A stretch of 58,802 bases of DNA from Candidatus Campbellbacteria bacterium. GTDB taxonomy: Bacteria; Patescibacteriota; Minisyncoccia; Phycocordibacterales; EsbW-18. The translations under genes were made by a program, and so were the position numbers. Where the stretch lies: the NCBI GenBank assembly GCA_045863475.1, contig BTUR01000005.1:1-58802 (forward strand). The letters are read 5' to 3'. Numbering within the stretch: the first letter of the stretch is position 1; every line of letters starts with the position of its first letter. A model generated the notes under the pieces. It saw nothing but the letters and a program-made list of their open reading frames with translations. It was not told the origin of the DNA and made no database searches. This document shows positions 1-58,802 of the stretch, one piece after another.

Positions 1-1277
<1,277 letters not shown>

Positions 1278-1319
1278 GGGAATCTGAAAATCGTCACACA
1301 CCTGATTTCTTTATTGCCT

Positions 1320-1366
1320 GTCCCGTTAGAAGTAGGACGCGTGCGTCCGCACCTCTCTAATGGGAC
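1320..1366. repeat. CCCGTTAGA...TCTAAYGGG inverted-repeat element, copy 1
   Basis: Arms GTCCCGTTAGA / TCTAATGGGAC; the same arms recur at 34779-34881. Confidence 0.6.
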
Positions 1367-1396
1367 GCATGAATACTAAAGAGTGAAAAATTTCAC

Positions 1397-1499
1397 GGGG
1401 CCGGGTCTCTCCCCGAAAGGAGAGGGGCACGATGATGCGTGTGCGGCAAGCCGCGCCTCTAGGACGGGTCAAGGGTTCCAAACCCTCCCGGTCCCACCA
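1397..1499 (+). ncRNA. Aberrant tRNA-like element ending in ACCA
   Basis: GGGGCCGGG/CCCGGTCCC acceptor-like stem plus ACCA, and a T-arm-like AGGG-TTCCAAA-CCCT. There is no canonical D arm or anticodon arm. Confidence 0.6.
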
Positions 1500-1509
1500 T
1501 GTAATTCAC

Positions 1510-1658
1510 GGGCCTGTAGCTCAGAGAAGATTGTCCTAATTCGGTTGGTACCGTGGCCTTAAAGTGAGGCCAGGGGTTCGACGCCCCTTCGGACGATCGA
1601 GTAAAGAGCGCCCGGGTTACAACCGGGAGGTCGTGGTTAAAGCCCACCAGGCCCACCA
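1510..1658 (+). tRNA. tRNA-Val(TAC)-like gene with an ~70-nt cloverleaf-like insertion in the D-loop; function uncertain
   Basis: GGGCCTG/CAGGCCC+ACCA acceptor, TAGCTCAG...AGAGC D-stem, anticodon arm CCCGG-GTTACAA-CCGGG, and a deviant T-arm GTGG-TTAAAGC-CCAC. Confidence 0.65.
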
Positions 1659-1688
1659 AACCAAACGATTTCACAACAGTTCTTTCCT

Positions 1689-1714
1689 GCGGATGACGAA
1701 AGGCATCCGCACCA
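1689..1714 (+). ncRNA. tRNA acceptor microhelix (Leu-like stem) ending in ACCA
   Basis: GCGGATG-ACGAAAGG-CATCCGC-ACCA: a perfect 7-bp stem, a discriminator base and CCA. Confidence 0.5.
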
Positions 1715-1744
1715 CTCTTTAGTATTTATGTATGCAGTTGAACG

Positions 1745-2179
1745 TCGAATGCTGTGTTCTGGTTGGTCGAAGGGGTATTCACGAATATTTTTCTGCTGAA
1801 AAATTTCGCGAACCCGCCTCGGCCCGTCGGCCTGCGGCCTTACGAAGCTTTGCTTCTCACCCGTTCCATTCCGAGACAGGAAGCCTGTCCCGCAGTGAAA
1901 TTTGAAAACTAAATAGAAGAGATGAGCATTTTGTTCTGGTGGCTTAACGATGGGGTTACACCCGTTCTCATTCCGAACACGGAAGTTAAGACCATTAGTG
2001 CCGATGGTAGTCCGAAAGGGCGAGAGTAGGTAGCCGCCAGAACAAAGTACTCATCCATATCAAATTTCCACCGCGGGATTAAGACCGCGAGTAGCCTAGG
2101 TAGTTCTGCCCGAGCGAGAGTAGGGCACGTCCAGCACTTAGATTAAGTGCTGGATAAACCGCCAGAACAAAGCATTCGA
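1745..2179 (+). ncRNA. Outer, insertion-interrupted 5S rRNA-like RNA enclosing the intact 5S gene
   Basis: Colinear 5S segments GTTCTGGTTGG..GGGGT / CACCCGTTCCATTCCGAGACAGGAAG / TTAAGACC..GGTAGT..GCGAGAGTAGG / CCGCCAGAACAAAG. The two ends are complementary. Confidence 0.7.
1933..2043 (+). rRNA. rrf: 5S rRNA (intact, inner copy)
   Basis: CACCCGTTCTCATTCCGAACACGGAAGTTAAG, GCCGATGGTAGT and GAGAGTAGG motifs; terminal helix GTTCTGGTGG/CCGCCAGAAC. Confidence 0.95.
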
Positions 2180-2183
2180 ACAT

Positions 2184-2210
2184 AAAAAACAGCCCGATGG
2201 GCTGTTTTTT
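2184..2210 (+). terminator. Intrinsic terminator of the rRNA operon
   Basis: AAAAAACAGCCC-GAT-GGGCTGTTTTTT. Confidence 0.85.
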
Positions 2211-2241
2211 AATTCACGAAACCTTGGTATCCTTTGCATAT

Positions 2242-3003
2242 ATGACATGGGCATCACGCAGACAGGGCTTGTATCTCCTTGGGACGATTGTCGTCCTCGG
2301 CCTTCTGTTTGGGGTGCCGCTGTATTTTTATCTCTACGACGAGCCAACGTGTCGAGACGGCATACAAAACGGTTTGGAAGAAGGTGTGGACTGCGGCGGC
2401 GGGTGTGAAAAAGTATGTGCGTTCCAGGCCATTGAGCCTATCGTGCACTGGAAGCAAGAATTTGAAGTCGCTCCCGGTGTGTACACCGTTGTTGCGCTTG
2501 TTGAAAACGCAAACGATTCCTATGAATCCGTTGCGGTTCCGTACGTGTTCCGTCTCTATGACTCTAAAAACGTTTTCATCGCGGAGCGGAAAGGGCAGGT
2601 GTATCTTTCGCCGCACATGGTGATTCCGGTATTTGAGACCGGTATTCACACGGGAGAGCGCGTGCCGACTCGCGTGGAATTTTTGTTTGAGAAAGAAATT
2701 GTCTGGACGAACTCGGCGTTTTCTCTACCGGATGTCGATGTCATTTCCCGGAGGTTTGAAAACGAGGATGCGGCACCGCGATTACTTGTGACGCTGCGAA
2801 ACAACACGCTCTACACATTTTCGCGCATTCCCGTTGTTGTTGTGCTGTACGATGCTTCCGACAACGCATTGCACGCCTCACGCACTGTCATCCCCAGTTT
2901 GCCCGCAACCTCGGATAAAGAAATTGTGTTTACGTGGCCGCAGCCATTTGGGGCACCGGTGGCACGTGTTGACGTGGTGCAGTTGTATCCGTTTTCCCAA
3001 TAA
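2242..3003 (+). CDS. Membrane-anchored exported protein with a Cys-rich CxDGIQNGxExGVDCGGGC motif and FxLYD-like Ig domains
   Basis: N-terminal TM helix, the Cys motif and FRLYD/VLYD repeats. Start moved to ATG 2242 because the upstream part overlaps the terminator. Confidence 0.75.
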   Translation: MTWASRRQGLYLLGTIVVLGLLFGVPLYFYLYDEPTCRDGIQNGLEEGVDCGGGCEKVCAFQAIEPIVHWKQEFEVAPGVYTVVALVENANDSYESVAVPYVFRLYDSKNVFIAERKGQVYLSPHMVIPVFETGIHTGERVPTRVEFLFEKEIVWTNSAFSLPDVDVISRRFENEDAAPRLLVTLRNNTLYTFSRIPVVVVLYDASDNALHASRTVIPSLPATSDKEIVFTWPQPFGAPVARVDVVQLYPFSQ

Positions 3004-3009
3004 CGCTCT

Positions 3010-4113
3010 ATGCCTTTTCTCGCGCTGCGCTCCATTGACTGGGTGTTGCTCATCAGCGCACTCGCACTCTCGGGTGCCGGGTTGGTGACGATGAACTCGT
3101 TCATTGAACCAAATATCTTTTTTGAACAGCAAATCGTCTGGCTGCTCCTGTCGCTCGCTGTTTTCTTCGCCGCGTCGCTTGTTGACTGGCGGTTTTTGCG
3201 CAATACATGGGTCGTCGTGTCATTGCTTCTTATCTCCGTTCTCTCGCTCGTGCTCCTCTTTCTGTTCGGAACCGTGACGCTTGGTGCTGTTTCGCGCTTT
3301 GACCTGGGACTGTTCTTCATTCAACCGTCTGACCCGGCAAAACTCGTACTCATTATTATTCTCGCAAAATATTTCTCGCGTCGGCACGTTGAAATTGCGC
3401 ACGTGCGCCACATTCTCGTCTCCGGATTGTACGCGTTTTTGTTTTTTGTGCTGTTGTTCGTTCAGCCGGACTTCGGTGGCGCCATCGTGGTGTTCTTTTT
3501 GTGGCTTGGCATGGTGCTCGTCTCGGGCATCTCAAAAAAGCACCTCGCACTCGTGTTTGTTGTGGGTGCACTCGCGTTCGGGACACTGTGGGGTTTCGTG
3601 TTCCAGGATTACCAAAAAGACCGCATTCGCACCTTCCTCAACCCGCTTACCGACATTCAGGGGGCTGGCTACAACGCGTACCAATCCACCATCACCGTCG
3701 GCTCGGGGCAGCTGTTGGGTAAGGGAATAGGTTTCGGCACGCAATCACGCCTTCAGTTTTTGCCGGAATATGAAACAGACTTTATTTTCGGTGCATTTGC
3801 GGAGGAATGGGGGTTCATCGGGGTCCTCTTCTTACTTCTGTGTTTTGCCGTCGTCGTAGGACGTATTATGCACGGCGCTTTTTTGGGCGCGACGAATTTT
3901 GAAACACTGTTTGCGGTTGGCGTCGCGCTTTCAATTGTGGCACCTGCGGCAATCCACATCGGTATGAACATAGGTCTGCTTCCCGTAACCGGAACGGTGC
4001 TCCCGTTTGTTTCATACGGCGGTAGTCACCTAGTCGTTGAGTTTCTTTCTCTGGGCATGCTTGCCGGTATGCGCCGCTATCGCCGCGACGTCCACCGCGA
4101 ACTTGTTAGTTAG
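3010..4113 (+). CDS. rodA: SEDS peptidoglycan glycosyltransferase RodA/FtsW
   Basis: IQPSD.AK, QPDFG, GSGQLLGKG, LPEYETDFIF..FAEEWG and LPFVSYGGS motifs. Confidence 0.93.
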   Translation: MPFLALRSIDWVLLISALALSGAGLVTMNSFIEPNIFFEQQIVWLLLSLAVFFAASLVDWRFLRNTWVVVSLLLISVLSLVLLFLFGTVTLGAVSRFDLGLFFIQPSDPAKLVLIIILAKYFSRRHVEIAHVRHILVSGLYAFLFFVLLFVQPDFGGAIVVFFLWLGMVLVSGISKKHLALVFVVGALAFGTLWGFVFQDYQKDRIRTFLNPLTDIQGAGYNAYQSTITVGSGQLLGKGIGFGTQSRLQFLPEYETDFIFGAFAEEWGFIGVLFLLLCFAVVVGRIMHGAFLGATNFETLFAVGVALSIVAPAAIHIGMNIGLLPVTGTVLPFVSYGGSHLVVEFLSLGMLAGMRRYRRDVHRELVS

Positions 4114-4207
4114 GGAACAGGGAACGGACGACGGGGAACAGAAAAAATTAAAACAACGCGCCGTGTGGCGCGTTGTCCCGTTCCCTAGTAACTGTTCCCG
4201 ATTCCCT
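4112..4207. repeat. GGGAACA-heptamer inverted-repeat element, copy 1
   Basis: TAGGGAACAGGGAACGG ... TCCCGTTCCCTAGTAACTGTTCCCGATTCCCT; near-identical arms at 39597-39717. Confidence 0.7.
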
Positions 4208-4211
4208 TGAC

Positions 4212-4757
4212 TCACTGTTCGTACTTCCCAACCACAAACTCAAATCCGCCAACATTCGGATCACCAAAATCAAAACCGGAGCATGACCAACCGGGGGAGA
4301 GCTGGTGCCGACCGTTGCTCACTTCCATGTCTACGACGCCGAGCACATAGTATCCGCCGCGGTTTGCGGGGCATCCGAATGCTCCTGCTGGGAATTTGTA
4401 GTACCGAAGGTTTGCTTGATCAGCGAGCGGGTCAAAGACGTGGCCCTGCATGTTTTTGCTTGCAACGAGTTCGGTAAGGAAATCACCGTCTTCTGGGGTA
4501 TCCCAATTGCCCACGGGAGCATCGTGCGCTTGGTAGAGACTCTGATTGTCGCTGTCAGGATATGAAGAATTTGTCGTGAAGTAGAGTTCCAGCCCCGTCT
4601 GCAATTCACGGATGGATGCGATGCGCTTGCTGTCGCGCGCGTTTTTGCGCGCGCTGTTGGTAGCTGAGAGGATGACGCTTGCGAGCAACGAGATAATGGA
4701 AACCGACACAAGAATCTCGATGAGCGTGAAACCGCGGCTGTGTCGTGTGAGGCGCAT
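4212..4757 (-). CDS. Type IV pilin / GspG-like prepilin
   Basis: RG|FTLIEILVSVSIISLL class III signal and ARD.KR...I..LQ..LELY motif. Start could be 4781. Confidence 0.88.
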   Translation of the reverse strand: MRLTRHSRGFTLIEILVSVSIISLLASVILSATNSARKNARDSKRIASIRELQTGLELYFTTNSSYPDSDNQSLYQAHDAPVGNWDTPEDGDFLTELVASKNMQGHVFDPLADQANLRYYKFPAGAFGCPANRGGYYVLGVVDMEVSNGRHQLSPGWSCSGFDFGDPNVGGFEFVVGKYEQ

Positions 4758-4761
4758 AGGT

Positions 4762-5010
4762 TTATGATTGTTGATTTTCAAATCCGGGAGGAATGACCCG
4801 TTGCGTGTTAAGTGGCGGTTCGTTCACCGTCCTGAGAAACAAAAACAGTGCGGCTGAGAAACAGATGAGCCCTGTCGCCAAGAGTATGACGCGCGCACTT
4901 GCCACTGACTTCGCAATGCCGCTGCGTACCAAAAGCATAACGAGGAATCCGTCGGACTTTCTCGCAGAAATAGGGCTTAGTTGCGGCTCATCGAATACGA
5001 CGTCAACCAT
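4762..5010 (-). CDS. Small membrane protein
   Basis: Hydrophobic helix; a -10-like TACCAT lies 7 nt before the ATG. Confidence 0.55.
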   Translation of the reverse strand: MVDVVFDEPQLSPISARKSDGFLVMLLVRSGIAKSVASARVILLATGLICFSAALFLFLRTVNEPPLNTQRVIPPGFENQQS

Positions 5011-5263
5011 GTGGATAATGGTATAGGGTAACAAGACTCTTGTCGACGGTGTTTTGTGGACTAGGAATCCGCACAGGTCTGTTTTTTGGTCGACTAACGG
5101 GCAATCTCACCTCCGGTTTTCGCAAACCATTTTTGTCGAGTGCGGAAGTGTTTTAAATATCCGGAGCCGCATATCGGCTTAACAGGGCTGTTTTTTGGAT
5201 ATCAGGCCCGTTTGATTGAAGTTGTGTGTTCGTGCTTTTCACCGATTGCCGTACTATACACAC

Positions 5264-6076
5264 ATGCTTATCGACGGCAGACACATAGGAGCGGACGTAC
5301 GGAACAAAGTTGCAACGGCGTTTGCGCATTCAAAGAAGAATTTGACGCTCGGTGTCCTCTCAATCGGCGGGGACGCGGTGACGGAGCAGTTTATACGTAT
5401 CAAGAAAAAAGCGGCTGATGCCATTGGTATTCCGGTCATTGACGTCGCACTTCCTGAAGAAGTGAGTACGGATGATGTTCTCCGCGCTCTCACGGATCTC
5501 ATCGCGCGGACAAACGCCGTCGTCGTACAGCTTCCACTGCCGGCGCACGTCGACCGTGCACGGATATTTTCTGCACTCCCTGCATCGCATGATGTTGATT
5601 GTCTGGGGGATGAGGCGCGTGCGTCATTTGAAAACGGCGGGCCGCTGCTGCCTCCGGTGGTGGCCGCATGTAAAGAGATTCTTGAGCGCTACAGCGTTGC
5701 GGTTGCAGGAAAAAGCGTCGTTGTTGTGGGCCGCGGAGTGCTTGTTGGTGCGCCTGCGGCGAAATGGTTTTCACGGCAAGGTGCCGCGGTGAACGTGCTT
5801 GATGAAAATGACAGTATCGCTGTGTACACGCAAAGTGCGGATATCATTGTGCTCGGTGCGGGACATCCCGGGCTCTTGAAACCGGACATGATACAAAAAG
5901 GAGTCGTGGTGCTTGATGCGGGAACATCCGAGAGTGGTGGGAGGGTTATTGGCGATGCCGACCCTGCATGTGCTGAGAAAGCATTGCTGCTGACACCTGT
6001 TCCGGGTGGTGTGGGCCCTGTGGCGGTCGCAAAAATATTTGAGAACCTGCTTATCTGCAATAGTATTCCGTTCTAA
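5264..6076 (+). CDS. folD: Methylene-THF dehydrogenase/cyclohydrolase
   Basis: MLIDG, VQLPLP, VVGRG.LVG.P and TPVPGGVGPV motifs. Confidence 0.93.
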   Translation: MLIDGRHIGADVRNKVATAFAHSKKNLTLGVLSIGGDAVTEQFIRIKKKAADAIGIPVIDVALPEEVSTDDVLRALTDLIARTNAVVVQLPLPAHVDRARIFSALPASHDVDCLGDEARASFENGGPLLPPVVAACKEILERYSVAVAGKSVVVVGRGVLVGAPAAKWFSRQGAAVNVLDENDSIAVYTQSADIIVLGAGHPGLLKPDMIQKGVVVLDAGTSESGGRVIGDADPACAEKALLLTPVPGGVGPVAVAKIFENLLICNSIPF

Positions 6077-7194
6077 TCGGTTTTTTCGTACACATGCTGT
6101 GTCTCGGTAAACATTTTTTCTTGCGAGAACCGCTCATGGACGGTTTTTTGGAGTGCCGCCCCGAATGTCCGGCGTCGATTTTCGTCATCTAACAAAAGTG
6201 AGAGGGCGCCAGCTATTTCAGAAGGTTTTTCCGGCTGTACAAGAATACCGGAGTGCATACTTTCGATAATTTCAGGAACGCCGCCGACGGCAGATGCTAC
6301 AACGGGAAGTCCCGCACGACCAGCTTCTAAGATGACGTACCCAAGGGCCTCGGAAAGCGAAGGAAGCACGAAACAGTCAAAAGCTCGTATGTGCGTTTCG
6401 GCATCATGCATGTGCCCTTGGAGAAATACATGGTTTTGAAGCCCTAAACGGCGGATGCTTTCTTCAAGCGATTGCCGCATTTCGCCCTCACCCCAAACCA
6501 CGTACGAGATATCCGCACGATTCAACTCTTTTATTGCTTCGATGGCATACGAAATACCTTTAATCGGGTGGAGTTCGGCTATGGTGCCGATGACAAACGG
6601 TGCGCGCGCTTTCTCCGGAAGTTTGGTGCGCGCCTCTTCTCGTGACGAAAGCTCCTTCTCTCCAATGCCGAGTCTGATGAGGCGCAGGTTGCTTCCGACA
6701 AAAGGAAGTCGCGTTGCTTGTTTCCGCACGGATTCAGAAACGGCGATTGTCTCGTGACACAGCACCAGTGTTATGAAATACACCACGCTGACGAGCAGTT
6801 TGCTGAAAGTGCTGCGGTCTTCGTTCCATGCCCATCCGTGCGCGGTGAAGAGTACGCGCGGTACGCGCAACAGTCTTCCGGCGAGTGCGCCGAGTGCGCC
6901 GATTTTCGAGCTGTTGAGATGCAGTACGTCGGGATGCTCTCGTCTGATGATGTCCAACAAATCGAAGAAGGTGCGGATATCTTTGAGTATGTGCACGTCA
7001 CGTTCCAATTCGGGGAGGGGAATAACACGGATTGATGCCGACGAGAGACGCTCCCGGAGTGTTCCTTCTCCGCCGCATGCGACTGCCACATCGTGTTTTT
7101 GTGCGAAATGTACTGCAAGATCATGCACATACCGTTGCGCACCGCCCCAGTTTGATTTCGTGATGACGTAGAGGATTTTTTTACGTGTGTTCAT
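6073..7194 (-). CDS. GT4 family glycosyltransferase
   Basis: GGAQR, TAHG and FVLPSLSEALGYVILEA (EX7E) motifs. Confidence 0.92.
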   Translation of the reverse strand: MNTRKKILYVITKSNWGGAQRYVHDLAVHFAQKHDVAVACGGEGTLRERLSSASIRVIPLPELERDVHILKDIRTFFDLLDIIRREHPDVLHLNSSKIGALGALAGRLLRVPRVLFTAHGWAWNEDRSTFSKLLVSVVYFITLVLCHETIAVSESVRKQATRLPFVGSNLRLIRLGIGEKELSSREEARTKLPEKARAPFVIGTIAELHPIKGISYAIEAIKELNRADISYVVWGEGEMRQSLEESIRRLGLQNHVFLQGHMHDAETHIRAFDCFVLPSLSEALGYVILEAGRAGLPVVASAVGGVPEIIESMHSGILVQPEKPSEIAGALSLLLDDENRRRTFGAALQKTVHERFSQEKMFTETQHVYEKTD

Positions 7195-7269
7195 CGCGGT
7201 TACTATGACGCTTTTTCCACTGCTTCACAAGCCGATGTCGCTGAGGTACGCTACGTGGTGCATATGCAT

Positions 7270-8613
7270 ATGGGCAAGATCGTCAACAGGTGGGAACCCC
7301 TGGTGCTATTCCTCGGGGACGTCCTTTTTCTCTATTTTTCGCTATGGCTGACGCTCGCACTGCGCTGGTTTGAGTTTCCGACGGGTAATTTGTTTGAGAA
7401 CCACATTCAGCCGTTTACCATTATTTTTGCACTTTGGATCATCGCTTTTTTTATCGCGGGACTCTATGACAAGCACACGACATTCCTGAAAAAGCAGATA
7501 CCGACGATTATCTTCAACGCCCAGCTCATCAACTCAGGGCTCGCCATCCTCTTCTTCTACCTCATTCCGTACTTCGGCATCACACCGAAAACGACACTGT
7601 TTATTTTCCTTGTCGTGTCATTCGTCTGCATCGTGTTGTGGCGGCGGTACAGTCTCATGCTCTTTGATGCACCCGATCGGCAGTCGGCACTGCTTATCGG
7701 CTCCGGGCCGGAGATGGATCAACTCAAGCGCGAAGTGAACGCCAATTCGCGTTACGGCATTTACTTCGTATCGTCGCTTGATCTCTCGGACGTTTCTAAT
7801 ACTGATTTTCAAAAAGAGATTGTCGAGCGCGTATACGCGGACCGGATAACGACTATTGTTGTGGATACGAAGCACGACAATGTTGAGCAGATTCTTCCGA
7901 AGCTCTACAACCTCATCTTCTCTGATGTACGATTTGTTGATATGCACCGGGTGTACGAAGACATTTTCGACCGGGTTCCGCTGTCCCTGGTGCAGTACAG
8001 CTGGTTTTTGGAGAATATTTCGACGTACCCGAAATACGTGTACAGCATGTTCAAGCGTCTCATGGATATTTGTATCTCCATCCCGCTTTCACTCGTGTCA
8101 GCTGTACTCTTTCCGTTCGTGTATCTTGCAATACGGTTTGATGACGGCGGACCGACGTTCATCATCCAGGAGCGCGTCGGCAAGGACAATAAGCTCATTA
8201 AGATTCCGAAATTCCGCACGATGCATACGAGCGATCGCGGTGTGTGGGTGAAAGAGAATGACGACCGCATCACGCGCGTCGGCAAGGTGCTCCGCAAGAC
8301 GCGTATCGACGAGCTGCCGCAACTGCTCTCGGTTATCAAAGGCGATTTGTCGCTTGTGGGGCCGCGTCCGGACATTTACGATCTCGGCATGAAATTGTCC
8401 AAAGAAATTCCGTACTACACGGTGCGCAACATCATCAAGCCGGGTCTTTCGGGTTGGGCGCAGATAAAGCAAAAATTGCCGCCGCAGTCTTTGGAGGAAA
8501 CGAAGATACGGCTTGCGTACGATTTTTACTACATTAAGAACCGCTCGTTCTTCCTTGATTTGAAGATCGCGCTTAAGACGGTGGCAACACTGCTGTCACG
8601 GGCCGGGCGATAA
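7270..8613 (+). CDS. Polyprenyl-phosphate glycosylphosphotransferase (WbaP/WcaJ-like sugar transferase)
   Basis: Four N-terminal TMs; KRLMD, KFRTM, RITRVG.VLRKTRIDELPQ, LVGPRP and KPGLSGWAQ motifs. Confidence 0.92.
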   Translation: MGKIVNRWEPLVLFLGDVLFLYFSLWLTLALRWFEFPTGNLFENHIQPFTIIFALWIIAFFIAGLYDKHTTFLKKQIPTIIFNAQLINSGLAILFFYLIPYFGITPKTTLFIFLVVSFVCIVLWRRYSLMLFDAPDRQSALLIGSGPEMDQLKREVNANSRYGIYFVSSLDLSDVSNTDFQKEIVERVYADRITTIVVDTKHDNVEQILPKLYNLIFSDVRFVDMHRVYEDIFDRVPLSLVQYSWFLENISTYPKYVYSMFKRLMDICISIPLSLVSAVLFPFVYLAIRFDDGGPTFIIQERVGKDNKLIKIPKFRTMHTSDRGVWVKENDDRITRVGKVLRKTRIDELPQLLSVIKGDLSLVGPRPDIYDLGMKLSKEIPYYTVRNIIKPGLSGWAQIKQKLPPQSLEETKIRLAYDFYYIKNRSFFLDLKIALKTVATLLSRAGR

Positions 8614-8617
8614 CGTT

Positions 8618-9667
8618 ATGCAACACACTATTTTTATTACCGGAGCGGCAGGATACGTCGGCGCGATGCTTGTGCGGAAATTTGCCGCGCGACAGGAAGT
8701 CGTGCGCATCATCGGTCTGGATAAAGAAAAACGTCCGGAGCTCCTCAGCAACATCGACAAATTGGTGTGGATAGAGAAGAACACATCCGACGACTGGGAA
8801 GGGGAGGTTGCGGCGTACAATCCGGATATTGTCATCCATGCGGCGTGGCAGATTCGCGAGATGTATGGGCAAAAAGAATTGCAGTGGAAATGGAACGTTA
8901 CCGGTTCGGAAAAAGTGTTTGATTTTGCTTTCACAACACCGAGCGTCAAGAGATTGGTACATTTCTCTACAGTCGCGTCGTACGCGGCGTATCCGGACAA
9001 CACTATTGAGCATCGGTTTACCGAAGACGAACCGTTTCGCAAAACCGATTATCTTTACGCGGAAGAAAAACGCATCGTTGAAGAGCGACTGCGCGAGCGG
9101 TATGAGCAGGCGAAGAAAAAAGGGACAGTGCCGCTTGTCCGCGTCGTTCGTCCCGCAGCCATCACCGGTCCGCGCGGTCGATACATGCGCGTGCGTTTCG
9201 GACTACAGGCAGCACTTTCAGGACAACTCAAAGAGAATTTTATTCACCGGCTCATCAGCGCGATGGTTTCATTTGTTCCGGTGACGAAAAAATGGTGCAG
9301 GCAGTTCATACACGAAGACGATGTCGTTGCTATCGTTGAGGAACTCTCGTTCGGTAGTCTGCAAAACGAATACGAGATATTCAATATTTGCCCGCCAGGC
9401 GATGTCGTCACAGGCAAGGATATGGCAAAGGCGGTCGGGAAGCGCGCGCTTCCGATACACCCGCTTTTGATACGTGTTGTGTTTTTCATCATGTGGCACC
9501 TCTCGCGCGGGCGGGTTCCGACGTCGCGCGGCGGCTGGAAATCATACTCGTACCCAATTGCGGTGGATGGTTCAAAAATTACGCGTCTGTGCGGTTTTCA
9601 GTACTCCATGTCCTCAAAGGACGCGTTTGTGAAACGTGAAGGGGAGTACATGGCATACGTGCGGTAG
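8618..9667 (+). CDS. NAD-dependent epimerase/dehydratase (extended SDR)
   Basis: TGAAGYVG, IHAA and YAEEK (YxxxK) motifs. Confidence 0.88.
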   Translation: MQHTIFITGAAGYVGAMLVRKFAARQEVVRIIGLDKEKRPELLSNIDKLVWIEKNTSDDWEGEVAAYNPDIVIHAAWQIREMYGQKELQWKWNVTGSEKVFDFAFTTPSVKRLVHFSTVASYAAYPDNTIEHRFTEDEPFRKTDYLYAEEKRIVEERLRERYEQAKKKGTVPLVRVVRPAAITGPRGRYMRVRFGLQAALSGQLKENFIHRLISAMVSFVPVTKKWCRQFIHEDDVVAIVEELSFGSLQNEYEIFNICPPGDVVTGKDMAKAVGKRALPIHPLLIRVVFFIMWHLSRGRVPTSRGGWKSYSYPIAVDGSKITRLCGFQYSMSSKDAFVKREGEYMAYVR

Positions 9668-9684
9668 AAGCCCGGACCTCTTAC

Positions 9685-9712
9685 TTGCAAAAGTCTGTTT
9701 CTATTGTATAAT
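9685..9712 (+). promoter_or_regulatory. Sigma70-like promoter of an orphan gene
   Basis: TTGCAA-N16-TATAAT. Confidence 0.55.
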
Positions 9713-9761
9713 AGAAGTAGGTAAACTGAAGGTAACCCCACAACTCACCAAGGAGGGAAAC

Positions 9762-10034
9762 GTGGGTAAATACCACGAGGATAGGGAGAGGGAGGACCGC
9801 GAGAAGATACACGCCATAGCCCTCTGTTTTCTCACGAAGATGGCTGTGGAAGAAGCGCGGCCTGAGGACACCAAGGACACGCAGGGGTTGTCCGGGAGGA
9901 CGAAATCCTTCTCCGGACTTCGTCTCGGTCCTGAGCTGACCGAAGAAGAGGTGGCCAGGCTTCCGGGGGACGTGAAGGAGCTCATCTCAGCCTTCAGTGG
10001 CCCGGTGAGGTGTTACCGGGTGAAGGTGAAGTAA
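9762..10034 (+). CDS. Hypothetical protein (orphan cassette)
   Basis: AGGAGG SD before a GTG start, with its own promoter and a downstream hairpin plus T-run. Confidence 0.6.
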   Translation: MGKYHEDREREDREKIHAIALCFLTKMAVEEARPEDTKDTQGLSGRTKSFSGLRLGPELTEEEVARLPGDVKELISAFSGPVRCYRVKVK

Positions 10035-10100
10035 GGCTGCCTTCGAATGAGATGGCGCCGCGGCTTGGTTCGCGGCGCCTTTTGTTTTCCATCAAAATAC

Positions 10101-10128
10101 TTGATTTTTTTGTTTACAGTGTTATAAT
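10101..10128 (+). promoter_or_regulatory. Sigma70-like promoter with extended -10
   Basis: TTGATT-N16-TATAAT, preceded by TGn. Confidence 0.6.
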
Positions 10129-10177
10129 ACTGGTCAGATGTAGCATCAGGATAACCTACACGAGACAGGAGGATTCG

Positions 10178-10729
10178 ATGCCGGAAGAGACGGTCATCAT
10201 CAACCGCATGGCGGTGCTCGACTTCGTCCTCGGCCCCACGAGGGAGAAGACACCCCCACCGGCGACGGTCGTGGTCGAGGAGACGCAGGAGGAACCTGCG
10301 GAAGAGCAGACGGAGGTGAGACTTCATCCGTACTTCGTCGGCGGTCTCACCATCTCCACTCCTCCGGGAGCGAGGGACATCAAACTCGCAACCGTGGAGG
10401 TGCACGAGAAGACGGACGAGGACATGCGACGTGAGTTCGAAGAGCACGAGTGGCGAGAAGAACAGAAGCGCTCAAACGTCTTCCGTGTCTTTCCGTCCAC
10501 TCCGCCGGACCTCGGAAGGTCACACGGGAGTGTCAAGCAGTGGCTCCAGAGGAAGGGCGTGTCCGCCAGAACCTGTCGGCGAATGTACATGCCGGAGATG
10601 ATTCTGGAACTCCGAAGCATCGGGGTCAGCCTCACGGAAGGGGAAGCCAACAAGCACCTTCGAGATCTCGAGGATGAGGAGCACCGCGAGCGCGCCCGGA
10701 AGATCGCACTCGCTCACTCCGGATGCTGA
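10178..10729 (+). CDS. Hypothetical acidic protein (orphan cassette)
   Basis: AGGAGG SD 6 nt before the ATG; terminator-like hairpin at ~10750-10790. Confidence 0.65.
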   Translation: MPEETVIINRMAVLDFVLGPTREKTPPPATVVVEETQEEPAEEQTEVRLHPYFVGGLTISTPPGARDIKLATVEVHEKTDEDMRREFEEHEWREEQKRSNVFRVFPSTPPDLGRSHGSVKQWLQRKGVSARTCRRMYMPEMILELRSIGVSLTEGEANKHLRDLEDEEHRERARKIALAHSGC

Positions 10730-10813
10730 CCGGAATTCGTTCCGGCCGAGGACCTACCCAAGCAACACGGGTAGGTCCTTTTTCTTTTTCATGAAAAAGG
10801 TGTATACTCGCCC

Positions 10814-12157
10814 GTGTTTATGCAGCATCGAATTCTCGCAGTACTTATTTTACTTTCCGCCGTCGGCATCGGTTTTTTCATCTATGGAAGCGAGCAGAAT
10901 CCTGCGTCGCAGTACAAATTCAAAAAGGGCCTCGACCTTGCCGGTGGAACGCTTCTGACGTATCGAGCCGACATTACCGACATCCCGTCGGAGGAAGTGG
11001 ATGATTCCATGCGCACGCTTCGCGATGTGATTGAACGCCGCGTTAACGCGGGTGACGTTTCAGGTGCACTCGGCGTTTTGGAACCCGTCATTCAGGAAGA
11101 AACGGTTGACCTCGGTGAAACAAAAGAGCGACGCGTTACCGTCGAGCTTCCCGGTGTTACCGACTTGGACGAAGCAACCGCATACCTCCAGAAAACTCCG
11201 GTGCTTGAATTCAAATTGCTGGCAAACGGCGATGAACTCATCGCTACCGGCACGGGTACACCCGCGTACACTGACACCGGACTTACTGGTCGCTACTTGG
11301 TGAAGGCACAGTTGCAGTGGAGCGGCGGCAATGGCGCCGGACTCGTACAGAAACCGATTGTCGCACTCACCTTCAATGACGAAGGAGCTAACCTCTTCGC
11401 GCAAATCACACGCGAACACACCGGCGAAATTCTGGCGATTTTCTTGGACGGGCAGGTGATTTCAGCACCGGTCATCCAAACCGAAATTACAGGCGGCCAA
11501 GCAATCATCACCGGCATCGGCAGTGCGGAAGAAGGACGCGAGTTGGCGAATAATCTCAAGTTCGGTGCGCTTCCGGTTCCTATTGAGCTTATTGGTGCAG
11601 AAACCATCGGTGCCTCTTTGGGTTCTGACATTGTCGCCTCCGGCGTGAAAGCGGGACTCGGCGGTCTCGTCATCATCGCGGTGTTTATGATTCTCTGGTA
11701 CCGTCTACCGGGAGTTATCGCAACACTCTCGCTTATGGTCTACGCGGTGTTGGTACTCGCACTCTTTAAACTTATTCCCGTGACACTGACCGCTGCAGGT
11801 ATCGCCGGTTTCATTTTGTCAGTCGGTATGGCAGTGGATGCGAACATTTTGGTGTTTGAGCGTATGAAAGAGGAACTGCGTTCAGGGAAGGGGGTAAACG
11901 ACGCGATTAAAGAAGGATTCTCCCGTGCATGGCTCTCCATTCGCGACGGCAACCTGACCTCTATTCTTGCCGCGCTCATTCTTTTCTACATGACGAGTAG
12001 TTTGGTTCGCGGATTTGCGCTCACGCTTATTTTAGGTGTTGTTGTTTCAATGTTCTCGGCAATTATTGTCACGAAAGTGTTCATGTACGCGATTGCTCCC
12101 AAGGTTATGACGCCGGTGTCTCGATTCTTATTCGGCTCAGGGTTCTCAAGAAACTAA
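10814..12157 (+). CDS. secD: Protein translocase subunit SecD
   Basis: GLDLAGG, IERRVN, GALPVP, GMAVDANILVFERMKEE and IRDGN motifs. Confidence 0.96.
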   Translation: MFMQHRILAVLILLSAVGIGFFIYGSEQNPASQYKFKKGLDLAGGTLLTYRADITDIPSEEVDDSMRTLRDVIERRVNAGDVSGALGVLEPVIQEETVDLGETKERRVTVELPGVTDLDEATAYLQKTPVLEFKLLANGDELIATGTGTPAYTDTGLTGRYLVKAQLQWSGGNGAGLVQKPIVALTFNDEGANLFAQITREHTGEILAIFLDGQVISAPVIQTEITGGQAIITGIGSAEEGRELANNLKFGALPVPIELIGAETIGASLGSDIVASGVKAGLGGLVIIAVFMILWYRLPGVIATLSLMVYAVLVLALFKLIPVTLTAAGIAGFILSVGMAVDANILVFERMKEELRSGKGVNDAIKEGFSRAWLSIRDGNLTSILAALILFYMTSSLVRGFALTLILGVVVSMFSAIIVTKVFMYAIAPKVMTPVSRFLFGSGFSRN

Positions 12158-12163
12158 ACGCAC

Positions 12164-13081
12164 ATGTTTGTCATTACGCATAAAAAAATATTCTTCGCCA
12201 TTTCAGCCGCGCTTGTCATGCTTTCGATTGCCGCGATTGCCGTGTGGGGACTGCGCTTCGGCGTTGATTTCTCGGGTGGTTCTTCGGTTACCGTTTCGTA
12301 CGACGGCGTAACACCAGAAACAGCCGTTGTTGCCGCGTCGCTTGAGAAGGCAGGATTTGAAGGATCAGTTGTGCGTGAGTCAGGTGAGCAGGGTATCAAC
12401 ATCCGCACGAAGACACTCTCAGAAGGTGACCGCACGAAATTGCTTGAAGCGCTTGCCACTGAAGGTTCGGGGACACCTGCGATTGAGCGCCTCTCGTCAG
12501 TTGGTCCGTCGGTGGGGCAGGAGCTGCGCCGCAAGACCGTGTGGGCAATCATCCTCGTGCTTCTCATGATTATCATGTATCTCGCGTTTACATTCCGAAA
12601 AGTATCGGAGCCGGTGTCGTCGTGGATATACGGACTTGTCGCAATCGCCACCTTGGCGCACGACGTCATCATTCCCGCGGGTGTTGTTGCGGTTCTGGGC
12701 CGGTTTGCCGGACTTGAAGCGGACACACTCTTCGTCGTCGCGCTGCTCACCATTCTTGGTGTATCGGTCAACGACACGATTGTTGTGTTTGACCGCATTC
12801 GCGAAAACTTGCACCTCAAAGAAGAGCGCCACACGAAAGAGACGTTTGCACAAACCGTCGGCGAGAGCTTACAGCAGACCTATGTTCGCTCGTTTAACAC
12901 GTCGTTTACCATCGTACTCGTACTCCTCGTGTTGTTCTTCCTCGGCGGTCCGACCATTCACAGTTTTATTCTCACACTCCTCGTGGGACAAATCGCCGGA
13001 ACGTACTCATCCATCTTCCTGGCAAGCCCACTTTTGGTGGTGATAGGAGAGCGAAAGCTTAATAAAGTACCTGCAAAATAA
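12164..13081 (+). CDS. secF: Protein translocase subunit SecF
   Basis: GVDFSGG, VGPSVG.EL, SVNDTIVVFDRIRE and GTYSSIFLA motifs. Confidence 0.96.
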   Translation: MFVITHKKIFFAISAALVMLSIAAIAVWGLRFGVDFSGGSSVTVSYDGVTPETAVVAASLEKAGFEGSVVRESGEQGINIRTKTLSEGDRTKLLEALATEGSGTPAIERLSSVGPSVGQELRRKTVWAIILVLLMIIMYLAFTFRKVSEPVSSWIYGLVAIATLAHDVIIPAGVVAVLGRFAGLEADTLFVVALLTILGVSVNDTIVVFDRIRENLHLKEERHTKETFAQTVGESLQQTYVRSFNTSFTIVLVLLVLFFLGGPTIHSFILTLLVGQIAGTYSSIFLASPLLVVIGERKLNKVPAK

Positions 13082-13172
13082 GCCCGGGCGCTGATTGACA
13101 CATCGGCGCGCCGAGGGTAATATAGAGACCGTAACAACAGCCCCCGGAAGGGGTTTTTAAGTACCAAAAAAT

Positions 13173-13355
13173 ATGAGCCGCTTCATCCAATACCTCAAAG
13201 ACACGCAGACGGAGCTTAAGCACGTATCGTGGCCGACGCGCCGTCAGGCAGCGATTTTCACCGTTATCGTCGTTGTTATCTCCATTGCAACCGCCGCATA
13301 CCTCGGTGCCTTGGACTGGGCGTTCACATGGGTCGTTGAGAGCTTCGTTCTCTAA
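13173..13355 (+). CDS. secE: Preprotein translocase subunit SecE
   Basis: ELKHVSWPT plus one TM helix; lies upstream of nusG. Confidence 0.93.
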   Translation: MSRFIQYLKDTQTELKHVSWPTRRQAAIFTVIVVVISIATAAYLGALDWAFTWVVESFVL

Positions 13356-13366
13356 TCGTTCAATCT

Positions 13367-13915
13367 ATGTCAGTACAAAAACAACAGGATCAGGGTCGGC
13401 ACTGGTACGCCATTCACACTTACGCCGGCTACGAAGACGCGGTCGTGCGCAACCTCAAACAACGCGTGGAGTCCTTGGGCATGGAGGACAAGATTTTCAA
13501 CGTGCTTATTCCGACTGAGAAAAAAATCAAAGTGAAGCGCGGCAAACGCGTCGAGGAAGAAGAGAAGATCTATCCGGGGTACGTGCTCGTGGACATGATT
13601 GTGACCGACGACTCATGGTACGTCGTGCGCAACACCCCGCGCGTGACCGGTTTCGTCGGTTCAGGTATTCAGCCGGTGCCGCTGCGCCAGGATGAAATTG
13701 ACGAGCTGTTCGGCCGCATGCAATCGGATATTCCGATGCACGCAATTGATTTTGAACTTGAAGACCGCGTGACCATCGTTGACGGACCGTTTAAGGAATT
13801 TGAAGGACGCGTGTCTGAGGTTGACCGCCAGCGGGGCAAGGTGAAAATCTTGGTGTCCATGTTCGGACGCGAAACCCCTGTGGAGCTGGACTTCCTGCAG
13901 GTAAGGAAAATGTAG
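13367..13915 (+). CDS. nusG: Transcription factor NusG
   Basis: WYAIHTYAGYE, YPGYVLV and KOW DGPF..F.G motifs; MFGRETPVEL. Confidence 0.97.
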   Translation: MSVQKQQDQGRHWYAIHTYAGYEDAVVRNLKQRVESLGMEDKIFNVLIPTEKKIKVKRGKRVEEEEKIYPGYVLVDMIVTDDSWYVVRNTPRVTGFVGSGIQPVPLRQDEIDELFGRMQSDIPMHAIDFELEDRVTIVDGPFKEFEGRVSEVDRQRGKVKILVSMFGRETPVELDFLQVRKM

Positions 13916-14006
13916 CGGTATTGAAAAAATGCCGAAAAAGGGGTAGTATTCTCCCGTTACGCTTTTATCTGAGGTTCGCGCTTCTCGAACCGACGACCAC
14001 ACAATC

Positions 14007-14426
14007 ATGGCCAAAAAAGTACTTAAAACATTGAAATTGCAGATTCCCGGAGGCGCGGCAACGCCCGCACCGCCATTGGGTGCAACACTCGGTCAAGCCG
14101 GTGTGAACATCGGTGACTTCGTGAACAAATTCAACACGGCAACTGCGGATTCGCGCGGCGAAACGGTTTCGGTGCTGCTCACGGTTTTTGAAGACCGCAG
14201 CTACGACTTCGTACTCAAGAGCCCGCCAGCATCCTCACTGCTCGCAAAAGCGGCAGGTGTTCCGAAAGGTTCGGGCAACCCGCTCAAACCAGTCGGCAAG
14301 GTGACCAAAGCGCAGGTTCGCGAGATTGCGGAGCGCAAGATGGCAGACCTCAACGCGCACGACATCGAAGCGGCAATGAAAATCATCGAAGGAAGTGCTC
14401 GCTCAATGGGAATTGAAGTGAAATAA
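14007..14426 (+). CDS. rplK: 50S ribosomal protein L11
   Basis: [16 protein letters not shown] and [10 protein letters not shown] motifs. Confidence 0.97.
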
Positions 14427-14444
14427 TTACGACACAACTGTTTC

Positions 14445-14470
14445 AAAAAAGCGCCTAGCGGCGCTTTTTT
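14445..14470 (+). terminator. Intrinsic terminator after rplK
   Basis: AAAAAAGCGCC-TAGC-GGCGCTTTTTT. Confidence 0.8.
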
Positions 14471-14515
14471 GCTTGTGGTAGTGTTGCGCCAGATTATAAC
14501 GGAAAGGGAGGGGTC

Positions 14516-15148
14516 ATGAATCTTCCGAATCTCAAGAACATCGTTGGGAAGGGGTTTAATCTCGACGACCGCTTCATCGAGAACTATGACGTGCTCGCCC
14601 AGGTGGTGGAGCTACTCAAGAAGTTCGGCAACCGCATTGTGCTCACCCAGGGTGTGTACGACATGTATCATGTCGGACACGGGAGGTACTTGCGCCAGGC
14701 GAAGTCCTTCGGCGACGTACTCGTTGTGGGTGTCGACACCGATGAGCTCACACGTTCGCGCAAGGGACCGAAGCGTCCGTTCGACACGTTCAAGGAACGG
14801 GTTGAGGTGCTCGCGGACAACCGCGCGGTCAACATCATCACGCCGCGTGAACTGAACGACGATCCGAATCGTCTCATCGAGGTAGTCCGTCCCGACATAC
14901 TGATCGTTTCGAAGACAACCTCGGATTTCTCCGAGGAGAAGCTTGCTGAGTGTCGCGCACTGTGCGGAGAGATCAAGCTCCTCGAAGCGCAGGCGGCGAC
15001 ATCAACGACGGCGAAGTTGCGTCGTATCATGGCTGACGGTGTCCAGGAGTTCGCGAAGAAGATCCACACGCTCACCGAGTCGTTCCTCGAAGAGCTCGAG
15101 GGTGCCGTGCAGGTGAAGGATGACCTCGAGAAGGAGGAACCGAAATGA
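14516..15148 (+). CDS. Cytidylyltransferase-like HUP-fold nucleotidyltransferase (TagD/RfaE-II-like)
   Basis: QGVYDMYHVGH (HxGH), LVVGVDTD, KGPKRP, RPDIL and STT motifs. Confidence 0.85.
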   Translation: MNLPNLKNIVGKGFNLDDRFIENYDVLAQVVELLKKFGNRIVLTQGVYDMYHVGHGRYLRQAKSFGDVLVVGVDTDELTRSRKGPKRPFDTFKERVEVLADNRAVNIITPRELNDDPNRLIEVVRPDILIVSKTTSDFSEEKLAECRALCGEIKLLEAQAATSTTAKLRRIMADGVQEFAKKIHTLTESFLEELEGAVQVKDDLEKEEPK

Positions 15149-15978
15149 CACCCGCGCTCGTCGCGTACATTCCGGTTATCCATCAGGGATACCTGGAGTT
15201 GTTCGCGAAGTATCACGACAAGTTGTACGTGCTAGGGGATGATGTGCTTTCGCTGGTGCCGTACATCGCACGCGATATGCGTGCGTGCAAGCCAGAAACA
15301 ATCGTGCAGATGGCACAGAGTCTCGGGTTCTTCCGGGGTGTGCAGTTGGCTGGCACGGAAACCCTCAAGACGCTTGCCAAGGCCCGCGAGAAGGTCGTCA
15401 TGCCCGACGAAGACATCAGTCGGGAAGTAGCGGAGCATTTCTTCAAGGAAGGTCAGGTCGAGTTTGCACAGCTGTTTCTACGGTGGCATCAGAAGAACGT
15501 TGCGTCAGAACAGCGTCCGCAGAACGACCGGAGTATCACGAAGGAAGCGCTCCATCAGCACTTCATCCAGCTTGCCTACGGAGAAGCAGGGAAGAGTCCT
15601 GACTGGTGGCGGCAGGTTGGTGCGTGTGCGGTTCGCGAAGGCAGGGTTGTCCTTGCCGCATGCAACACGCACTTCCCGTCGCAACAGACGGCGTACATCA
15701 TCGGTGATCCGCGCACACCATTCTCTCCTGGAGAGCGCATCGACGTGTCACTTTCGGGACACGCGGAGCGTCTTCTCATTGGCGAGGCAGCTGCGCGCGG
15801 TATCCGTCTACGGGATTGCGACCTCTACGTGACGACGTTCCCGTGCCCGGGATGCGCAATCCAGGTTGCCGTTGCGGGTTTCCGGCGCATCTTCTACTGC
15901 GAAGGGTATTCGCTTGCGGGTGCCGACGAGATTCTCAGAGCCCGTGGCGTGGAACTCGTTCGCGTCGAGATGACCTAA
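15145..15978 (+). CDS. dCMP-deaminase-family Zn deaminase with an extra N-terminal domain
   Basis: SPDWWRQVGA, HAE and TTFPCPGC motifs. ATGA overlap with the upstream gene. Confidence 0.85.
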   Translation: MTPALVAYIPVIHQGYLELFAKYHDKLYVLGDDVLSLVPYIARDMRACKPETIVQMAQSLGFFRGVQLAGTETLKTLAKAREKVVMPDEDISREVAEHFFKEGQVEFAQLFLRWHQKNVASEQRPQNDRSITKEALHQHFIQLAYGEAGKSPDWWRQVGACAVREGRVVLAACNTHFPSQQTAYIIGDPRTPFSPGERIDVSLSGHAERLLIGEAAARGIRLRDCDLYVTTFPCPGCAIQVAVAGFRRIFYCEGYSLAGADEILRARGVELVRVEMT

Positions 15979-16047
15979 TCCGGTTCTTTTATGAAAATTG
16001 CCCCGACGCGCAGCTGCGTGTCGGGGCAAGATTTTTTTTCAGGAGAC

Positions 16048-16512
16048 CTACGAACGAGAACCGGCCCACATCGCAACTTGCATCGGTCTGCCGCTTGCGT
16101 CGTCCACCTTCGGGACGATGAGTTGCGCATGCAGGTGACGGACAGTTGCACCGGAGAGGGCGGGGTCGCCGAAACGCATGCTAAACATGCCGCCGTTTTC
16201 CGCGAAGTACACGTTCGTCCAGACGAGCAATGACCAGAGATCATGCCACTCTTCCTCGGTGATTTCGTAGAGGTGTTCTGCGTGTCGCTTCAAGATGACG
16301 AGCAGGTGTACGTCGGTGTTCTGATACGGCCACTGATTCTTCGTGAGAACCCACGAACCGTTTTCCTCCAGCACCGGTTCTTTATGGTATCGCTCCAGGT
16401 GCTCGGGACAGAACGGGCAGACACCGGCTTGAACGATACGATCCATGACAGTTCGTTGCTCGTCTTCCCGCGCGTGCGAGAGCTCGACGTACGTCTTCGG
16501 TTTCTCTTCCAT
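16048..16512 (-). CDS. HIT-family nucleotide hydrolase
   Basis: CPFC, NQWPY, HLLVI and SGATVRHLHAQ motifs. Confidence 0.85.
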   Translation of the reverse strand: MEEKPKTYVELSHAREDEQRTVMDRIVQAGVCPFCPEHLERYHKEPVLEENGSWVLTKNQWPYQNTDVHLLVILKRHAEHLYEITEEEWHDLWSLLVWTNVYFAENGGMFSMRFGDPALSGATVRHLHAQLIVPKVDDASGRPMQVAMWAGSRS

Positions 16513-16521
16513 GAGCTCTCC

Positions 16522-17394
16522 TCAGGTGGGTGTCGGAATCGTCATCGCCGGATGCGGATTGTACTCCGAGAGGGTGAAGTGTTCGGGACGGAAGTCGAAG
16601 ATGTCCTTCACGCTCGGATTCAGGCTGAGCTTCGGAAAGGGCATCGGCTTGCGTTCGAGGAGCTTCTCCACGCACGGAATCTGCTCCTCGTAGATGTGCG
16701 CGTCGGAAATGACGTGCACGAGCTCGTGCATCGTGTAGCCGATTACCTGTGCCACCATCATGCCGAACGCGGCGTATTGCGCGATGTTGAACACGACACC
16801 GACGGGAACATCCCCGCTACGCTGGTAATGAAAGATGTCGAGTTCTTTCGTCTCCGGGTACGCGTGGATGTGAATGTCACCGTGGCACGGTGCCACGACG
16901 ACACGCCGGGCATTCGCGGGTCCGGGGACCGCATACTGCGGAATCCAGTTGGTGATGCGCAGCGTCCGCAAGTGCGGATACTTCTTGAGAAGCTCGATGA
17001 CGTTGTGCACCTGGTTGACCGGCGGGCCCTCACTGGTCGGGAACCGTGTCCATGCGGCGCCGTACGAGCCGGGTCCGAGGTCACCCTCGGGAAGTCCGAA
17101 GATCTTGCACTGCTCCTTTGTCACCCAACGCTTCCACCATTTGCAGCCCCACGCAGAGAGTTGCTCGTGCGTCTGAGCACCGTGGAGAAACGCGATGTGC
17201 TCGGCGAGCGCTCCGCGTAGCATGTTGCCGGAGAGGTCGCGCTCGGTGATGAGCGGAAAGCCGTTTGAGAGCGGGTACCGGAGTGTTCTTCCGACGAGCT
17301 TGAGTGCGTAGCCACCCTGGATGGGGTGGACGCGTCGTCCTGTCGTCAGGATCCGTTCCAGCAGTTCGTGGTACTGCCAATCGGGAATTCTCAT
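16522..17394 (-). CDS. thyA: Thymidylate synthase family protein (divergent ThyA)
   Basis: GFPLIT, DLGP.SYG..W, catalytic PCH, YQRSGD...G..FN and DAHIY motifs. Confidence 0.88.
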   Translation of the reverse strand: MRIPDWQYHELLERILTTGRRVHPIQGGYALKLVGRTLRYPLSNGFPLITERDLSGNMLRGALAEHIAFLHGAQTHEQLSAWGCKWWKRWVTKEQCKIFGLPEGDLGPGSYGAAWTRFPTSEGPPVNQVHNVIELLKKYPHLRTLRITNWIPQYAVPGPANARRVVVAPCHGDIHIHAYPETKELDIFHYQRSGDVPVGVVFNIAQYAAFGMMVAQVIGYTMHELVHVISDAHIYEEQIPCVEKLLERKPMPFPKLSLNPSVKDIFDFRPEHFTLSEYNPHPAMTIPTPT

Positions 17395-17494
17395 TATATG
17401 TCTCCTGTAAATGTTCGGTCTGCGGCAATACTACGTGCGCAGGTGTGCTGAGTCAACCATGCGGAAAACGCACTTTTTGTTGTAGGATGTGGGT

Positions 17495-19177
17495 ATGCAG
17501 GATGTAAAAAAGGATATAGAAAAAGCCGTAAAGGATACATGCGCGGAGTTCGGGTTTCCTGAAGCGAATTTTGTGGTGGAACGGCCCGCTGACATGTCGC
17601 ACGGCGACTACGCAACGAACGTGGCTCTTGCACTTTCCAAACAACTCGGGAAAAATCCTCGTGATATCGCGCAGGAACTCGCGCAAAAACTCTCAGAAAG
17701 GAAAACTCCCAGTATTGAAGCCATTGAAACCGCAGGAGCTGGGTTCATTAACTTCCGTCTCTCGCGTGACTATTTTGCGCAAACGCTGAAAAACATTCTT
17801 GCTGACGAAAAGAGTTTTGGAAAAAACGACGCACTTGCCGGCAAGACCGTGATGGTTGAGTACACGCAACCCAACCCGTTCAAACCGTTTCATATCGGGC
17901 ACCTCATGAGCAACACTATTGGTGAGGCGCTCACGCGTATTTTTGAGAGCTCCGGTGCAAACGTCATTCGCGCGAACTATCAGGGAGATGTGGGATTGCA
18001 CGTTGCGAAAGCACTCTGGGGAATGATGAAAAAAGGAGTTGCACCTGATGACATTCCTGGAATCGGTGAGGCGTACGCGTATGGGCACGAAATGTACGAA
18101 ACAAACGAGGCTGCCGCTCGCGAAATCGTTGATCTGAACAAAAAGGTGTATGCGCATGATCAAGAGGTTGAGGAGACATATAAAAAGGGACGAACGGCAA
18201 CATTGGATGCGTTTGAGAAAATTTACGCACTGCTCGGTACAACATTTGACGAGTACTTTTTTGAAAGCGAGGTGTGGGAGAAGGGGACGGCGCTTGTTGA
18301 AGAAGGGCTACAAAAAAATATTTTTGAAAAAAGTGACGGTGCGATTATTTTCCCCGGAGAAAAACACGGTTTACACACGCGTGTTTTTATAACGAAAGAG
18401 GGTGTGCCGACGTACGAGGCAAAAGAATTAGGATTGGCATTTCTTAAGACAGAACGCTGTAATTTTGATGTCTCACTGACTATCACCGCAGTTGAACAGG
18501 AGCAGTACTTCAACGTGGTGTTTAAGGCGCTTGAGCTGCTGCACCCGGAGTTTGCAGGGAAGTTTCAACATGCGCACCACGGCATGATGGTATTGCCGTC
18601 AGGAAAAATGTCATCACGAACCGGAAACGTTATCACCGGCGAGTCGCTCATTGCCGACATGATCGCGCGCGCAAAAGAGAAGGTGTCAGAGCGCGGAGTG
18701 TCTGATGCGGACAAGATTGCACAGGACGTCGCAGTTGGCGCCATTAAGTACATGGTGCTCAAACAAAACCTCGGAAAAAATATCGTCTTTGATGCCGAGA
18801 AGTCGCTGTCGTTTGAGGGTGATTCGGGTCCGTATCTCCAGTACACGTATACGCGTGCGAATTCTATTTTGGAAAAAGCACGTGCAGAAGGCATTGCACC
18901 GTCAACTGAAAAAGAGGTGGCGATAAGTGACCTGGAGCGGCTGTGCGAGCGTTTTCCTGAAGTCGTGCGCGGAGCGTTGGAAGGGCGCGCGCCAAGTGAC
19001 ATCGTACAGTACCTCATCTCGCTGTCGTCGGAATTCAACGCATGGTATGCGACGGGAAGAATTGTGGACGCACAGGATGCAGAATCTCCGTACAAAGTGG
19101 CGCTGACTGCGGCGGTTGCGGCGATTCTTACAAGCGGTTTGCAGATGACGGGTATCCCGGCGCCCTCAAGAATGTAG
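17495..19177 (+). CDS. argS: Arginine--tRNA ligase
   Basis: HGDYATNVA, AGAGFINF, PN..KPFHIGH, KMSSRTG and GDSGPYLQY motifs. Confidence 0.96.
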   Translation: MQDVKKDIEKAVKDTCAEFGFPEANFVVERPADMSHGDYATNVALALSKQLGKNPRDIAQELAQKLSERKTPSIEAIETAGAGFINFRLSRDYFAQTLKNILADEKSFGKNDALAGKTVMVEYTQPNPFKPFHIGHLMSNTIGEALTRIFESSGANVIRANYQGDVGLHVAKALWGMMKKGVAPDDIPGIGEAYAYGHEMYETNEAAAREIVDLNKKVYAHDQEVEETYKKGRTATLDAFEKIYALLGTTFDEYFFESEVWEKGTALVEEGLQKNIFEKSDGAIIFPGEKHGLHTRVFITKEGVPTYEAKELGLAFLKTERCNFDVSLTITAVEQEQYFNVVFKALELLHPEFAGKFQHAHHGMMVLPSGKMSSRTGNVITGESLIADMIARAKEKVSERGVSDADKIAQDVAVGAIKYMVLKQNLGKNIVFDAEKSLSFEGDSGPYLQYTYTRANSILEKARAEGIAPSTEKEVAISDLERLCERFPEVVRGALEGRAPSDIVQYLISLSSEFNAWYATGRIVDAQDAESPYKVALTAAVAAILTSGLQMTGIPAPSRM

Positions 19178-19254
19178 GGGTAACGCGCACTGAGAAAATG
19201 CTATACTAATGAGTACCAAACGGTACTTTTATTCAACACCTATATATTGAACGT

Positions 19255-19704
19255 ATGGAAATGGATGCAACACCACAGGCAATGCCAGCCGGAGCGCCTT
19301 CAAAAGGAGGAATGGGCAAAAAGATTTTTATAACGGCAATTATTTTGGTGCTTCTCGGTGCAGGTGTCTGGTACTGGTTGTCGCGTCCGGAAGAGGGTTC
19401 GCCTGAGGCAGTGGCCCGGGAAGTTGAAAAAACGGTTGCAATGGTGTCAAAGGTCATGGTGCTTCCTGAAGGGGAGACACCGACTGTCGGCACGGTTACG
19501 GATCCGTCAGCGTTTGCGGGACAGGCTTTTTTTGAGAAAGCACAGGAAGGAGACAAGGTGCTCATTTACTCGGGCGCGAGCATCATCGTTTTGTACAGCG
19601 TATCTGAGGGAAAGATTTTGGGTATTGCGCCGGTAGCGCTCGACAGTGCGGTTGCAGGGGAGGCGGCTACAGTGGTGGAGGAGACAACGACAACCGAGGA
19701 ATAA
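19255..19704 (+). CDS. Single-TM hypothetical protein
   Basis: One TM helix followed by LP.GE.PT..TV.D...FF..A..GD.VLIY. Confidence 0.7.
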   Translation: MEMDATPQAMPAGAPSKGGMGKKIFITAIILVLLGAGVWYWLSRPEEGSPEAVAREVEKTVAMVSKVMVLPEGETPTVGTVTDPSAFAGQAFFEKAQEGDKVLIYSGASIIVLYSVSEGKILGIAPVALDSAVAGEAATVVEETTTTEE

Positions 19705-19808
19705 CACATACTCCGTGTTGAAAACAAAAACGAGCGGCAGTCAGCCGCTCGTTTTTAGTGCGTACCGCTCTTTTTCCGGCGGGCCGTCAGATGGTATGAT
19801 GCTTTCGT

Positions 19809-22800
19809 ATGGATGAACTGCAGAAAAGCGACATAAGCTTGCGGGAAGAGGAAATACTGAAAACCTGGAAGGAGAAGGGTATTTTCCAAAAAACGCTCGC
19901 AAAAAGCTCCCCGAAGGGAGAGTTTGTTTTCTATGAAGGACCGCCGACGGCAAATGCGCGCCCCGGTATTCACCACCTCATTTCCCGCGCTTTCAAAGAC
20001 GTTATTCCTCGATACAAGACGATGCGCGGTTTTCACGTTCGCCGAAAAGCCGGCTGGGATACGCACGGGCTTCCCGTTGAGATTGCGGTTGAGAAATCAC
20101 TCGGTCTCACGTCAAAGAAACAAATAGAAGAGTACGGTGTGGCGAAGTTCAACGAGCAGTGCAAGCAGGACGTTTGGAAATATATTAACGAGTGGCAGGA
20201 ATTCACCGAGCGTATCGGCTACTGGGTGGATCTTGATGACGCGTACATCACGTACTACCCCTCATATATAGAGTCGCTCTGGAATATCATCGCGCACGTG
20301 AATCGTCGCGGGCTGCTCTACAAGGATTACAAGGTGGTGCCGTGGTGCCCGCGGTGCGGAACTCCTCTCTCGTCGCACGAGCTCGCGCAGGGATACGAAG
20401 ACGTGAAAGATATTTCGGTGTACGTGAAGTTTAAGGTGGTCGGAGAGGGAAACACATATCTGCTTGCATGGACAACAACGCCATGGACGCTTCCGGGCAA
20501 TGTCGGACTTGCTGTCGGTGAAGATGTCTCGTACGTGAAAGTGGCCGTTGGCGACGAGGTACTCTGGCTCGCAAAAGCACGACTCTCTGTTTTGGAGGGG
20601 GAGTACAAAATTCTCGAAGAAGTTTCCGGCGCGAAACTCGTAGGAAAAACATACGAACCGCTGTATCCGTTTACCGCTGAGATGATAACCGGCGCGGAGA
20701 AGGAGAAGATGAAAAATGCGTACAAAGTCTATGCGGCTGACTTCGTGACGACGGAAGATGGCACCGGTGTGGTGCACACGGCGGTTATGTACGGACAGGA
20801 GGACTTTGACCTGGGACAAAAAGTCGGACTGCCGAAGCACCATCTCGTGGGCGAAGACGGAACGTTCCTTCCGGGCACGGGAATTTTTGCCGGGCGGTTT
20901 GTGCGCGACGAAGATGTCGCGGTGGACGTCATCAAAGATCTCGCCGGCCGCAATTTACTGCTTAAGAAAGAAAAGTATTTGCACTCGTACCCGCACTGCT
21001 GGCGCTGTAAGACGCCGCTTATCTACTACGCGCGCGATTCGTGGTACATCCAGATGTCGAAGCTTCGTGACGACCTCGTTCGGGAGAATAAAAAAATCAA
21101 CTGGGTACCGGAGCACATCCGCGAAGGACGCTTCGGTGAATGGGTGCGCGAAGTGAAGGACTGGGCAATTTCGCGCGATCGCTATTGGGGAACACCCTTG
21201 CCCGCGTGGCAGTGTGCGTGCGGGCACCGCGAGGTTGTTGGTTCTATTTCGGAGCTGAAGAAACGCATCATCTCGCGCGGCAACACGTACACGTTTGTAC
21301 GGCATGGAGAGGCGCAGAATAACGTGAGGAATATTTCAAGTTCTGATGCAACGGCGCCGTTCCATCTTACCGAGAAAGGAAGAACTGACATCCAACGCGT
21401 CGGCAAAAAACTTGCGAGAAAAAATATCTCAACAATCTACGCATCACCGTTCGTTCGTACGCAGGAAACCGCGGAGATAATCGCTGATGCACTGGGGAAG
21501 AAGAAGACCGATATTGTCACAGACGCACGACTTGGTGATTACGACTTCGGCACATTCAGCGGGGGTTCATATAATGACTTTCTCGCGCATGAAACGGAAC
21601 ACTTCAAGGTGTACACAGATAAAGCACCAGGAGGAGAAAGTTATGCCGATGCGCGCCGCAGATTTGCCGAGTTTCTCTACGATGTCGACCAAAAACATGA
21701 AGGAGAACACATCGTTGTTGTTTCGCACGGCATCTCACTTGAAGTTGTTCCGCCGGTTGTAGAAGGCATGGACGACAGGCACGCAAAACAGTTCATAGAC
21801 GACATTGTTACAAATCCGGGTGATACATTGACGTTCCAGTTTGTGCCATTGCCGCACAACCACAACTTTGAAATTGATTTGCACAAACCGTATATTGATG
21901 AGGTGCAGCTCGCGTGTCCGTCGTGCAAAAAGGTGATGAAACGCACGCCGGAAGTTATGGATGTGTGGTTTGACTCAGGGGCGATGCCGTTTGCACAGGA
22001 CCACTATCCGTTTGAGGGCGGCACGCATTTTTGGAACAGACAAAAACTCGCATATCCCGCCCAATACATTTCAGAAGCAATTGACCAGACGCGCGGATGG
22101 TTCTACACACTCTTGGCGGTCGGCGTACTCATGGAGAAGGGAAGCCCGTTTGAGAACGTCGTGTGCCTCAGCCACATCCTCGACAGCCAGGGTAAGAAGA
22201 TGAGCAAGAGTCTCGGCAATACCATCAATCCGTGGGAGATGATTGCAAAATACGGCGTGGACGTCATCCGCTTTTGGATGTTCTCGGTCAACCAGCCGGG
22301 CGACACGAAGAATTTTGATGAAAAGACCGTGGATGAGGTGAATAAAAAAGTATTCAACATTCTGCGTAACGTCGTGTCGTTCTATGCGCTGCACAAAGAC
22401 GGCGAGCACGCAAAGCCAAACGAGAGTGAGCACGTGCTTGACCGGTGGATTCTCGCGCGTCTTGACGAACTTGTTGCGCAGATGACGCAGGAGCTGGATC
22501 TCTACCACACGTTTGAACCGACGCGCGCGCTGAAAGATTTCGTCAGCGACCTCTCAACATGGTACATTCGCCGCTCAAGAGACCGGTTCCGCGATGGGGG
22601 AGACGATGCCATGCACGCGCTCGCGACAACACGGTACGTACTCCTGACACTTTCAAAACTGTTCGCGCCGTTTGCGCCGTTTTTTGCCGAAGAGATGTAT
22701 GGTGCCGCAAGTGGGGAGAAAGAAAGTGTGCACCTGGAAGAGTGGCCGAAAGAGTTGGGGACGAGGAACAGGGAACAGATTTTGGAGGAGATGGAAGAAG

Positions 22801-23249
22801 CACGCGACGTTGTGTCCAAAGCGCTTGAAGCACGCTCAGCCGCACTCATCAAAGTGCGCCAGCCGCTTGCATCCCTGACGCTGTCTCCTGCGCACATAAA
22901 ACTTGCGGGCAAAGAAGAGATACTCGCGGTTATCGCCGACGAGGTGAATGTGAAGGAGGTGCGCTTCTCCGACGGAACAGGACTCGATGTGGCGCTTGAT
23001 ACCGCAATTACGCCGGAACTTCAGAAGGAAGGAGACGTGCGTGAACTTATCCGTGCGATACAGGATTTCAGGAAAGAATCAGGATTGAAATCATCAGACG
23101 CGCCGAAGTTGCACGTTACAACCGACGAGAAGGGCAGTGCACTCATCAACGAATCAAAAGAGGAACTCAAAAAAGCAACGAACCTCTCGAGTATCTCGGC
23201 TGTTGTCGGGGAAACTGAAGGACAACAGTTTCGTTTCGAACTGCATTAA
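19809..23249 (+). CDS. ileS: Isoleucine--tRNA ligase (type 2) with an inserted histidine-phosphatase domain
   Basis: FYEGPPTAN, GWDTHGLPVE, WTTTPWTLPGN, DWAISR.RYWG, DQTRGWF and KMSKS motifs. The insert carries RHG...SHG. Confidence 0.95.
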   Translation: MDELQKSDISLREEEILKTWKEKGIFQKTLAKSSPKGEFVFYEGPPTANARPGIHHLISRAFKDVIPRYKTMRGFHVRRKAGWDTHGLPVEIAVEKSLGLTSKKQIEEYGVAKFNEQCKQDVWKYINEWQEFTERIGYWVDLDDAYITYYPSYIESLWNIIAHVNRRGLLYKDYKVVPWCPRCGTPLSSHELAQGYEDVKDISVYVKFKVVGEGNTYLLAWTTTPWTLPGNVGLAVGEDVSYVKVAVGDEVLWLAKARLSVLEGEYKILEEVSGAKLVGKTYEPLYPFTAEMITGAEKEKMKNAYKVYAADFVTTEDGTGVVHTAVMYGQEDFDLGQKVGLPKHHLVGEDGTFLPGTGIFAGRFVRDEDVAVDVIKDLAGRNLLLKKEKYLHSYPHCWRCKTPLIYYARDSWYIQMSKLRDDLVRENKKINWVPEHIREGRFGEWVREVKDWAISRDRYWGTPLPAWQCACGHREVVGSISELKKRIISRGNTYTFVRHGEAQNNVRNISSSDATAPFHLTEKGRTDIQRVGKKLARKNISTIYASPFVRTQETAEIIADALGKKKTDIVTDARLGDYDFGTFSGGSYNDFLAHETEHFKVYTDKAPGGESYADARRRFAEFLYDVDQKHEGEHIVVVSHGISLEVVPPVVEGMDDRHAKQFIDDIVTNPGDTLTFQFVPLPHNHNFEIDLHKPYIDEVQLACPSCKKVMKRTPEVMDVWFDSGAMPFAQDHYPFEGGTHFWNRQKLAYPAQYISEAIDQTRGWFYTLLAVGVLMEKGSPFENVVCLSHILDSQGKKMSKSLGNTINPWEMIAKYGVDVIRFWMFSVNQPGDTKNFDEKTVDEVNKKVFNILRNVVSFYALHKDGEHAKPNESEHVLDRWILARLDELVAQMTQELDLYHTFEPTRALKDFVSDLSTWYIRRSRDRFRDGGDDAMHALATTRYVLLTLSKLFAPFAPFFAEEMYGAASGEKESVHLEEWPKELGTRNREQILEEMEEARDVVSKALEARSAALIKVRQPLASLTLSPAHIKLAGKEEILAVIADEVNVKEVRFSDGTGLDVALDTAITPELQKEGDVRELIRAIQDFRKESGLKSSDAPKLHVTTDEKGSALINESKEELKKATNLSSISAVVGETEGQQFRFELH

Positions 23250-23250
23250 C

Positions 23251-23844
23251 ATGTATTCCAAAACGCATACGCGCGCGATTGTCTTGGGCCACTATGACGT
23301 CGGCGAAGCGAGCCGAACGTACCGGCTGTTCACGCGGGAGCTGGGTGTAGTGCTTGCGCGCTGTCAGTCATCGCGGTCGCTCGGGTCCCGACAGCGGTAT
23401 GGCCTGCAGACGTTCTCGGTGTGTGACGTGTCGCTTGTGCGCGCTCGCGGCGGCTGGCGACTGACGAATGTAACACCACTCGCGTCACTGTATGCGGCGC
23501 ACCGAGAAGACTCACGCGTCCGTGCGCTCATATCCCGCGTGTTTTCACTTATTAAACGTTTCGTTGTCGGAGAAGAAGAGGGAAGCGAGCTGTTTGATCT
23601 CGTATGGAACGGTCTTTCATTTTTGGAAAAACAGACAATCTCGCCGGAGAATATAAAGTGGTTTGAAGCACTGTTTGTTTTGCGTATTCTCAATGTTTTG
23701 GGTTATGTGCAGGACGATTCTCACTACGCTCCGCACCTCACTTCGTCGTCTGAATTTTCCATTGAGCTCATTGAGTCATTTGCACCCGTGCACCGCACGG
23801 CGATTTCCGAAATCAACCGCGCAATCGAATCGTCCCACCTATAG
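23251..23844 (+). CDS. recO: DNA repair protein RecO
   Basis: AIVL..YDVGEASR.Y.LFTRELG OB-fold start; LRIL..LGY. Confidence 0.82.
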   Translation: MYSKTHTRAIVLGHYDVGEASRTYRLFTRELGVVLARCQSSRSLGSRQRYGLQTFSVCDVSLVRARGGWRLTNVTPLASLYAAHREDSRVRALISRVFSLIKRFVVGEEEGSELFDLVWNGLSFLEKQTISPENIKWFEALFVLRILNVLGYVQDDSHYAPHLTSSSEFSIELIESFAPVHRTAISEINRAIESSHL

Positions 23845-23869
23845 CTCGGTTTCTTAGGTTTTTGAGGTA

Positions 23870-23898
23870 TTGACAAAAGGTGTTTATTTTGCTATAAA
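23870..23898 (+). promoter_or_regulatory. Sigma70-like promoter
   Basis: TTGACA-N17-TATAAA, preceded by TGc. Confidence 0.6.
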
Positions 23899-23952
23899 TA
23901 TAACAGAAGCACCATTCAACAACCTGATTCTGCAACCACGGGAGACCAAGCA

Positions 23953-24741
23953 ATGGGGAATCATAACAAGCGGGAAATTCGTTGGAACCTGGTGTGGGGA
24001 CTCGTCCTCGCGCTCATCACGATCGTCATCGGATGCTTCTTCGCCGCTCATCGCGCGGAGGGGCAGGAGATCACGCTCTCGTGGGAGAATCGCTACCTCG
24101 ACTTCAACAGCGAGGTGCTCCACGACGACCCGGTGGGTCGCCTCAAGTACTACCAGTCGCTCTCAGACGAGGGTTGCTGGTATCTCTACGCCGAAGCGCT
24201 CTCTGACGGGAACGGGTGGGGTAACAGCTTCGGAGACGAGGCCGGTCTCTACCCGGGCTGCTACCTGCAGTCGGAAGAGACGGGTTGGTTCGCCGATGTC
24301 GCCCTGGGCTACATCGCGGTGTCCGATCCCAACGACGAGGGAATGCCCGACTTCGTGAATCCGTTCATCGAGCTGGGCAGAGTCGTCGATTGGGGAGAGC
24401 GCGGTACGCTTTCCGTTTCGGTCGTCGCCGAAGGGTACTACCCGACGGACGACGACGCCCTGAACATGGGGCACGGATGGTTCTACCGGCTCCGCAGTCG
24501 CCGCGACATTCCTCTCGGCGAGCACTTCCAGACCAGCATCGGCCTGGAGGGCGCGTACGATGACGGTGTCTACGGACTGGACGAGGCGTACCTTGCCTTC
24601 GCTGATATCAGCATCATGCTGAATCTCGGTGAGCACTGGAGCCTCGGCCCCGGTTTCCGGCGGTCGTGGACGCTCAGTGACGTCGACGACTACCGTACCG
24701 ACGAGAGCGTGTACATGTTTTCGCTCTCGTACTCACGGTGA
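23953..24741 (+). CDS. Exported beta-rich protein, possibly beta-barrel-like (orphan cassette)
   Basis: Signal peptide ending ..AHRAEG, amphipathic aromatic-rich strands and a C-terminal YMFSLSYSR. GGGAG SD and its own terminator. Confidence 0.65.
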   Translation: MGNHNKREIRWNLVWGLVLALITIVIGCFFAAHRAEGQEITLSWENRYLDFNSEVLHDDPVGRLKYYQSLSDEGCWYLYAEALSDGNGWGNSFGDEAGLYPGCYLQSEETGWFADVALGYIAVSDPNDEGMPDFVNPFIELGRVVDWGERGTLSVSVVAEGYYPTDDDALNMGHGWFYRLRSRRDIPLGEHFQTSIGLEGAYDDGVYGLDEAYLAFADISIMLNLGEHWSLGPGFRRSWTLSDVDDYRTDESVYMFSLSYSR

Positions 24742-24757
24742 AGCAGGATCGGTTTTC

Positions 24758-24796
24758 AGGGGCGGTCGCGCATGCGCGACCGCCTTTTTCTTTTTC
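24758..24796 (+). terminator. Intrinsic terminator
   Basis: GGCGGTCGCGCATGCGCGACCGCC followed by a T-run. Confidence 0.75.
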
Positions 24797-24846
24797 CAAA
24801 AATAAAAACATCCCAGCATGCCGGGATGTTTCAATGAGAATTCTGT

Positions 24847-25137
24847 CTAGTAGTTTGTGACTGAGCCGTCGGCGTTCGTCTCTCCCTCAAATTGGAGAAG
24901 ACCGTTTGTGTTCACCTCAACGCTCGTTGAAGCGTCAACATCTACATTGGCGTCCGAAGTCATCTCTTCCTCAAAGCGCGGGTTGATTTCAAACCATCGC
25001 TTTGTCGTTGTTGCACCGTCTTCTACTTCAACACTCGCATCGCTCTGCGTTGCGACGTAGATGCCGCCTCCGAGAAGCGAGATGGCTGCGAGTATACCGA
25101 TAACGGCGATGGCGCCGAATCCTTTTTGCGTGTTCAT
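24847..25137 (-). CDS. Small exported protein with a class III (prepilin-like) leader
   Basis: MNTQKG|FGAIAVIGIL followed by a hydrophobic helix. Confidence 0.7.
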   Translation of the reverse strand: MNTQKGFGAIAVIGILAAISLLGGGIYVATQSDASVEVEDGATTTKRWFEINPRFEEEMTSDANVDVDASTSVEVNTNGLLQFEGETNADGSVTNY

Positions 25138-25322
25138 AATGAGAATGTATTAACTGTCTAATCACCCCTGACTCCGCGTTATGGGAGTCACATGGGGAGT
25201 ATACGAATCATATAGTGAAATGTTACGCGGAAAATATTGACTTTTTGTGAAGAAAGCGTATTTTGCTTGCAGTGAATTTTCGGTTCTTTGAACCCAATAC
25301 GCAGTCATGGGGAGGAAGTCGC

Positions 25323-25637
25323 ATGGGACGACGCCAGAGAGAAAAGGAAGAGTTTCAGACGGGACGGAACAAGAGGGTGAGAAAAGCCCTTTCCATCCTC
25401 GGGTACTTCATCTTCGTCGTGCTTCTGCTGGCCACGGCAGTCGCTTTTCTCGATGGAAGCAAGCAGACCGTCGAATCTCGACGGTACATGCTCATGGGCA
25501 CGCGGCAGTCAGCCGTTTCCGACGAGAACATCATCACCGACGAGGGTCCGAGGCAGTTCTCGGCGGGTGAACGGTTCACGCAGGTTTCCACCACGAGTAC
25601 CGGGTTCACGGAGACACGTTTCATCCCGTTGTACTGA
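25323..25637 (+). CDS. Single-TM hypothetical protein (orphan cassette)
   Basis: GGGGAGG SD and an upstream TTGACT box. Confidence 0.6.
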   Translation: MGRRQREKEEFQTGRNKRVRKALSILGYFIFVVLLLATAVAFLDGSKQTVESRRYMLMGTRQSAVSDENIITDEGPRQFSAGERFTQVSTTSTGFTETRFIPLY

Positions 25638-25645
25638 TGAGCGGT

Positions 25646-26464
25646 TCAGGTCGCGTCGAGTTCGAACCTCGTGCGGCCTTTTCTTTTTATAAACCCTTCT
25701 TTTTGAAGTGCTTCGAGCGCAGCTCTTGTTTCCGATATACTTCGTTTTGCTGTTTTTGCGAGCACCGTGAGAGTCGCGCTATTTTTGGAGAGCGTGCGAA
25801 GAATATTGCCGCGCAGTTCCCGGTTGGATCCCTTAAACGTTGACTGTTTCGTGTAGTGACGGCTCCGTACGCTCTCGTTGCCAATTTTTTTCTTCAGATG
25901 TGCGCCGTAGTCCATGAGCGCCCAGTACCATTCGCGCGGACGGCGCTCATCGAGCGTTCCAGCGATGATATTTTCAAGCACTTTGTCCGAGACATTCTTT
26001 TTCTTCGGGAAGAAGTGGTGGAGGAACACGGTGCGAATATTCGTTTCAATAAACACCATTGGCTCGTTCCAGATAAACGTGAGCAGTGCTCCTGCGGTGT
26101 ATGGCCCCACAGAGGGGAGTGCGATCAGCGCGTCGTAGTCGCGCGGAAGTTTGCCGTCGTGCTCTCGCATCACAACTTGAGACGCGCGCTGCAAGGCAAG
26201 CGCGCGGCGATTGTAACCCAAACCCTGCCATGCACGAATGACATCGGCGGTTTTTGCATGGGCGAGTGCTTTGAATGTCGGGAAGCGTTTCAAAAATTCC
26301 TTGTATTTCGGGATGACGCGGTCCACCTGTGTCTGCTGCAGCATTACTTCAGACACGAGGATGCGGTACGGGTCGCGTGTCTTTCTCCACGGCAATGCAT
26401 GGCGCCCGTGTTTTTTGTAGTAACTGAGAACTTCTCTTTGAAATCGCTTGATGTTCATGCGCAT
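25646..26464 (-). CDS. mutY: MutY-like HhH-GPD adenine glycosylase lacking Fe-S cysteines
   Basis: LPWR...DPYRILVSEVMLQQTQV, WQGLGYNRRA and LPSVGPYTA motifs. Confidence 0.8.
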   Translation of the reverse strand: MRMNIKRFQREVLSYYKKHGRHALPWRKTRDPYRILVSEVMLQQTQVDRVIPKYKEFLKRFPTFKALAHAKTADVIRAWQGLGYNRRALALQRASQVVMREHDGKLPRDYDALIALPSVGPYTAGALLTFIWNEPMVFIETNIRTVFLHHFFPKKKNVSDKVLENIIAGTLDERRPREWYWALMDYGAHLKKKIGNESVRSRHYTKQSTFKGSNRELRGNILRTLSKNSATLTVLAKTAKRSISETRAALEALQKEGFIKRKGRTRFELDAT

Positions 26465-26529
26465 AGAGTATAGGGAAACAGGGGAATGAAAAAGCGGCGC
26501 GCTGTGGGGGGCAGCGCGCCGCGTTGTCG

Positions 26530-26994
26530 TCATGACGCGGGACTCACGGAAGGGACATCCACAACGACCTCACCCCAGAGACCTTCGATATTGTAGAAAA
26601 CACTCGTTGGATGTTCTCCCCTGAACCATCGGCTTACGCCTACCATAACAGTGTCGCCGGTGCGCTTGAGCGTACACGTTTCGACCTTCTCCTGGTAGTC
26701 CCCGCGTTCCCGTTTTGGCTCGAAGGTGACACGTGTGCCGTCTTCCATTCGTACGATGTATGCGCACGCGACGATGCGCGTTTCAACGAAGACCGCACTT
26801 ACGAGACCGTTTTCGCTTGCAAGCGAACAGACACCGTTCTTGTTGTTCACATTGCGTCCGATGCCGGTCACGCGAAGCTCTTCGATGATACCCATCTCCT
26901 CCGTTCGTTTTCGCCACTCATTCGGGCCGTGTTCCGGTGGAATACGACAGCCCAAAAACAAAATGACGGCTCCCGTCAGAAGAATAACTCGCAT
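26530..26994 (-). CDS. Putative lipoprotein (orphan cassette)
   Basis: Lipobox-like LFLG|C, GGAGGAG SD and an upstream TATACT. Confidence 0.6.
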   Translation of the reverse strand: MRVILLTGAVILFLGCRIPPEHGPNEWRKRTEEMGIIEELRVTGIGRNVNNKNGVCSLASENGLVSAVFVETRIVACAYIVRMEDGTRVTFEPKRERGDYQEKVETCTLKRTGDTVMVGVSRWFRGEHPTSVFYNIEGLWGEVVVDVPSVSPAS

Positions 26995-27090
26995 GTCTCC
27001 TCCATTTTCCAGTAGATCTTCTGGAGGTTAGTATAGCGTCCTTGATGATAGAAAAAAGGTCCATGCCGTGCTAAATTGTCGGCACGACAT

Positions 27091-27177
27091 GGAGAGGTGC
27101 CAGAGTGGTTGAATGGAGCACCCTGCTAAGGTGTTGAGGGGGAAACCCCTCCGAGGGTTCGAATCCCTCCCTCTCCG
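27091..27177 (+). tRNA. tRNA-Ser(GCT)
   Basis: GGAGAGG/CCTCTCC acceptor, anticodon loop CTGCTAA, long variable arm, GGTTCGAATCC and G73. Confidence 0.96.
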
Positions 27178-27336
27178 CACCTGATGCAAGAATACCCCGC
27201 AAGGGGTATTCTTTGCGTCAGGAGGACGCGGATTCGAACGACGGAGTCCCGGCTTGGCCGGGACGAGTCGCGTCCGGCGAATCTTATGAGCGAAGCGAAT
27301 TAGATATCGCGGGACGAATCCCTCCCTCTCCGCACC
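27160..27336 (+). mobile_element. Miniature element bounded by a 22-bp duplication of the tRNA-Ser 3' end
   Basis: CGAATCCCTCCCTCTCCGCACC at 27160-27181 and 27315-27336. Confidence 0.6.
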
Positions 27337-27399
27337 CAATGAAAAGGCACCCCCAAATGAGATATACTAGAGGTAATTACTAATTTAACTTTCATACAT

Positions 27400-27954
27400 A
27401 TGGAAGGAGAAACAATGCACGTACAAACTCCCGCACCGTCCTCAAGTGGCGGCAAGTGGGGAATTATTATCATTATTGCAGTGCTCGCAATCGGTGGCTT
27501 CGCATACTTCGGTAGGCGCGACGACACAGACACCGGCCGGGTATCTGGCACCATTGGCGACCTTATGACTCGCGAGGGCGATTGGAAGTGTACGTGGTCA
27601 TTTGAGAAAGAGGGTATGCGATCCGACGGCACTGTGTACACATCAGGAAAGCGCTTCAAGAGCGATGTTGAAAGTACGCAGGACAATACGACACTCGTCG
27701 CACATTCAATCTCAGATGGAACGACGGTATACACATGGACGAATCTCGCTCCGTACGGTACGAAGTTCGACGTCGCATCAGTGGAAGGCGGCACCGTTGA
27801 CGTAGAGGCGAACCCGCAGGCGCAGATGTTCGCAGACGAATATTCGTTTGAATGCGAACCGTGGACAGCTGACGAATCAGCGTTTACACCTCCGACGGGT
27901 ATCAACTTCACTGACCTCTCGGGAATGATGCAGCAGTTCCAACAGACGCAGTAA
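27400..27954 (+). CDS. Membrane-anchored exported hypothetical protein
   Basis: One TM helix followed by a beta-rich domain with a Cys pair, ending F.PP....F. Confidence 0.7.
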
Positions 27955-27961
27955 GAGCGAT

Positions 27962-28333
27962 ATGAGCGAGAGGAAAGAACTGACGGCGGAACAGCGCCGC
28001 GTACTGCTTGAAGGCGGTACGGAGGCGCCATTCTCCGGAGCGTACGTACACGAAAAAGGAAAGGGAATGTACCGATGCGCCCAGTGCGGCGCAGAGCTGT
28101 TCTCGTCTGAAACAAAGTTCGACTCAAAAACAGGGTGGCCGTCATTTGATCAGGCACTTCCCGGTGCAGTGACATATAAAGACGATGACACACACGGCAT
28201 GCGTCGGACCGAAGTATTGTGTGCACGCTGTGGCGGGCACCTCGGACACGTGTTTGACGATGGCCCGGAGGAAACGACAGGGAAGCGCTACTGTATCAAT
28301 TCAGTGTGCCTTGATCTGGAGAAACAGGACTAG
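27962..28333 (+). CDS. msrB: Peptide-methionine (R)-S-oxide reductase
   Basis: GTEAPF, Cxx[16 protein letters not shown] and RYCINS motifs. Confidence 0.97.
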
Positions 28334-29001
28334 TGAGCGACCGTAATACAGAGAATTCGGCGCGCGCCTGCACAACGCAGAGCGCGCGCCGCGTCTGTTA
28401 GCGTTGCGCCGGTGGTTACGACGTCATCGATGAGCACGATGTTTTTCTCGTGCGCAGCTTCAGCTGAGGAGACGACAAACGAATCTTTCGCATTTTTTCT
28501 CCGCTCGCGCCGCGTTTGAGTTTTTGTCTGACTCTTGCGTGATGATAATCGCCTAAGCACGTGTACGTCGAGTATAAATGCGTTTTTGTCAGCGTGTTCT
28601 AAAAATCCGCGCGCAATCTCCTCGGACTGGTTGTATCCGCGTGTGCGTTTTTTCTCCCGCGAGATTGGCACAGGCACAACAACCCAGTGAATGTTTTCCA
28701 AAAGCGCGTGTGCCGAAAGATCTTCTCCATACACGTCCCACAGCGCCTGCCCCAGCATCCGGCAGACGCTTTTTTTACCGCGGTACTTCGCGAGGTGAAT
28801 AGCTGTCCGCATCAGGGGGTTGCGGTACTGAAACGGCGAGCGGACTTTCGGATTCTCCAAAACAGCGTCGTTGTGCCGACGCACTGCGGCTTCCGAAAAA
28901 TCAGCGGATGAAAGCGACAGTATCCGGGATTCTTCACGGGAAGACGGGAACAGCAGTTGCGCGAAAAAACGGAGTACCTGGGGTATGAAAGAGGTCTGCA
29001 T
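28330..29001 (-). CDS. comF: ComF-family phosphoribosyltransferase-like competence protein
   Basis: VPVP, RGYNQS and [12 protein letters not shown] motifs. Confidence 0.88.
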
Positions 29002-29054
29002 AGAGGGCAGGGAAATGCTATACTGAAACGTATAAAATAGTTCTCAAGAGACGC

Positions 29055-30185
29055 ATGGAACTCCTCGATACGCTCAAAAAACTCGCCGGTGACCTCGCGA
29101 AACCGAAAGCAAAAAGCGTGCTCGGCATCGACGTGTCGTCATCGACCATCAAAGTGGTGCAGCTCGGGCGTGTTAAAGGGCGCGCGGTTTTGGAGACGTA
29201 CGGCGAACTTGCGCTCGGCCCCTACGCCGGCGTTGAGTCGGGAAAAGCGACAAGTCTTTCTCCCGACAAGGTGGGTGAGGCGCTCGCGGACCTCATGAAA
29301 GAGGCGAAGGTGACCACAAAAGAGTGTGGTGTTGCCATCCCGCTCTCATCGTCGCTCATCAATGTTATTGAAATGCCGGACGCGGGTGAAGCGAAACTCA
29401 AAGAGATGGTGCCGATTGAACTGCGTAAGTACGTTCCGGTGTCCATCAACGAGGTGATGGTGGATTGGCGCATCGTGCCGAAGATTGAAGTGCAGACGCG
29501 CGAGGATGTTGAGAAACAAAAAGAGGAGCAGAAGGTGAAAAAAGTTGAAGTGCTCACCGTTGCCATTCACAAAGAAACTATTGATCGTTACACACAGGTC
29601 ATCAGGAAAGCCGGACTCAACGCGTCGTTCTTTGAGATTGAAGTGTTCTCTACCATTCGTGTTGCGCTTGAAGAAGAACTTGCACCGACGATTGTCATCG
29701 GATTGGGTGCTGGAACGACGAAGGTGTACATCGTTGACCGTAAGGTGTTGCGCGAGTCGCACATCATCAATCGCGGTTCGCAGGAAATCACACTCGCGCT
29801 TACAAAAGGTTTGGGTATCACGCAACAACAAGCCGAAGAGATGAAGAAAACGTACGGCGTCGTGCAACAAGGAGTCGGTGCCGACGTCGCGCAAATTGTT
29901 TCGCTTGTCGTTGATGCGATATTTGCGGAAGCTCAGCGCGTCATGCTCGCGTATCAGCGGAAGTATTCGCGCAACATCAGCCATGTTGTTCTTACCGGAG
30001 GCGGTATCATCATTCCCGGAATCGTCGAGCGCGTGCATGAAATTCTGCAGGCCGACGTTTCTGTTGCTAATCCGTTTAGAAAAGTTGAGGCGCCCGCGTT
30101 TCTTGGAGATGTTTTGAAGCAGGTCGGTCCTGAATTTGACGTCGCAATCGGTGTTGCACTGCGCAAATTGGAAGAGTCGGCGTGA
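29055..30185 (+). CDS. pilM: Type IV pilus assembly protein PilM
   Basis: LGIDVSSSTIKVVQL, VVLTGGG and VAIGVALR motifs (actin-like fold). Confidence 0.92.
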   Translation: MELLDTLKKLAGDLAKPKAKSVLGIDVSSSTIKVVQLGRVKGRAVLETYGELALGPYAGVESGKATSLSPDKVGEALADLMKEAKVTTKECGVAIPLSSSLINVIEMPDAGEAKLKEMVPIELRKYVPVSINEVMVDWRIVPKIEVQTREDVEKQKEEQKVKKVEVLTVAIHKETIDRYTQVIRKAGLNASFFEIEVFSTIRVALEEELAPTIVIGLGAGTTKVYIVDRKVLRESHIINRGSQEITLALTKGLGITQQQAEEMKKTYGVVQQGVGADVAQIVSLVVDAIFAEAQRVMLAYQRKYSRNISHVVLTGGGIIIPGIVERVHEILQADVSVANPFRKVEAPAFLGDVLKQVGPEFDVAIGVALRKLEESA

Positions 30186-30283
30186 CGCTTTGGTGAAGCA
30201 CGGAGGGCGCAACGCCTTCTTTATACACAGGAAACCTCGTTTCAACCGGTGCAGTGGTCTATACTGAAGTACATACAAAGCCA

Positions 30284-30961
30284 ATGGCTGAGCAATTTCA
30301 GACATCATTTATTCCGAAGAAGACCACCGAGACACAGCAGGAGAGCAGTTTCTCCGGCGCCGGATTGGTGTTTTTCATCGGACTGCTTACGTTTATCATC
30401 TCGCTTGTTCTGGCGGGCGGCGTGTATGCCTACGACGTGTACCTAAAAAACGCCTCGGTCCGTAAGGAAGAACAGCTGCGTGCTCAGCGCGACGCGTTCG
30501 CGCCTGAAGTGATACGTGAGATGTCGCGCCTTTCCACAAAAATTGCCGTCGCGGAGGACTTGCTCGCAGGCCACGTCGCCGTCTCTGAGATTTTCGAAAT
30601 GTTGCAGAACATAACATTGCAGACCGTGCGCTTTACCTCGTTTGCATTCAATACGACCGACAAGGGTGTGCAGGTCACGATGCAGGGAGAAGGACTGTCG
30701 TTTACATCGGTTGCACTTCAGGCGGATGAGTTTGCGAAGAATCCGAATCTTTCCAATTCCGTTTTTTCAGGATTCGCGCTTGATAACCGCGGGAACGTAA
30801 CGTTCACCGTGACGTCGGTTGTTAATCCGCAGATACTTTCATACGCGGAGAGCACGGAGCGTCGAGGAACGGTTTTGATGGAAACGTTTATTGAACCGGT
30901 CGTGCCGCAGGAAGTTGTGCCGCAAGAAACGGAGACGCCTCCGCAACAAGAATCAAACTAA
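30284..30961 (+). CDS. PilN-like alignment protein
   Basis: QTSFIPK N-terminus, one TM helix and a coiled coil; lies between pilM and pilO. Confidence 0.75.
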   Translation: MAEQFQTSFIPKKTTETQQESSFSGAGLVFFIGLLTFIISLVLAGGVYAYDVYLKNASVRKEEQLRAQRDAFAPEVIREMSRLSTKIAVAEDLLAGHVAVSEIFEMLQNITLQTVRFTSFAFNTTDKGVQVTMQGEGLSFTSVALQADEFAKNPNLSNSVFSGFALDNRGNVTFTVTSVVNPQILSYAESTERRGTVLMETFIEPVVPQEVVPQETETPPQQESN

Positions 30962-30967
30962 AACACC

Positions 30968-31507
30968 ATGCGTTTCATCTCAGGAATCATTTTCATAGTC
31001 GTAGCAGTCGCGGTGTTCTTCGGTTTGACGAATCCGAAGTATCAAACGACGAAGACGGTGCGTGATAAAGTCGCGCAGCTCGACGAAGCACTCGATAAAG
31101 CAAAAGAGCTCACGGAACTTCGCGACACACTCACGGTGCAATACAACTCGTTTACCGACGAAGAACTTAAAAAACTCAATACACTACTCCCAGATTCAGT
31201 TGATACGGTGCGCCTTATCATCGATGTGGATAATATTGCCGACGCACACAATCTCACACTGTTGAATATCTCAATTGCCGGTGGGGAAGTCACCAGTCAG
31301 CAATCTTCCGGACCGGAGGGCCGCCCGTACGGAGTGATGAATCTTTCATTTAATGTCTCCACGACATACGAGCAGTTCAAGGCGTTTCTCATTGATGTGG
31401 AGCGCAGTTTGCGCCTGTTGGACGTGCAGACCATCTCATTCGGACAACCTGACGTGACCGGACGCACAACGTACACGGTTAGTGCGCGAACCTACTGGCT
31501 CAAGTAA
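30968..31507 (+). CDS. pilO: PilO-like alignment protein
   Basis: TM helix, LLP and Y..FK.FL..VE.SLRL motifs. Confidence 0.8.
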   Translation: MRFISGIIFIVVAVAVFFGLTNPKYQTTKTVRDKVAQLDEALDKAKELTELRDTLTVQYNSFTDEELKKLNTLLPDSVDTVRLIIDVDNIADAHNLTLLNISIAGGEVTSQQSSGPEGRPYGVMNLSFNVSTTYEQFKAFLIDVERSLRLLDVQTISFGQPDVTGRTTYTVSARTYWLK

Positions 31508-31511
31508 CGAT

Positions 31512-31868
31512 ATGTTCCAGAAATACAAAAAAATCATCATCATAGCTGCCGCACTCGTCCTGTTGTTCATTGTGTACACAATGTTTTTCAAGAAGGATGA
31601 AGAGCCGGTGCTGTCCAGAACATCTTCCGGAGGCCAGGCACTTTCCGCCGAGAACAATGAACTCATCACGCTGCTCTCACAGCTCCGCTCTATTGACTTG
31701 GACCGCAGTGTTTTCAGCAATCAGATTTACCTCTCGCTTTTTGACTTCTCAGTCGTCCTCATTCCCGAGCCGGTGTCGCGCCCGAACCCGTTTGCGCCGA
31801 TTGGCAGCGAAGGGGTGACGCCACAGGTCCAGAACGAGGGTGTTGCAAACATCGGTGCGGGCTTGTAA
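31512..31868 (+). CDS. Small pilus-cluster membrane protein in the PilP position
   Basis: TM helix and an RPNPF motif. Confidence 0.65.
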   Translation: MFQKYKKIIIIAAALVLLFIVYTMFFKKDEEPVLSRTSSGGQALSAENNELITLLSQLRSIDLDRSVFSNQIYLSLFDFSVVLIPEPVSRPNPFAPIGSEGVTPQVQNEGVANIGAGL

Positions 31869-31883
31869 GCGTCCGTTTTCAAT

Positions 31884-33689
31884 ATGTCTTTTTTAGAAGA
31901 ACTTGTACAAAAGGGTGTTGTTAAGAACGAGGAAATTTCCGCGCTTGAAGGCGAGGCGGCGAGCACGGGCCGCAGTATTGAAGAGGTACTCAGAAGACAC
32001 GGTGTAACACCCCAAGACATTCTGCAGGCAAAAGGTGTTCACTATGGACTGCCGACGCGCTCCATAAATGCTCCTATATCATTTGAGGTGTTGCGGTACA
32101 TTCCTGAAGAGAGCGCCCGACACTACCAATTTGTGCCGCTTGGCGTTGCCGACGGCGCGTTGGAGGTTGGTATCGTGGACCCGGACAACGTTGAGGCGCG
32201 CGACGCATTGCAATTCATCGCGACGAAAACGGACATGCCGTTTAAGTTGTTTCTTGTTTCCAAAATCGACTTTGACGATGTGCTCAAGCAATATCAAGGA
32301 CTTACCGGAGAGGTGACAAAGGCACTCACCGACCTTGAGAGCGAAATTTCCGAGGAAGAAGAGGAGCTCGGTAAAAAAATTAAAGCGGCGCGCAGCGGCG
32401 AAACGGAAGGCGAGGGGGAGAATCTCATGGAAGATGCGCCAGTGACGAAAATCGTTGCGACGATTCTCAAACACGCGCTTGAAGCGGGGGCATCCGACAT
32501 CCACATTGAACCGACGCCCTCCGACGTGCGCGTTCGGTTCCGCGTTGACGGTGAACTTTCAACAAACCTGACACTGCCGGCGAATGTGCATGCGGCGGTC
32601 GTTGCGCGCGTGAAGATTCTTTCGAACATGAAACTCGACGAGAAACGAAAACCGCAAGACAACCGCTTCTCGGCGCGCATCGGCGGACACAAAATCGATT
32701 TTCGTGTTTCAACATTTCCCGCATACTACGGCGAAAAAGTCGTGCTCCGTATTCTTGATGCGGAAAAAGGCGTCTTGCCGTTGGACAAAATCGGTTTCTC
32801 ACAGCGGCACCTTAAAATCATCCGCAATGCCATCAAGCGTCCGTACGGCATGATTCTGATTTCCGGTCCGACAGGTTCTGGTAAGACGACGACTTTGTAC
32901 TCGATGCTTCAAGAAATCGACCGTGAGACGCAAAACGTGCTGTCACTTGAAGACCCGGTGGAGTACAGCATTCCCGGCATGAACCAAGCGCAAGTGCGTC
33001 CTGAAATCGGGTTCACGTTTGCCTCCGGTCTTCGCACTACACTGCGTCAGGACCCGGACATCATCATGGTGGGAGAAATTCGCGATAAAGAGACCGCACA
33101 GCTCGCCATTCAAGCGGCGCTCACCGGTCACTTGGTGCTCTCAACCATCCACACGAACAACGCCATCGGTGTTATCCCGCGACTCATCGACATGGGTGTT
33201 GACCCGTTTTTGATCGGTCCGACGTTGATTCTGACGATGGCACAACGTCTCGTGCGTCGGATGTGCGAGGGTGCCGGCAAAGAGATTCCGATTGAGGGGA
33301 GCTACAAAGAGATGTTTGACGCGCAGTTCGCCGACTTGCCAAAGGAATTTCGCTCGGAAATTCCTGAGACAAAATCGTTTTACGGGGCCGCACCGACCGC
33401 GGACTGTCCGAATGGTACACGCGGCCGTATGGCGGTGTTTGAACTCGTTGAGATGACGAAAGAACTCGAGCAAACAGTGCTTGAGAATCCCGTGGAACCG
33501 CGGCTCGTGGAAGTCGCGCGTAAGCAGGGCATGATTACGATGCGCGAAGACGCGCTTATTAAAAGCATGAACGGCATCGTTCCGTTTGAGGAAGTTAACA
33601 CGCTTGGTGGTCTCTACGACACCGCAGAAGATACGTCCGATGAGGACGCACAACCAAGGAAGAAGACGGAAGAAGCTGTGTTAGAATAA
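31884..33689 (+). CDS. pilB: Type IV pilus assembly ATPase PilB (GspE/PulE family)
   Basis: ASDIHIEP, GPTGSGKTTTLY, LEDPVEY, LRQDPDIIMVGEIRD and TGHLVLSTIHTN motifs. Confidence 0.95.
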   Translation: MSFLEELVQKGVVKNEEISALEGEAASTGRSIEEVLRRHGVTPQDILQAKGVHYGLPTRSINAPISFEVLRYIPEESARHYQFVPLGVADGALEVGIVDPDNVEARDALQFIATKTDMPFKLFLVSKIDFDDVLKQYQGLTGEVTKALTDLESEISEEEEELGKKIKAARSGETEGEGENLMEDAPVTKIVATILKHALEAGASDIHIEPTPSDVRVRFRVDGELSTNLTLPANVHAAVVARVKILSNMKLDEKRKPQDNRFSARIGGHKIDFRVSTFPAYYGEKVVLRILDAEKGVLPLDKIGFSQRHLKIIRNAIKRPYGMILISGPTGSGKTTTLYSMLQEIDRETQNVLSLEDPVEYSIPGMNQAQVRPEIGFTFASGLRTTLRQDPDIIMVGEIRDKETAQLAIQAALTGHLVLSTIHTNNAIGVIPRLIDMGVDPFLIGPTLILTMAQRLVRRMCEGAGKEIPIEGSYKEMFDAQFADLPKEFRSEIPETKSFYGAAPTADCPNGTRGRMAVFELVEMTKELEQTVLENPVEPRLVEVARKQGMITMREDALIKSMNGIVPFEEVNTLGGLYDTAEDTSDEDAQPRKKTEEAVLE

Positions 33690-33693
33690 GTAC

Positions 33694-34773
33694 ATGAGTT
33701 TGAGCACAAAAAATTACGAAGACGAGCTCAACGAACTCCTCGACGTCACGGTCAAGGAAGGTGCGTCCGACTTGCACCTCTCCGTCGGCTATCATCCGAC
33801 ACTTCGTGTGTCCGGTAATCTCATTCCGCTCGTAAAAAAAGAACCGCTGACGCAAGGGGACTGCGATTCATTCATGAAAATCCTCGTGCGGCCCGATGCG
33901 CGCGAAATATTTCTCAAAGAGAAGGAAATCGACTTTTCATACAGTTTCAACAATGATGCCGCGCGTTTCCGCGGCAACTGTTCGTACTCGCGAGGGAACA
34001 TCGACATTGTGCTCCGATTCATCCCGAGGCAAATTCGCACGATTGAAGAGCTCCAACTGCCGACGATTCTTGCTGATTTTGCACGACGTGAACAAGGATT
34101 CTTTCTCGTGGTGGGACCGGTTGGCCACGGAAAGTCCACGACGCTTGCTGCGATGATTGACGTCGTTAACTCCGAGCGTGCTGACCACATCGTCACCATT
34201 GAAGACCCGATTGAATACATTTTTGATCCGAAGAAATCCATGATTAACCAGCGCGAAGTGCGCATCGACACGAATGACTTCGGCATTGCACTTCGGCAGA
34301 TGTTCCGTCAGGACGTGGACGTCGCGATGATCGGTGAGATGCGCGGACAGGAGACTATTTCCACCGCGGTAACCGCGGCAGAAACCGGCCACCTGGTGCT
34401 CTCAACACTGCACACAAACAACGCGTCGCAGACCGTGGACCGTATCATTGACTCATTCCCGCCAGAACAACAGGACCAGGTGCGGCTCCAGCTCGCGTCC
34501 TCGCTCATTGGCGTGTTTTCACAGCGTTTGGTGCAGCGCGTCTCCGGTGGTCTCATTCCCGCGTACGAACTGCTCATCAACAACAAGGCAGTTGCAAACC
34601 TTATCCGTGAAGGACGCACGCACGAAATCGACACGGTCATCGAGACAGGGTCGGAGTACGGCATGATTGATATGAACCGTTCTCTCGCAGACTTGGTTCG
34701 TCGCGGAGAAATCACGGTCGACATGGCTAGGATGCACTCGCTTAACCCCGCGGTGCTCGAGCGGCTCATCTAG
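33694..34773 (+). CDS. pilT: Pilus retraction ATPase PilT
   Basis: ASDLHL, GPVGHGKSTTLA, TIEDPIE, AAETGHLV and ANLIRE motifs. Confidence 0.94.
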   Translation: MSLSTKNYEDELNELLDVTVKEGASDLHLSVGYHPTLRVSGNLIPLVKKEPLTQGDCDSFMKILVRPDAREIFLKEKEIDFSYSFNNDAARFRGNCSYSRGNIDIVLRFIPRQIRTIEELQLPTILADFARREQGFFLVVGPVGHGKSTTLAAMIDVVNSERADHIVTIEDPIEYIFDPKKSMINQREVRIDTNDFGIALRQMFRQDVDVAMIGEMRGQETISTAVTAAETGHLVLSTLHTNNASQTVDRIIDSFPPEQQDQVRLQLASSLIGVFSQRLVQRVSGGLIPAYELLINNKAVANLIREGRTHEIDTVIETGSEYGMIDMNRSLADLVRRGEITVDMARMHSLNPAVLERLI

Positions 34774-34778
34774 CATGA

Positions 34779-34881
34779 ATCCCGTTAGAGACACAGGACA
34801 AAAGAAGGGAAATGGTATTTTACCAAACACAAATGAAGTTCAGTAACAAGACAGGATTATACGATAGTTCTCTAACGGGAT
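34779..34881. repeat. CCCGTTAGA...TCTAACGGG inverted-repeat element, copy 2
   Basis: Perfect 12-bp arms ATCCCGTTAGAG / CTCTAACGGGAT. Confidence 0.7.
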
Positions 34882-35023
34882 GAAAGCACTCCTCTACATC
34901 GGCATCGCACTCGTTGTTATACTTTCAGTCGTTGCACTCGGAGGAAACGCCGATAAACTGCCGTATCTCGGGATTCTCATCATTGTCGTACTCATCGCCG
35001 CATGGTTTAAGAAGGCGGCATAA
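34880..35023 (+). CDS. 47-aa two-TM microprotein between pilT and pilC
   Basis: Translated by hand as MKALLYIGIALVVILSVVALGGNADKLPYLGILIIVVLIAAWFKKAA; below the ORF-track length cutoff. Confidence 0.6.
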   Translation: MKALLYIGIALVVILSVVALGGNADKLPYLGILIIVVLIAAWFKKAA

Positions 35024-35032
35024 GAAGCACGT

Positions 35033-36238
35033 ATGTTGTTTACCTACACTGCAATAGATCAAGACGGAAGCGAGAAAAAGGGGACTATCGATGCGCTCAA
35101 TGACGACGTGGCCATCCGCTCGTTGCAGTCGCGCGGTCTTGTCATCTCTTCAATCAAGAAAACCGAAGACAAGATGAATTTCGGGAAGTCATTCTCGCTG
35201 TTCAATCGCGTTTCCAACAAAGACCTCGTCATTCTCTCGCGCCAGATTGCGACGCTGTTTGAAGCACAGGTCTCCGCATTGCGCGTGTTCCGACTACTTG
35301 CCGAGGAAAGCGAAAAGCCGGCGATGCGTACCGCGCTTATTGAGGTCGCCAACGATTTGCAGGCGGGTTCCGCAATTGCAAAAGCACTTGAAAAGCACCC
35401 AAATATTTTCTCCTCATTTTACGTCAACATGGTGAAAGCCGGCGAAGAGTCGGGAAAGCTCGACCAGACGTTTTTGTACCTTGCTGACTATCTCGACCGC
35501 ACGTACGAAGTCACCAGTAAGGCGCGCAACGCGCTTATCTATCCGGCGTTTGTTATCTCGGTGTTTATTGCGGTCATGGTGCTCATGCTCACGACGGTTA
35601 TTCCGAAGCTCTCGTCCATTCTCGCTGATTCCGGACAAGAGATTCCGGCGTACACAAAAGTAGTCATCGGAATTTCAACCGCGCTCACCGACTATGGTTT
35701 CTTCCTGCTCATTCTTCTGGCCATTGCCGGTGTGTGGCTCTGGCGCTACCTACAGACACCAAAAGGGGACCTGATGGTGTCGCGGCTTAAGATATCGGTG
35801 CCGTACCTGGGCAATCTCTACAAAAAACTGTATCTCTCTCGTATTGCCGACAACATGCACACGATGCTTTCCTCCGGAATTCCCATGGTGCGCGGGTTGG
35901 AAATTTCATCAGAGGTCGTCGGTAACACACTGTACGAACAAGCACTCAAAAAAGCAGTGGAAAGTGTGCGTGGCGGTTCCTCCGTTGCCGACTCGCTCTC
36001 AGGTAGTCCGTATATTCCGTCAATCATGACGCAAATGGTGCGGATTGGAGAAGAAACCGGTGAGTTGGCGGCAATCCTCAAGACCTTGGCACACTTCTAT
36101 GAACGTGAAGTGAAAAACGCGGTGGACACACTTGTGGATCTCATTGAGCCGGCGATGATTGTGGTGTTGGGTCTGGGCGTCGGAACGCTCTTGGCGGCCG
36201 TCCTGATACCGATTTACAACATCTCGGCCGGAATCTAA
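35033..36238 (+). CDS. pilC: Type IV pilus platform protein PilC (GspF family)
   Basis: RQIATL, MVKAGEESGKLD, ALIYP and GEETGEL motifs. Confidence 0.95.
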   Translation: MLFTYTAIDQDGSEKKGTIDALNDDVAIRSLQSRGLVISSIKKTEDKMNFGKSFSLFNRVSNKDLVILSRQIATLFEAQVSALRVFRLLAEESEKPAMRTALIEVANDLQAGSAIAKALEKHPNIFSSFYVNMVKAGEESGKLDQTFLYLADYLDRTYEVTSKARNALIYPAFVISVFIAVMVLMLTTVIPKLSSILADSGQEIPAYTKVVIGISTALTDYGFFLLILLAIAGVWLWRYLQTPKGDLMVSRLKISVPYLGNLYKKLYLSRIADNMHTMLSSGIPMVRGLEISSEVVGNTLYEQALKKAVESVRGGSSVADSLSGSPYIPSIMTQMVRIGEETGELAAILKTLAHFYEREVKNAVDTLVDLIEPAMIVVLGLGVGTLLAAVLIPIYNISAGI

Positions 36239-36362
36239 CGGGGAGGTGCCAAAAAACGGCTTAAAATCGTTACCGGCGACGTAGAGCGAGCATGTTGAAA
36301 ACATCAGTTTTCATCATCGAGCCGAGGAGTCGGTATGGGTTTCCAAAAAGCATTGGAAATCC

Positions 36363-36407
36363 TTATCCACAGGGCTGTTTACGCATACCTTTTCATTGAC
36401 CTATAAT
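36363..36407 (+). promoter_or_regulatory. Major pilin promoter with an upstream DnaA-box-like TTATCCACA
   Basis: TTATCCACA-N30-TATAAT. Confidence 0.55.
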
Positions 36408-36452
36408 GAAAGGGCTTAACAAAAAGCATTTATTTATAAGGTTATATTCGCT

Positions 36453-36884
36453 ATGAAGAAACTTACAAAGGGTTTTACCCTCATTGAGCTTCTGGTGGTC
36501 ATCGCAATCATCGGAATTCTCTCATCAGTTGTTCTTGCATCTCTTAACAGCGCACGCCAGAAGGGCCGCGACGCAAAGCGCATTTCAGACGTCAGCCAAA
36601 TCAAGCTGGCTTTGGAGCTTTACTTTGACTCAAATGGCACGTACCCAGTTGGTAGTGGTACTTCGACAGCTGCGACAGCTCTTGTCCCAGATTACATTCC
36701 GGTTTGGCCGCTTGAACCGCTCGCAGGAGGAAGCTACGGCTACGGTGGTACGGCAACGAGCTACGTGGTTATGGCCGACCTCGAGGATGATACTCACCAG
36801 GCGCTTAACGGTGATATCGACGGTGTAGACGTGCACGGGGTTAACTGTGAAGATGCGACTGGTGCATACTGCGTCCAACCGTAA
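36453..36884 (+). CDS. Probable major type IV pilin
   Basis: KG|FTLIELLVVIAIIGILSSVVLASL and a C-terminal Cys pair, with its own promoter and terminator. Confidence 0.92.
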   Translation: MKKLTKGFTLIELLVVIAIIGILSSVVLASLNSARQKGRDAKRISDVSQIKLALELYFDSNGTYPVGSGTSTAATALVPDYIPVWPLEPLAGGSYGYGGTATSYVVMADLEDDTHQALNGDIDGVDVHGVNCEDATGAYCVQP

Positions 36885-36904
36885 TCTCTCTGAAACTCTG
36901 AGAT

Positions 36905-36933
36905 CAAAAAATCCCGGCATGCCGGGATTTTTT
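36905..36933 (+). terminator. Intrinsic terminator after the pilin gene
   Basis: AAAAAATCCCGGCATGCCGGGATTTTTT. Confidence 0.85.
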
Positions 36934-36955
36934 GTATGTGCAAAACCTCTCTGTT

Positions 36956-36992
36956 CGTCCCTAAGGGACGCCGATGTGCGTCCCTTAGGGAC
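36956..36992. repeat. REP-like double palindrome, copy 1
   Basis: CGTCCCTAAGGGACG-N8-CGTCCCTTAGGGAC. Confidence 0.7.
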
Positions 36993-37053
36993 AAGGAGGG
37001 TTCTCTCCACAGAACCGTTCAGATTTTCCGTCGGGTGCCGTTATACTGTATGC

Positions 37054-37860
37054 ATGGAATATCTCTGGCTCTTCTTTGCGTTTGCCTTCGGTGCCTGTGT
37101 CGGAAGCTTCCTCAACGTTGTCATCTTGCGGTACAACACAGGAAGGGGGATAAACGGACGCTCCGGCTGCGCTGTGTGCGGCGCACAACTTCGGTGGTTT
37201 GAACTTATCCCAATTGTCAGTTTTTTTGTGCAAAAAGGACGGTGTCGCACGTGCCACTCGTCGGTTTCATGGCAGTATCCGCTCGTTGAGATATTGACCG
37301 GCGCGTTGTTCGTCGCACTGTACGCGCTGTATGCACCGGAGTGGATGCTCCTGGCTTTGTATGCGGTTGAATGGTCGCTCCTGGTCGTCATCGTTGTCTA
37401 TGACATGCGGCACAAAATAATTCCGGACCCGTTTGTCTTTGCCTTTTGTGCACTCGCACTCCTCTCTATCTTTTTGTCTCCCGGTTGGGGATTTTCCGTG
37501 CCGAGTAATTTCTGGAGCGCACTTTCCGCGGGACCGCTACTTGCCGCGCCGTTTGCGCTCCTATGGCTTGTCTCGGGCGGTCGTTGGATGGGATTCGGCG
37601 ACGCGAAGCTTGCACTCGGGATGGGTTGGATGCTCGGTATTGCACAAGGTCTCTCGGCGCTCGTATTATCGTTTTGGGTCGGCGCGATTGTTTCCATCGG
37701 CATCATACTGTATGAGCGATACGGTGCTCCACATGCCGCGTTGTCGCGTACGCACGGTCGTCTTACAATGAAGAGTGAAATACCGTTTGCACCATTTCTC
37801 ATTATCGGACTCGCACTTGTCTTCTTTTTCGGTTTCGACACGTTTTCTCTTTTTATATGA
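37054..37860 (+). CDS. pilD: Prepilin peptidase
   Basis: GSFLNV, two CxxC motifs, QYPLVE, YD...IIPD, MGFGDAKL and IPFAPF. Confidence 0.94.
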   Translation: MEYLWLFFAFAFGACVGSFLNVVILRYNTGRGINGRSGCAVCGAQLRWFELIPIVSFFVQKGRCRTCHSSVSWQYPLVEILTGALFVALYALYAPEWMLLALYAVEWSLLVVIVVYDMRHKIIPDPFVFAFCALALLSIFLSPGWGFSVPSNFWSALSAGPLLAAPFALLWLVSGGRWMGFGDAKLALGMGWMLGIAQGLSALVLSFWVGAIVSIGIILYERYGAPHAALSRTHGRLTMKSEIPFAPFLIIGLALVFFFGFDTFSLFI

Positions 37861-38459
37861 AGCACCGAACACGCACACACGGGTTTACCATCATTGAACT
37901 GATAGTTACGGTCGGCATTTTCGCGATGATATCGGCGGTCTTGCTCGTGCGCAACAGCAAGTTTGACGATGAGGCACTTTTGCAGAGCGCTGCATATGAA
38001 GTTGCGTTGTCGGTGCGTCAGGCGCAGAACTACGGCATCAACGTGCAGGGGCAAGAAGGAACATTTGATAAGGCATATGGCGTATATTTTGAGACCGCAT
38101 CCACATCCTACACTCTGTTCTATGATCTCGACGAGAACAGTGAATTTAGCGAAAACGAGTTTCTTGAAGGCTATGTGCTCGGTCGCGGCTACACCATTGA
38201 ACGCATCTGTCCATTCTCCGACCTCGAAACGCTGTGCCAGGATCGTAGTGAAGACGCGGTTTCAGTTGTTTTCCGAAGGCCGGACCCGGAAGCAATCATG
38301 ACCGCGCAGGGCGGCGTGGTAGGCGACATCACGTCACTCGGTATTGAGTTAGCGTCTCCCCGCGGCGGACGTCGTTTCATTATTGTGAGGCAGACGGGGC
38401 AAATCGGGGTTATCAACCAAGAAACAGTAGAAGGAGGGTCTGGGTCTGAGGAGTTATAA
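37857..38459 (+). CDS. Minor pilin (FimT/GspH-like)
   Basis: HG|FTIIELIV prepilin motif. Confidence 0.85.
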   Translation: MKHRTRTHGFTIIELIVTVGIFAMISAVLLVRNSKFDDEALLQSAAYEVALSVRQAQNYGINVQGQEGTFDKAYGVYFETASTSYTLFYDLDENSEFSENEFLEGYVLGRGYTIERICPFSDLETLCQDRSEDAVSVVFRRPDPEAIMTAQGGVVGDITSLGIELASPRGGRRFIIVRQTGQIGVINQETVEGGSGSEEL

Positions 38460-38465
38460 CATCAC

Positions 38466-39035
38466 ATGAAGCGTTGGTTCAAAAAAACAGCATCGGCGAA
38501 ACGCACATCCGGGTTTACCCTTGTGGAGATGATTGTTGCCGTGTTTATTTTTACCGTGGTTATGTTAATTGCGGTTGCCGCACTTGTTTCCGTACTTGAC
38601 GCGAACCGCCGTGCACAAGCGACGAAATCGGTCATGAACAATTTACACTTCGCGCTTGAGAGCATGACACGCGAAATACGTACCGGTACGAACTACGCGG
38701 CCGCGACACCTGAACAGTTTTCGTTCACCGACAAAGATGAGTGTGATATCACGTATGCTCTTAATGACACTGACGGTGACGGTAAGGATGAAATCGTCCG
38801 TTCGGTCTCTGCAATGTCAATTGTGTGTCCGAAACAAACCACGAGTAACATTCCGGTGACTGCGTCTGAAGTTGTTGTTGAGACACTCGGGTTCTATGTT
38901 TCTGGTGTGGAAATAAACGATGAGACGCAACCGAACGTCAAAATCATCATGCGTGGCGTTGCCGGTCAAACAGTCCGTACGCGCGTACCGTTTGATTTGC
39001 AGACGTTCATCACACAGCGATTCCTCGATAGATAA
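38466..39035 (+). CDS. Minor pilin (PilW/GspJ-like)
   Basis: SG|FTLVEMIVAV and LE.MTREIR motifs. Confidence 0.85.
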   Translation: MKRWFKKTASAKRTSGFTLVEMIVAVFIFTVVMLIAVAALVSVLDANRRAQATKSVMNNLHFALESMTREIRTGTNYAAATPEQFSFTDKDECDITYALNDTDGDGKDEIVRSVSAMSIVCPKQTTSNIPVTASEVVVETLGFYVSGVEINDETQPNVKIIMRGVAGQTVRTRVPFDLQTFITQRFLDR

Positions 39036-39039
39036 CATC

Positions 39040-39591
39040 ATGCAACCCACTACGCACAACACAAACACAACTAACACGTCCGTCTTCAACGGTGGATTTA
39101 CCTTCGTTGAAACACTTGTCGCGATCTCGGTTCTGCTTGTCGCAGTTGCCGGTCCGCTGTTTCTTGCGTCACAAGGTTTGCGTGCCGCCAGAATCGCGCG
39201 CGACCAAATCAGCGCGAACTACCTCGCACAGGAAGCCGTTGAATACGTGAGGTTCCGCCGTGATAATAATGCGCTCCAAGGCAACACGTGGCTGACAGGA
39301 CTCTCGTTGTGTACAACCGGTTGTACCATCGACATTTATACAAACGATATCGCCGCGTGCCCGGTTGGTACCGAATGCCCCGTTCTTTTTCAAGAGGACA
39401 CGGGGAAATACGGGTATGGTTCAGGCGCGGGCTCTGAGGAGGAGTGGATTGAAACCAAGTTCACCAGATGGATACTCATCGACGAAGCTGTTGCCAACCA
39501 AGAGGCACAACTTGAAGTGACGATTTCGTGGCAAGATGGAGCTATTGAGCGTCAGTACACCATTACGGAGACGCTCATGAATTGGCAGTAG
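39040..39591 (+). CDS. Minor pilin (PilV/GspI-like)
   Basis: GG|FTFVETLVAI and A.YLAQEAVE motifs. Confidence 0.85.
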   Translation: MQPTTHNTNTTNTSVFNGGFTFVETLVAISVLLVAVAGPLFLASQGLRAARIARDQISANYLAQEAVEYVRFRRDNNALQGNTWLTGLSLCTTGCTIDIYTNDIAACPVGTECPVLFQEDTGKYGYGSGAGSEEEWIETKFTRWILIDEAVANQEAQLEVTISWQDGAIERQYTITETLMNWQ

Positions 39592-39639
39592 TAAGGTAGG
39601 GAACAGGGAACGGGGAACAGAGGACAGGAAATACACACT

Positions 39640-42989
<3,350 letters not shown>

Positions 42990-42998
42990 CCGTCTCTC

Positions 42999-43027
42999 TT
43001 GACGTACGACTGCAATAATTGTATGTT
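42999..43027 (+). promoter_or_regulatory. Sigma70-like promoter of an orphan gene
   Basis: TTGACG-N17-TATGTT. Confidence 0.5.
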
Positions 43028-43157
43028 ACTTCGGTAACGTTCTTTTACAGTGCTACAAATGTGACCGCGGTTGTGAGCGCCCTTTTCGGGCTTTTACAAC
43101 CGCGGTCAATCCCGACTGGCGGCAATCCTACCCGCGAATACCGGGAAAGGAGGCAAC

Positions 43158-43823
43158 ATGGGCGCGAAAACCGCTCAGCAGGAGACGGACCGTCGTGAGG
43201 GATGGGCGAACAAGTTCGTCACACTGACCATTCGCGGAATCCTACCTCTCATCGAGCGTGGGAAGCGAGATGGCGAGACCATCCTCAAAATGCTTCAGAT
43301 CATCAAGGATGGCCAGGATGAGTACCAGCAGTTGTACGCATTCATCAACAACATGATGGAGCCGGCGACGACCGATCTTTTCACCTTCTTCGCCAACCGC
43401 CCTGGTCTCTACGTCTCGCCCGGGTTCCGAGCCCACATTCTCGCCCCGGCACTCGAGATGGAGGAGGCGGCCCCGGCACAAGCCGGGATGCCGTACGTTC
43501 CTCCGACGGGGATGACTGACACCCAGATTCTTGAGAATCTTGGTGAGGACTGCATGTTTCCGAACGCCCGTGCGTTCTGTCGCTACCTCGAGTACGCCAT
43601 CACGGCGCAGTGGGGCGGTACGTCTGGTGGCAACCTTCTCACTAACGGCTACGCGAACATCTTCTACGTTCGCGGTCGCAACGAGAAGTGCGAAAGCGAG
43701 GCCTTCACGGTCTGCGTTTACTGGTACATCGGCCTTAGCTCGTTGGACGTCGACGTATACCAGCTCGGCGCTCGCTCCTGGAGTCAAGGCATTCGCGCCT
43801 TCCCTTTTATGAAAGCCGCCTAA
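43158..43823 (+). CDS. Hypothetical protein (orphan cassette)
   Basis: AAAGGAGG SD, a structured leader and a terminator-like hairpin at ~43840-43893. Confidence 0.7.
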   Translation: MGAKTAQQETDRREGWANKFVTLTIRGILPLIERGKRDGETILKMLQIIKDGQDEYQQLYAFINNMMEPATTDLFTFFANRPGLYVSPGFRAHILAPALEMEEAAPAQAGMPYVPPTGMTDTQILENLGEDCMFPNARAFCRYLEYAITAQWGGTSGGNLLTNGYANIFYVRGRNEKCESEAFTVCVYWYIGLSSLDVDVYQLGARSWSQGIRAFPFMKAA

Positions 43824-43922
43824 GTAGCACAGTTCTTCCGCACCCCGTCTCGTTTCGGCAGCAATGCCAAACGCGGCGGGGTGCTTTGTTTTTTGCGCCT
43901 AAAAATGTGCGATAATACCCGT

Positions 43923-44201
43923 ATGGAAACACCCGATATCGAAAAACTGGCCGGGCTTGCGCGTATTCAGCTCTCGGAGAGTGAAAAGAAGGCCCTGGAG
44001 AAGGATTTTAAAGACATTCTGGCGTTTATTGACCAGATTTCTGGTGCATCCGTCTCACATGAAGAAAAACAAGCAGGTACCCCGCACAACGTCATGCGCC
44101 CCGATATGGACGCGCACGAAGGCGGCGTATACACCGATGCGCTTTTGTCTGCCGCCCCTGAATCAAAAGACGGGTACGTGAAGGTGAAGAATATTTTTTA
44201 G
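43923..44201 (+). CDS. gatC: Asp/Glu-tRNA amidotransferase subunit C
   Basis: LA.LARI, NVMRPD and AP..KDGYVKV motifs. Confidence 0.92.
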   Translation: METPDIEKLAGLARIQLSESEKKALEKDFKDILAFIDQISGASVSHEEKQAGTPHNVMRPDMDAHEGGVYTDALLSAAPESKDGYVKVKNIF

Positions 44202-44203
44202 GT

Positions 44204-45622
44204 ATGCGCATCCCCGAGCTGACAATCAATGAGGCATCAAAGAAACTGCACAGCGGTGAGGTTACCTCTGTGGAGCTGACGCGCGCGTGCATTGATGCAA
44301 TCCGCGAGCGCGACGGCGACATCCACGCGCTCTTGGAAGTGTACGACGATGCGCTTTCACAAGCAGAAGCGGCGGATGCGCGCATCAAAGAGGGGAATGC
44401 AACACCACTCACCGGCATCCCCATCATCGTCAAAGACAACATTTTAGTGCAAGGAAAGAAAGCGTCCGCCGCGTCAAAGATTTTGGAGAACTATACGGCG
44501 ACGTACGACGCGACCGTTATAAAAAAACTCAAAGAGGCAGGTGTGGTATTTGTCGGCCGCGCGAACATGGATGAATTTGCGATGGGAAGTTCCACGGAGC
44601 AGTCCGCGTTCGGACCGACCCGAAATCCCCACGACACAACACGCGTTCCGGGCGGTTCCTCGGGTGGCTCTGCCGCATCCGTTGCCGCGGGATTTGCACT
44701 CGGTGCACTGGGTTCGGACACGGCGGGTTCCATTCGTTTTCCTGCGGCGCTGTGCGGTGTCGTTGGGTTCAAGCCGACGTACGGCGCGGTATCGCGCTCG
44801 GGACTTATCGCGCTCGGCTCGTCTTTGGATTGCATCGGACCGCTGACAAAGTCGGTTACCGATGCAGAAATGCTTTTTGATGTTATTTCCGGAAAAGATG
44901 CAAAAGACAGCACGACGGTGGACGCGACGGACTACCCGCAAGTTTCTCCTGATGTAAAAACCGTCGGCGTTCCGCGTGCGTTCATTGAAAAATGTGACAT
45001 GGACGCGCGCGTCAAGCAGAATTTCTATGACTCACTCGCACGTCTTGAGCAGCTCGACTACACACTCGCAGATATTGAACTGCCCAACATCCACTATGGT
45101 GTTCCGGCGTACTACGTTCTGCTGCCGGCGGAAGCGTCAGCAAACCTCGCACGTTTTGACGGCATGCGTTTTGGCGCGCGAACGCAGGGGGAGGACTTGC
45201 TGGGTGATTACATCGCAAGCCGTGGGCAGGGCTTCGGGCCTGAGCCGCGCCGCCGCATTCTCATTGGTACCTATGTGTTGTCGGCCGGATACTACGATGC
45301 ATACTACAACCGTGCGCACGTCATCAGAACACTCATCAAAAAAGATTTTGAAGATGCGTTCTCGCGCGTGGATGTCATCGCAATGCCGACGTCAGCCGGA
45401 CCGGCGTTTAAACTCGGCGAGAAGACGCATGACCCGGTGAAAATGTATCTTGAAGACGTCTTTACGGTGCCGGCAAACCATGCGGGCATTCCGGCAATCT
45501 CAGTGCCATCAGGAACGGTTATGGAGGACGGAAAGAAACTGCCGCTCGGGTTGCAGTTCATGGCACCGCACCTAGGTGAGGGGCGACTGTTTTCAATCGG
45601 AAAGAAATTTTTGGGCGAATAA
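44204..45622 (+). CDS. gatA: Asp/Glu-tRNA amidotransferase subunit A
   Basis: KDN, NMDEFAMGSSTE, GGSSGGS, GSDTAGSIR and RRILIGTYVLSAGYYDAYY motifs. Confidence 0.96.
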   Translation: MRIPELTINEASKKLHSGEVTSVELTRACIDAIRERDGDIHALLEVYDDALSQAEAADARIKEGNATPLTGIPIIVKDNILVQGKKASAASKILENYTATYDATVIKKLKEAGVVFVGRANMDEFAMGSSTEQSAFGPTRNPHDTTRVPGGSSGGSAASVAAGFALGALGSDTAGSIRFPAALCGVVGFKPTYGAVSRSGLIALGSSLDCIGPLTKSVTDAEMLFDVISGKDAKDSTTVDATDYPQVSPDVKTVGVPRAFIEKCDMDARVKQNFYDSLARLEQLDYTLADIELPNIHYGVPAYYVLLPAEASANLARFDGMRFGARTQGEDLLGDYIASRGQGFGPEPRRRILIGTYVLSAGYYDAYYNRAHVIRTLIKKDFEDAFSRVDVIAMPTSAGPAFKLGEKTHDPVKMYLEDVFTVPANHAGIPAISVPSGTVMEDGKKLPLGLQFMAPHLGEGRLFSIGKKFLGE

Positions 45623-45625
45623 TAT

Positions 45626-46546
45626 ATGGCAGATAAACCAAAAGACAAAGGAGGTAAAAAACCCGCAGGTGGCGGCATGAAGAGCGACATGGACGTGCTC
45701 TCGACACTGCTGGCGATTGTCATCGGCTTGGCGCTTCTCTCGGCACTTTTTGCATCATTCCAGAATCGTTTTGCCGGGGGCGGCAAGGTGGACCTCGGCT
45801 CGTGGGCATGGACAAGAATTGCGGCGTTTTCAAGCAGGGTTGATGAATACACACCGGAAGGAACCGCAATTGAGGTGAAGCGACGCACCAATGTCTGGGA
45901 GACGGAATTTAGAGAGCGAATTTTGGGCGTGCAGGAGCGTGGCACGGCGGGATGGCTTATTGCTGCGGAAGTTTTGGGAGATGAGGTGCTCTGGAATGTT
46001 GATTTTGAGAAAAGCCCCGACGGCTGGGTGTCGGCGAATGACCTTAAGAAAGTGCACCAAGGATTTGTTGCCTCGGTTCGCGCGTGGTTTTTGTGGCTTT
46101 CCGCAATCTTTTCAATTCTCGGCGCTGGAATCGGGCTGTACTCCTGGAAACGTTGGGTACTGCTGACAACTATTCACAAAAAGCAGATGGAGATGCTTGA
46201 GAAGAAGCTCACGGAAACCGACGTCGCCAACAAAAACGAGCGCTGGCAGCACGTTGAAGAGCTTGCAGCATCGGATAACCCGGGTGACTGGCGCGTTGCC
46301 ATTATCGAAGCCGATATCATGCTCAATGAGCTGGTAAGTTCGATGGGATACGACGGTGACACGCTCGGAGACAAGCTCAAGCGCATTGAGAAGAGCGACT
46401 TCACAACGCTGGATCTTGCGTGGGAGGCACACAAGGTGCGTAACCGCATCGCGCACAGCGGTTCTGACTTCATTCTGACCGCGCGTGAGGCGAAGCGTGT
46501 TGTTGGCTTGTACCGAGAAGTGCTTCAGGAATTCGATTACGTGTAA
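45626..46546 (+). CDS. Two-TM hypothetical protein
   Basis: Two TM helices, an SH3-like ..GWV segment, and a C-terminal AIIEAD...AH.VRNRIAH (RxxxxH, HEPN-like) region. Confidence 0.7.
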   Translation: MADKPKDKGGKKPAGGGMKSDMDVLSTLLAIVIGLALLSALFASFQNRFAGGGKVDLGSWAWTRIAAFSSRVDEYTPEGTAIEVKRRTNVWETEFRERILGVQERGTAGWLIAAEVLGDEVLWNVDFEKSPDGWVSANDLKKVHQGFVASVRAWFLWLSAIFSILGAGIGLYSWKRWVLLTTIHKKQMEMLEKKLTETDVANKNERWQHVEELAASDNPGDWRVAIIEADIMLNELVSSMGYDGDTLGDKLKRIEKSDFTTLDLAWEAHKVRNRIAHSGSDFILTAREAKRVVGLYREVLQEFDYV

Positions 46547-46583
46547 GGATATCTCGGCGTTCGTTCTGATATACTGTACGCAT

Positions 46584-48512
46584 ATGCCCGATGAGAAACC
46601 GGCAAGCGACGGCCCTATCGAGTCGCTGACGAAAAAATTGTACACCCCCGGGAACGAGTCGCTGACGAAACTGCGACGGTCGGGATTCCATGAACCCTCC
46701 TATGATGTTTCGGAAGATTTCAAGCATGACCATGAGACACCGCGCGTCATGAAGCACCTCACCAAACACCACACGAAAATCCGCTGGTTTTTCTTCGGCG
46801 CCGTCGTCTTTTTCCTCGCGACACTCTCAGCGGCACTCTTTTTCCTCTCCGGTGACCGCAATATCGTCTCAGCGGCAAAAATAGATATCGCCGTATCCGG
46901 TCCCGTGATGGTTGCCGCCGGCGACACGCTGCCGCTTGCCATTGAAATTCGCAACAGAAATACGACCGCGCTTCAGATATCCGACCTCATTATTGAGTAT
47001 CCGGAAGGAACGCGCTCCGCAGATGACATTACCGTGGAGCTGCCGCGGCAACGTCTCTCGCTCGGCGACATCGGCTCAGGTGAGCGTGTTGCGACGGGGA
47101 CGAGGGCCGTGCTTTTTGCCGAAGAGGGAACCGAACAGACGGTGCGCGTGACGCTGGAGTACCGCGTTGCGGGTTCAAACGCAATTCTGGCGAAAGAAGC
47201 GGAATTTGCCGTGCGCATCGGCGCATCACCGCTTTCATTGTCGGTGTCCGCTCCGAAACAAATTAACTCGGGGCAGGAAGTTGAAATGACGGTCTCCATT
47301 ACATCAAATACGTCAGTGTTGCTCCAAGACGTCGTGCTCGCCGCCGACTATCCGTTCGGCTTTTCATTCAAAAACGGTAGCCCCGAACCGACATTCTCGG
47401 AGAACATGTGGTCGCTCGGCGATATCGAACCTGAAGGAAGGCGAGAGATACGTATTCGCGGAACACTCTCGGGTCAAGATGATGAGGATCGCGTGTTCCG
47501 GTTCCGCACCGGGCTCGCATCTGAGCGCAACGACACACAGCTCGGGACCGCATTCGCGCAAGTAGATCACACCATTTCCATTTTGCGCCCGTTTATTGAC
47601 ATGCGTGTCGTCGTCAATGGACAACAGGACGGCACGGCAACCATACCTCCGGGCGGCGCGACGCGCGTGGACATCAACTGGAAGAATAATTTGCCGACGA
47701 GAATTACCGATGCGGTTGTTACCGCGCGCATCGAAGGGGATGCGGTCAACGAGCGCTCGGTGTCCGCACTGAAAGGTTTCTACAGCTCTTCAAATAACAC
47801 CGTGACGTGGGACGAGCGCAGTGCATCTGAACTCGCGGTCATCAACTCAGGCGAGTCAGGATCATTCTCGTTTTCATTCTCGACCGATCCGATTACGCAG
47901 GGGAGTACTGGGCGCATCGACCCGGATATTAATCTGTCCATTATGATTACCGGTCGCGCGGTAGCAGAAGGAGGAACGCCGGAACAAATTACCGCGGAAG
48001 AGGAACGGCTCGTACGCATTTCCTCAGAGATTGTGTTGTCCGGCCGTGCGGTGCATACCGTCGGTCCTCTGGAAAACTCCGGACCGATGCCGCCGCAGGT
48101 TGAGGAGAAGACGACGTATACCGTTATCTGGTCCATTTCAAACGCGGTGAATGACGTATCCAATGCAACCGTGCGCGCAAAATTACCGCCGTACATGTCG
48201 TGGGAGAATGAAGTCAGTCCGTCGAGCGAAGATGTCCAGTACGACAGCGCTTCCGGCGAAATCATCTGGCGTGCCGGTTTCATACGCTCCGGTACCGGAT
48301 ACAGCACGCCTGCGCATCAAGTCGCGTTCCAAGTCGGACTGACGCCCTCAGTAACACAACTCGGTACCTCCCCGGTGCTTGTGCAAGGTGCGGTGCTTTC
48401 GGCAACTGATGACGTCACACAGTCCGCGATCAGCGCACAAACGCAATATCTCAGCACAGCTCTGTACACCGATCCGGGATTCCAGCCGGGGCAGGAGAAC
48501 GTTGTTGAGTAA
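46584..48512 (+). CDS. Large single-TM exported protein with repeated Ig-like (DUF11-like) domains
   Basis: One TM helix followed by beta-rich repeats with W.LG.I motifs. Confidence 0.75.
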   Translation: MPDEKPASDGPIESLTKKLYTPGNESLTKLRRSGFHEPSYDVSEDFKHDHETPRVMKHLTKHHTKIRWFFFGAVVFFLATLSAALFFLSGDRNIVSAAKIDIAVSGPVMVAAGDTLPLAIEIRNRNTTALQISDLIIEYPEGTRSADDITVELPRQRLSLGDIGSGERVATGTRAVLFAEEGTEQTVRVTLEYRVAGSNAILAKEAEFAVRIGASPLSLSVSAPKQINSGQEVEMTVSITSNTSVLLQDVVLAADYPFGFSFKNGSPEPTFSENMWSLGDIEPEGRREIRIRGTLSGQDDEDRVFRFRTGLASERNDTQLGTAFAQVDHTISILRPFIDMRVVVNGQQDGTATIPPGGATRVDINWKNNLPTRITDAVVTARIEGDAVNERSVSALKGFYSSSNNTVTWDERSASELAVINSGESGSFSFSFSTDPITQGSTGRIDPDINLSIMITGRAVAEGGTPEQITAEEERLVRISSEIVLSGRAVHTVGPLENSGPMPPQVEEKTTYTVIWSISNAVNDVSNATVRAKLPPYMSWENEVSPSSEDVQYDSASGEIIWRAGFIRSGTGYSTPAHQVAFQVGLTPSVTQLGTSPVLVQGAVLSATDDVTQSAISAQTQYLSTALYTDPGFQPGQENVVE

Positions 48513-48548
48513 GGCTCGCGCTACTTTTTTGTTATACTGTTTGGAACC

Positions 48549-49598
48549 ATGCAAAACATGACCATACACATCTCGGCATCCTCGGTCCTCAAGGCGCTCT
48601 TGGTGCTTGTTGGTGCGTACGTTCTGTATCTTCTGAAGGACATCGTGCTTATTGTGCTTGCGGCGGTTGTCATCGCCTCGGCGGTGGAGCCGGCGACGCG
48701 GTGGTTCGTCCGCTATAAACTGCCGCGCGCAGCCGCGGTTGTCGTGGTCTACATCGGAATTGCACTCGGTCTCATCGGGCTGGTGTATTTCTTGCTTCCG
48801 TCACTGCTTTCCGAAACCGCGGCATTTTTCGCGCTTATTCCTGAATACGTCGGTGCAATTGATTTCAAACCGATTCTGGAGCGCTTCTTTGATGTAGACT
48901 CCGCTTCGACGGTGCAGGGCCTTTCTGACACGATTTCAGCGAATGATTTTGCATCGGCTACCCGCTCACTGCTCGCCATTCCCGGCGGTGCGTTCCGTGT
49001 CGTTGCAACCGTGTTCGGCGGCGTCTTCTCGTTCGCACTCGTTATCGTGCTGTCGTTCTACCTCTCCGTGCAAGAAGATGGTATTCCTGAATTCTTACGT
49101 CTCATCACCCCGCACCGTCACCACGCGTATGTACTTGATCTCTGGAAGCGTTCTCAGCGCAAAATTGGCCAGTGGATGCAGGGACAATTACTCCTCATGC
49201 TCCTCGTCGGTCTTCTTGTATTTTTGGGCCTTACGATTCTGGACATCCGTCACGCGTTTCTCTTTGCCATCATGGCGGGACTCTTTGAGCTCATTCCGCT
49301 GTTCGGTCCGATTCTCGCATCCATTCCGGCAATTGCCGTTGCGCTCTCGCAGGGAGGACTCACGCTCACCGTCATGGTCATTGGTCTCTACATCATCATC
49401 CAGCAGTTTGAAAATCACCTCCTGTATCCGCTCGTGGTGAATAAGGTCGTCGGCGTGCCGGCCATTGTGGTTATTCTTGCACTTATCGTCGGTGCACAGC
49501 TCGCGGGATTCCTCGGCGCCTTGCTTTCGGTCCCGCTTGCGGCCGTGTTGATGGAACTTGTTCACGACGCGAAGAAGCGCTCGGTAGCAGCTTCGTAA
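48549..49598 (+). CDS. AI-2E (PerM) family transporter
   Basis: W..GQ, IP.FGP, IQQFEN..L.P and G.LL.VP motifs. Confidence 0.9.
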   Translation: MQNMTIHISASSVLKALLVLVGAYVLYLLKDIVLIVLAAVVIASAVEPATRWFVRYKLPRAAAVVVVYIGIALGLIGLVYFLLPSLLSETAAFFALIPEYVGAIDFKPILERFFDVDSASTVQGLSDTISANDFASATRSLLAIPGGAFRVVATVFGGVFSFALVIVLSFYLSVQEDGIPEFLRLITPHRHHAYVLDLWKRSQRKIGQWMQGQLLLMLLVGLLVFLGLTILDIRHAFLFAIMAGLFELIPLFGPILASIPAIAVALSQGGLTLTVMVIGLYIIIQQFENHLLYPLVVNKVVGVPAIVVILALIVGAQLAGFLGALLSVPLAAVLMELVHDAKKRSVAAS

Positions 49599-49604
49599 GG
49601 CGCC

Positions 49605-50396
49605 ATGCGCTACGCGTATTTCGACATCCACTCCCATCTCAACTTCCCGGAATTTGATTCCGACCGGGATGATATTCTTGCGCGTATGCGCGAGGAAGGA
49701 ATAGGAACCATAACGGTGGGTACCGGTCTTGCAACATCACGCGAAGCGCTCCAGCTCGCCGCGTTGCACGAGCACGTGTTTGCCACCGTAGGTATTCATC
49801 CGACCGACGCGGAAGAAATATTTGATGAAGCGGCGTTTGATGTACTCGCGAACAACCCTAAGGTTGTTGCGGTGGGGGAGTGCGGACTTGATTACTACCG
49901 GGATGACGCACCGGAGACAAAAGCACGCCAGAAGGAACTCTTTTCCGCGCACATTGCATTTGCAAAGAAACACGATTTACCGCTCATGATTCACGGACGG
50001 GCAAGCCGCGGGAGTCAGGATGCGTATGAAGACATTCTCTCGACACTTGAAGGAAGCGGGTGCCGCGGCAACGTGCATTTTTTCGCCGGTTCCCCGGATA
50101 TTGCGCGTCGTTTTCTGGACCTCGGGTTCACGCTTTCATTTGACGGTCCCATCACGTTTTCCCGCGACTACGACGAGGTCATCCGGCTTGTTCCTGAGGA
50201 TATGATTATGGTTGAGACCGACTCGCCGTTTGCCGCACCTGCGCCATATAGAGGCCGGCGGTGCGACCCGACCATGGTGCGGCATGTTGCCGAGGCAATC
50301 GCCGATATTCGCGGGGTGGAGCGGGAATCCATGGGTAAAAAACTGGTGGAAAACGCGCTCAGGGCATTTAAAATCCCAGGCGAATTAAGAAGCTAA
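49605..50396 (+). CDS. tatD: TatD-family hydrolase/DNase
   Basis: DIHSH, GIHP, VGECGLDYY and ETDSPF motifs. Confidence 0.92.
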   Translation: MRYAYFDIHSHLNFPEFDSDRDDILARMREEGIGTITVGTGLATSREALQLAALHEHVFATVGIHPTDAEEIFDEAAFDVLANNPKVVAVGECGLDYYRDDAPETKARQKELFSAHIAFAKKHDLPLMIHGRASRGSQDAYEDILSTLEGSGCRGNVHFFAGSPDIARRFLDLGFTLSFDGPITFSRDYDEVIRLVPEDMIMVETDSPFAAPAPYRGRRCDPTMVRHVAEAIADIRGVERESMGKKLVENALRAFKIPGELRS

Positions 50397-50465
50397 AATC
50401 GGCATAAAGCGCTTATTTTACGGCCTTGCGGGGCTTTTTATTGTGTGCTAATGTGTACCCCGCGT

Positions 50466-50993
50466 ATGCAGGAATTTCAGGATAAATCACAAGACCAAGA
50501 CGACGACAGCGAGGCTCGTGTCTACGAGCTCGGTTTTCATATTGTGCCTTCAGTCGGGGATGAAGGTCTTTCAAAAGAGGTAGAGGCTGTCCATGGGGTT
50601 ATCGCGAAAAACGGCGGCAACATCGTTTCTGAGGAACAGCCGCAACTGACACGTCTTGCGTACCCGCTCCAGCGGGACATTGCGCGCAAGCGCCACACGT
50701 TTGATACCGCATACTTCGGCTGGGTCGTCTTTGAGGCGTTTCCGAAGGGTGCACACGCAGTTAAAGAGGCAATGCGACACAACGAACACATCATTCGCTC
50801 GTTGATGGTTAAAACTGAAAGAGACGCGGCTCCGGTCCGCCATCCGGCAACGGCACCTCGCTTTGAAACGAAACCGACTGAATTCTCAGCACGACCGGTT
50901 GAAAAAACACCGGCTGAAGGCGCACCTGAGACGCCCGCAGAACCGATGTCAACCGAACAGATGGACGCGGAAATCGAAAAGCTCGTCGTATAA
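50466..50993 (+). CDS. rpsF: 30S ribosomal protein S6
   Basis: YEL.F.I.P, RLAYP and IIR motifs; rpsF-ssb-rpsR synteny. Confidence 0.88.
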   Translation: MQEFQDKSQDQDDDSEARVYELGFHIVPSVGDEGLSKEVEAVHGVIAKNGGNIVSEEQPQLTRLAYPLQRDIARKRHTFDTAYFGWVVFEAFPKGAHAVKEAMRHNEHIIRSLMVKTERDAAPVRHPATAPRFETKPTEFSARPVEKTPAEGAPETPAEPMSTEQMDAEIEKLVV

Positions 50994-50998
50994 GTCGT

Positions 50999-51460
50999 AT
51001 GTATCTCAACAAAGCACTCTTATACGGAAACCTGACGCGCGACCCGGAACAGCGCAGCCTGCCATCCGGCGCGGCAGTCACGTCGTTTTCGCTTGCGACG
51101 AACCGTGTATGGAAAGACCGTGACGGAAATAAGCAGGAGTCGACCGACTATCACAACATCGTCGTCTTCGGCAAACAGGCTGAGACGGTTGCGCAGTATC
51201 TTCGCAAAGGTTCATCTGCGTTTGTTGAGGGACGCATTGTAACGCGCAGTTGGGATGCCCAGGACGGCACGAAGAAGTACCGCACTGAGATTATTGCCGA
51301 CCGCATCCAGTTCGGTCCGCGCGCAGGGGCGGCCGCTTCCAGTGCCTACGCAGGCAAGAAGGAAGAAGCGCCGAAAGATGACAAGGAACCGCAACTCGAC
51401 ACGATCCAGTATCCCGATGCGGAAGAAGAGGGAATCAACCCGGAAGACATTCCATTTTAA
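50999..51460 (+). CDS. ssb: Single-stranded DNA-binding protein
   Basis: GNLTRDPE motif and C-terminal EDIPF. Confidence 0.97.
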   Translation: MYLNKALLYGNLTRDPEQRSLPSGAAVTSFSLATNRVWKDRDGNKQESTDYHNIVVFGKQAETVAQYLRKGSSAFVEGRIVTRSWDAQDGTKKYRTEIIADRIQFGPRAGAAASSAYAGKKEEAPKDDKEPQLDTIQYPDAEEEGINPEDIPF

Positions 51461-51478
51461 TCCAATTGAGACTGATGT

Positions 51479-51685
51479 ATGACAAAGACAAACTGTTTTT
51501 TCACGGAGCACAATATCAAGAAAATCGACTACAAAGATGTCGCTGTCTTGAAGCGTTTCATCAACCCGTACGGCCGTATTAAGACGCGCCGCTACACAGG
51601 TGTGTGCGGTAAGCACCAACGAGAGCTTGCCCTGGCTATCAAGCGCGCACGATTCATGGGACTTATCCCGTACATCACGAGTTAA
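51479..51685 (+). CDS. rpsR: 30S ribosomal protein S18
   Basis: IDYKD..L.RF and QR.LA.AIKRAR..GL.PY motifs. Confidence 0.96.
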   Translation: MTKTNCFFTEHNIKKIDYKDVAVLKRFINPYGRIKTRRYTGVCGKHQRELALAIKRARFMGLIPYITS

Positions 51686-51689
51686 TACG

Positions 51690-51721
51690 AAAAACCCCCG
51701 GCCGTTCGGCCGGGGGTTTTA
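51690..51721. terminator. Bidirectional intrinsic terminator (rpsR/efp)
   Basis: AAAAACCCCCGGCCG-TT-CGGCCGGGGGTTTTT. Confidence 0.85.
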
Positions 51722-51730
51722 GTTTTGGTA

Positions 51731-52291
51731 CTACGCGCGTCCGACGTATTCGCCGGTCTCAGTATTAATCTCGATGAGGTCGCCTTCTTTTACGAACATC
51801 GGTGTGGTAATCGAGGCACCCGTCTCAAGCTTCACGAGCTTGTCGCCACCTTGTGCAGTGTTGCCGCGAACGTTTGGCGGCGCCTCAACGACCTTGTAGA
51901 CGACCTTGATGGGGAGGCGAACGCCGATTGCCCGGTCATTAAAGTACAGACCCGTCACTTCCATTTTCTCTTTCAAAAACTTTGCCTTCTCACCGAGCAG
52001 TTCCGCGGGGAGCGTCAGGCGATCACCCGGGTTGCCGGTGCGGTGAAACCACCACTCGCCGCGGTTGTTGTAGATGTAGGTAAGTGAGCGATCCTCAATC
52101 TCGGCTTCTTCGGCTTTGTCTGAGACGTGGAATGAGTACTCGGTGACCTTGCCGGTAATGAGGTTCTTGAGCTTCGTTGCATTGACCGGTTTGCGCTGCT
52201 GTTTGCGGAATACGTGCGAGTCGAGCACCTCGTACGGCTCGTTGTTGAAAAGGATGACTTTTCCGCCTGTAATTTCGTTGTAGGAAAGCAT
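51731..52291 (-). CDS. efp: Elongation factor P with an atypical tip loop
   Basis: KLKNLITG, RGNTA.GG.K...LETG...P.F...GD.I.INT.TGEY..R motifs. Confidence 0.92.
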   Translation of the reverse strand: MLSYNEITGGKVILFNNEPYEVLDSHVFRKQQRKPVNATKLKNLITGKVTEYSFHVSDKAEEAEIEDRSLTYIYNNRGEWWFHRTGNPGDRLTLPAELLGEKAKFLKEKMEVTGLYFNDRAIGVRLPIKVVYKVVEAPPNVRGNTAQGGDKLVKLETGASITTPMFVKEGDLIEINTETGEYVGRA

Positions 52292-52393
52292 GATAGTGGT
52301 CGTTTTGAGCAAACAAAAAGGCCTGTTTTGGCCGCGTGCAGTATAGCAAAAGCCCCCGCGGCATTCAACCACAAGGGCTTTGTATTTTTTGGT

Positions 52394-53413
52394 TTACACT
52401 TGCGTGACGAGGTGCTCCTTGATGTCTTTCATGAGCAGTTTCGCGACGTCCTTGTTCTCTTTGAGGTACGTGCGGGCCGCATCGTAGCCGCGTCCGAGCT
52501 GTGTGGTGCCGTACTTGTATGAGGCGCCGCTTTTCTCAACGAGTTTGTATTTCTCTCCCAGCGCAAGCATCTCACCCTCCTTTGAGATTCCTTCGGGGTA
52601 GATGAGGTCAAATTCTGCGACTTTAAACGGTGCGGCAACTTTGTTCTTCACGACTTTGACGCGCACACGTCCGCCGATGACATCCTCGCCCTTTTTAATC
52701 TGCGCAATGCGGCGCACGTCCAGACGCACCGAGGAGTAGAACTTCAGTGCGTTGCCGCCCGGTGTTGTTTCGGGGTTGCCGAACATCACGCCGATTTTCA
52801 TGCGTATCTGGTTGATGAAAATAACAATGGTCTTGGATCGGGCAACAATCGCCGTGAGTTTGCGCAGTGCCTGACTCATGAGACGTGCTTGCTTGCCGAC
52901 GTGCTGTGCGCCCATCTCACCTTCAATTTCGTCTTTCGGCGTCAGTGCCGCAACCGAGTCGATGACGATGATGTCTATTTTTCCGGTGCGCACGAGCGAC
53001 TCCACGATTTCAAGCGCCTGTTCTCCCGTGTCGGGTTGTGAAATAAGGAGTTCGTCAATTTTTACTCCCAAAGTTTTTGCGTACTGAGGATCCATCGCGT
53101 GCTCCGCGTCAACATATGCACAGATACCTCCCTCGCGTTGTGCTTCCGCAACGGCATGGAGTGCGAGCGTTGTTTTACCCGAACTTTCCGGCCCGTAGAT
53201 TTCAATGACGCGTCCGCGCGGATAGCCGCCGATGCCGAGTGCAACATCAAGCGATACCGAACCCGACGGGACCGACGCAACGTCAACGCGCGGACGCGCG
53301 CCCAACATCATGATGGCGTCCTCGCCAAACTTCGTCTTAATCTGCTTCAGTGTATCTTCGATTTCTCCCGTGGTTTTTTTTGGCTCCGGGGCAGCCTTTT
53401 TCTTGAACGCCAT
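52394..53413 (-). CDS. recA: Recombinase A
   Basis: [26 protein letters not shown] and GGNALKFY motifs. Confidence 0.98.
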
Positions 53414-53465
53414 AGATGTGTGTGATTATATCTCTCAATGGTACCACGCGTGAGGTGAAGAATTT

Positions 53466-53900
53466 TTAAAGCACATCAGACGCCGCGTCTGCGTCAAGGC
53501 TCTCAAGTGTGGTTGTCGGGGTGCTTGTTGCAATATCAAACGGCATCGGCGCAGTCGGGGTGTAGGTGCCGCGCAACAGCAGGGTTTTTGAGCGTCCAAA
53601 ACGGTCTCTCACAGACACTTGTATGGTGGCGTATCCCGGAGAAAGGGGAACGAGGCGCTCGAAGCGGCCGTTTTCATCCACGAAAATAGGGTTTCCGTTG
53701 AGTGTGATTTCACTGATGCGGTGTGCTTCACCGGTGACTGAGAGCGGGCTTTCAAAGGCAGAGAAGCCATCTTGAGGAGATGTCACTTCAAGCTGTGGTC
53801 CGGAGAGAAACGGACGTGCTTCGAAGTATGCATAACCGACGATCGCCACAAGGACGAGCGTCAGAAGACCGCGCGAGAGGATTTTTTGCGCAGAGAGCAT
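53466..53900 (-). CDS. Membrane-anchored Ig-like hypothetical protein
   Basis: One TM helix and a P.L.V.SP...LNG...G.F...L.PG Ig-like pattern. Confidence 0.7.
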   Translation of the reverse strand: MLSAQKILSRGLLTLVLVAIVGYAYFEARPFLSGPQLEVTSPQDGFSAFESPLSVTGEAHRISEITLNGNPIFVDENGRFERLVPLSPGYATIQVSVRDRFGRSKTLLLRGTYTPTAPMPFDIATSTPTTTLESLDADAASDVL

Positions 53901-53909
53901 GACGGGGAA

Positions 53910-56096
53910 TTAGATTTCGTCTTCAGGTGCTGCCACCTGGTCGCCGTGCGGAACGAGTACGTCGCGTGGCTTACTGCCGTCGGCGGGTCCGATAACACCG
54001 CGCTCTTCCAAAATATCCATGAGGCGCGCGGCGCGTGAGTAGCCGATGCGCAATTTCCGCTGCAGGTACGAGGTGGACGCTTTGCCGGCGCGAATGACCG
54101 TCTCGCGCGCATCCTCAAACAAGTCGTCATCTATCTCATCGGTGTCATCAAATCCGAGCCCGCCGCCGCTACCTCCTTCAGATGAACCTAGATCAATGGA
54201 GAGTTCCGTCTCCGCAGTTCCGTCGTCGTGTCTGCGCAAGAACTCGGCAACTTTCTTCACTTCTTTTTCGGAGATGAATGCTGACTGGATGCGTTTTGGT
54301 TTGCCCATATCGCCTGACTGGAAGAGCATGTCTCCCGCACCGAGGAGTTTTTCCGCGCCGGAGGCGTCAAGAATGGTGCGTGAATCAATTTGTGAGGCGA
54401 CCTGGAGCGCCACGCGCGCCGGGATGTTCGCCTTGATGAGTCCGGTGATGACGTTTACCGAGGGGCGCTGTGTTGAGAGGATGAGGTGAATACCGACGGC
54501 GCGCGACATTTGTGCCAAGCGCACAATCGCCGCTTCAAGCTCCCGCGGGTACGTTGTCATGATGTCGGCGAGCTCGTCGATAACGACCACGATGTACGGC
54601 ATGGTTTCAGGTGCGTCAGGATGCTCGGTACTGCGGGCAAATTGCGCATTGCCGAGGATACTCTCGTGGTATGAGGAAATGTCGCGCACGTGGTGCTCTT
54701 CCAGCACGTTGTACCGCCGCTCCATCTCTTTTGTGAGCCATTTGAGCGACAAAATGGCCTTTTTCGGGTCGGTGATGACGGGAGTCAGGAGGTGCGGAAT
54801 GCCGTTGTACAGTGTCAGCTCGACGCGTTTCGGGTCAATCATGACGAAGCGCATGGTATTTGGGCCGTTACGGAACAACAGCGAGTTGATGAATGCGTGA
54901 ATGGTCACCGACTTACCCGAACCGGTGGCACCGGCAATGAGGATGTGCGGCATCTTCGCGATATTGGCAAACATTGCGTTGCCGTCTACGTCGCGACCCA
55001 AGGTCACCATCAATGGATGTGGCGAGTGCGAATAGTCATCTGTTGTCAAAAGCGTTGAGAGCCCCACGGTTGTTTTTGCGGAGTTGGGAACCTCAACACC
55101 CACGAGCGCTTTGCCGGGAATGGGCGCCTCGATGCGCACGGGGTGTGCGGCGAGTGCCAGCTCAAGGTTCTTCTGCAGGCCTAAAATTTTGTTGAGCCGG
55201 ACGCCTTCGGCGGGTTTCATCGCGTAGCGGGTTACCGACGGACCGATGGAAATCTCATCCATCGCGACATCAATGCCGAAGTTCTGTAGCGTGCGCTTAA
55301 TGATGTTGGCGTTTGCTTTGATGTCACCGACACCGGGCTTGCCGGAATCACGTGCAAATATTGAAAGCGGGGGAGGGGTGTATGCACCGGCGATTGCAGG
55401 TATCGGGACGAACGTGTCTTCTTTTTTCCCAAATGAGAACAATCCTGTTTTTTTCGGTTCCGCATCATCCGCGTCCTCTTCTTCCTGGTCAGAGGTCTCA
55501 TGTGGCGTTGCCTCCGCTTGGGGCGTGATGACTTCCATGTGGTCTTCCATCGGCTCACTCTCATCCGCTTCTTCTTCACGCTCAGCGCGCATCTCGTCGC
55601 GGCGCTCTTTCCATGCACGCCAGGCCGCCGCTGGGTGCGTGTTGAGGAGCACGAGAAGTGAAATTGCAAACAGTGCGACGAGCGCGACCGCGCCGCCGGT
55701 GACATCAAAGAGATAGGTGAGCGGATGTGTTACCCACACGCCGAGCAGTCCGCCGCTTTCAGGTACCGCAAGTTCAAGCAGTCCCAGACCTGAGAGCAAA
55801 AAGAGCAGGGAACCGACGAGGTTGGTGAGTGCAAAGTTTGCTTTCTCCGATCGGAAGTAACTTGCCGAGAGCAACAGTGAGAGGGTGGGGAGCAGGAAGT
55901 AGCCGACACCAAGCAGTCCTGAGAACCACGCGAAGATGTTCTCTCCCACGACGCCTGCTTTGTCGAACGCCGCCAAGAAGAGAAAGAGTGCGACGAGAAG
56001 AAAGACGACGGCAAGCACTGCGTACTTTGTTTCTTCCTGAAGCCCTAATGAAAAAGAAGAAGATTGTTCTTTCTTTCGATGCTTTCGTTTTGCCAT
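53910..56096 (-). CDS. ftsK: DNA translocase FtsK/SpoIIIE
   Basis: Four N-terminal TMs; PHILIAGATGSGKS, IDELAD, TQRPS and gamma-domain LQRKLRIGYSRAARL motifs. Confidence 0.96.
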   Translation of the reverse strand: MAKRKHRKKEQSSSFSLGLQEETKYAVLAVVFLLVALFLFLAAFDKAGVVGENIFAWFSGLLGVGYFLLPTLSLLLSASYFRSEKANFALTNLVGSLLFLLSGLGLLELAVPESGGLLGVWVTHPLTYLFDVTGGAVALVALFAISLLVLLNTHPAAAWRAWKERRDEMRAEREEEADESEPMEDHMEVITPQAEATPHETSDQEEEDADDAEPKKTGLFSFGKKEDTFVPIPAIAGAYTPPPLSIFARDSGKPGVGDIKANANIIKRTLQNFGIDVAMDEISIGPSVTRYAMKPAEGVRLNKILGLQKNLELALAAHPVRIEAPIPGKALVGVEVPNSAKTTVGLSTLLTTDDYSHSPHPLMVTLGRDVDGNAMFANIAKMPHILIAGATGSGKSVTIHAFINSLLFRNGPNTMRFVMIDPKRVELTLYNGIPHLLTPVITDPKKAILSLKWLTKEMERRYNVLEEHHVRDISSYHESILGNAQFARSTEHPDAPETMPYIVVVIDELADIMTTYPRELEAAIVRLAQMSRAVGIHLILSTQRPSVNVITGLIKANIPARVALQVASQIDSRTILDASGAEKLLGAGDMLFQSGDMGKPKRIQSAFISEKEVKKVAEFLRRHDDGTAETELSIDLGSSEGGSGGGLGFDDTDEIDDDLFEDARETVIRAGKASTSYLQRKLRIGYSRAARLMDILEERGVIGPADGSKPRDVLVPHGDQVAAPEDEI

Positions 56097-56146
56097 AGTA
56101 GCTTTATTGTAGCACCACTCTCTTCTCCAGAAACCGAAAATACACG

Positions 56147-56185
56147 CGTCCCTAAGGGACGTGCACCAAGCGTCCCTTAGGGACG
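56147..56185. repeat. REP-like double palindrome, copy 2
   Basis: CGTCCCTAAGGGACG-N9-CGTCCCTTAGGGACG. Confidence 0.7.
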
Positions 56186-56316
56186 ACACCTAAACAGGCA
56201 ATTTTTCGACACTCATAAAAAAACGTGTCGGAACGTTCAAAAGACACACAAAAAGGACTTGTCTTTTAGATTTCAGGGAGTAGTATGTGATTGTCTTTGA
56301 AACCTATAAAAGACAT

Positions 56317-57072
56317 ATGGAGCATCAAAAAGACACACAAAAAGACATCACTCCTGTGTACGTCGCTTCCAATGACTTTTATGACCATGCCCGTAAAATC
56401 GTTACGGCTATATATCTCCTCACGGACCTGCTTAAGGACAACGAGCCGATCAAGTGGACGCTCAGAACAAAAGTGCTAGACCTCGTGTCTTTTACAGGTG
56501 TTCTCTCCCGTTCTTCGGGACCAAGCATCAACGGAGGCGATGAAAAGGACATCATTGAACAGGTTAATGCTCTCGTGTCCCTGTTGGACATCGGTGTGTT
56601 GTCCGGTCTTGTTTCCCCTATGAATCACGAAATCCTCACGCGTGAGCTGAAAGTGTTCCGTGATAACGCCGTACGACACTTCCACGCAACCGAGGGCAAC
56701 CAGTCATTGTTCACAAGTTCGCTCTTCACAGGTTTTGATTTCAAAGAACAGCCTCACATTTCTCAAGGACACATCAAAAGGACAATCTCTCCGTCTAAAG
56801 GACAGATGAAGATAACCGTGCGAACCGAGAAAAATGTCCTTAATAAAAACGTTCACCAAAAAGACATAAATAACGGACAGCAAAACGAGCGCAAAGAAAA
56901 GATAGTCCAGCTTATACGAAGCAGGGGAAGTGTTATGATAAAGGACATTTCTCCCGAATTCCCCGGATTAAGCGAAAAGACGATACAGCGAGACCTCCTT
57001 GACCTCGTTTCTCGAGGCTCAGTACGTAAGTCCGGCGAGCGCCGATGGACGATATATTCGGTGGCTAAATAG
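56317..57072 (+). CDS. Hypothetical protein with a C-terminal DeoR-like winged HTH
   Basis: ERKEKIVQLI...V.IKDI...SEKTIQRDL.DLV..G motif. Confidence 0.75.
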   Translation: MEHQKDTQKDITPVYVASNDFYDHARKIVTAIYLLTDLLKDNEPIKWTLRTKVLDLVSFTGVLSRSSGPSINGGDEKDIIEQVNALVSLLDIGVLSGLVSPMNHEILTRELKVFRDNAVRHFHATEGNQSLFTSSLFTGFDFKEQPHISQGHIKRTISPSKGQMKITVRTEKNVLNKNVHQKDINNGQQNERKEKIVQLIRSRGSVMIKDISPEFPGLSEKTIQRDLLDLVSRGSVRKSGERRWTIYSVAK

Positions 57073-57211
57073 CCCCGAGAATGTAACGTTTTTATCTCCT
57101 TTTCCCATACCCTCAGGGAGACAGGAAAGTCCTTGAAAGAAGGCCTGTTTCCGTGCTATACTGCTTCCCAGATGGGTGTTGCAAAAAGCGCCGTAAACAA
57201 AAAGGATTTTG

Positions 57212-57256
57212 TTATCCACAAGGAGTTTTGGCGTTGTATGTTTGCGAACCTATAAT
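57212..57256 (+). promoter_or_regulatory. Promoter of the S-layer-like gene with an upstream DnaA-box-like TTATCCACA
   Basis: TTATCCACA-N30-TATAAT; TTGGCG-N17-TATAAT. Confidence 0.55.
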
Positions 57257-57485
57257 GGTGATGCGCACGAAACGATAGTTTTTTTCAGAAGCGACTGAAC
57301 TTTGAAAATACAATAGAGAGTATACGAATTCTGCCGCGACAGACGCGATCAGGAAGGCTTTACTGTGAGATCAGTATCAACTTACGCAAACTAATCCCGG
57401 GACGGCATAGGCCGTGCGGGTTAGTGATTAACAAAAGTTATTAGTTATCAGACTTCCCATAACCAGGGAAGAAATTAGAAAATTT

Positions 57486-58802
57486 ATGTCATTAAGAAAA
57501 GCAGGCCTCGTTGGTCTTCTTGCCGCAGCAGCTCTTGCGATTCCCGCATCAGCAGCAACGGTTGAAGAACTTCAGGCACAAGTGAACGCGCTTTTGGCCC
57601 AGCTTGCAGGTTTGCAGGGTGGCTCAAGCTCAAGCGCAGGATGTTACAGCTTCACAACTGACCTCACGATTGGTTCAACAGGTGCAGATGTGACAGCACT
57701 CCAGAGCTACCTCGAGTCAAAGGGATACTTCACGTATGCCGGCGCTAAGGGATACTTTGGTGCTATTACTCAGTCAGCTGTTGCCGCATGGCAATCAGCA
57801 AACGGCGTGATGCCGGCAGCGGGTTACTTCGGTGCGATTTCTCGCGCAAAGTACAACTCGATGTGTGGCAGCACGACAACAGGCGGCGGTTCAACATCAG
57901 GTGGAACGCTCGGCGGTGGCGAGGCAGATCTTCGCCAGTTCGACGCTTCATCAGGTGACGACTCAGAAGTCGAGGAGGGTTCAGACGGAGACGTCTTTGA
58001 ATTCGAATTCGACGTTGAGGACGGCGACGTAGAGGTGCAGCGTGTGGACATTATGTTCAACAACGCATCTGGCGACGGCGACACAGAGCCGTGGGATGTC
58101 TTCGACGAAATCACCCTCATGCTTGATGGTGACGAAGTTGACAGCATTGATGGTAGCGACGAGGACAACTGGGATGAAGACGCTTCGGATGAATACCGAC
58201 TTCGATTCTCGGGTCTTGACGCAGTTGTTGAGGAAGATGAGACAGCTGAATTTGTTCTCAACGTTTCTCTTCAGAACAGTGTTGACGATGCAGACCAGGG
58301 TCCTACATGGACACTCTGGATTGAAGACGATGGTATTCGCGCACTCGACGGCGAAGGTATCGACCACGAAATCGGTGATGAAACCGACACGGTTGAGTTC
58401 GATATCGACGTTGCAGGTGCCGGTGAAGAACTCACGGTTTCTGAGTCAGACAACAACCCTGACGCAACAGTTCTCGAACTCGAGGACGATGCTAAGTCAG
58501 ACTGGATGACGGTTCTCGTCTTCGACTTGGAGGCAGAGGAAAACGACATCGAAATCAACGACATTCCGATCTTCATCACACTCAGCTCATCGACATACGG
58601 AGACATCATCGACGACGCAATGCTTGTCATTGACGGTGTCGAGTACGATGACTTCACGGTTTCCTCAACGACGCTTATTGCTGCAACCACTACCTTTGAC
58701 TTCGACAGCGGAGACGTTGTTGTTGAAGACGGTGAGGAGGTTGAAGCTGAGCTCATGTTGCGCTTCAAGGCGCTCGTTGCAGGCAACGAGGGTATGACGG
58801 TT
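57486..58802 (+). CDS. Secreted peptidoglycan-binding, highly acidic surface/S-layer-like protein (3' truncated)
   Basis: MSLRKAGLVGLLAAAALAIPASA signal; DLTIGSTGADVTALQ..L...GYFG.IT.SAV..WQ PG-binding motif; open to the window end. Confidence 0.85.
   Translation, partial: MSLRKAGLVGLLAAAALAIPASAATVEELQAQVNALLAQLAGLQGGSSSSAGCYSFTTDLTIGSTGADVTALQSYLESKGYFTYAGAKGYFGAITQSAVAAWQSANGVMPAAGYFGAISRAKYNSMCGSTTTGGGSTSGGTLGGGEADLRQFDASSGDDSEVEEGSDGDVFEFEFDVEDGDVEVQRVDIMFNNASGDGDTEPWDVFDEITLMLDGDEVDSIDGSDEDNWDEDASDEYRLRFSGLDAVVEEDETAEFVLNVSLQNSVDDADQGPTWTLWIEDDGIRALDGEGIDHEIGDETDTVEFDIDVAGAGEELTVSESDNNPDATVLELEDDAKSDWMTVLVFDLEAEENDIEINDIPIFITLSSSTYGDIIDDAMLVIDGVEYDDFTVSSTTLIAATTTFDFDSGDVVVEDGEEVEAELMLRFKALVAGNEGMTV

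What the first reader, a model, noticed from the sequence alone, without database searches (positions are those of the whole stretch)
1397..2210. rRNA-operon tail built from nested and reduced tRNA/5S modules: candidate new RNA system
Between the 23S end and the operon terminator lie four unusual RNA modules in a row: an aberrant CCA-ending cloverleaf, a tRNA inside a tRNA, a CCA microhelix, and a 5S inside a 5S-like RNA. Stems remain paired although the sequences differ from canonical copies, which suggests selection on structure rather than simple decay. All three tRNA-like units encode CCA, whereas the ordinary tRNA-Ser in this window does not. Hypotheses: an RNase P/Z processing scaffold, decoys for nucleases or ribosomal proteins, or an alternative expanded 5S for specialised ribosomes.
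Basis: partly seen in the sequence, partly recalled or inferred. Interest (0 to 1): 0.85.

Follow-up and report, generated by a model that had tools for sequence, protein, structure and literature searches.

The report
Nested 5S and tRNA-like rRNA tail
The end of this small bacterium's ribosomal RNA operon carries tRNA look-alikes enclosed by a long stem, and a working 5S gene sitting inside the two halves of a second, worn 5S copy; related genomes share this layout, which probably guides cutting of the rRNA precursor.

Summary
The four modules are real and the assembly holds: contigs from runs of three studies cover the junctions.

- The tRNA-like units are the cargo of a 19-bp long-range stem (1367-1385/1713-1731). 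This stem is uninterrupted for at least 17 bp in 10 of 15 long 23S-5S spacers of the order.
- The "CCA microhelix" is a conserved terminal hairpin. Its CCA is the first bases of that stem, not a free tRNA end.
- The true 5S (1935-2042) has its own 18-bp leader/trailer stem and lies inside a degraded 5S copy split at GGAAG|TTAAG. The same split site and stem occur in G002, G056 and G086.

The block 1779-2175 is 81-94% identical to G002, while four-fold codon sites next door are 44% identical.

The outer copy also holds a multi-hairpin repeat found across Parcubacteria, often just after tRNA genes.

RNase P RNA, RNase III and a CCA-adding enzyme domain were found; RNase E/G, M5 and Z were not.

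Best reading: a selected precursor-processing scaffold built from duplicated tRNA and 5S material. There are no RNA data.

The parts
1..1277 (+). 3' part of 23S rRNA, with a 303-nt insertion at about 690-992
   Evidence: Rfam LSU_rRNA_bacteria, 875 bits, model positions 1933-2925
1278..1298 (+). Conserved 23S trailer
   Evidence: 20 of 21 identical to G002, after which the alignment is lost
1367..1385 (+). 5' strand of the long-range spacer stem (S-stem)
   Evidence: 19-bp uninterrupted helix with 1713-1731; shuffle maximum 13; formed in the MFE fold
1397..1499 (+). tRNA-like unit 1: 9-bp acceptor-like stem, two hairpins, T-arm-like hairpin, ACCA; no anticodon loop
   Evidence: Fold; no tRNA call
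1510..1658 (+). tRNA-like unit 2 (anticodon UAC, ACCA) with an 83-nt D loop
   Evidence: Alignment with the G013 unit; model R1 scores 171 bits here and 168 bits in L005
1529..1598 (+). Stem-closed insert in the D loop, with a T-arm-like hairpin at 1572-1588
   Evidence: Fold z -3.87; shared motifs with the G013 insert
1689..1710 (+).
   Evidence: Fold z -3.56; an equivalent hairpin directly before the S-stem 3' strand in 9 of 11 spacers
1713..1731 (+). 3' strand of the S-stem
1756..1778 (+). Outer 5S copy: helix I and II 5' strands
   Evidence: 19 of 23 aligned letters identical to the true 5S; only 10 of 24 identical to G002
1779..1860 (-). Copy of the Parcubacteria-wide multi-hairpin repeat (three hairpins), antisense to the rRNA, inserted at loop B of the outer 5S
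   Evidence: Multi-locus BLAST matches in relatives; 120 exact-core stretches in named Parcubacteria records; 61 of 75 identical to G002 with 3 compensatory pairs
1857..1885 (+). Outer 5S copy: helix III and loop C, ending in GGAAG
   Evidence: 25 of 29 aligned letters identical to the true 5S
1888..1905 (+). Leader strand of the stem that flanks the true 5S
   Evidence: Pairs with 2060-2078 in the consensus fold, with compensatory pair 1888-2078; same motif 20-26 nt upstream of the 5S in G002, G056, G086, G119 and G069
1935..2042 (+). Functional-looking 5S rRNA
   Evidence: Rfam 5S_rRNA, 78.2 bits, full length; 101 of 108 identical to G002
2060..2078 (+). Trailer strand of the 5S-flanking stem
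2075..2126 (+). Outer 5S copy: from TTAAG through helices II (3' strand), V and IV
   Evidence: 37 of 52 aligned letters identical to the true 5S; 70 of 84 identical to G002 over 2043-2126
2130..2154 (+). Hairpin inserted just before the helix I 3' strand of the outer copy
   Evidence: Consensus fold; a hairpin of unrelated sequence sits at the same place in G056
2155..2169 (+). Outer 5S copy: helix I 3' strand
   Evidence: 12 of 15 identical to the true 5S end
2184..2210 (+). Terminator-like hairpin with an A run before and a T run after
   Evidence: Read from the sequence; the scanner did not list it

Best explanation
This is the co-transcribed 3' tail of the single rRNA operon of a small (734 kb) Parcubacteria-type genome. 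It is built from duplicated tRNA and 5S material that now serves as a processing and folding scaffold.

**Shown**
1. A 19-bp stem in the 23S-5S spacer encloses a 327-nt cargo: two CCA-ending tRNA-like units that are not decoders, plus a terminal hairpin.
2. The true 5S has an 18-bp leader/trailer stem and sits inside a second, degraded 5S copy split at GGAAG|TTAAG.
3. The outer copy carries a repeat element.
4. The block 1779-2175 is under constraint, or was exchanged recently.

**Inferred**
- RNase III cuts the two long stems. This separates the 23S trailer, the cargo and the pre-5S.
- RNase P cuts at the 5' G of each tRNA-like unit (1397 and 1510). The encoded CCA helps recognition and stops 3' trimming.
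- Exonucleases finish the 5S ends.
- This replaces the RNase E/G or M5 routes, which were not found.
- The outer 5S halves arose by insertion or duplication. They are kept because they pair with each other and with the stems rather than disturbing the inner 5S.
For: **Assembly**
- Contigs of three studies bridge the junctions.

**S-stem**
- It is at least 17 bp and uninterrupted in 10 of 15 long spacers; shuffle maxima are 13-16.
- The strands covary between genomes.
- A terminal hairpin precedes the 3' strand in 9 of 11 spacers.

**tRNA-like units**
- Rfam tRNA hits lie between 23S and 5S in 13 of 29 relatives' loci.
- None of 21 such units resembles the cognate canonical tRNA; best identities are 0.66-0.82.
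- Several have 'Leu' anticodons on short-arm bodies or tetraloops.
- 13 of 22 are followed by CCA. The background is 6 of 45 tRNAs in this genome and 27 of 196 in other Parcubacteria loci.
- D-loop-expanded first units occur in G013, G165 and G123, always in the 23S-5S spacer.

**Nested 5S**
- Identity to G002: element 61/75, outer 5' part plus stem 67/80, 5S 101/108, outer 3' part 70/84. For comparison: four-fold sites 44/100, protein 179/253, 23S 509/580.
- The consensus fold has 126 pairs: 5 compensatory, 9 one-sided, 0 broken.
- The same split site and stem occur in G056 (three levels) and G086.

**Enzymes**
- RNase P RNA found at 83 bits. RNase III and the PolyA_pol domain found above cut-off. 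RNase Z, M5 and E/G not found.
- Passages of PMC12641178 say CPR keep RNase J, RNase III and PNPase.
Against: - No RNA evidence of any kind, so no cleavage site is shown.
- The cargo is unalignable even with G002. Unit 1 has only a loose analogue, in G011.
- The outer 5S keeps 20 of 31 consensus pairs, and its first 25 nt are not conserved: 10 of 24.
- The covariation count rests on two sequences and on a fold chosen to fit them.
- Conservation with G002 could reflect recent transfer or gene conversion.
- Enzyme absences rest on single models in a 98% complete assembly.
- Relatives are kin, so the counts are not independent.
Confidence: 0.5

Rival explanations
1. Selfish DNA without an RNA-level role. 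The unit [inverted repeat - 5S - inverted repeat] is, or was, a site-specific insertion cassette. It lands in loop B of a resident 5S gene and replaces it, leaving nested shells. The tRNA-like cargo and the multi-hairpin repeat are likewise insertions that pile up in a tolerant spot.
For: - The junction GGAAG|TTAAG and 17-20-bp terminal inverted repeats are the same in G000, G002, G056 and G086.
- G056 has three nesting levels, and the second insertion has similar ends about 5 nt away.
- One-sided forms occur: an upstream half only in G069, and downstream parts in G005, G119, G003 and G004.
- The repeat is multi-copy (123 copies in 120 loci) and is flanked by duplicated tRNA 3' ends.
- Cargo content turns over between species of one genus.
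Against: - No transposase, integrase or endonuclease is seen in or beside the unit; ORFs are 71 aa or shorter.
- The shells are conserved like rRNA while four-fold sites are saturated.
- The leader motif also precedes the 5S in G119, which shows no 5S-like upstream half, so the stem may simply be an old processing stem.
- No copy was seen away from a 5S locus. Other motif matches are a different variant.
Confidence: 0.25
2. Neutral decay. The extra tRNA-like and 5S-like pieces are pseudogenes from old duplications, with no function and no mobility. The likeness to G002 is shared ancestry only.
For: - The outer 5S has lost 11 of 31 consensus pairs.
- The tRNA-like units fail both tRNA detectors.
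- The cargo is not conserved with G002.
Against: - The block is 81-89% identical outside the 5S, while four-fold sites are at 44 of 100 and the intergenic flanks are unalignable.
- Compensatory changes occur in stems.
- The architecture recurs in other families.
Confidence: 0.1
3. The outer copy is a working two-piece expanded 5S for special ribosomes, or a decoy for 5S-binding proteins.
For: - Helix I keeps 7 of 9 pairs and helix III 6 of 8.
- Both large insertions sit at loop B.
- A hairpin is inserted at the same place before the helix I 3' strand in G000 and G056.
Against: - Helix II keeps 3 of 6 pairs, helix V 3 of 6 and helix IV 1 of 2.
- There is no Rfam 5S match at E up to 1.
- The 5'-most 25 nt differ between G000 and G002: 10 of 24 identical.
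Confidence: 0.08
4. Assembly artefact: repeats of 5S and tRNA sequence were joined wrongly.
For: Some relatives' contigs end inside or at the 5S (G005, G010, G012), as repeats would cause.
Against: - X2 contigs cover 1200-1557 and 1543-2300 with 0 differences.
- An X3 contig covers 1775-1994.
- X5 contigs cover 1961-2068 and 2039-2132.
- G002, an independent genome, has the same order of parts.
Confidence: 0.02

Closest known systems
tRNA-like elements used as processing signals. The example seen here is 5S 5'-end maturation by tRNase Z in Haloferax volcanii (stated in passages of PMC7714728, citing Holzle 2008 and 2012). Mitochondrial tRNA punctuation, plant mitochondrial t-elements and mascRNA are recalled, not seen.
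   Same: Non-decoding tRNA look-alikes sit in an rRNA precursor next to the 5S. They keep the acceptor/T-arm minihelix that tRNA-end enzymes recognise.
   Different: This is a bacterium. The units encode CCA, which (recalled) blocks RNase Z, and no RNase Z was found, so RNase P would be the enzyme. The units are enclosed by a long stem, vary in number and kind between species, and some have large D-loop inserts. Nothing has been tested biochemically.
[quoted passage not shown]
   Same: An insertion sits at a fixed site of an rRNA gene, its ends form a long duplex, and RNase III is present in the genome.
   Different: The host gene is a 5S and the insert carries a complete 5S gene, so it is the insert that looks functional, not the host. 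PMC9297842 describes insertions in 16S and 23S and a shortened 5S. In the passages seen it mentions neither insertions in the 5S nor tRNA-like units.
tRNA genes inside rRNA operons (16S-23S spacer tRNA-Ile/Ala, distal tRNA clusters; recalled)
   Same: The units are co-transcribed with rRNA and have tRNA-shaped bodies. Some relatives' units read as ordinary Ile, Met or Lys tRNAs.
   Different: They lie between 23S and 5S and do not resemble the cognate tRNAs of the genome. Many have non-canonical anticodon loops. CCA is encoded far more often than in ordinary tRNA genes.
Small non-autonomous repeats such as REP/BIME and MITEs (recalled)
   Same: The 1779-1860 element is a multi-copy, hairpin-rich, non-coding repeat found in intergenic DNA.
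   Different: Its core is conserved across many candidate phyla-level groups, better than the 5S is between families. Its place and orientation after tRNA genes are preferred: 64 of 123 copies. Some copies are flanked by long duplications of the neighbouring gene's end. It matches no Rfam family.

Membership tests
tRNA (RF00005) | Recognised by covariance model or ARAGORN as a cloverleaf of normal size | tested here: not met
   No tRNA match in 1-6000 at E up to 1. ARAGORN finds only tRNA-Ser at 27091.
tRNA (RF00005) | 7-bp acceptor stem, T arm directly abutting it, and a single-stranded NCCA end | tested here: met
   Unit 2: GGGCCTG/CAGGCCC plus ACCA. Unit 1: 9 bp plus ACCA, with a T-arm-like hairpin abutting.
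tRNA (RF00005) | 5-bp anticodon stem with a 7-nt loop, U33 and a purine at 37 | tested here: inconclusive
   Met in unit 2 (loop GTTACAA, 1616-1622). Not met in unit 1, whose central arm ends in a tetraloop.
tRNA (RF00005) | D loop of normal size and a canonical T loop | tested here: not met
   Unit 2 has an 83-nt D loop and the T loop TTAAAGC.
5S rRNA (RF00001), inner copy | Full-length match above the gathering score | tested here: met
   78.2 bits against 38, model positions 1-120.
5S rRNA (RF00001), outer copy | Consensus helices I-V maintained | tested here: not met
   20 of 31 consensus pairs kept (I 7/9, II 3/6, III 6/8, V 3/6, IV 1/2). No Rfam match at E up to 1.
tRNA-like processing element | Cleaved by RNase P or RNase Z at the unit's ends in the precursor | not testable with these tools
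   No RNA holder is listed among the public runs. Only the presence of RNase P RNA is shown.
RNase III-excised intervening sequence | Insertion at a fixed site of an rRNA gene, with ends that form a long duplex | tested here: met
   The GGAAG|TTAAG junction and a 17-20-bp stem occur in G000, G002, G056 and G086.
RNase III-excised intervening sequence | Excision from the RNA, leaving a working fragmented host rRNA | not testable with these tools
   No RNA data. The host copy looks degraded.
Mobile insertion element (transposon/MITE) | Copies at several unrelated sites, with terminal repeats and target duplications, or a linked transposase | tested here: inconclusive
   For the 5S cassette: terminal inverted repeats are present, but copies occur only at 5S loci and no enzyme gene is seen. 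For the hairpin repeat: many sites and long flanking duplications in some copies, but none in others.

The most novel reading that the evidence does not exclude
A 5S rRNA gene bracketed by 17-20-bp inverted repeats behaves as a self-replacing cassette. It inserts at one site (loop B, GGAAG|TTAAG) of the resident 5S gene, supplies a new working 5S, and leaves the old gene as a shell. Repeated rounds give the two- and three-level 'Russian doll' 5S loci seen in several Parcubacteria families. This would be an essential rRNA gene acting as its own mobile element.
Probability: 0.25. Interest if true: 0.8.

Novelty: new variant of a known kind. Interest (0 to 1): 0.62.

Why it matters
CPR/Patescibacteria have about half the usual ribosome-biogenesis factors (abstract of PMC12641178, listed). 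How they mature 23S and 5S is not known.

- A tail made of RNase III-type stems and RNase P-type tRNA look-alikes gives a concrete, testable route for 5S maturation without RNase E/G or M5.
- The nested 5S loci, found here in at least four genomes of three families, are an unusual gene architecture. They either record repeated site-specific insertion of an rRNA gene into itself or are a selected precursor fold.
- The conserved multi-hairpin element after tRNA genes is an unclassified structured element of a very large bacterial group.
- These structures break tRNA and 5S detectors and contig assembly at rRNA operons, which matters for annotating CPR genomes.

Tried and rejected

- A 20-mer scan of metagenome contigs gave one contig (L051). 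On alignment it was unrelated, a chance match.
- Public runs: no RNA holder is listed. X7, labelled RNA-Seq but marked probably DNA, covered only 1200-1419 and short repeats, so nothing can be said on expression.
- Model R1 searched over 151 genomes of the order returned almost only ordinary 75-nt tRNAs. Only G165 and G123 were long matches among the 150 matches listed, and 117 further matches were not listed.
- Rfam gave no family for the hairpin repeat on 16 loci at E up to 1.
- The promoter/terminator scanner did not list the + strand terminator that I read at 2184-2210. It listed one minus-strand site inside the repeat.

**Analyses I dropped**
- RNAduplex on whole spacer halves gave energies no better than shuffles for most spacers and was uninformative. 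I replaced it with a longest-uninterrupted-helix count.
- An aligner with nearly free long gaps 'found' 31 of 31 outer pairs by picking scattered letters. I rejected this as an artefact and replaced it with block-wise alignment.
- The motif AWTTCAC directly precedes both tRNA-like units (1390-1396, 1503-1509). It is not enriched window-wide: 17 matches against 20.3 expected. Locally, 4 of the 7 plus-strand matches fall in 1278-2217. Relatives' units lack it. I left it as a remark.

**Ideas considered and dropped**
- Unit 2 as a recent copy of the genome's tRNA-Val(UAC): 48 of 65 identical, no better than other tRNAs.
- A protein-coding explanation.
- A group I intron in the D loop: the insert is only 83 nt and there is no Rfam match.

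**Papers**
- Library searches found no description of tRNA-like units between 23S and 5S or of nested 5S genes in CPR. 'tRNA-like' with 'Patescibacteria' gave 0 papers.
- Two papers were not held. One is the preprint on group I introns in Patescibacteria tRNA genes, of which I saw only the title, in a reference list.
- Supplements were not opened. Those of PMC9297842 (rRNA alignments) may bear on 5S insertions.
Full report
**1. What is there**

Rfam places the 3' part of a bacterial 23S rRNA at 1-1277, with a 303-nt insertion near 690-992, and a full-length 5S at 1935-2042 (78.2 bits). It finds nothing else at E up to 1 in 1-6000. ARAGORN finds one tRNA in the whole window, tRNA-Ser at 27091. 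So the 23S-5S spacer is 657 nt, and a further 170 nt follow the 5S before a hairpin with a T run at 2184-2210 (read; not listed by the scanner). No ORF longer than 71 aa overlaps the region.

The window is contig C5 of a 734-kb, 59-contig genome that is 98% complete. The repeat described in section 6 places it among Parcubacteria-type CPR bacteria, because its exact core occurs in records titled Ca. Nomurabacteria, Kaiserbacteria, Adlerbacteria, Taylorbacteria, Paceibacterota and others.

**2. The assembly holds**

Logan contigs of run X2 cover 1200-1557 and 1543-2300 with no differences. Contigs of X3 cover 1290-1531, 1506-1665 and 1775-1994. Contigs of X5 cover 1220-1452, 1453-1603, 1961-2068, 2039-2132 and 2159-2300. 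These runs belong to three studies; X2 shares its study with the possible source sample. The junctions repeat/outer 5S/inner 5S and inner 5S/outer 3' part are therefore seen independently. No run is on record as RNA (see Tried and rejected).

**3. Modules 1-3 are the cargo of one conserved stem**

- Window 1367-1385 pairs with 1713-1731 as a 19-bp uninterrupted helix.
- I scanned 15 long spacers: G000 and 14 relatives' loci. The longest uninterrupted 5'/3' helix was 17-23 bp in 10 of them (G000, L002, L004, L005, L007, L022, L021, L025, L029, L030) and 12-15 bp in the other 5. Shuffle maxima were 13-16.
- The strands differ between genomes yet stay complementary.
- The stem forms in the minimum-energy fold of 1360-1735, which has z -6.0; 0 of 100 shuffles fold as well.
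- Directly before the 3' strand, 9 of 11 spacers have a hairpin of unrelated sequence. Here it is 1689-1710.
ACCA follows the hairpin in only 3 of the 9 (G000, L022, L030), where it is the ACCAC of the stem. It is not a tRNA-like 3' end.

**4. The tRNA-like units**

*Unit 1 (1397-1499)* folds into a 9-bp acceptor-like stem, a 6-bp hairpin, a central arm capped by a tetraloop, and a T-arm-like hairpin that abuts the 3' strand, followed by ACCA.

*Unit 2 (1510-1658)* has a 7-bp acceptor stem, a D stem, a regular anticodon arm reading UAC, a weak T arm and ACCA. Its D loop is 83 nt and holds a stem-closed unit with a canonical-looking T arm.
- The genome has a normal tRNA-Val(UAC) elsewhere. Unit 2 is no closer to it (48 of 65) than to other tRNAs.

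*In relatives:*
- Rfam tRNA hits lie between 23S and 5S in 13 of 29 loci. ARAGORN reads their anticodons as Leu, Lys, Met, Cys, Asn, Ile and Gly, differing from species to species.
- None of 21 such units resembles the cognate tRNA of G000; best identities to any canonical tRNA are 0.66-0.82.
- Several are plainly not decoders: 'Leu' anticodons on bodies without the long arm, a tetraloop in L025, irregular loops.
- 13 of 22 are followed by CCA. The background is 6 of 45 tRNA genes in this genome and 27 of 196 in other Parcubacteria loci. These are kin, so the contrast is descriptive.
- A unit with the acceptor GGRCCTR/YAGGYCC, followed by CCA in all but L024, recurs as the first unit in G000, G013, G006, G012, G038 and G024.
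- In G013 it carries a D-loop insert with the same stem and T-arm-like hairpin as here.
- A model built from these two units, searched over 151 genomes of the order, gave ordinary tRNAs plus two long matches among those listed, G165 and G123. Both are the first unit of a 23S-5S spacer and have D-loop inserts of unrelated sequence.
- By contrast, the cargo of the nearest relative, G002, cannot be aligned with that of G000.

The shape of the cargo is conserved. Its sequence is not.

**5. The nested 5S**

Block-wise alignment shows that 1756-1778 and 1857-1885 copy the 5' half of the 5S up to GGAAG. Likewise, 2075-2126 and 2155-2169 copy the rest from TTAAG onward. Between the two halves lie:
- an 18-bp stem (1888-1905 with 2060-2078);
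- short spacers;
- the true 5S.

The outer copy also has the repeat element at loop B (1779-1860) and a hairpin (2130-2154) before its last strand. It keeps 20 of 31 consensus pairs: helix I 7/9, II 3/6, III 6/8, V 3/6, IV 1/2 (one helix V pair is lost to block overlap). It is 5S-derived but degraded.

Conservation against G002:

| Segment | Identical / aligned |
|---|---|
| Repeat element | 61/75 |
| Outer helix III, stem and spacer | 67/80 |
| True 5S | 101/108 |
| Spacer plus outer 3' part | 70/84 |
| Inserted hairpin | 24/27 |
| Last strand | 17/19 |
| First 25 nt of the outer copy | 10/24 |
| Adjacent protein (amino acids) | 179/253 |
| Four-fold codon sites of that gene | 44/100 |
| Last 600 nt of 23S | 509/580 |

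A consensus fold of the two sequences has 126 pairs: 112 unchanged, 9 changed on one side, 5 on both sides and none broken. That fold was chosen to fit both sequences.

The block is therefore constrained about as much as rRNA, unless it was exchanged recently.

The same plan recurs elsewhere:
- G056 has the same junction and stem, with a further 5S-like pair of halves between them. That makes three levels, and the second insertion has similar inverted ends.
- G086 has both halves.
- G069 has only the upstream half, with hairpin modules at the same loop-B site in the other orientation.
- G005, G119, G003 and G004 have downstream parts.
- G030 has two tandem 5S genes.

The leader motif was found with up to 2 mismatches in 15 of 301 genomes of the order, against 4 control hits. 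It lies 20-26 nt upstream of a 5S in six of them: G000, G002, G056, G086, G119 and G069.

**6. The repeat element**

Window 1779-1848 matched many loci in many relatives at 80-93% identity, better than the 5S does between families. Its core is two hairpins with conserved loops and covarying stems. A third hairpin is present in the window's type.

- Of 123 copies in these, 64 lie 47-226 nt beyond the 3' end of a tRNA gene, on the tRNA's strand. That is the reverse of the window's orientation. A further 20 have another tRNA within 300 nt, and 39 have none.
- Some copies are flanked by a stub and an exact repeat of the tRNA's last 18-20 nt. This includes two in the window's own genome. Others have only a short closing stem.
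- No Rfam family matches.
- Related hairpin modules sit inside partial 5S and tRNA copies next to the 5S in G003, G004, G034, G046 and G069.

I do not know what this element is. It is recorded under Noticed in passing.

**7. How the tail most likely works**

In the genome I found:
- RNase P RNA (83 bits, full length, below the family cut-off);
- RNase III;
- a PolyA_pol (CCA-adding type) domain.

I did not find RNase Z (TIGR02651), RNase M5 or RNase E/G. Passages of PMC12641178 state that CPR retain RNase J, RNase III and PNPase.

The tail offers exactly what these enzymes can use:
- two long perfect duplexes, one around the cargo and one around the 5S;
- acceptor/T-arm minihelices with CCA.

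I infer the following order of events:
1. RNase III cuts both duplexes.
2. RNase P cuts at G1397 and G1510.
3. Exonucleases finish the ends.
4. The outer 5S halves persist because pairing with each other and with the stems keeps them from competing with the inner 5S.

The cutting steps are inference; none is shown.

The closest known case is the archaeal 5S 5' end made by tRNase Z (PMC7714728, passages). That this works through a tRNA-like element upstream of the 5S is recalled, not seen.

**8. Rivals and verdict**

- The strongest rival is that the [repeat-5S-repeat] unit is a site-specific insertion cassette with no RNA role. The fixed junction and multi-level nesting favour it. The lack of any enzyme gene and the rRNA-like conservation of the shells count against it.
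- Neutral decay is made unlikely.
- An alternative 5S is made unlikely.
- Misassembly is made unlikely.

I found no description of these features in the searched library. I rate this a new variant of known kinds: tRNA-like processing signals and RNase III-type intervening sequences. Interest is moderate to high and rests on comparative evidence only.

Noticed in passing
window 1779-1860; own genome C1:218340-218440 and C4:43630-43745; loci L031-L050, L052-L171: A modular multi-hairpin repeat with conserved loops and covarying stems, found across Parcubacteria. About half of 123 copies lie just after a tRNA gene on its strand. Some are flanked by an exact repeat of the tRNA's last 18-20 nt. It matches no Rfam family.
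   Followed up: partly
L031 (G044:C59:900-1420): One copy of the repeat is flanked by a roughly 43-nt direct repeat that, on the other strand, is the start of an ORF (MLTYFQAIIIGALQG...). The upstream duplicate reads on through the element. That the gene looks like undecaprenyl-diphosphatase is recalled, not tested.
   Followed up: no
window about 690-992: A 303-nt insertion in the 23S gene has no Rfam match. Relatives carry group I introns in the same part of the 23S (L004, L007, L024, L025, L205).
   Followed up: no
L009 2519-2593 and L010 2384-2459: A CCA-ending tRNA-like unit, read as Leu(tag) but without the long arm, lies inside the span of the 23S match in G008 and G003. The two copies are 92-93% identical.
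   Followed up: no
whole genome G000: ARAGORN finds 45 tRNAs and a tmRNA but no tRNA-Asn. RNase Z, RNase M5 and RNase E/G models find nothing in this 98% complete assembly.
   Followed up: partly
L205 1527-1667 (G119): The 5S of G119 is 141 nt long, with a hairpin of about 33 nt inserted in helix IV, yet it still scores 74.9 bits.
   Followed up: no
L211, L212, L213, L215, L204, L208: A variant of the 5S leader motif (CCCGTAGTGAAATTTCAAAT) recurs 6 times in 5 genomes, at places with no 5S within 1.5 kb. It may be another small repeat.
   Followed up: no
window 1390-1396, 1503-1509, 1668-1674, 2211-2217: A(A/T)TTCAC occurs four times on the + strand within 940 nt, out of 7 in 58.8 kb. It directly precedes the 5' G of both tRNA-like units. 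It is not seen before relatives' units.
   Followed up: partly
window 2242-3003 and relatives' loci: The gene after the operon (253 aa from the ATG at 2242; N-terminal membrane segment, then a Cys-rich CGG.C motif) follows the 5S terminator in many relatives of the genus. The rRNA tail is therefore in conserved synteny.
   Followed up: no

Follow-up and report, generated by a model that had tools for sequence, protein, structure and literature searches.

Spacer tRNA genes are found in the rRNA operons of bacteria and archaea, the familiar case being tRNA-Ile and tRNA-Ala between 16S and 23S, and their removal by RNase P is part of the processing of pre-rRNA. The part of a tRNA that bacterial RNase P normally reads is the elbow. 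tRNA-like structures are also known as processing signals, and these include the t-elements of plant mitochondria, the mascRNA of MALAT1, and the tRNA punctuation model of mitochondria. A further arrangement is represented by tmRNA and the YrlA-type RNAs, in which a tRNA-like domain is closed around a large internal insert. tRNA-like processing signals are treated in PMC3790967 and mascRNA in a recent preprint (10.64898/2026.01.19.700226), as far as the available text of both goes. Disrupted tRNA genes of Archaea and of Cyanidioschyzon merolae have introns at non-canonical positions including the D-loop, according to the available text of two papers (PMC3978253; PMC3728597). In the small-genome bacteria of the CPR, a survey of rRNA genes described inserts of at least 100 bp within 16S and 23S genes, and its main text contains neither the word “tRNA” nor the word “spacer”. 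Spacer tRNAs are not discussed in the available text of two CPR rRNA papers, this survey among them, whose supplements might list spacer features (PMC11270868; PMC9297842). Our full-text search of the literature found no bacterial tRNA with a D-loop insert, and no tRNA-like units between 23S and 5S in CPR or other small-genome bacteria.

Here we describe an element in which a cloverleaf-like fold lies in the D-loop of a tRNA-shaped frame. It comes from the genome of a Candidatus Campbellbacteria bacterium (G000; a 734-kb assembly in 59 contigs, 98% complete), of which the window, i.e., the whole stretch of 58,802 nt that was analysed, is contig C5. A genome this small, and the group I introns and other inserts in relatives' 23S genes, point to a bacterium of the CPR/Patescibacteria type. 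The window opens with the 3′ part of a 23S rRNA gene, and 23S, nested element and 5S follow each other on the same strand (Table 1). This rRNA-spacer setting, and the wider family of spacer units to which the outer frame belongs, were absent from the initial annotation. The 23S–5S spacer has no open reading frame longer than 71 aa. Sites resembling promoters or terminators do not occur in it more often than in shuffled sequence, and no such signal above chance was found between the nested element and either 23S or 5S. The single tRNA called by ARAGORN in the window is a tRNA-Ser at 27091–27178.

Table 1. Features of the rRNA locus and parts of the nested element (coordinates in the window)
Feature	Coordinates	Strand	Remarks
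23S rRNA gene, 3′ part	1..1277	+	Rfam RF02541, 875 bits, model positions 1933–2925
23S–5S spacer, 657 nt	1278..1934	+	between the Rfam 23S and 5S matches; contains the nested element
Second unit, tentative	1397..1499	+	9-bp closing stem, T-arm-like hairpin AGGG-UUCCAAA-CCCU, ACCA; just upstream of the nested element
Whole nested tRNA-like element, 149 nt	1510..1658	+	folds; model R1 matches the G013 homolog
Outer acceptor stem, 5′ strand	1510..1516	+	pairs with 1648–1654, 7/7 standard pairs; pair 3:70 is G-C in G000, A-U in G013
Outer D stem, 5′ strand GCUC	1519..1522	+	pairs with GAGC 1606–1609; invariant in G000 and G013; recovered by RNAalifold on the structure-blind alignment
D-loop insert, 70 nt, four-helix, cloverleaf-like	1529..1598	+	closed by an 8-bp stem, 1529–1536/1591–1598; folding and RNAalifold
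Inner D-like hairpin CGGU-UGGU-ACCG	1542..1553	+	GG in loop; both sides changed with pairing kept in 3/4 pairs, G000 vs G013
Inner anticodon-like hairpin	1554..1572	+	6 bp, 7-nt loop; compensatory in 5/6 pairs; G013 version 9 bp, 6-nt loop
Inner T-arm-like hairpin GGGG-UUCGACG-CCCC	1573..1587	+	kept in G013 with T-loop UUCAAAU; recovered by RNAalifold on both alignments
Outer anticodon arm CCCGG-GUUACAA-CCGGG	1611..1627	+	UAC at 1618–1620; in MFE and cloverleaf folds; compensatory vs G013 in 2/5 stem pairs
Outer T arm GUGG-UUAAAGC-CCAC, 4 bp	1633..1647	+	C56 replaced by A; in MFE and covariation alignment
Outer acceptor 3′ strand and encoded ACCA	1648..1658	+	read from sequence
5S rRNA gene	1935..2042	+	Rfam RF00001, 78.2 bits

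Architecture and covariation of the nested element

The double cloverleaf that had been proposed for the element is borne out by folding. It consists of 42 base pairs, all of them standard and without a single non-pair, and has an energy of −63.6 kcal/mol. The fold of the whole element has a z-score of −4.05, with none of 200 shuffles folding equally well. The unconstrained minimum free energy (MFE) fold has −68.3 kcal/mol and the fold constrained to contain the double cloverleaf has −67.6. The unconstrained fold itself includes the outer acceptor stem, the anticodon arm, the T arm and the 8-bp inner closing stem, and it offers the 5′ strand of the outer D stem an alternative partner, GAGU at 1599–1602. 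Folded alone, the insert reaches a z-score of −4.61, again with 0 of 200 shuffles equally good. It is a four-way junction whose D-like hairpin has 4 bp and a 4-nt loop, with GG in the loop both in G000 and in its congener G013. The single-stranded spacings of this junction are 5/0/0/3 nt and those of a tRNA are 2/1/4–5/0, so the insert is cloverleaf-like and not a standard tRNA. Thus the description of the locus as a tRNA nested in a tRNA holds for the architecture, with a cloverleaf-like fold inside a D-loop; it does not hold for the spacings of the insert, and neither layer looks functional as a tRNA.

The outer frame keeps a 7-nt anticodon loop with U33, UAC and A37 on an intact stem of 5 bp in the window copy. 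Its elbow is abnormal. The outer T-loop is UUAAAGC in the window and UUAGAAU in G013, with A at position 56 in both, the outer T stem has a C-C mismatch at its base, and the remnants of the D-loop on the two sides of the insert (AGAGAA and GAGUAAA) contain no GG, which is missing from the remnants of the G013 copy as well. In a simple motif test, the elbow features C56 and GG were present in 45/45 tRNAs of G000 and absent from the outer frame. The inner T-loop UUCGACG is canonical, and it had correctly been recognized as the more canonical of the two.

Two known kinds of intron were considered for the insert. A group I intron was rejected, as the initial annotation had also held: RF00028 has no match in the window spacer, and the insert has 70 nt and lies in the D-loop, as compared with a core of at least about 200 nt and a location in the anticodon loop. 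In 23S genes of relatives the same Rfam searches did pick up group I introns, and these genes carry other inserts as well. An archaeal-type intron was rejected too, because the bulge-helix-bulge is missing; the two ends of the insert lie opposite one another at the foot of an uninterrupted 8-bp helix that has no 3-nt bulges.

A homolog of the nested element is present in G013 (L005:1960–2113). It was matched over its full length (67.1 bits, E 2e-13) by R1, a covariance model derived from the window copy together with the double-cloverleaf structure proposed earlier. In an alignment of two sequences that was fitted to R1, 98.8% of 83 cells are paired, and both sides have changed with pairing kept in 13 of the 42 pairs. 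These compensatory pairs fall in the inner D-like and anticodon-like hairpins and the outer anticodon stem (counts in Table 1), with one more each in the inner T stem, the acceptor stem and the outer T stem. When the partners were slid by 1–3 columns as a control, 30–54% of cells were paired and 0–3 pairs had changed on both sides. The inner hairpins are nearly wholly different in sequence between the two genomes, yet all eight helices are paired. RNAalifold, run on a structure-blind MAFFT alignment, recovered 6 of the 8 helices, namely the acceptor stem, the D stem, the inner closing stem, the inner T arm, the outer anticodon stem and the outer T stem. The acceptor, D and T stems are kept between G000 and G013 while the anticodon arm differs, and the inner anticodon-like loop is not conserved either, as seen from its unequal stem and loop lengths in the two species. 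With the Rfam tRNA model, the G013 copy scores 41.6 bits and is taken for a single tRNA whose D-loop holds an insert of 86 nt. The G013 double cloverleaf has −57.3 kcal/mol, about 8 worse than the MFE of −65.2, and the MFE structure of G013 is a different fold. Covariation in relatives had been named as a check on the nested fold; since the element is kept in G013 with compensatory changes, it is not a private pseudogene.

Spacer units and a possible role in rRNA processing

Whether the outer frame could decode was assessed with tRNA models and gene counts. At its gathering cut-off of 29 bits, and also at E ≤ 10, the Rfam tRNA model RF00005 did not match the window copy. ARAGORN made no call on the intact element, in the window or alone, nor when the 70 nt alone were removed; once the insert and 2–6 flanking D-loop bases had been taken out in silico, it called tRNA-Val(tac) in 4 of 5 variants. 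In G013 the outer anticodon loop has 6 nt, and ARAGORN reports “tRNA-???(aa)” with a 2-nt “anticodon”. The anticodon is therefore not conserved between the two copies, and among the related plain units the anticodons are tgt, gat, cat and ctt. Another tRNA-Val(UAC) gene, for which the initial annotation had suggested a search, is present in G000 at C1:26507–26580 (70.5 bits), together with Val(gac) and Val(cac) genes, and G013 has its canonical tRNA-Val(tac) at 512022. The description of the outer frame as tRNA-Val(UAC)-like is thus supported by the frame, the loop GUUACAA and the ARAGORN call after removal of the insert, but it does not extend to a working tRNA. Because a canonical Val(UAC) gene exists elsewhere, the G013 loop is defective, C56 is lost in both copies and neither ARAGORN nor Rfam recognizes the window copy, the element is unlikely to be a working tRNA-Val, and calling either layer a tRNA is probably mistaken as far as function goes. 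It is also not seen as a tmRNA: ARAGORN called none in the window, Rfam found neither tmRNA nor YrlA on the window copy, and the G013 copy gave a permuted-tmRNA match at chance level (9.7 bits, E 3.9, cut-off 47).

The outer frame has many relatives in the same genomic position. In the family of G000, a 5S gene was located in 15 of 17 genomes, and 14 spacers with both anchors were compared (L018 was dropped, as its contig begins at 5S). These spacers are 66–705 nt long and hold 0–3 tRNA-like units each. In 6 of the 14, of 66–166 nt, the unit is absent, so that 5S maturation in close relatives does not depend on such units. Two of the 14 spacers, those of G000 and G013, contain the nested form. 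It is missing from G002 and G009, both closer relatives of G000; G002, the closest by the 3′ end of 23S (98% identity), has a plain unit instead. Number, order and anticodon of the units vary among congeners. The plain units of relatives at the 23S–5S position score 50–74 bits with the Rfam tRNA model, and R1 aligns the plain 72–78-nt spacer tRNAs of L019, L012, L006, L007 and L014 to the outer frame with the insert deleted (33–48 bits). The outer halves of the nested element are closest to the spacer units of relatives and not to the genome's own tRNA-Val. Since the plain units fit the outer frame and its halves are closest to them, the nested form is a derived state, a spacer unit that gained an insert.

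The units differ from ordinary tRNAs and are redundant with canonical genes. The complete genome of G013 has canonical Cys(gca), class-II Leu(caa), Val(tac) and Asn(gtt) genes outside the spacer, and the spacer “Cys(gca)” of G013 and a class-I “Leu(caa)” are extras that duplicate canonical genes elsewhere. An anticodon that is not 3 nt long, or a violated U33/R37, is found in 10 of 21 ARAGORN-called spacer units; among 89 ordinary tRNAs of G000 and G013 there are 0 such cases. CCA is encoded in 12 of the 21 units and in 20 of the 89 ordinary tRNAs (6/45 in G000). In a sample drawn from 26 further families of the order, 13 long spacers were analysed and 10 contained tRNA units that score with Rfam; in several of these the anticodon arm is enlarged or abnormal, as in units of 98 and 110 nt, and CCA is encoded in 4 of 10 units. 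The window spacer itself holds a tentative second unit (MFE −52 kcal/mol, z = −2.44, 4 of 200 shuffles folding equally well), for which a homolog was not established. The locus also varies between strains: in one contig of run X6, from a related strain, positions 1318–1666 are replaced by 297 other letters between conserved flanks. The contigs of runs X3 and X5 are exactly the window sequence across the nested element and so add no variation. A look-up of sequencing runs that contain the stretch turned up no RNA run, and the four compared with it, X3, X5, X6 and X10, are all contigs, X10 probably of DNA.

The enzymes of G000 were searched with this position in mind. It has an RNase P RNA at C4:52019–52455 (83.3 bits, E 2.8e-26, below the Rfam gathering score of 100 bits), the protein subunit RnpA (40.8 bits) and RNase III. 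RNase E/G and RNase M5 were not found in this 98% complete genome, nor was RNase Z (TIGR02651).

We give a probability of roughly 0.55 to the reading that the element is a non-decoding, tRNA-derived module with a self-folding insert, excised by RNase P during rRNA processing, where the function is deduced from sequence. According to this model, the outer frame is one of the redundant tRNA-like units seen in the 23S–5S spacers of many genomes in the order. A sequence of about 70–75 nt, probably descended from a tRNA, would have lodged in the D-loop of one such unit on the branch that gave rise to G000 and G013, and would since have been kept as a self-contained four-helix fold. The operon would be transcribed as a single 23S–spacer–5S precursor, in which the outer acceptor stem, the T stem and the encoded ACCA would form an RNase P substrate. 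A cut would fall 5′ of G1510 and the 3′ end would form at or after 1658, and these cuts would part the 23S trailer from the 5S leader and release the 149-nt RNA as a by-product. As the insert folds on its own, the outer frame would be left undisturbed, and it would be tolerated because the helix of acceptor and T stem stays intact. We infer the co-transcription, the cleavage by RNase P, the 3′ end, any benefit for rRNA maturation and the descent of the insert from a tRNA.

Several observations count against this model. The outer elbow is non-canonical, with no GG and with C56 lost, which speaks against excision by RNase P. A processing role has against it the spacers without any unit, the X6 replacement, the plain unit of G002 and the missing Rfam tRNA match of the window copy. 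More generally, encoded CCA is not universal among the spacer units, the covariation comes from two sequences, and the MFE fold of G013 differs.

Alternative readings

One alternative is a neutral relic, i.e., a spacer tRNA gene that was duplicated, lost decoding, gained an insertion and now drifts without a role. The highly variable length and unit content of the family spacers, the exchange of the whole region in X6 and the unconserved anticodon would all be expected of a relic, and the outer T-loop and the C-C mismatch beneath it look decayed. Free drift, however, would break stems, and here eight helices are paired in two species, with the 13 compensatory pairs and 98.8% of cells paired described above. 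For this reason we regard a relic as improbable.

A bolder and less probable idea, which we hold as speculative, is that the double cloverleaf, once released, persists as a stable small RNA and has a function in its own right. It would represent a new class of bacterial tRNA mimics, in which the inner T-loop and the GG loop provide a second complete elbow on a frame that ends in CCA, and the family of spacer units would then be an undescribed RNase P-based route of rRNA maturation in bacteria without RNase E/G and M5. Such an RNA might engage two tRNA-binding sites at once, or titrate an enzyme that handles tRNA.

In a further reading, the roles of the two layers are exchanged. RNase P and a 3′ nuclease might excise an RNA of about 70 nt, 1529–1598, and leave the outer frame as a split tRNA-like RNA of two pieces joined by the acceptor and D stems. 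The insert possesses the canonical elbow signals that the outer frame lacks, a T-loop UUCGA or UUCAA and a D-like loop with GG in both species, and its closing and T stems add up to 8 + 4 = 12 bp, the length of the acceptor/T stack of a tRNA. It also has a weak match of tRNA-Sec type, the sole family-level signal of the insert (Rfam, 19.1 bits, E 0.12, cut-off 47 bits); other sub-threshold Rfam matches of the window copy are a Tymo tRNA-like structure (19.1 bits) and mascRNA (11.7 bits). On the other hand, the stack is not continuous, since on the 3′ strand the T stem is set apart from the closing stem by a 3-nt linker, position 1598 is not followed by a single-stranded NCCA tail, the G013 insert has no tRNA-clan match at E ≤ 10, and the junction spacings are unlike those of tRNA. 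Excision of the inner fold is therefore quite unlikely.

How the insert arrived is a separate question from what the module does. A tRNA origin is plausible, as judged from the D-loop-like GUUGGUA, the GG hairpin and the canonical T arm. The best local match of the insert to any tRNA is the 15-nt T arm of tRNA-Ala(ggc) (score 16), and because the match is confined to this arm the donor is not identifiable. The units might be mobile cassettes that spread by recombination or retro-insertion, one having landed inside another; this concerns the origin alone and is compatible with the excised module. The differences in number, order and anticodon between congeners would agree with it, as would the occurrence of the nested form in G000 and G013 and not in the closer relatives G002 and G009, the clean replacement of 1318–1666 in X6, and the GUUGGUA and T-arm motifs of the insert. 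The searches for further copies speak against it. No second copy of the insert was found in G000, and BLAST of 1480–1690 against 60 relatives returned the self match only. A 19-base pattern gave exact matches in G000 and G013 only, i.e., none in the other 399 of 401 genomes of the order, and its 3-mismatch matches in the order sample were not commoner than those of a reversed-pattern control. The same pattern in metagenome (7 loci), genome (1) and viral (1) contig collections hit only unrelated AT-rich or coding sequence, and a second degenerate pattern had 0 matches in viral contigs. R1 found only canonical tRNA-Val(tac) and Ala(tgc) genes (46–48 bits) in 150 genomes of the order and only plain units in 26 order-level 5S loci. 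A generic scan for acceptor, T arm and NCCA was over-strict and missed the window copy too. A target-site duplication or an associated enzyme was not identified. Spread as a cassette is thus a doubtful account of the origin.

Finally, a working tRNA-Val(UAC) whose D-loop intron is spliced out is highly improbable: the intact anticodon arm of the window copy, the ARAGORN call after in-silico removal and the encoded CCA would suit it, but the G013 ortholog has a 6-nt anticodon loop, both genomes own a canonical tRNA-Val(tac), the insert is not group I and has a continuous closing stem in place of a bulge-helix-bulge, the splicing endonuclease EndA (PF01974) has 0 matches in the 98% complete G000 with a positive control in 4 archaea, and the insert-free product would be without G18/G19 in the D-loop and without C56 in the T-loop.

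Comparison with known systems

If the spacer units are indeed excised by RNase P, they would show how bacteria without RNase E/G and M5 separate 23S from 5S, and the nested form would indicate to what extent RNase P copes with a disrupted elbow. Were the element a relic and nothing more, it would still be a clean case of a structured insert that is held folded by compensatory change inside another structured RNA.

Among known systems, the CPR rRNA-insert survey, to the extent of its main text, shares with the present locus the small-genome bacteria and the frequency with which their structured RNA genes carry insertions. In Archaea and in one red alga, tRNA frames with an insert in the D-loop are known and a dedicated endonuclease removes the insert, as described in the available text of the papers cited at the outset. 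Those disrupted tRNAs resemble the nested element in that the D-loop of a tRNA frame is interrupted; they differ in relying on the bulge-helix-bulge and EndA, whereas the nested element lacks both, is bacterial and is probably non-decoding. With tmRNA and the YrlA-type RNAs it has in common that an acceptor stem, a T arm and CCA enclose a large structured insert. In those RNAs, however, the insert replaces the anticodon arm, while the nested element keeps this arm, has its insert in the D-loop and contains no tag ORF.

The t-elements and mascRNA are alike in function to the proposed module, as non-decoding mimics that keep the acceptor/T-arm half and mark cleavage sites in a longer transcript. 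They are reduced tRNAs without arms, in contrast to the nested element, which is expanded by a second cloverleaf at the elbow, is bacterial, and has its cleavage predicted. Compared with the spacer tRNAs of rRNA operons, the nested element lies between 23S and 5S, is redundant, has an unconserved anticodon and a 70-nt D-loop insert, and fails the Rfam tRNA model; what the two share is a tRNA-shaped unit in an rRNA spacer, in a genome that has both the RNA and the protein of RNase P.

The spacer as a variable region

Directly upstream of the nested element lies a second, tentative folded unit (see the table), which has a closing stem of 9 bp, a T-arm-like hairpin with the loop UUCCAAA and the sequence ACCA at its 3' end, and for which folding gives a minimum free energy of -52 kcal/mol (z = -2.44). 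Similar units, likewise composed of a closing stem, a hairpin and ACCA, are observed in the spacers of four rRNA loci of relatives (L006, L012, L014 and L019). Judged from one contig of the sequencing run X6, the spacer's tRNA-like portion acts like an exchangeable cassette: in this contig of 716 nt the flanks 1200-1317 and 1667-1754 match the window, and 1318-1666 is exchanged for 297 nt of different sequence. Segment 1755-1931 is entirely absent from one X6 contig. A further stretch of the spacer, containing an A/T-rich hairpin and a terminator-like site on the minus strand, is found again between tRNA genes on two other contigs of the source genome with 76-89% identity.

Coordinates of tRNA-like units and of the repeated spacer stretch
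Feature	Location	Strand	Length	Details
Second unit, directly 5' of the nested element (1510-1658)	window 1397-1499		103 nt	fold
Repeated spacer stretch	window 1779-1846; source-genome contigs C4:43652-43687 and C1:218364-218430			
tRNA-scoring unit	L013:2379-2454 (relative G003)	minus		58 bits; ARAGORN 'Leu(tag)'
tRNA-scoring unit	L008:2514-2588 (relative G008)	minus		58 bits; ARAGORN 'Leu(tag)'
Spacer tRNA-like unit	L099:1657-1754 (other family of the order)		98 nt	
Spacer tRNA-like unit	L098:1243-1352 (other family of the order)		110 nt	
Spacer tRNA-like unit	L019:1259-1336 (relative G012)			G3:U70 pair; anticodon UGU

tRNA complement and processing enzymes

ARAGORN identifies 45 tRNAs in the whole source genome, and tRNA-Asn(GTT) is missing from these calls. 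The relative G013 possesses this tRNA at 78965, and a BLAST comparison of it with the source genome gave no match. A weak Rfam tRNA match (34.9 bits) is located at 839-909 of the small contig C24, and a tRNA-like stretch with the loop CUGUUAA lies around position 286 of contig C54. RNase Z of the TIGR02651 type was not found in the whole genome, despite the fact that CCA is not encoded in 39 of the 45 tRNA genes, and a search at the same scale likewise found neither RNase E/G nor RNase M5.

Insertions in the 23S gene and tRNA-like units of relatives

The 23S match at window 1-1277 spans 1277 nt against 993 model positions, and thus approximately 280 extra bases are present in the 3' part of the gene. 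The corresponding region carries group I introns in five loci of relatives (L006, L007, L094, L099 and L114). Both minus-strand units, one in each of two congeners, sit within large inserts in the 3' part of the 23S gene, and these may represent a tRNA-punctuated fragmentation of 23S. In the two spacer units from other families of the order, the structured expansion is carried by the anticodon arm and not by the D-loop. The G3:U70 pair is an identity element of alanine, and the G012 unit, if processed and charged, would be a mistranslating tRNA.

Follow-up and report, generated by a model that had tools for sequence, protein, structure and literature searches.

Organization of the 5S region

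The window analyzed here is a stretch of 58,802 nucleotides from a Candidatus Campbellbacteria bacterium whose genome (G000) comprises 734 kb in 59 contigs and is 98% complete. The window begins within a 23S rRNA gene, which is followed by a spacer of 480 nt, a block of 5S-related sequence (1745-2180), a hairpin with a T run (2190-2210) and protein genes. In the block, a complete 5S rRNA gene (the inner copy) is surrounded by four pieces, O1 to O4, of a second 5S sequence (the outer copy). The pieces are separated by three inserts and the middle insert carries the inner gene. The order of features is as follows:

1-1277: part of the 23S rRNA gene; the window begins within the gene (Rfam, 875 bits)
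1745-1754, + strand: 5′ strand of the outer extended terminal stem (TCGAATGC) and linker (8/8 pairs with 2172-2179)
1755-1776, + strand: O1, outer 5S, 5′ strands of helix I and helix II (assigned from pair counts)
1777-1857, + strand: insert 1, member of a dispersed structured repeat (BLAST and alignment of copies)
1858-1883, + strand: O2, outer 5S, helix III and loop C (colinear with inner 1959-1985)
1884-1905, + strand: left end of the 5S-carrying element, with the 4-nt linker CCTG and the left inverted repeat TCCCGCAGTGAAATTTGA (17/18 pairs with 2060-2078)
1906-1932, + strand: internal loop and leader of the inner 5S, with GATGAG at 1921-1926 (6/6 pairs with CTCATC at 2050-2055)
1933-2046, + strand: inner functional 5S rRNA gene (Rfam RF00001, lineage HMM and helix pairs)
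2047-2078, + strand: trailer (CTCATC, 2050-2055) and right inverted repeat TCAAATTTCCACCGCGGGA (2060-2078)
2079-2129, + strand: O3, outer 5S, loop B, 3′ strand of helix II, helices V and IV (begins with TTAAG)
2130-2154, + strand: insert 3, a perfect 11-bp hairpin (2130-2140/2144-2154, 11/11 pairs)
2155-2179, + strand: O4, 3′ strand of outer helix I (2159-2168) and 3′ strand of the outer extended stem (2172-2179)
2190-2210, + strand: terminator-like hairpin CAGCCC-GAT-GGGCTG followed by T6 (intrinsic type, read from the sequence)

The 23S gene of the window has a 303-nt insertion. No tRNA was found by ARAGORN in window positions 1-4000. The hairpin at 2190-2210 was not listed by a consensus terminator scan, an omission that is presumably due to the extension of its stem by the flanking A and T runs. 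The pieces named in the original prediction were all found in their places. Pair counts bear out its statement that every insert is a self-closed stem, as well as the two extended terminal stems that it had described, the outer one (TCGAATGC/GCATTCGA, 1745-1752/2172-2179) and the inner one (GATGAG/CTCATC), both fully paired. Folding of 1745-2180 gives a z-score of −10.2, with none of 100 shuffles folding equally well, and the minimum free energy structure contains the outer terminal helix, the stalk formed by the inverted repeats and the inner 5S.

The inner copy is the only 5S match of Rfam in the G000 genome. It aligns with RF00001 at 1935-2042 over model positions 1-120 (78.2 bits for a cut-off of 38), and 34 of its 35 helix pairs can form, including 11/11 in helix I. 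A profile of 114 positions built from the 5S genes of 27 relatives (the lineage HMM) gives it 117.3 bits and gives 113.5 bits to the inner copy of G002, a genome from another species of the same genus; the 27 training genes of the order score 95.9-118.5 bits. The stalk (1888-1905/2060-2078) has 17/18 pairs and one bulge. This duplex, the extended helix I of the inner 5S and the RNase III gene encoded by the genome (245.8 bits, cut-off 166) together provide the anatomy of a processing stalk, and the repeats probably form one of RNase III type. A search of sequencing runs listed none of RNA type that contains the locus, and coverage from run X22, which we guess to be RNA, was restricted to conserved 5S parts of other organisms.

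The outer 5S copy and the inserts

For scoring, the outer pieces were joined in a script with the three inserts taken out. With the lineage HMM, used as a substitute for RF00001, the outer copy of G000 reached 39.9 bits (E value 2.7e-12, HMM positions 3-113) and that of G002 35.9 bits, whereas the maximum of 200 shuffles of the joined sequence was 2.0 bits. The outer pieces are therefore derived from a 5S gene along their whole length, and the proposal that the flanks of the inner gene spell a second, colinear 5S was correct. A search of Rfam with the two outer halves (1740-1900 and 2050-2185) returned no 5S match at E≤10; the matches that it gave were limited to miRNA and sRNA families at chance level and were discarded.

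Helix pairs of the outer copy were counted from explicit coordinates because hmmalign misplaced its helix I. This helix is complete in G000 (10/10 pairs with 2159-2168 and one bulged T) and continues into the 8-bp extension. Helix IV has 3/3 pairs in both copies and helix V has 5/6 in the outer copy versus 6/6 in the inner one. The damage is found in helix II (3/7 pairs versus 6/7) and helix III (5/8 versus 8/8), where two mismatches (ACGG to CAGG) are common to G000 and G002. The loop C motif CCGAAC has become CCGAGA in the outer copy of G000 and CCGAAA in that of G002. In the latter species O1 is ~8 nt shorter than the corresponding stretch of a real 5S, helix I has 8/10 pairs (counted by eye) and the outer extended terminal stem is absent. 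Comparison of the damage in the two genomes thus shows that decay hit different parts of the fold in each species.

The outer copy is probably not a working 5S. The original prediction had regarded it as an expanded 5S-like RNA whose fold could be preserved around the inserts, a proposal not supported in view of a score of 39.9 bits against at least 95.9 bits for all real 5S tested, by the combined 8/15 pairs of helices II and III and by the loss of CCGAAC. Expanded 5S rRNAs with inserts up to 109 nt are described in other prokaryotes (Stepanov & Fox 2021, PMC7812874, in the portions considered here); the inserts of the window are likewise self-closed, but the core of the outer copy is degenerate and the outer copy does not belong to that class. 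It is in our opinion quite improbable that it operates in some ribosomes as a second functional 5S, either expanded or split after removal of the inserts and then held together by helices I and II. The precedent of the expanded 5S rRNAs, the closed stems, the colinearity, the intact helix I with its extension, the largely intact helices IV and V, and the 84-92% identity of outer pieces to those of G002 although neutral sites are saturated (see below) are what such an RNA would be expected to show. The low score, the damaged core and the missing Rfam match of the halves speak against it, as do the short O1, incomplete helix I and missing terminal extension of G002 and the outer copies of three other genomes (G272, G119 and G195) that lack whole parts.

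Insert 1 is a member of a dispersed family. Copies of its core (60-70 nt) were found by BLAST in many genomes of the order, and G000 itself holds two further ones. An alignment of 19 copies, including those of the window and of G002, yields a consensus fold of 23 pairs, 14 of which exhibit compensatory double changes; neither insert 1 nor its relatives matched an Rfam family. A tRNA gene flanks the repeat at 14 of the 20 loci fetched. At the eight loci printed out the element is located 20-70 nt downstream of the tRNA, and the 3′ strand of its closing stem repeats the sequence of the adjoining tRNA from the T-loop to the 3′ end. The copy in the 5S block is oriented opposite to those beside tRNAs. 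The idea of a nested tRNA, inserted in a tRNA-Val-like gene, was found unsupported, ARAGORN giving only odd calls at low threshold. For insert 3, short palindromes resembling it were found in the genome G001, and the outer copies of G056 and G086 have hairpins with CCCCG...CGGGG ends at the corresponding position.

The middle insert is bounded by terminal inverted repeats (the 17/18-pair arms of the stalk) whose sequence is also dispersed. The family has arms of the form CCCCGTAGTGAAATTTG...CAAATTTCTACTACGGGG. A 22-nt pattern of the left arm (GCCCCGYAGTGAAATTTGAAAA) was searched with up to 3 mismatches in 401 genomes sampled from the order, giving 20 matches in 18 genomes; the reversed pattern, used as control, gave 6 matches. 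At seven of the 20 loci (G000, G002, G056, G086, G304, G119 and G272) a complete 5S is found within the arms and 5S fragments outside them. The arms of these nests are spaced by 145-156 nt, which leaves room for a 5S and a short leader/trailer stem. At other loci the arms are 1-101 nt apart and enclose no 5S; such copies occur in G305, G253, G138, G061 (three, inside 3 kb), G067 (two) and G407. Direct repeats of 3-4 bp stand beside seven of the dispersed copies (TTCA three times, ATAA, TAG, TCAA and TCA). The inverted repeats, the dispersed copies devoid of ORFs and the 3-4 bp duplications therefore correspond to the anatomy of a small non-autonomous transposon, and by this layout the dispersed repeat-bounded elements look MITE-like. 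An alternative is that they were derived from a 5S processing stalk and not the reverse. In G000 no second copy of the arms was found and no transposase with matching ends, its three DDE_Tnp_1 matches having unrelated ends. The 5S site of G000 carries no clean target duplication; the only candidate among the nests, in G086, is GTTTA/ATTAAG, one mismatch from a TTAA duplication. Two of the three inserts hence belong to families of dispersed elements, a circumstance that the original prediction had no means to see and that changes the explanation of the locus.

Recurrence and conservation of the nest in related genomes

A survey of relatives showed that the nesting is present in the congener G002 and in other families. 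A 5S flanked by the arms and by outer remnants was found in at least 11 genomes from seven families, a count that is a non-systematic tally. Within the genus of the window, G000 and G002 are the only ones among 15 species to have the nest. The G304 nest aligns without a break to window positions 1853-2102 (80% identity) and has an insert-1-like end at the equivalent place. The genome G056 features three concentric 5S copies on one strand, in which 5′ fragments are followed by a complete 5S (78 bits) and then by 3′ fragments; loop C of the middle copy is interrupted by another, related pair of arms, and the three copies have three different versions of the helix I/II sequence. BLAST coverage extends across the arms in 4/4 genomes of the genus g73. 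At ten more loci where the BLAST alignment continued beyond the borders of the 5S, nine were ordinary single 5S genes and one (G195) had arms and a reduced outer copy. None of the 12 single-5S relatives inspected has arms; their genes present only a short helix I extension and a terminator. Exact-pattern scans with the stalk arm and the start of O3 gave no match in metagenome contigs, and an exact-pattern scan of genome contigs retrieved a G002-type record as the sole match.

The junction of the outer copy with the 5S-carrying insert (GGAAG|...|TTAAG) is identical in five genomes of four families (G000, G002, G056, G086 and G304). The end of O2 (GGAAG) and the start of O3 (TTAAG) are adjacent motifs in the inner 5S; the old gene therefore neither lost nor duplicated a base at this point. 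As the original prediction had argued, a single simple tandem duplication would not yield the observed order of pieces. Two successive partial duplications, of a segment A and then of a segment B to give A-A-B-B, would produce it with no mobile element, the stalk being then a normal processing stem. Tandem arrangements do exist in the order: G030 has two tandem 5S copies (98.9 and 74.6 bits), while in G004 and G005 a complete 5S is followed by a 3′-partial copy ahead of the terminator. We nevertheless give little credence to this scheme because the arms occur elsewhere without a 5S and flanked by 3-4 bp duplications, are missing from the 12 inspected single-5S relatives, and meet the outer copy at the same junction in five genomes.

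It is extremely improbable that the nest is an assembly artefact or a chimera of the 5S regions from two strains. Short-read assemblies do break at the 5S and at insert 1 repeats, with loose ends at 1779 and 1958, but contigs from X3 and X5, runs of two other studies, cover the regions 1777-1963 and 1953-2124 (X3) and 1961-2068 and 2039-2132 (X5). They cross the O2/stalk, stalk/5S, 5S/stalk and stalk/O3 junctions. For the junction between O1 and insert 1, the only bridging contig comes from X1, possibly the source run. The independent genome G002 has the same pieces in the same order (86% identity) and homologous nests are found in several other families. The G002 nest and the X3 and X5 contigs thus establish that the nesting is no assembly artefact.

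The similarity between G000 and G002 drops sharply at both ends of the block. Spacer sequences on both sides are 35-44% identical, and the third codon positions of two downstream genes 43% and 50%. Within the block O1 is 36% identical, insert 1 81%, O2 92%, the left side of the stalk with the leader 76%, the inner 5S 93%, the right side of the stalk 84%, O3 84%, insert 3 79% and O4 84%. The loop part of 1906-1932 diverges fastest. When positions are sorted according to the predicted G000 fold, the paired ones are 84-89% and the unpaired ones 75-80% identical. Compensatory changes between the two species affect three pairs of the insert 1 hairpin and one pair of the stalk (U-A to C-G). An identity of 76-92% for the outer pieces and inserts, compared to 43-50% at the codon sites, implies that the relic is not evolving neutrally. 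This suggests that the block has a further function or that its two versions have a more recent common origin; its recent transfer between the two genomes was considered as a possible cause of the conservation.

Part of the similarity is, judging from the pattern of shared bases, the product of concerted evolution by gene conversion, with the inner copy as donor. Within G000 the two copies agree in having GTTC/GAAC in helix I, and within G002 they agree in having GTGC/GCAC; the loop D of each partial copy in G004 and G005 is that of its own species; and in an X3 contig (depth 2) the 3′ end of the outer copy is rewritten to the inner sequence and insert 3 is missing. Derived bases that separate the outer from the inner copy are also retained, which calls for selection acting on the precursor or, alternatively, for the block to be of younger common origin.

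These data bear on the possibility that the outer pieces and inserts were co-opted, as a platform acting in cis on folding and processing or as a decoy for proteins (for example uL18 or uL5), in the maturation of the inner 5S. In its favor are the 76-92% identity from insert 1 to O4 and its sharp fall to 35-44% at the block ends, the compensatory changes in insert 1 and stalk, and the persistence of 3′-partial copies between 5S and terminator in G004 and G005, the latter having derived bases in common with O3. We find such a role unlikely, although less so than a second ribosomal 5S: an X3 contig of depth 2 lacks insert 3, the completeness of the outer copy varies greatly between genomes, all 12 inspected single-5S relatives manage with neither outer pieces nor inserts, and gene conversion accounts for some of the resemblance.

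Proposed origin and expression of the nested 5S gene

The explanation that we consider the most probable, with reasonable though by no means full confidence, is that small mobile elements have split a relic 5S, the outer copy, and that the functional 5S is carried by one of these elements. Three insertions would have divided an older 5S gene into four parts, the middle insertion (1884-2078) falling exactly between the GGAAG and TTAAG motifs of that gene. The inverted repeats of ~18 bp, whose family elsewhere bounds small MITE-like elements lacking ORFs, here enclose a complete 5S that has its own leader/trailer stem between the repeats. The element may have entered the site after capturing a 5S, by insertion in a second 5S copy. 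The arrangement may also have arisen by tandem duplication followed by local transposition, or by recombination with incoming DNA in which the 5S halves served as homology arms.

Expression of such a locus can be envisaged as follows. Transcription of the 23S-5S operon would continue through the whole block and stop at the terminator (2190-2210). A long duplex is predicted to form from the inverted repeats together with the extended helix I, and RNase III or a similar double-strand-specific RNase could cut this duplex to free the pre-5S. The outer pieces would then be leader and trailer by-products and would not provide a second ribosomal 5S. They may have stayed recognizable partly by gene conversion and partly, perhaps, by aiding the folding of the precursor.

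A bolder proposal, which we put forward tentatively and hold to be possible rather than probable, is that the 5S and its two inverted repeats form a self-rescuing mobile cassette that invades the resident single-copy 5S, leading to nested replacement of an essential rRNA gene. Insertion would be tolerated only because a working replacement 5S arrives with the cassette, which might move between lineages with its own repeats or the adjacent 5S halves acting as homology arms. Successive invasions could account for the triple nest of G056, with its three helix I/II sequences, and for the patchy spread across at least seven families of the order.

Intervening sequences of 23S rRNA are long stem-loops in the rRNA gene that are excised by RNase III; they are classically discarded, leaving a fragmented but functional rRNA. 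The present locus resembles them in having a stem-loop in an rRNA gene and a duplex that is a likely RNase III substrate. It differs in that excision would free the functional RNA, while the host rRNA is a relic. Gene-carrying non-autonomous transposons, such as Pack-type elements, are compared here together with MITEs. The dispersed relatives of the middle insert share with them short inverted repeats, absence of ORFs, 3-4 bp duplications and variable internal length. The 5S-carrying insert is set apart from them by its cargo, a complete essential single-copy RNA gene, and by its target, another copy of the same gene; furthermore, no autonomous partner was identified in the search of G000, in which the element has one copy. 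The locus is accordingly regarded as joining three things already known, namely an rRNA pseudogene, a mobile element of small size and a processing stalk, with the unusual twist that the essential gene itself is the cargo.

No nested prokaryotic 5S was reported in the literature that we searched. Expanded 5S genes and 5S remnants with insertions are described from Clostridia, Halanaerobiales, Pseudoalteromonas and Halobacteria (Stepanov & Fox 2021, PMC7812874). In the parts of that article considered here, remnants with insertions at the ends of rRNA operons are regarded as pseudogenes, and spread by recombination and mobile elements is suspected. The helix-forming insertions in 5S genes are common to those cases and to the locus of the window. 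In the former, a single 5S contains an insert or a remnant accompanies normal copies; in the window, a complete working 5S lies within the insert, and it is the copy around it that has degenerated. According to the same portions of the text, the survey discarded sequences with “internal sequence duplication”, so that nests would have been removed; it makes no mention of Saccharibacteria, and the terms “Patescibacteria” and “candidate phyla” have no occurrence in its text (PMC7812874). The 5S genes of CPR bacteria, to which the organism of the window belongs, are described as short, about 105-120 nt, with one region missing, and the passages of that source used here treat rRNA insertions in 16S and 23S only, with no description of 5S insertions or nests (PMC9297842).

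5S genes are usually taken to be simple and stable, and the inner match is all that annotation pipelines show. The window contains instead an essential single-copy 5S placed between transposon-like inverted repeats inside a dead 5S, an arrangement that reaches up to three layers and occurs in several families. Even on a sober reading, the locus documents two families of small structured repeats in CPR bacteria, both of them unannotated, that either target stable-RNA genes or build up in them. If the 5S-carrying cassette is mobile, it would be a route for horizontal replacement of an rRNA gene and a natural case of a structural RNA expressed from within a processing hairpin, with a bearing on rRNA-based phylogeny, on the tolerance of small genomes to insertions in essential RNA genes and on the origin of rRNA intervening sequences.

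The repeat family of insert 1

Insert 1, which interrupts the outer, degenerate 5S copy, belongs to a dispersed family whose members were fetched from the window's own genome (G000) and from related bacteria.

Window 1777-1857: insert 1, a dispersed structured element of ~70 nt, with copies at loci L032-L051
G000:C1:218064-218730 (L049) and G000:C4:43352-43987 (L050): further loci of the element in the same genome

The consensus fold of the element has 23 pairs, 14 of which show covariation, and comparison with Rfam gave no matching family. Of the 20 fetched loci, 14 are flanked by a tRNA gene, mostly one for Leu or Arg. In the eight loci inspected in detail the element is found 20-70 nt downstream of the tRNA gene, and the 3′ strand of its closing stem is a copy (~20 nt) of the neighbouring tRNA from the T loop to the 3′ end, whose exact complement is found upstream. 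The family may represent a novel RNA motif, or else an insertion element that targets tRNA genes. Fragments of 5S relics and insert-1-like sequence were also observed downstream of the 5S terminator at L011 (genome G003) and L013 (G034), where the 5S genes are single and otherwise ordinary.

Interrupted tRNA-like and 23S rRNA genes

Window 1510-1672, plus strand: gene resembling tRNA-Val(TAC) that encodes its CCA end, in the spacer between 23S and 5S
Window ~690-992, plus strand: insertion of 303 nt that falls in domain V of the 23S rRNA gene, close to model position 2619

The D loop of the tRNA-Val-like gene is split by an insert of ~75 nt, and ARAGORN calls the gene only once ~1525-1600 is cut out in silico. 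Because a normal tRNA-Val(tac) is present on contig C1 of G000, the interrupted gene is probably a second stable-RNA relic. Outside the window, ARAGORN run with introns allowed reports a tRNA-Ile(gat) whose intron spans 1161 nt (G000 C10:1778-3035) and, in this mode only, a tRNA-Asn(gtt) with a 227-nt intron (C2:16791-17090). The 23S insertion yielded no Rfam group I intron call at the gathering score.

Possible exchange between 5S copies, and 5S genes of other genomes

A contig of depth 2 from X3, a sequencing run of another study, has position 2124 fused to 2159 with TAG in between. Its outer 3′ end thus lacks insert 3 (the 11-bp hairpin) and is identical to the 3′ end of the inner 5S, a sequence arrangement that suggests ongoing gene conversion between the two copies.

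G056:C29 (L057/L065), minus strand: triple-nested 5S
G086:C9 (L062/L081), query positions 96-149: short repeat of ~50 nt within the 5′ part of an outer 5S

In the triple nest a complete 5S is enclosed twice over by 5′ and 3′ fragments of further copies; its two inverted-repeat pairs are different but related, and there are three different helix I/II sequences. The G086 repeat, which has several further copies in G086 and G308, adds a third family to the small repeats that occur in 5S relics.

Two 5S genes carry large insertions internally: that of G043:C28 (L056) gains ~100 nt after HMM position 81, the match resuming at position 84, and in that of G119:C19 (L070; 139 nt, 74.9 bits) helix IV is expanded by a long hairpin. 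Both are candidates for true expanded 5S rRNAs of the order.

Follow-up and report, generated by a model that had tools for sequence, protein, structure and literature searches.

What does a set of four genes, two of them for pyrimidine enzymes and two for a nucleotidyltransferase and a HIT protein, do between the ribosomal gene rplK and argS? The question is raised by the window analysed here, a stretch of 58,802 nucleotides of Candidatus Campbellbacteria bacterium (contig BTUR01000005.1). To our knowledge, no textbook route leads from dC or dU nucleotides to dTTP without free dUMP, free dTMP and a P-loop thymidylate kinase. The rplK–argS interval holds four intact genes, for NT (the nucleotidyltransferase), a deaminase fusion, HIT and ThyA:

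14007–14426, plus strand: rplK (ribosomal protein L11), upstream flank (TIGR01632, 175.7 bits; cut-off 141.85)
14516–15148, plus strand: NT, a cytidylyltransferase-like (HIGH-motif) nucleotidyltransferase of 210 aa (PF01467, 43.1 bits; cut-off 21)
15145–15978, plus strand: deaminase fusion of 277 aa (PF00383 over residues 137–252 only)
15145–15534, plus strand: N-terminal domain of the deaminase protein, of cytidylyltransferase fold by structure matches to its model, with HxGY replacing HxGH
15535–15978, plus strand: dCMP-deaminase-type zinc deaminase domain (PF00383, 55 bits)
15998–16029, no strand assigned: hairpin of 14 pairs (10 G-C), A-rich before and with a T-run after, a probable bidirectional terminator (consensus scan)
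16048–16512, minus strand: HIT-superfamily protein of 154 aa with CPFC and HLHAQ motifs (weak matches to DUF4931_N, 24.7 bits, DcpS_C, 20.7 bits, and HIT, PF01230, 19.2 bits against a cut-off of 21.5)
16522–17394, minus strand: ThyA variant of 290 aa (PF00303, 214.9 bits, cut-off 24.3; TIGR03284, 167.1 bits, cut-off 108.35)
17428–17456, minus strand: weak promoter-like site ahead of thyA (agrees with the consensus at 9 of 12 positions; a single site, where shuffled controls average 1.1)
17489–19177, plus strand: argS, downstream flank (TIGR00456, 389 bits; cut-off 261.65)

An earlier note on this DNA had described such a four-gene island, and all four reading frames lie at the coordinates it gave. 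They form two convergent pairs, NT with the deaminase fusion on the plus strand and thyA with HIT on the minus strand, and encode small proteins that look soluble. The 69-bp gap between the pairs is occupied by the 14-pair hairpin with its T-run, probably a bidirectional terminator, a call made by a consensus scan that yielded no more such sites across the region than shuffled controls did. The NT and deaminase genes overlap by ATGA, with GAAGGAGG upstream. The nusG, rplK and argS flanks each exceed their NCBIfam cut-offs, and the G+C content of the island is 58.4%, against 51.9% for the genome.

The earlier note had made its readings depend on the genes co-occurring elsewhere, and they do. 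Of 40 relatives, 8 have the four genes side by side in this order and at this site, again with the rplK flank, and the same genes in the same order were found at the 64 further loci examined, a co-occurrence far beyond chance. Across 73 loci the fusion gene is accompanied by NT in 73, where the two adjoin, HIT in 70, ThyA in 68, folA in 51, glyA in 30, dut in 26 and tmk in 9. HIT shares its strand with thyA and folA, and DHFR–HIT fusion ORFs occur at three of the 73 loci. NT → deaminase and thyA → (folA) → HIT are two operons, inherited together at the nusG–rplK/argS site. This rplK–argS position holds in every relative examined, and alternative thymidylate modules occupy the same site. Among 301 genomes sampled from the order, 72 carry the fusion gene, and it occurs in 439 species genomes; in the genus the module is patchily distributed (3 of 14). 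As a lead only, a DHFR–HIT architecture is shared by the 64 members of an Atlas cluster.

NT belongs to PF01467 both by score and by its HVGH motif, and HxGH is kept in 72 of 73 orthologues. Its nearest solved sequences are ethanolamine-phosphate cytidylyltransferase and HldC, and its top NCBIfam model is RfaE domain II (TIGR02199). We rejected RfaE domain II/HldC heptose-1-phosphate adenylyltransferase as an identity for NT, as its 101.3 bits miss the equivalog cut-off of 181.5. No heptose-pathway genes were detected at the locus with our own gene models used for the neighbourhood scan.

The deaminase protein carries a second domain. Pfam gave no match to this N-terminal part; modelled alone with AF2 (pLDDT 85.9), it has 3glv, 2b7l, 5x3d, 3do8 and 5x9q as its top VIA matches (Z 9.1–9.6 over 103–117 residues) and 5x3d as its best Foldseek match (E = 4.9e-4), and by this model it is a GCT-type cytidylyltransferase fold. 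HxGY is kept in 65 of 73 fusion orthologues, and a profile comparison of the domain with NT was not significant (probability 2.8%). The remainder of the protein has both the fold and the zinc motifs of a dCMP deaminase. Its Foldseek matches are the dCMP deaminases 2hvw, 1vq2 and 4p9e (E = 1e-9 to 1e-10), and T4 Cd (1vq2) is its best solved sequence match (E = 1.2e-9); H206, E208 and PCPxC are invariant across the nine deaminase sequences aligned, and HxE plus PCxxC occurs in 71 of 73 fusions. Single-domain dCMP deaminases span about 140–190 aa, whereas this protein has 277 aa, including the extra 130-aa cytidylyltransferase-fold domain. One 469-aa protein, from a single cluster, joins NT, the N-terminal domain and the deaminase. 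An Atlas cluster of 52 members pairs CTP_transf_like with dCMP_cyt_deam, which we record as a lead only.

The HIT protein has the motif HLHAQL. DcpS_C is matched by 16 of 18 orthologues and HIT (PF01230) by 15 (E up to 0.01), and a profile built from these 18 retrieves Hint-type HIT proteins and structures (best E = 4.4e-7). The first two histidines of the motif are invariant. The third residue is variable (of 72 sequences, 44 have H, 23 have Q and 5 have N) and so cannot be used to tell a hydrolase from a phosphorylase. As far as is known, enzymes of the HIT family always attack a substituted nucleoside 5′-phosphate. JGI labels two of the homologues ‘ATP adenylyltransferase’.

ThyA exceeds both curated cut-offs of its family and, at 31% identity to E. 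coli ThyA, is fairly called divergent, as it had been in the earlier note. It retains C146, H147, E58, W80, Y94, R166, S167, D169, N177, H207 and Y209 (E. coli numbering); C146, H147, R166, D169, E58, W80 and Y94 are kept in all 68 cassette ThyA proteins and N177 in 65. These residues are catalytic or specify the base. Two arginines of the four-arginine cage around the dUMP phosphate (R21, R166, R126′ and R127′) are gone from the window protein, in which Ile takes the place of Arg21 and Thr that of Arg127; elsewhere the phosphate-binding arginines of ThyA are considered universal. Arg21 is retained in none of the 68 cassette proteins and Arg127 is lost from 64, with Thr at this position in 63, while R166 is retained in 68 and R126 in 56. 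Arg21 is kept in 40 of 47 ThyA proteins from Tmk-positive genomes without the cassette. The cassette proteins fall, for 64 of the 68, into one long-branched, separate clade (support 1.0), and four branch among canonical ThyA, likewise without Arg21.

The only ThyA and the only PF00383 (CDA-family) gene of the window genome both lie in the module, and all 72 cassette genomes have a ThyA-family match, mostly just one. We read the module as a housekeeping thymidine-nucleotide set of a Patescibacteria (Parcubacteria/Paceibacteria-type) cell, not a foreign or defence island. This goes against a second proposal of the earlier note, that the genes form an anti-phage nucleotide-depletion or base-modification system like the defensive dCTP deaminases, to which we now give almost no credence. 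The patchiness within the genus would suit such a system, as would a weak match of HIT to ThsC (E = 0.001) and the hits of the deaminase to NF041025 (48.3 bits against a cut-off of 400, residues 206–265 only) and to the PADLOC dCTPase model PDLC02373 (52 bits, residues 204–267). We rejected an anti-phage dCTP deaminase identity, as there is no full-length model match and these hits cover no more than some 60 residues at the zinc motif. The two resemble each other in having a nucleotide-binding domain ahead of a dCMP-deaminase-type domain and in local PCxxC similarity. However, the anti-phage enzymes (DCD/AvcD type) have an N-terminal P-loop kinase-like domain, whereas the cassette domain is modelled as a cytidylyltransferase fold, and no P-loop motif was seen in its alignment. 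The fixed site in each relative examined, shared with alternative thymidylate modules, and the company of folA, glyA and dut are likewise those of a housekeeping set, and the 32 pattern matches in viral contigs yielded no confirmed relative.

The product might instead be a modified pyrimidine (a 5-hydroxymethyl or otherwise substituted base, or a nucleotide-sugar-like compound) rather than thymidine nucleotides. ThyA-family enzymes include hydroxymethylases, the cassette ThyA clade is long-branched and separate, and we know of no textbook dTMP route in which NT or HIT takes part. Several observations make this improbable, however. The uracil-type residue N177 is kept in 65 of 68 proteins, and the presence of folA with 51 of 73 cassettes, in three of them fused to HIT, fits reductive methylation, which yields dihydrofolate. 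As ThyA is the only one in the window genome, the cell needs the cassette enzyme for dT. Glycosyltransferase or DNA-modification genes were not seen in the loci either, a weak point that covers eight models of our own.

Thymidylate kinase is rare alongside the cassette. Tmk (PF02223) scores above cut-off in none of nine cassette genomes and in 24 of 32 other relatives; order-wide, a strong match occurs in 11 of 72 cassette genomes against 160 of 229 others. Because the genomes are mutually related, a Fisher test makes the association look stronger than it is. In the window genome PF02223 has no match anywhere, our own Tmk profile found adenylate kinase only, and no cassette protein matches PF02223. 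NDK is present. Tmk loss is not specific to the cassette: of the 92 cassette-free genomes that have a canonical ThyA, 67 have a strong Tmk match and 25 share the lack, and many of these 25 carry a module of CYTH-like, DCD and ThyA proteins. Other nucleotide enzymes are also sparse. Gmk is found in 11 of 41 genomes and Cmk in 7 of 41, and no Gmk, Cmk or PyrH is recognisable in the window genome; since these kinases are likewise missing or patchy, a general NMP kinase or nucleotide uptake may serve dTMP too. Nor does the window genome have a recognisable DHFR (PF00186) or SHMT, although folA adjoins 51 of 73 cassettes.

The chemistry may instead be conventional: the deaminase and ThyA would use free dCMP and dUMP, and an unrecognised kinase would phosphorylate dTMP. 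NT and HIT would then be accessories at the edge of the pathway that might supply dCMP (dCTP → dCDP-conjugate → dCMP) or convert dTMP onward, and the NT-like domain would sense nucleotides allosterically, taking over from the dCTP/dTTP site found in classical dCMP deaminases. We regard this as a serious possibility, though on balance a doubtful one. ThyA passes the NCBIfam equivalog cut-off with its catalytic residues intact, the deaminase domain is nearest to true dCMP deaminases, and dut adjoins 26 of 73 cassettes and tmk 9 of 73. The 25 Tmk-poor canonical-ThyA genomes, the general patchiness of NMP kinases and the small AAA_18/AAA_33 kinases present in the window genome all fit it as well. 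Yet three such small kinases recur in only 0, 1 and 0 of five other cassette genomes. Conventional chemistry also leaves unexplained why Arg21 is lost in all 68 cassette proteins, including the four among canonical ThyA, why the deaminase is coupled or fused to NT rather than to HIT, and why Tmk is so much rarer in cassette genomes (11 of 72) than in the others with canonical ThyA (67 of 92).

The explanation that we favour, tentatively and at somewhat less than an even chance, is a housekeeping dT route in which the pyrimidine nucleotide would bear a phosphate-linked handle. NT would attach the handle to a deoxycytidine nucleotide through its phosphate, either by moving NMP from an NTP onto dCMP, as in NMN adenylyltransferase, or by taking dCMP from dCTP and joining it to a small phospho-alcohol, like the closest relatives of NT. 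The fused NT-like domain may grip the handle or dock onto NT while the deaminase domain turns C into U. The ThyA variant, its phosphate pocket opened and less positive, would methylate the conjugate, with DHFR recycling the folate, and HIT would strip the handle to release dTMP, or dTDP in the case of phosphorolysis. Release of dTDP would explain the usual absence of thymidylate kinase. A stricter form, which we judge unlikely, keeps dT synthesis on the carrier throughout; HIT would set dTDP free if it works by phosphorolysis and dTTP if by pyrophosphorolysis, and free dUMP, free dTMP and thymidylate kinase would all be bypassed.

The handle route resembles the nucleotidylated intermediate that the earlier note had suggested, and that suggestion survives in part. 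Counting for it, indirectly, are the conservation of the four genes as a unit, the coupling and fusion of the deaminase to NT and of HIT to ThyA and DHFR, the loss of Arg21 and Arg127, and the rarity of Tmk. On the other side, the genes for dut and tmk beside some cassettes, together with the strong Tmk matches in 11 of 72 genomes, would suit a pathway through free dUMP and free dTMP, at least in the genomes concerned. Caution is also called for by the alternative module of CYTH-like, DCD and ThyA proteins, which has neither NT nor HIT: its ThyA has lost Arg21 in 12 of 20 cases and Arg127 in 13 of 20.

Set beside the canonical dTMP branch (ComEB-type dCMP deaminase, ThyA, FolA, Tmk and Dut), the cassette has the CDA-type deaminase, ThyA and DHFR families in common, plays the same role as sole dT source and, in the same order of bacteria, takes the nusG–rplK/argS site that the canonical set occupies elsewhere. 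It differs in its additions (NT, one or two HIT genes and, on the deaminase, a domain of NT fold), in a ThyA that lacks Arg21 and usually Arg127, and in a Tmk that is usually not found. A second likeness is to the pairs that make and break NDP-sugars or NDP-alcohols, in which a GCT, ECT or RfaE-II nucleotidyltransferase is matched by a HIT enzyme of the GalT or phosphorylase branch, as in the Leloir pathway, ADP-glucose phosphorylase and Ap4A phosphorylase. NT is nearest to ECT, HldC and GCT, the window HIT motif is HxHxQ, and the two share the proposed logic, in which a phosphoanhydride conjugate is built and its NMP is then passed to water or phosphate. In contrast to these pairs, the cassette has no sugar-pathway genes, its partners are a deaminase and ThyA, and its HIT profile is nearest to Hint-type hydrolases rather than GalT. 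The deoxynucleotide genes of phage T4 (cd, td, frd, dNMP kinase and dCTPase) are also a dedicated dC-to-dT set, possibly forming a complex, but the cassette has NT and HIT in place of a dNMP kinase or dCTPase homologue, and no relative was found in viral contigs.

The module is an alternative to the canonical set in a very large group of tiny, uncultured bacteria; it spans 439 species genomes and, in one sampled order, roughly one genome in four. Were the carrier idea wrong, three uncharacterised protein families (NT, the NT-like-domain deaminase and HIT) would still be tied to dT synthesis, and the module would point to the missing dTMP kinase of these organisms. Were it true, it would mean new central metabolism, a new class of ThyA substrate and an essential DNA precursor made by a new route.

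An ORF check of the window recovered all four frames of the pyrimidine-nucleotide island described in an earlier note (hereafter the cassette), each with the start and end it had been assigned:

Genes of the cassette
14516-15148, + strand: cytidylyltransferase-like nucleotidyltransferase (NT), 210 aa; PF01467 match of 43 bits; HVGH motif
15145-15978, + strand: deaminase fusion, 277 aa; dCMP/cytidine deaminase family match limited to residues 137-252
16048-16512, - strand: HIT-like protein, 154 aa; weak DUF4931_N, DcpS_C and HIT matches; motifs CPFC and HLHAQ
16522-17394, - strand: ThyA, 290 aa; PF00303 match of 215 bits; TIGR03284 match of 167 bits against a cut-off of 108

The cassette is flanked by nusG, rplK and argS. 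The NT and deaminase frames are joined by an ATGA overlap, with a GAAGGAGG box upstream, and the 69-bp gap between the two convergent pairs holds a 14-pair hairpin with A-rich and T-rich runs on its sides. Among curated models, NT matches RfaE domain II best; the score of 101 bits falls well short of the 181.5 cut-off. Island G+C is 58.4%, against 51.9% for the host genome (734 kb, 98% complete), whose only ThyA-family gene and only PF00383 gene both lie inside the island. A 325-aa open frame antisense to HIT and thyA (16243-17220, + strand) arises from the G+C richness of the coding strand and is no gene. Elsewhere in the window, an isoleucyl-tRNA synthetase gene (19809-23249, + strand; 1146 aa) carries an inserted histidine-phosphatase domain, a complete PF00300 match of 113 bits at residues 496-660, within the class I catalytic core.

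Conservation of the gene neighbourhood had been proposed as a check on the island, and the four genes do occur together elsewhere. Strong matches to NT, the fusion, HIT and cassette-type ThyA, sought in 40 relatives, coincide in eight genomes (G002, G005, G011, G019, G021, G030, G034 and G035), which include 3 of 14 same-genus genomes; adjacency, order, orientation and the nusG–rplK/argS site are identical in all eight. Profiles made from the first nine loci mapped 64 further ones, giving 73. NT adjoins the fusion gene at every one of these; HIT scores at least 100 bits at 70 (contig ends truncate two of the other three, and one reaches 99 bits), and ThyA exceeds 200 bits at 68, the remaining five being likewise truncated, split or weak. 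Genes accompanying the cassette at these loci are folA (51), glyA (30), dut (26), a second HIT gene (19) and tmk (9). Across the order, 72 of 301 sampled genomes contain the two-domain fusion gene, a count that takes in the window's own genome, the unpublished genome G264, one copy split over two frames (in G198) and one with an in-frame TAG (in G272). These two copies look damaged or mis-assembled, as do the thyA of G011, split into two overlapping frames (L050, 8645-9411), and the cassette-adjoining tmk of G051 and G087, which contains a stop codon.

Scanning a single genome of each species for the fusion motif gave 456 pattern matches, and 439 genomes were confirmed as encoding the fusion. 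Titles of related-locus records name Patescibacteria of the Parcubacteria/Paceibacteria type (Kaiserbacteria, Adlerbacteria, Liptonbacteria, Vogelbacteria, Nomurabacteria and Minisyncoccia); 'uncultured Candidatus Saccharibacteria' is a frequent but loose label among them, and a Gammaproteobacteria or Pseudomonadales label appears on 4 of the 80. Atlas protein clusters that resemble NT and HIT may also occur in Actinomycetota. In comparison with two loci of the window's genus (L048 and L049), the window ThyA is ~75% identical to that of G005 and ~46% to that of G002, whereas the window NT is 71% identical to that of G002 and ~42% to that of G005. The cassette exceeds its flanks in G+C by 6-10 points in this genus, against a mean of 2.4 over 69 loci. 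This mosaic relatedness and G+C excess suggests that cassette genes have been exchanged between lineages. A phage origin was rejected, as none of the 32 matches to the fusion motif among viral contigs was confirmed. The earlier note had also raised the idea of an anti-phage module acting through a modified base or nucleotide depletion; for a gene set fixed between rplK and argS in all eight relatives, we regard a defence role as highly improbable.

The deaminase domain of the fusion retains H206, E208 and PCPxC and aligns structurally with dCMP deaminases from S. mutans, T4 and a cyanophage (Foldseek E 1e-9 to 1e-10). Pfam gives no match for the N-terminal 130 residues. Predicted on its own, this N-domain reaches a pLDDT of 85.9, and the first-ranked structural matches of the predicted structure are GCT-type cytidylyltransferases (3glv, 2b7l, 5x3d, 3do8 and 5x9q in VIA, Z 9.1-9.6 over 103-117 residues; best Foldseek match 5x3d, E 4.9e-4). 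After its first strand, HxGY replaces the HxGH of the family in 65 of 73 sequences. Sequence does not establish homology to the neighbouring NT: profile–profile comparison aligns the motifs, yet with a probability of 2.8%, and the fold assignment alone stands. The N-domain profile matches 587 protein clusters at E <=0.001 among 1.84 billion representatives. Among the 150 matches listed, 107 are 254-309 aa long, as expected of the fusion architecture, 42 are shorter than 250 aa (fragments or stand-alone domains) and one, of 469 aa, combines NT, N-domain and deaminase in a single chain. A word-based protein search with the N-domain returned 12 matches, all nameless. Complex prediction for NT and the N-domain, run without controls, scored 0.00 and speaks neither for nor against contact.

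Aligned to E. coli ThyA from the K-12 record, the window ThyA retains C146, H147, E58, W80, Y94, R126, R166, S167, D169, N177, H207 and Y209; R21 is replaced by Ile and R127 by Thr. Arg is absent from position 21 in all 68 cassette ThyA proteins (Q 23, I 20, P 14, F 4, H 4, others 3), and position 127 holds Thr in 63, a single Ser and Arg in the remaining 4. One clade with support of 1.0 holds 64 of the 68; the four with Arg127 are placed among canonical ThyA (moderate support, 0.79-0.88), still without Arg21. Arg21 is retained in 40 of 47 ThyA proteins from cassette-free genomes with thymidylate kinase (Tmk, PF02223), a set that leans to the most canonical sequences because 40 of the 47 were picked from the top of a score list.

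Another way to read such a ThyA is as the maker of a modified base. The retained Asn177, the linkage to folA and the lack of any other ThyA in the genome all argue against this, and we think it very unlikely. Elsewhere in the order, lower-scoring ThyA-like genes occur in 31 genomes lacking the cassette. Three ThyA-family genes, in G013, G014 and G024 (L061 4050-4886, L062 3600-4436 and L060 3740-4633), have Asp at the Asn177 position, as in dCMP-specific relatives, and adjoin tmk, a dUTPase-like gene and folA; genes of this type may point to C5-modified cytosine.

Among 72 HIT proteins, CxFC is kept in 68, the first two motif histidines are kept and the third position is taken by H in 44 proteins, Q in 23 and N in 5. 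By profile, the family lies closest to HIT proteins of the Hint type (E 4.4e-7); JGI labels on homologues comprise two 'ATP adenylyltransferase' and one 'Ap4A HIT family hydrolase'. A GalT-like assignment, drawn from CPFC and HxHxQ, is weakened because Hint-type proteins share the CxxC and the third residue is mostly H. At three loci, DHFR and HIT form one ORF of 317-337 aa. Near a contig start in G209 (locus L226), a ThyA with Arg21 and Ala127 is directly followed by a cassette-type HIT gene, with neither NT nor a fusion gene in the 8.4 kb covered; this ThyA is a long-branched sister of the cassette ThyA clade.

Tmk scores above the PF02223 cut-off in none of the nine cassette genomes first compared but in 24 of the 32 other relatives, where tmk is frequently a neighbour of thyA, folA and dut. 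The difference extends across the order, although the Fisher test of cassette against Tmk overstates the association because it ignores genome relatedness.

Tmk matches in genomes of the order (strong, E <=1e-10)
Cassette (n = 72): strong 11, weak 9, none 52
No cassette (n = 229): strong 160, weak 14, none 55
No cassette, canonical ThyA (n = 92): strong 67, weak 4, none 21
No cassette, other ThyA-like genes (n = 31): strong 28, weak 1, none 2

In the window's genome, searches with E. coli Tmk, Cmk, Gmk and PyrH gave no match, and recognisable DHFR, SHMT and dUTPase were not found; besides ThyA, it encodes adenylate kinase, NDK and three small kinases of the AAA_18/AAA_33 type. These small P-loop kinases were rejected as a cassette-linked Tmk substitute, as their distribution does not follow that of the cassette (present in 0/5, 1/5 and 0/5 of five other cassette genomes); one of them is absent from five same-genus genomes without the cassette as well as from the five with it. 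dUTPase, which among close relatives scores above the cut-off in 1 of the 9 cassette genomes and 17 of the 32 without the cassette, was considered as a second missing enzyme and dropped because dut adjoins 26 of the 73 cassette loci across the order. NMP kinases are patchy beyond Tmk, with Gmk above the cut-off in 11 and Cmk in 7 of 41 genomes. The chemistry might be conventional, with NT and HIT merely feeding or draining the pathway, the NT-like domain serving as a regulatory sensor and some unrecognised kinase phosphorylating dTMP; this we judge to have about one chance in three.

A second Tmk-poor group comprises 25 genomes with canonical ThyA, no cassette and no strong Tmk match, which are not simply noise. 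In the 20 loci fetched from them (L214-L233), thyA again occupies the nusG–rplK/argS site, a CYTH-domain gene (PF01928) is present in 11 and a dCTP-deaminase-like gene (PF22769) in 9, and glyA and folA are also often nearby; the set amounts to a third kind of thymidylate locus. ThyA here has lost Arg21 in 12 of 20 and Arg127 in 13 of 20, usually showing H/F21, K126 and H127. With such losses in both sets, phosphate-site remodelling and Tmk loss are paired in two different modules, of which only the cassette contains NT and HIT.

The most economical reading of the cassette is the one the earlier note had put first, in which the pyrimidine is carried as a nucleotidylated intermediate, and we favour it tentatively, at somewhat under even odds. 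NT, from a family that makes phosphoanhydride conjugates, would put a handle onto the phosphate of a dC nucleotide; the deaminase and ThyA would act on the conjugate, and HIT would take the handle off. The phosphorylase branch of the HIT family uses phosphate as acceptor. Were phosphate the acceptor here, the product would be dTDP, which NDK would complete, making Tmk dispensable. Three observations point to a nucleotidylated intermediate: NT is joined to the deaminase by translational coupling and in some cases by fusion; HIT, from a family limited to substituted nucleoside 5'-phosphates, accompanies thyA and folA, in some loci as a DHFR fusion; and of the four arginines that grip the dianionic dUMP phosphate, ThyA is missing two.

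A literature search of article full texts turned up nothing describing this gene set. The families are known; the module, the NT-fold–deaminase architecture and the Arg21-less ThyA clade appear to be undescribed. That the cassette provides a genuinely new way of making dTDP or dTTP we consider unlikely, at something like one chance in four or five. The cassette itself is a conserved, chromosomal housekeeping module of thymidine-nucleotide metabolism, with its catalytic motifs intact.
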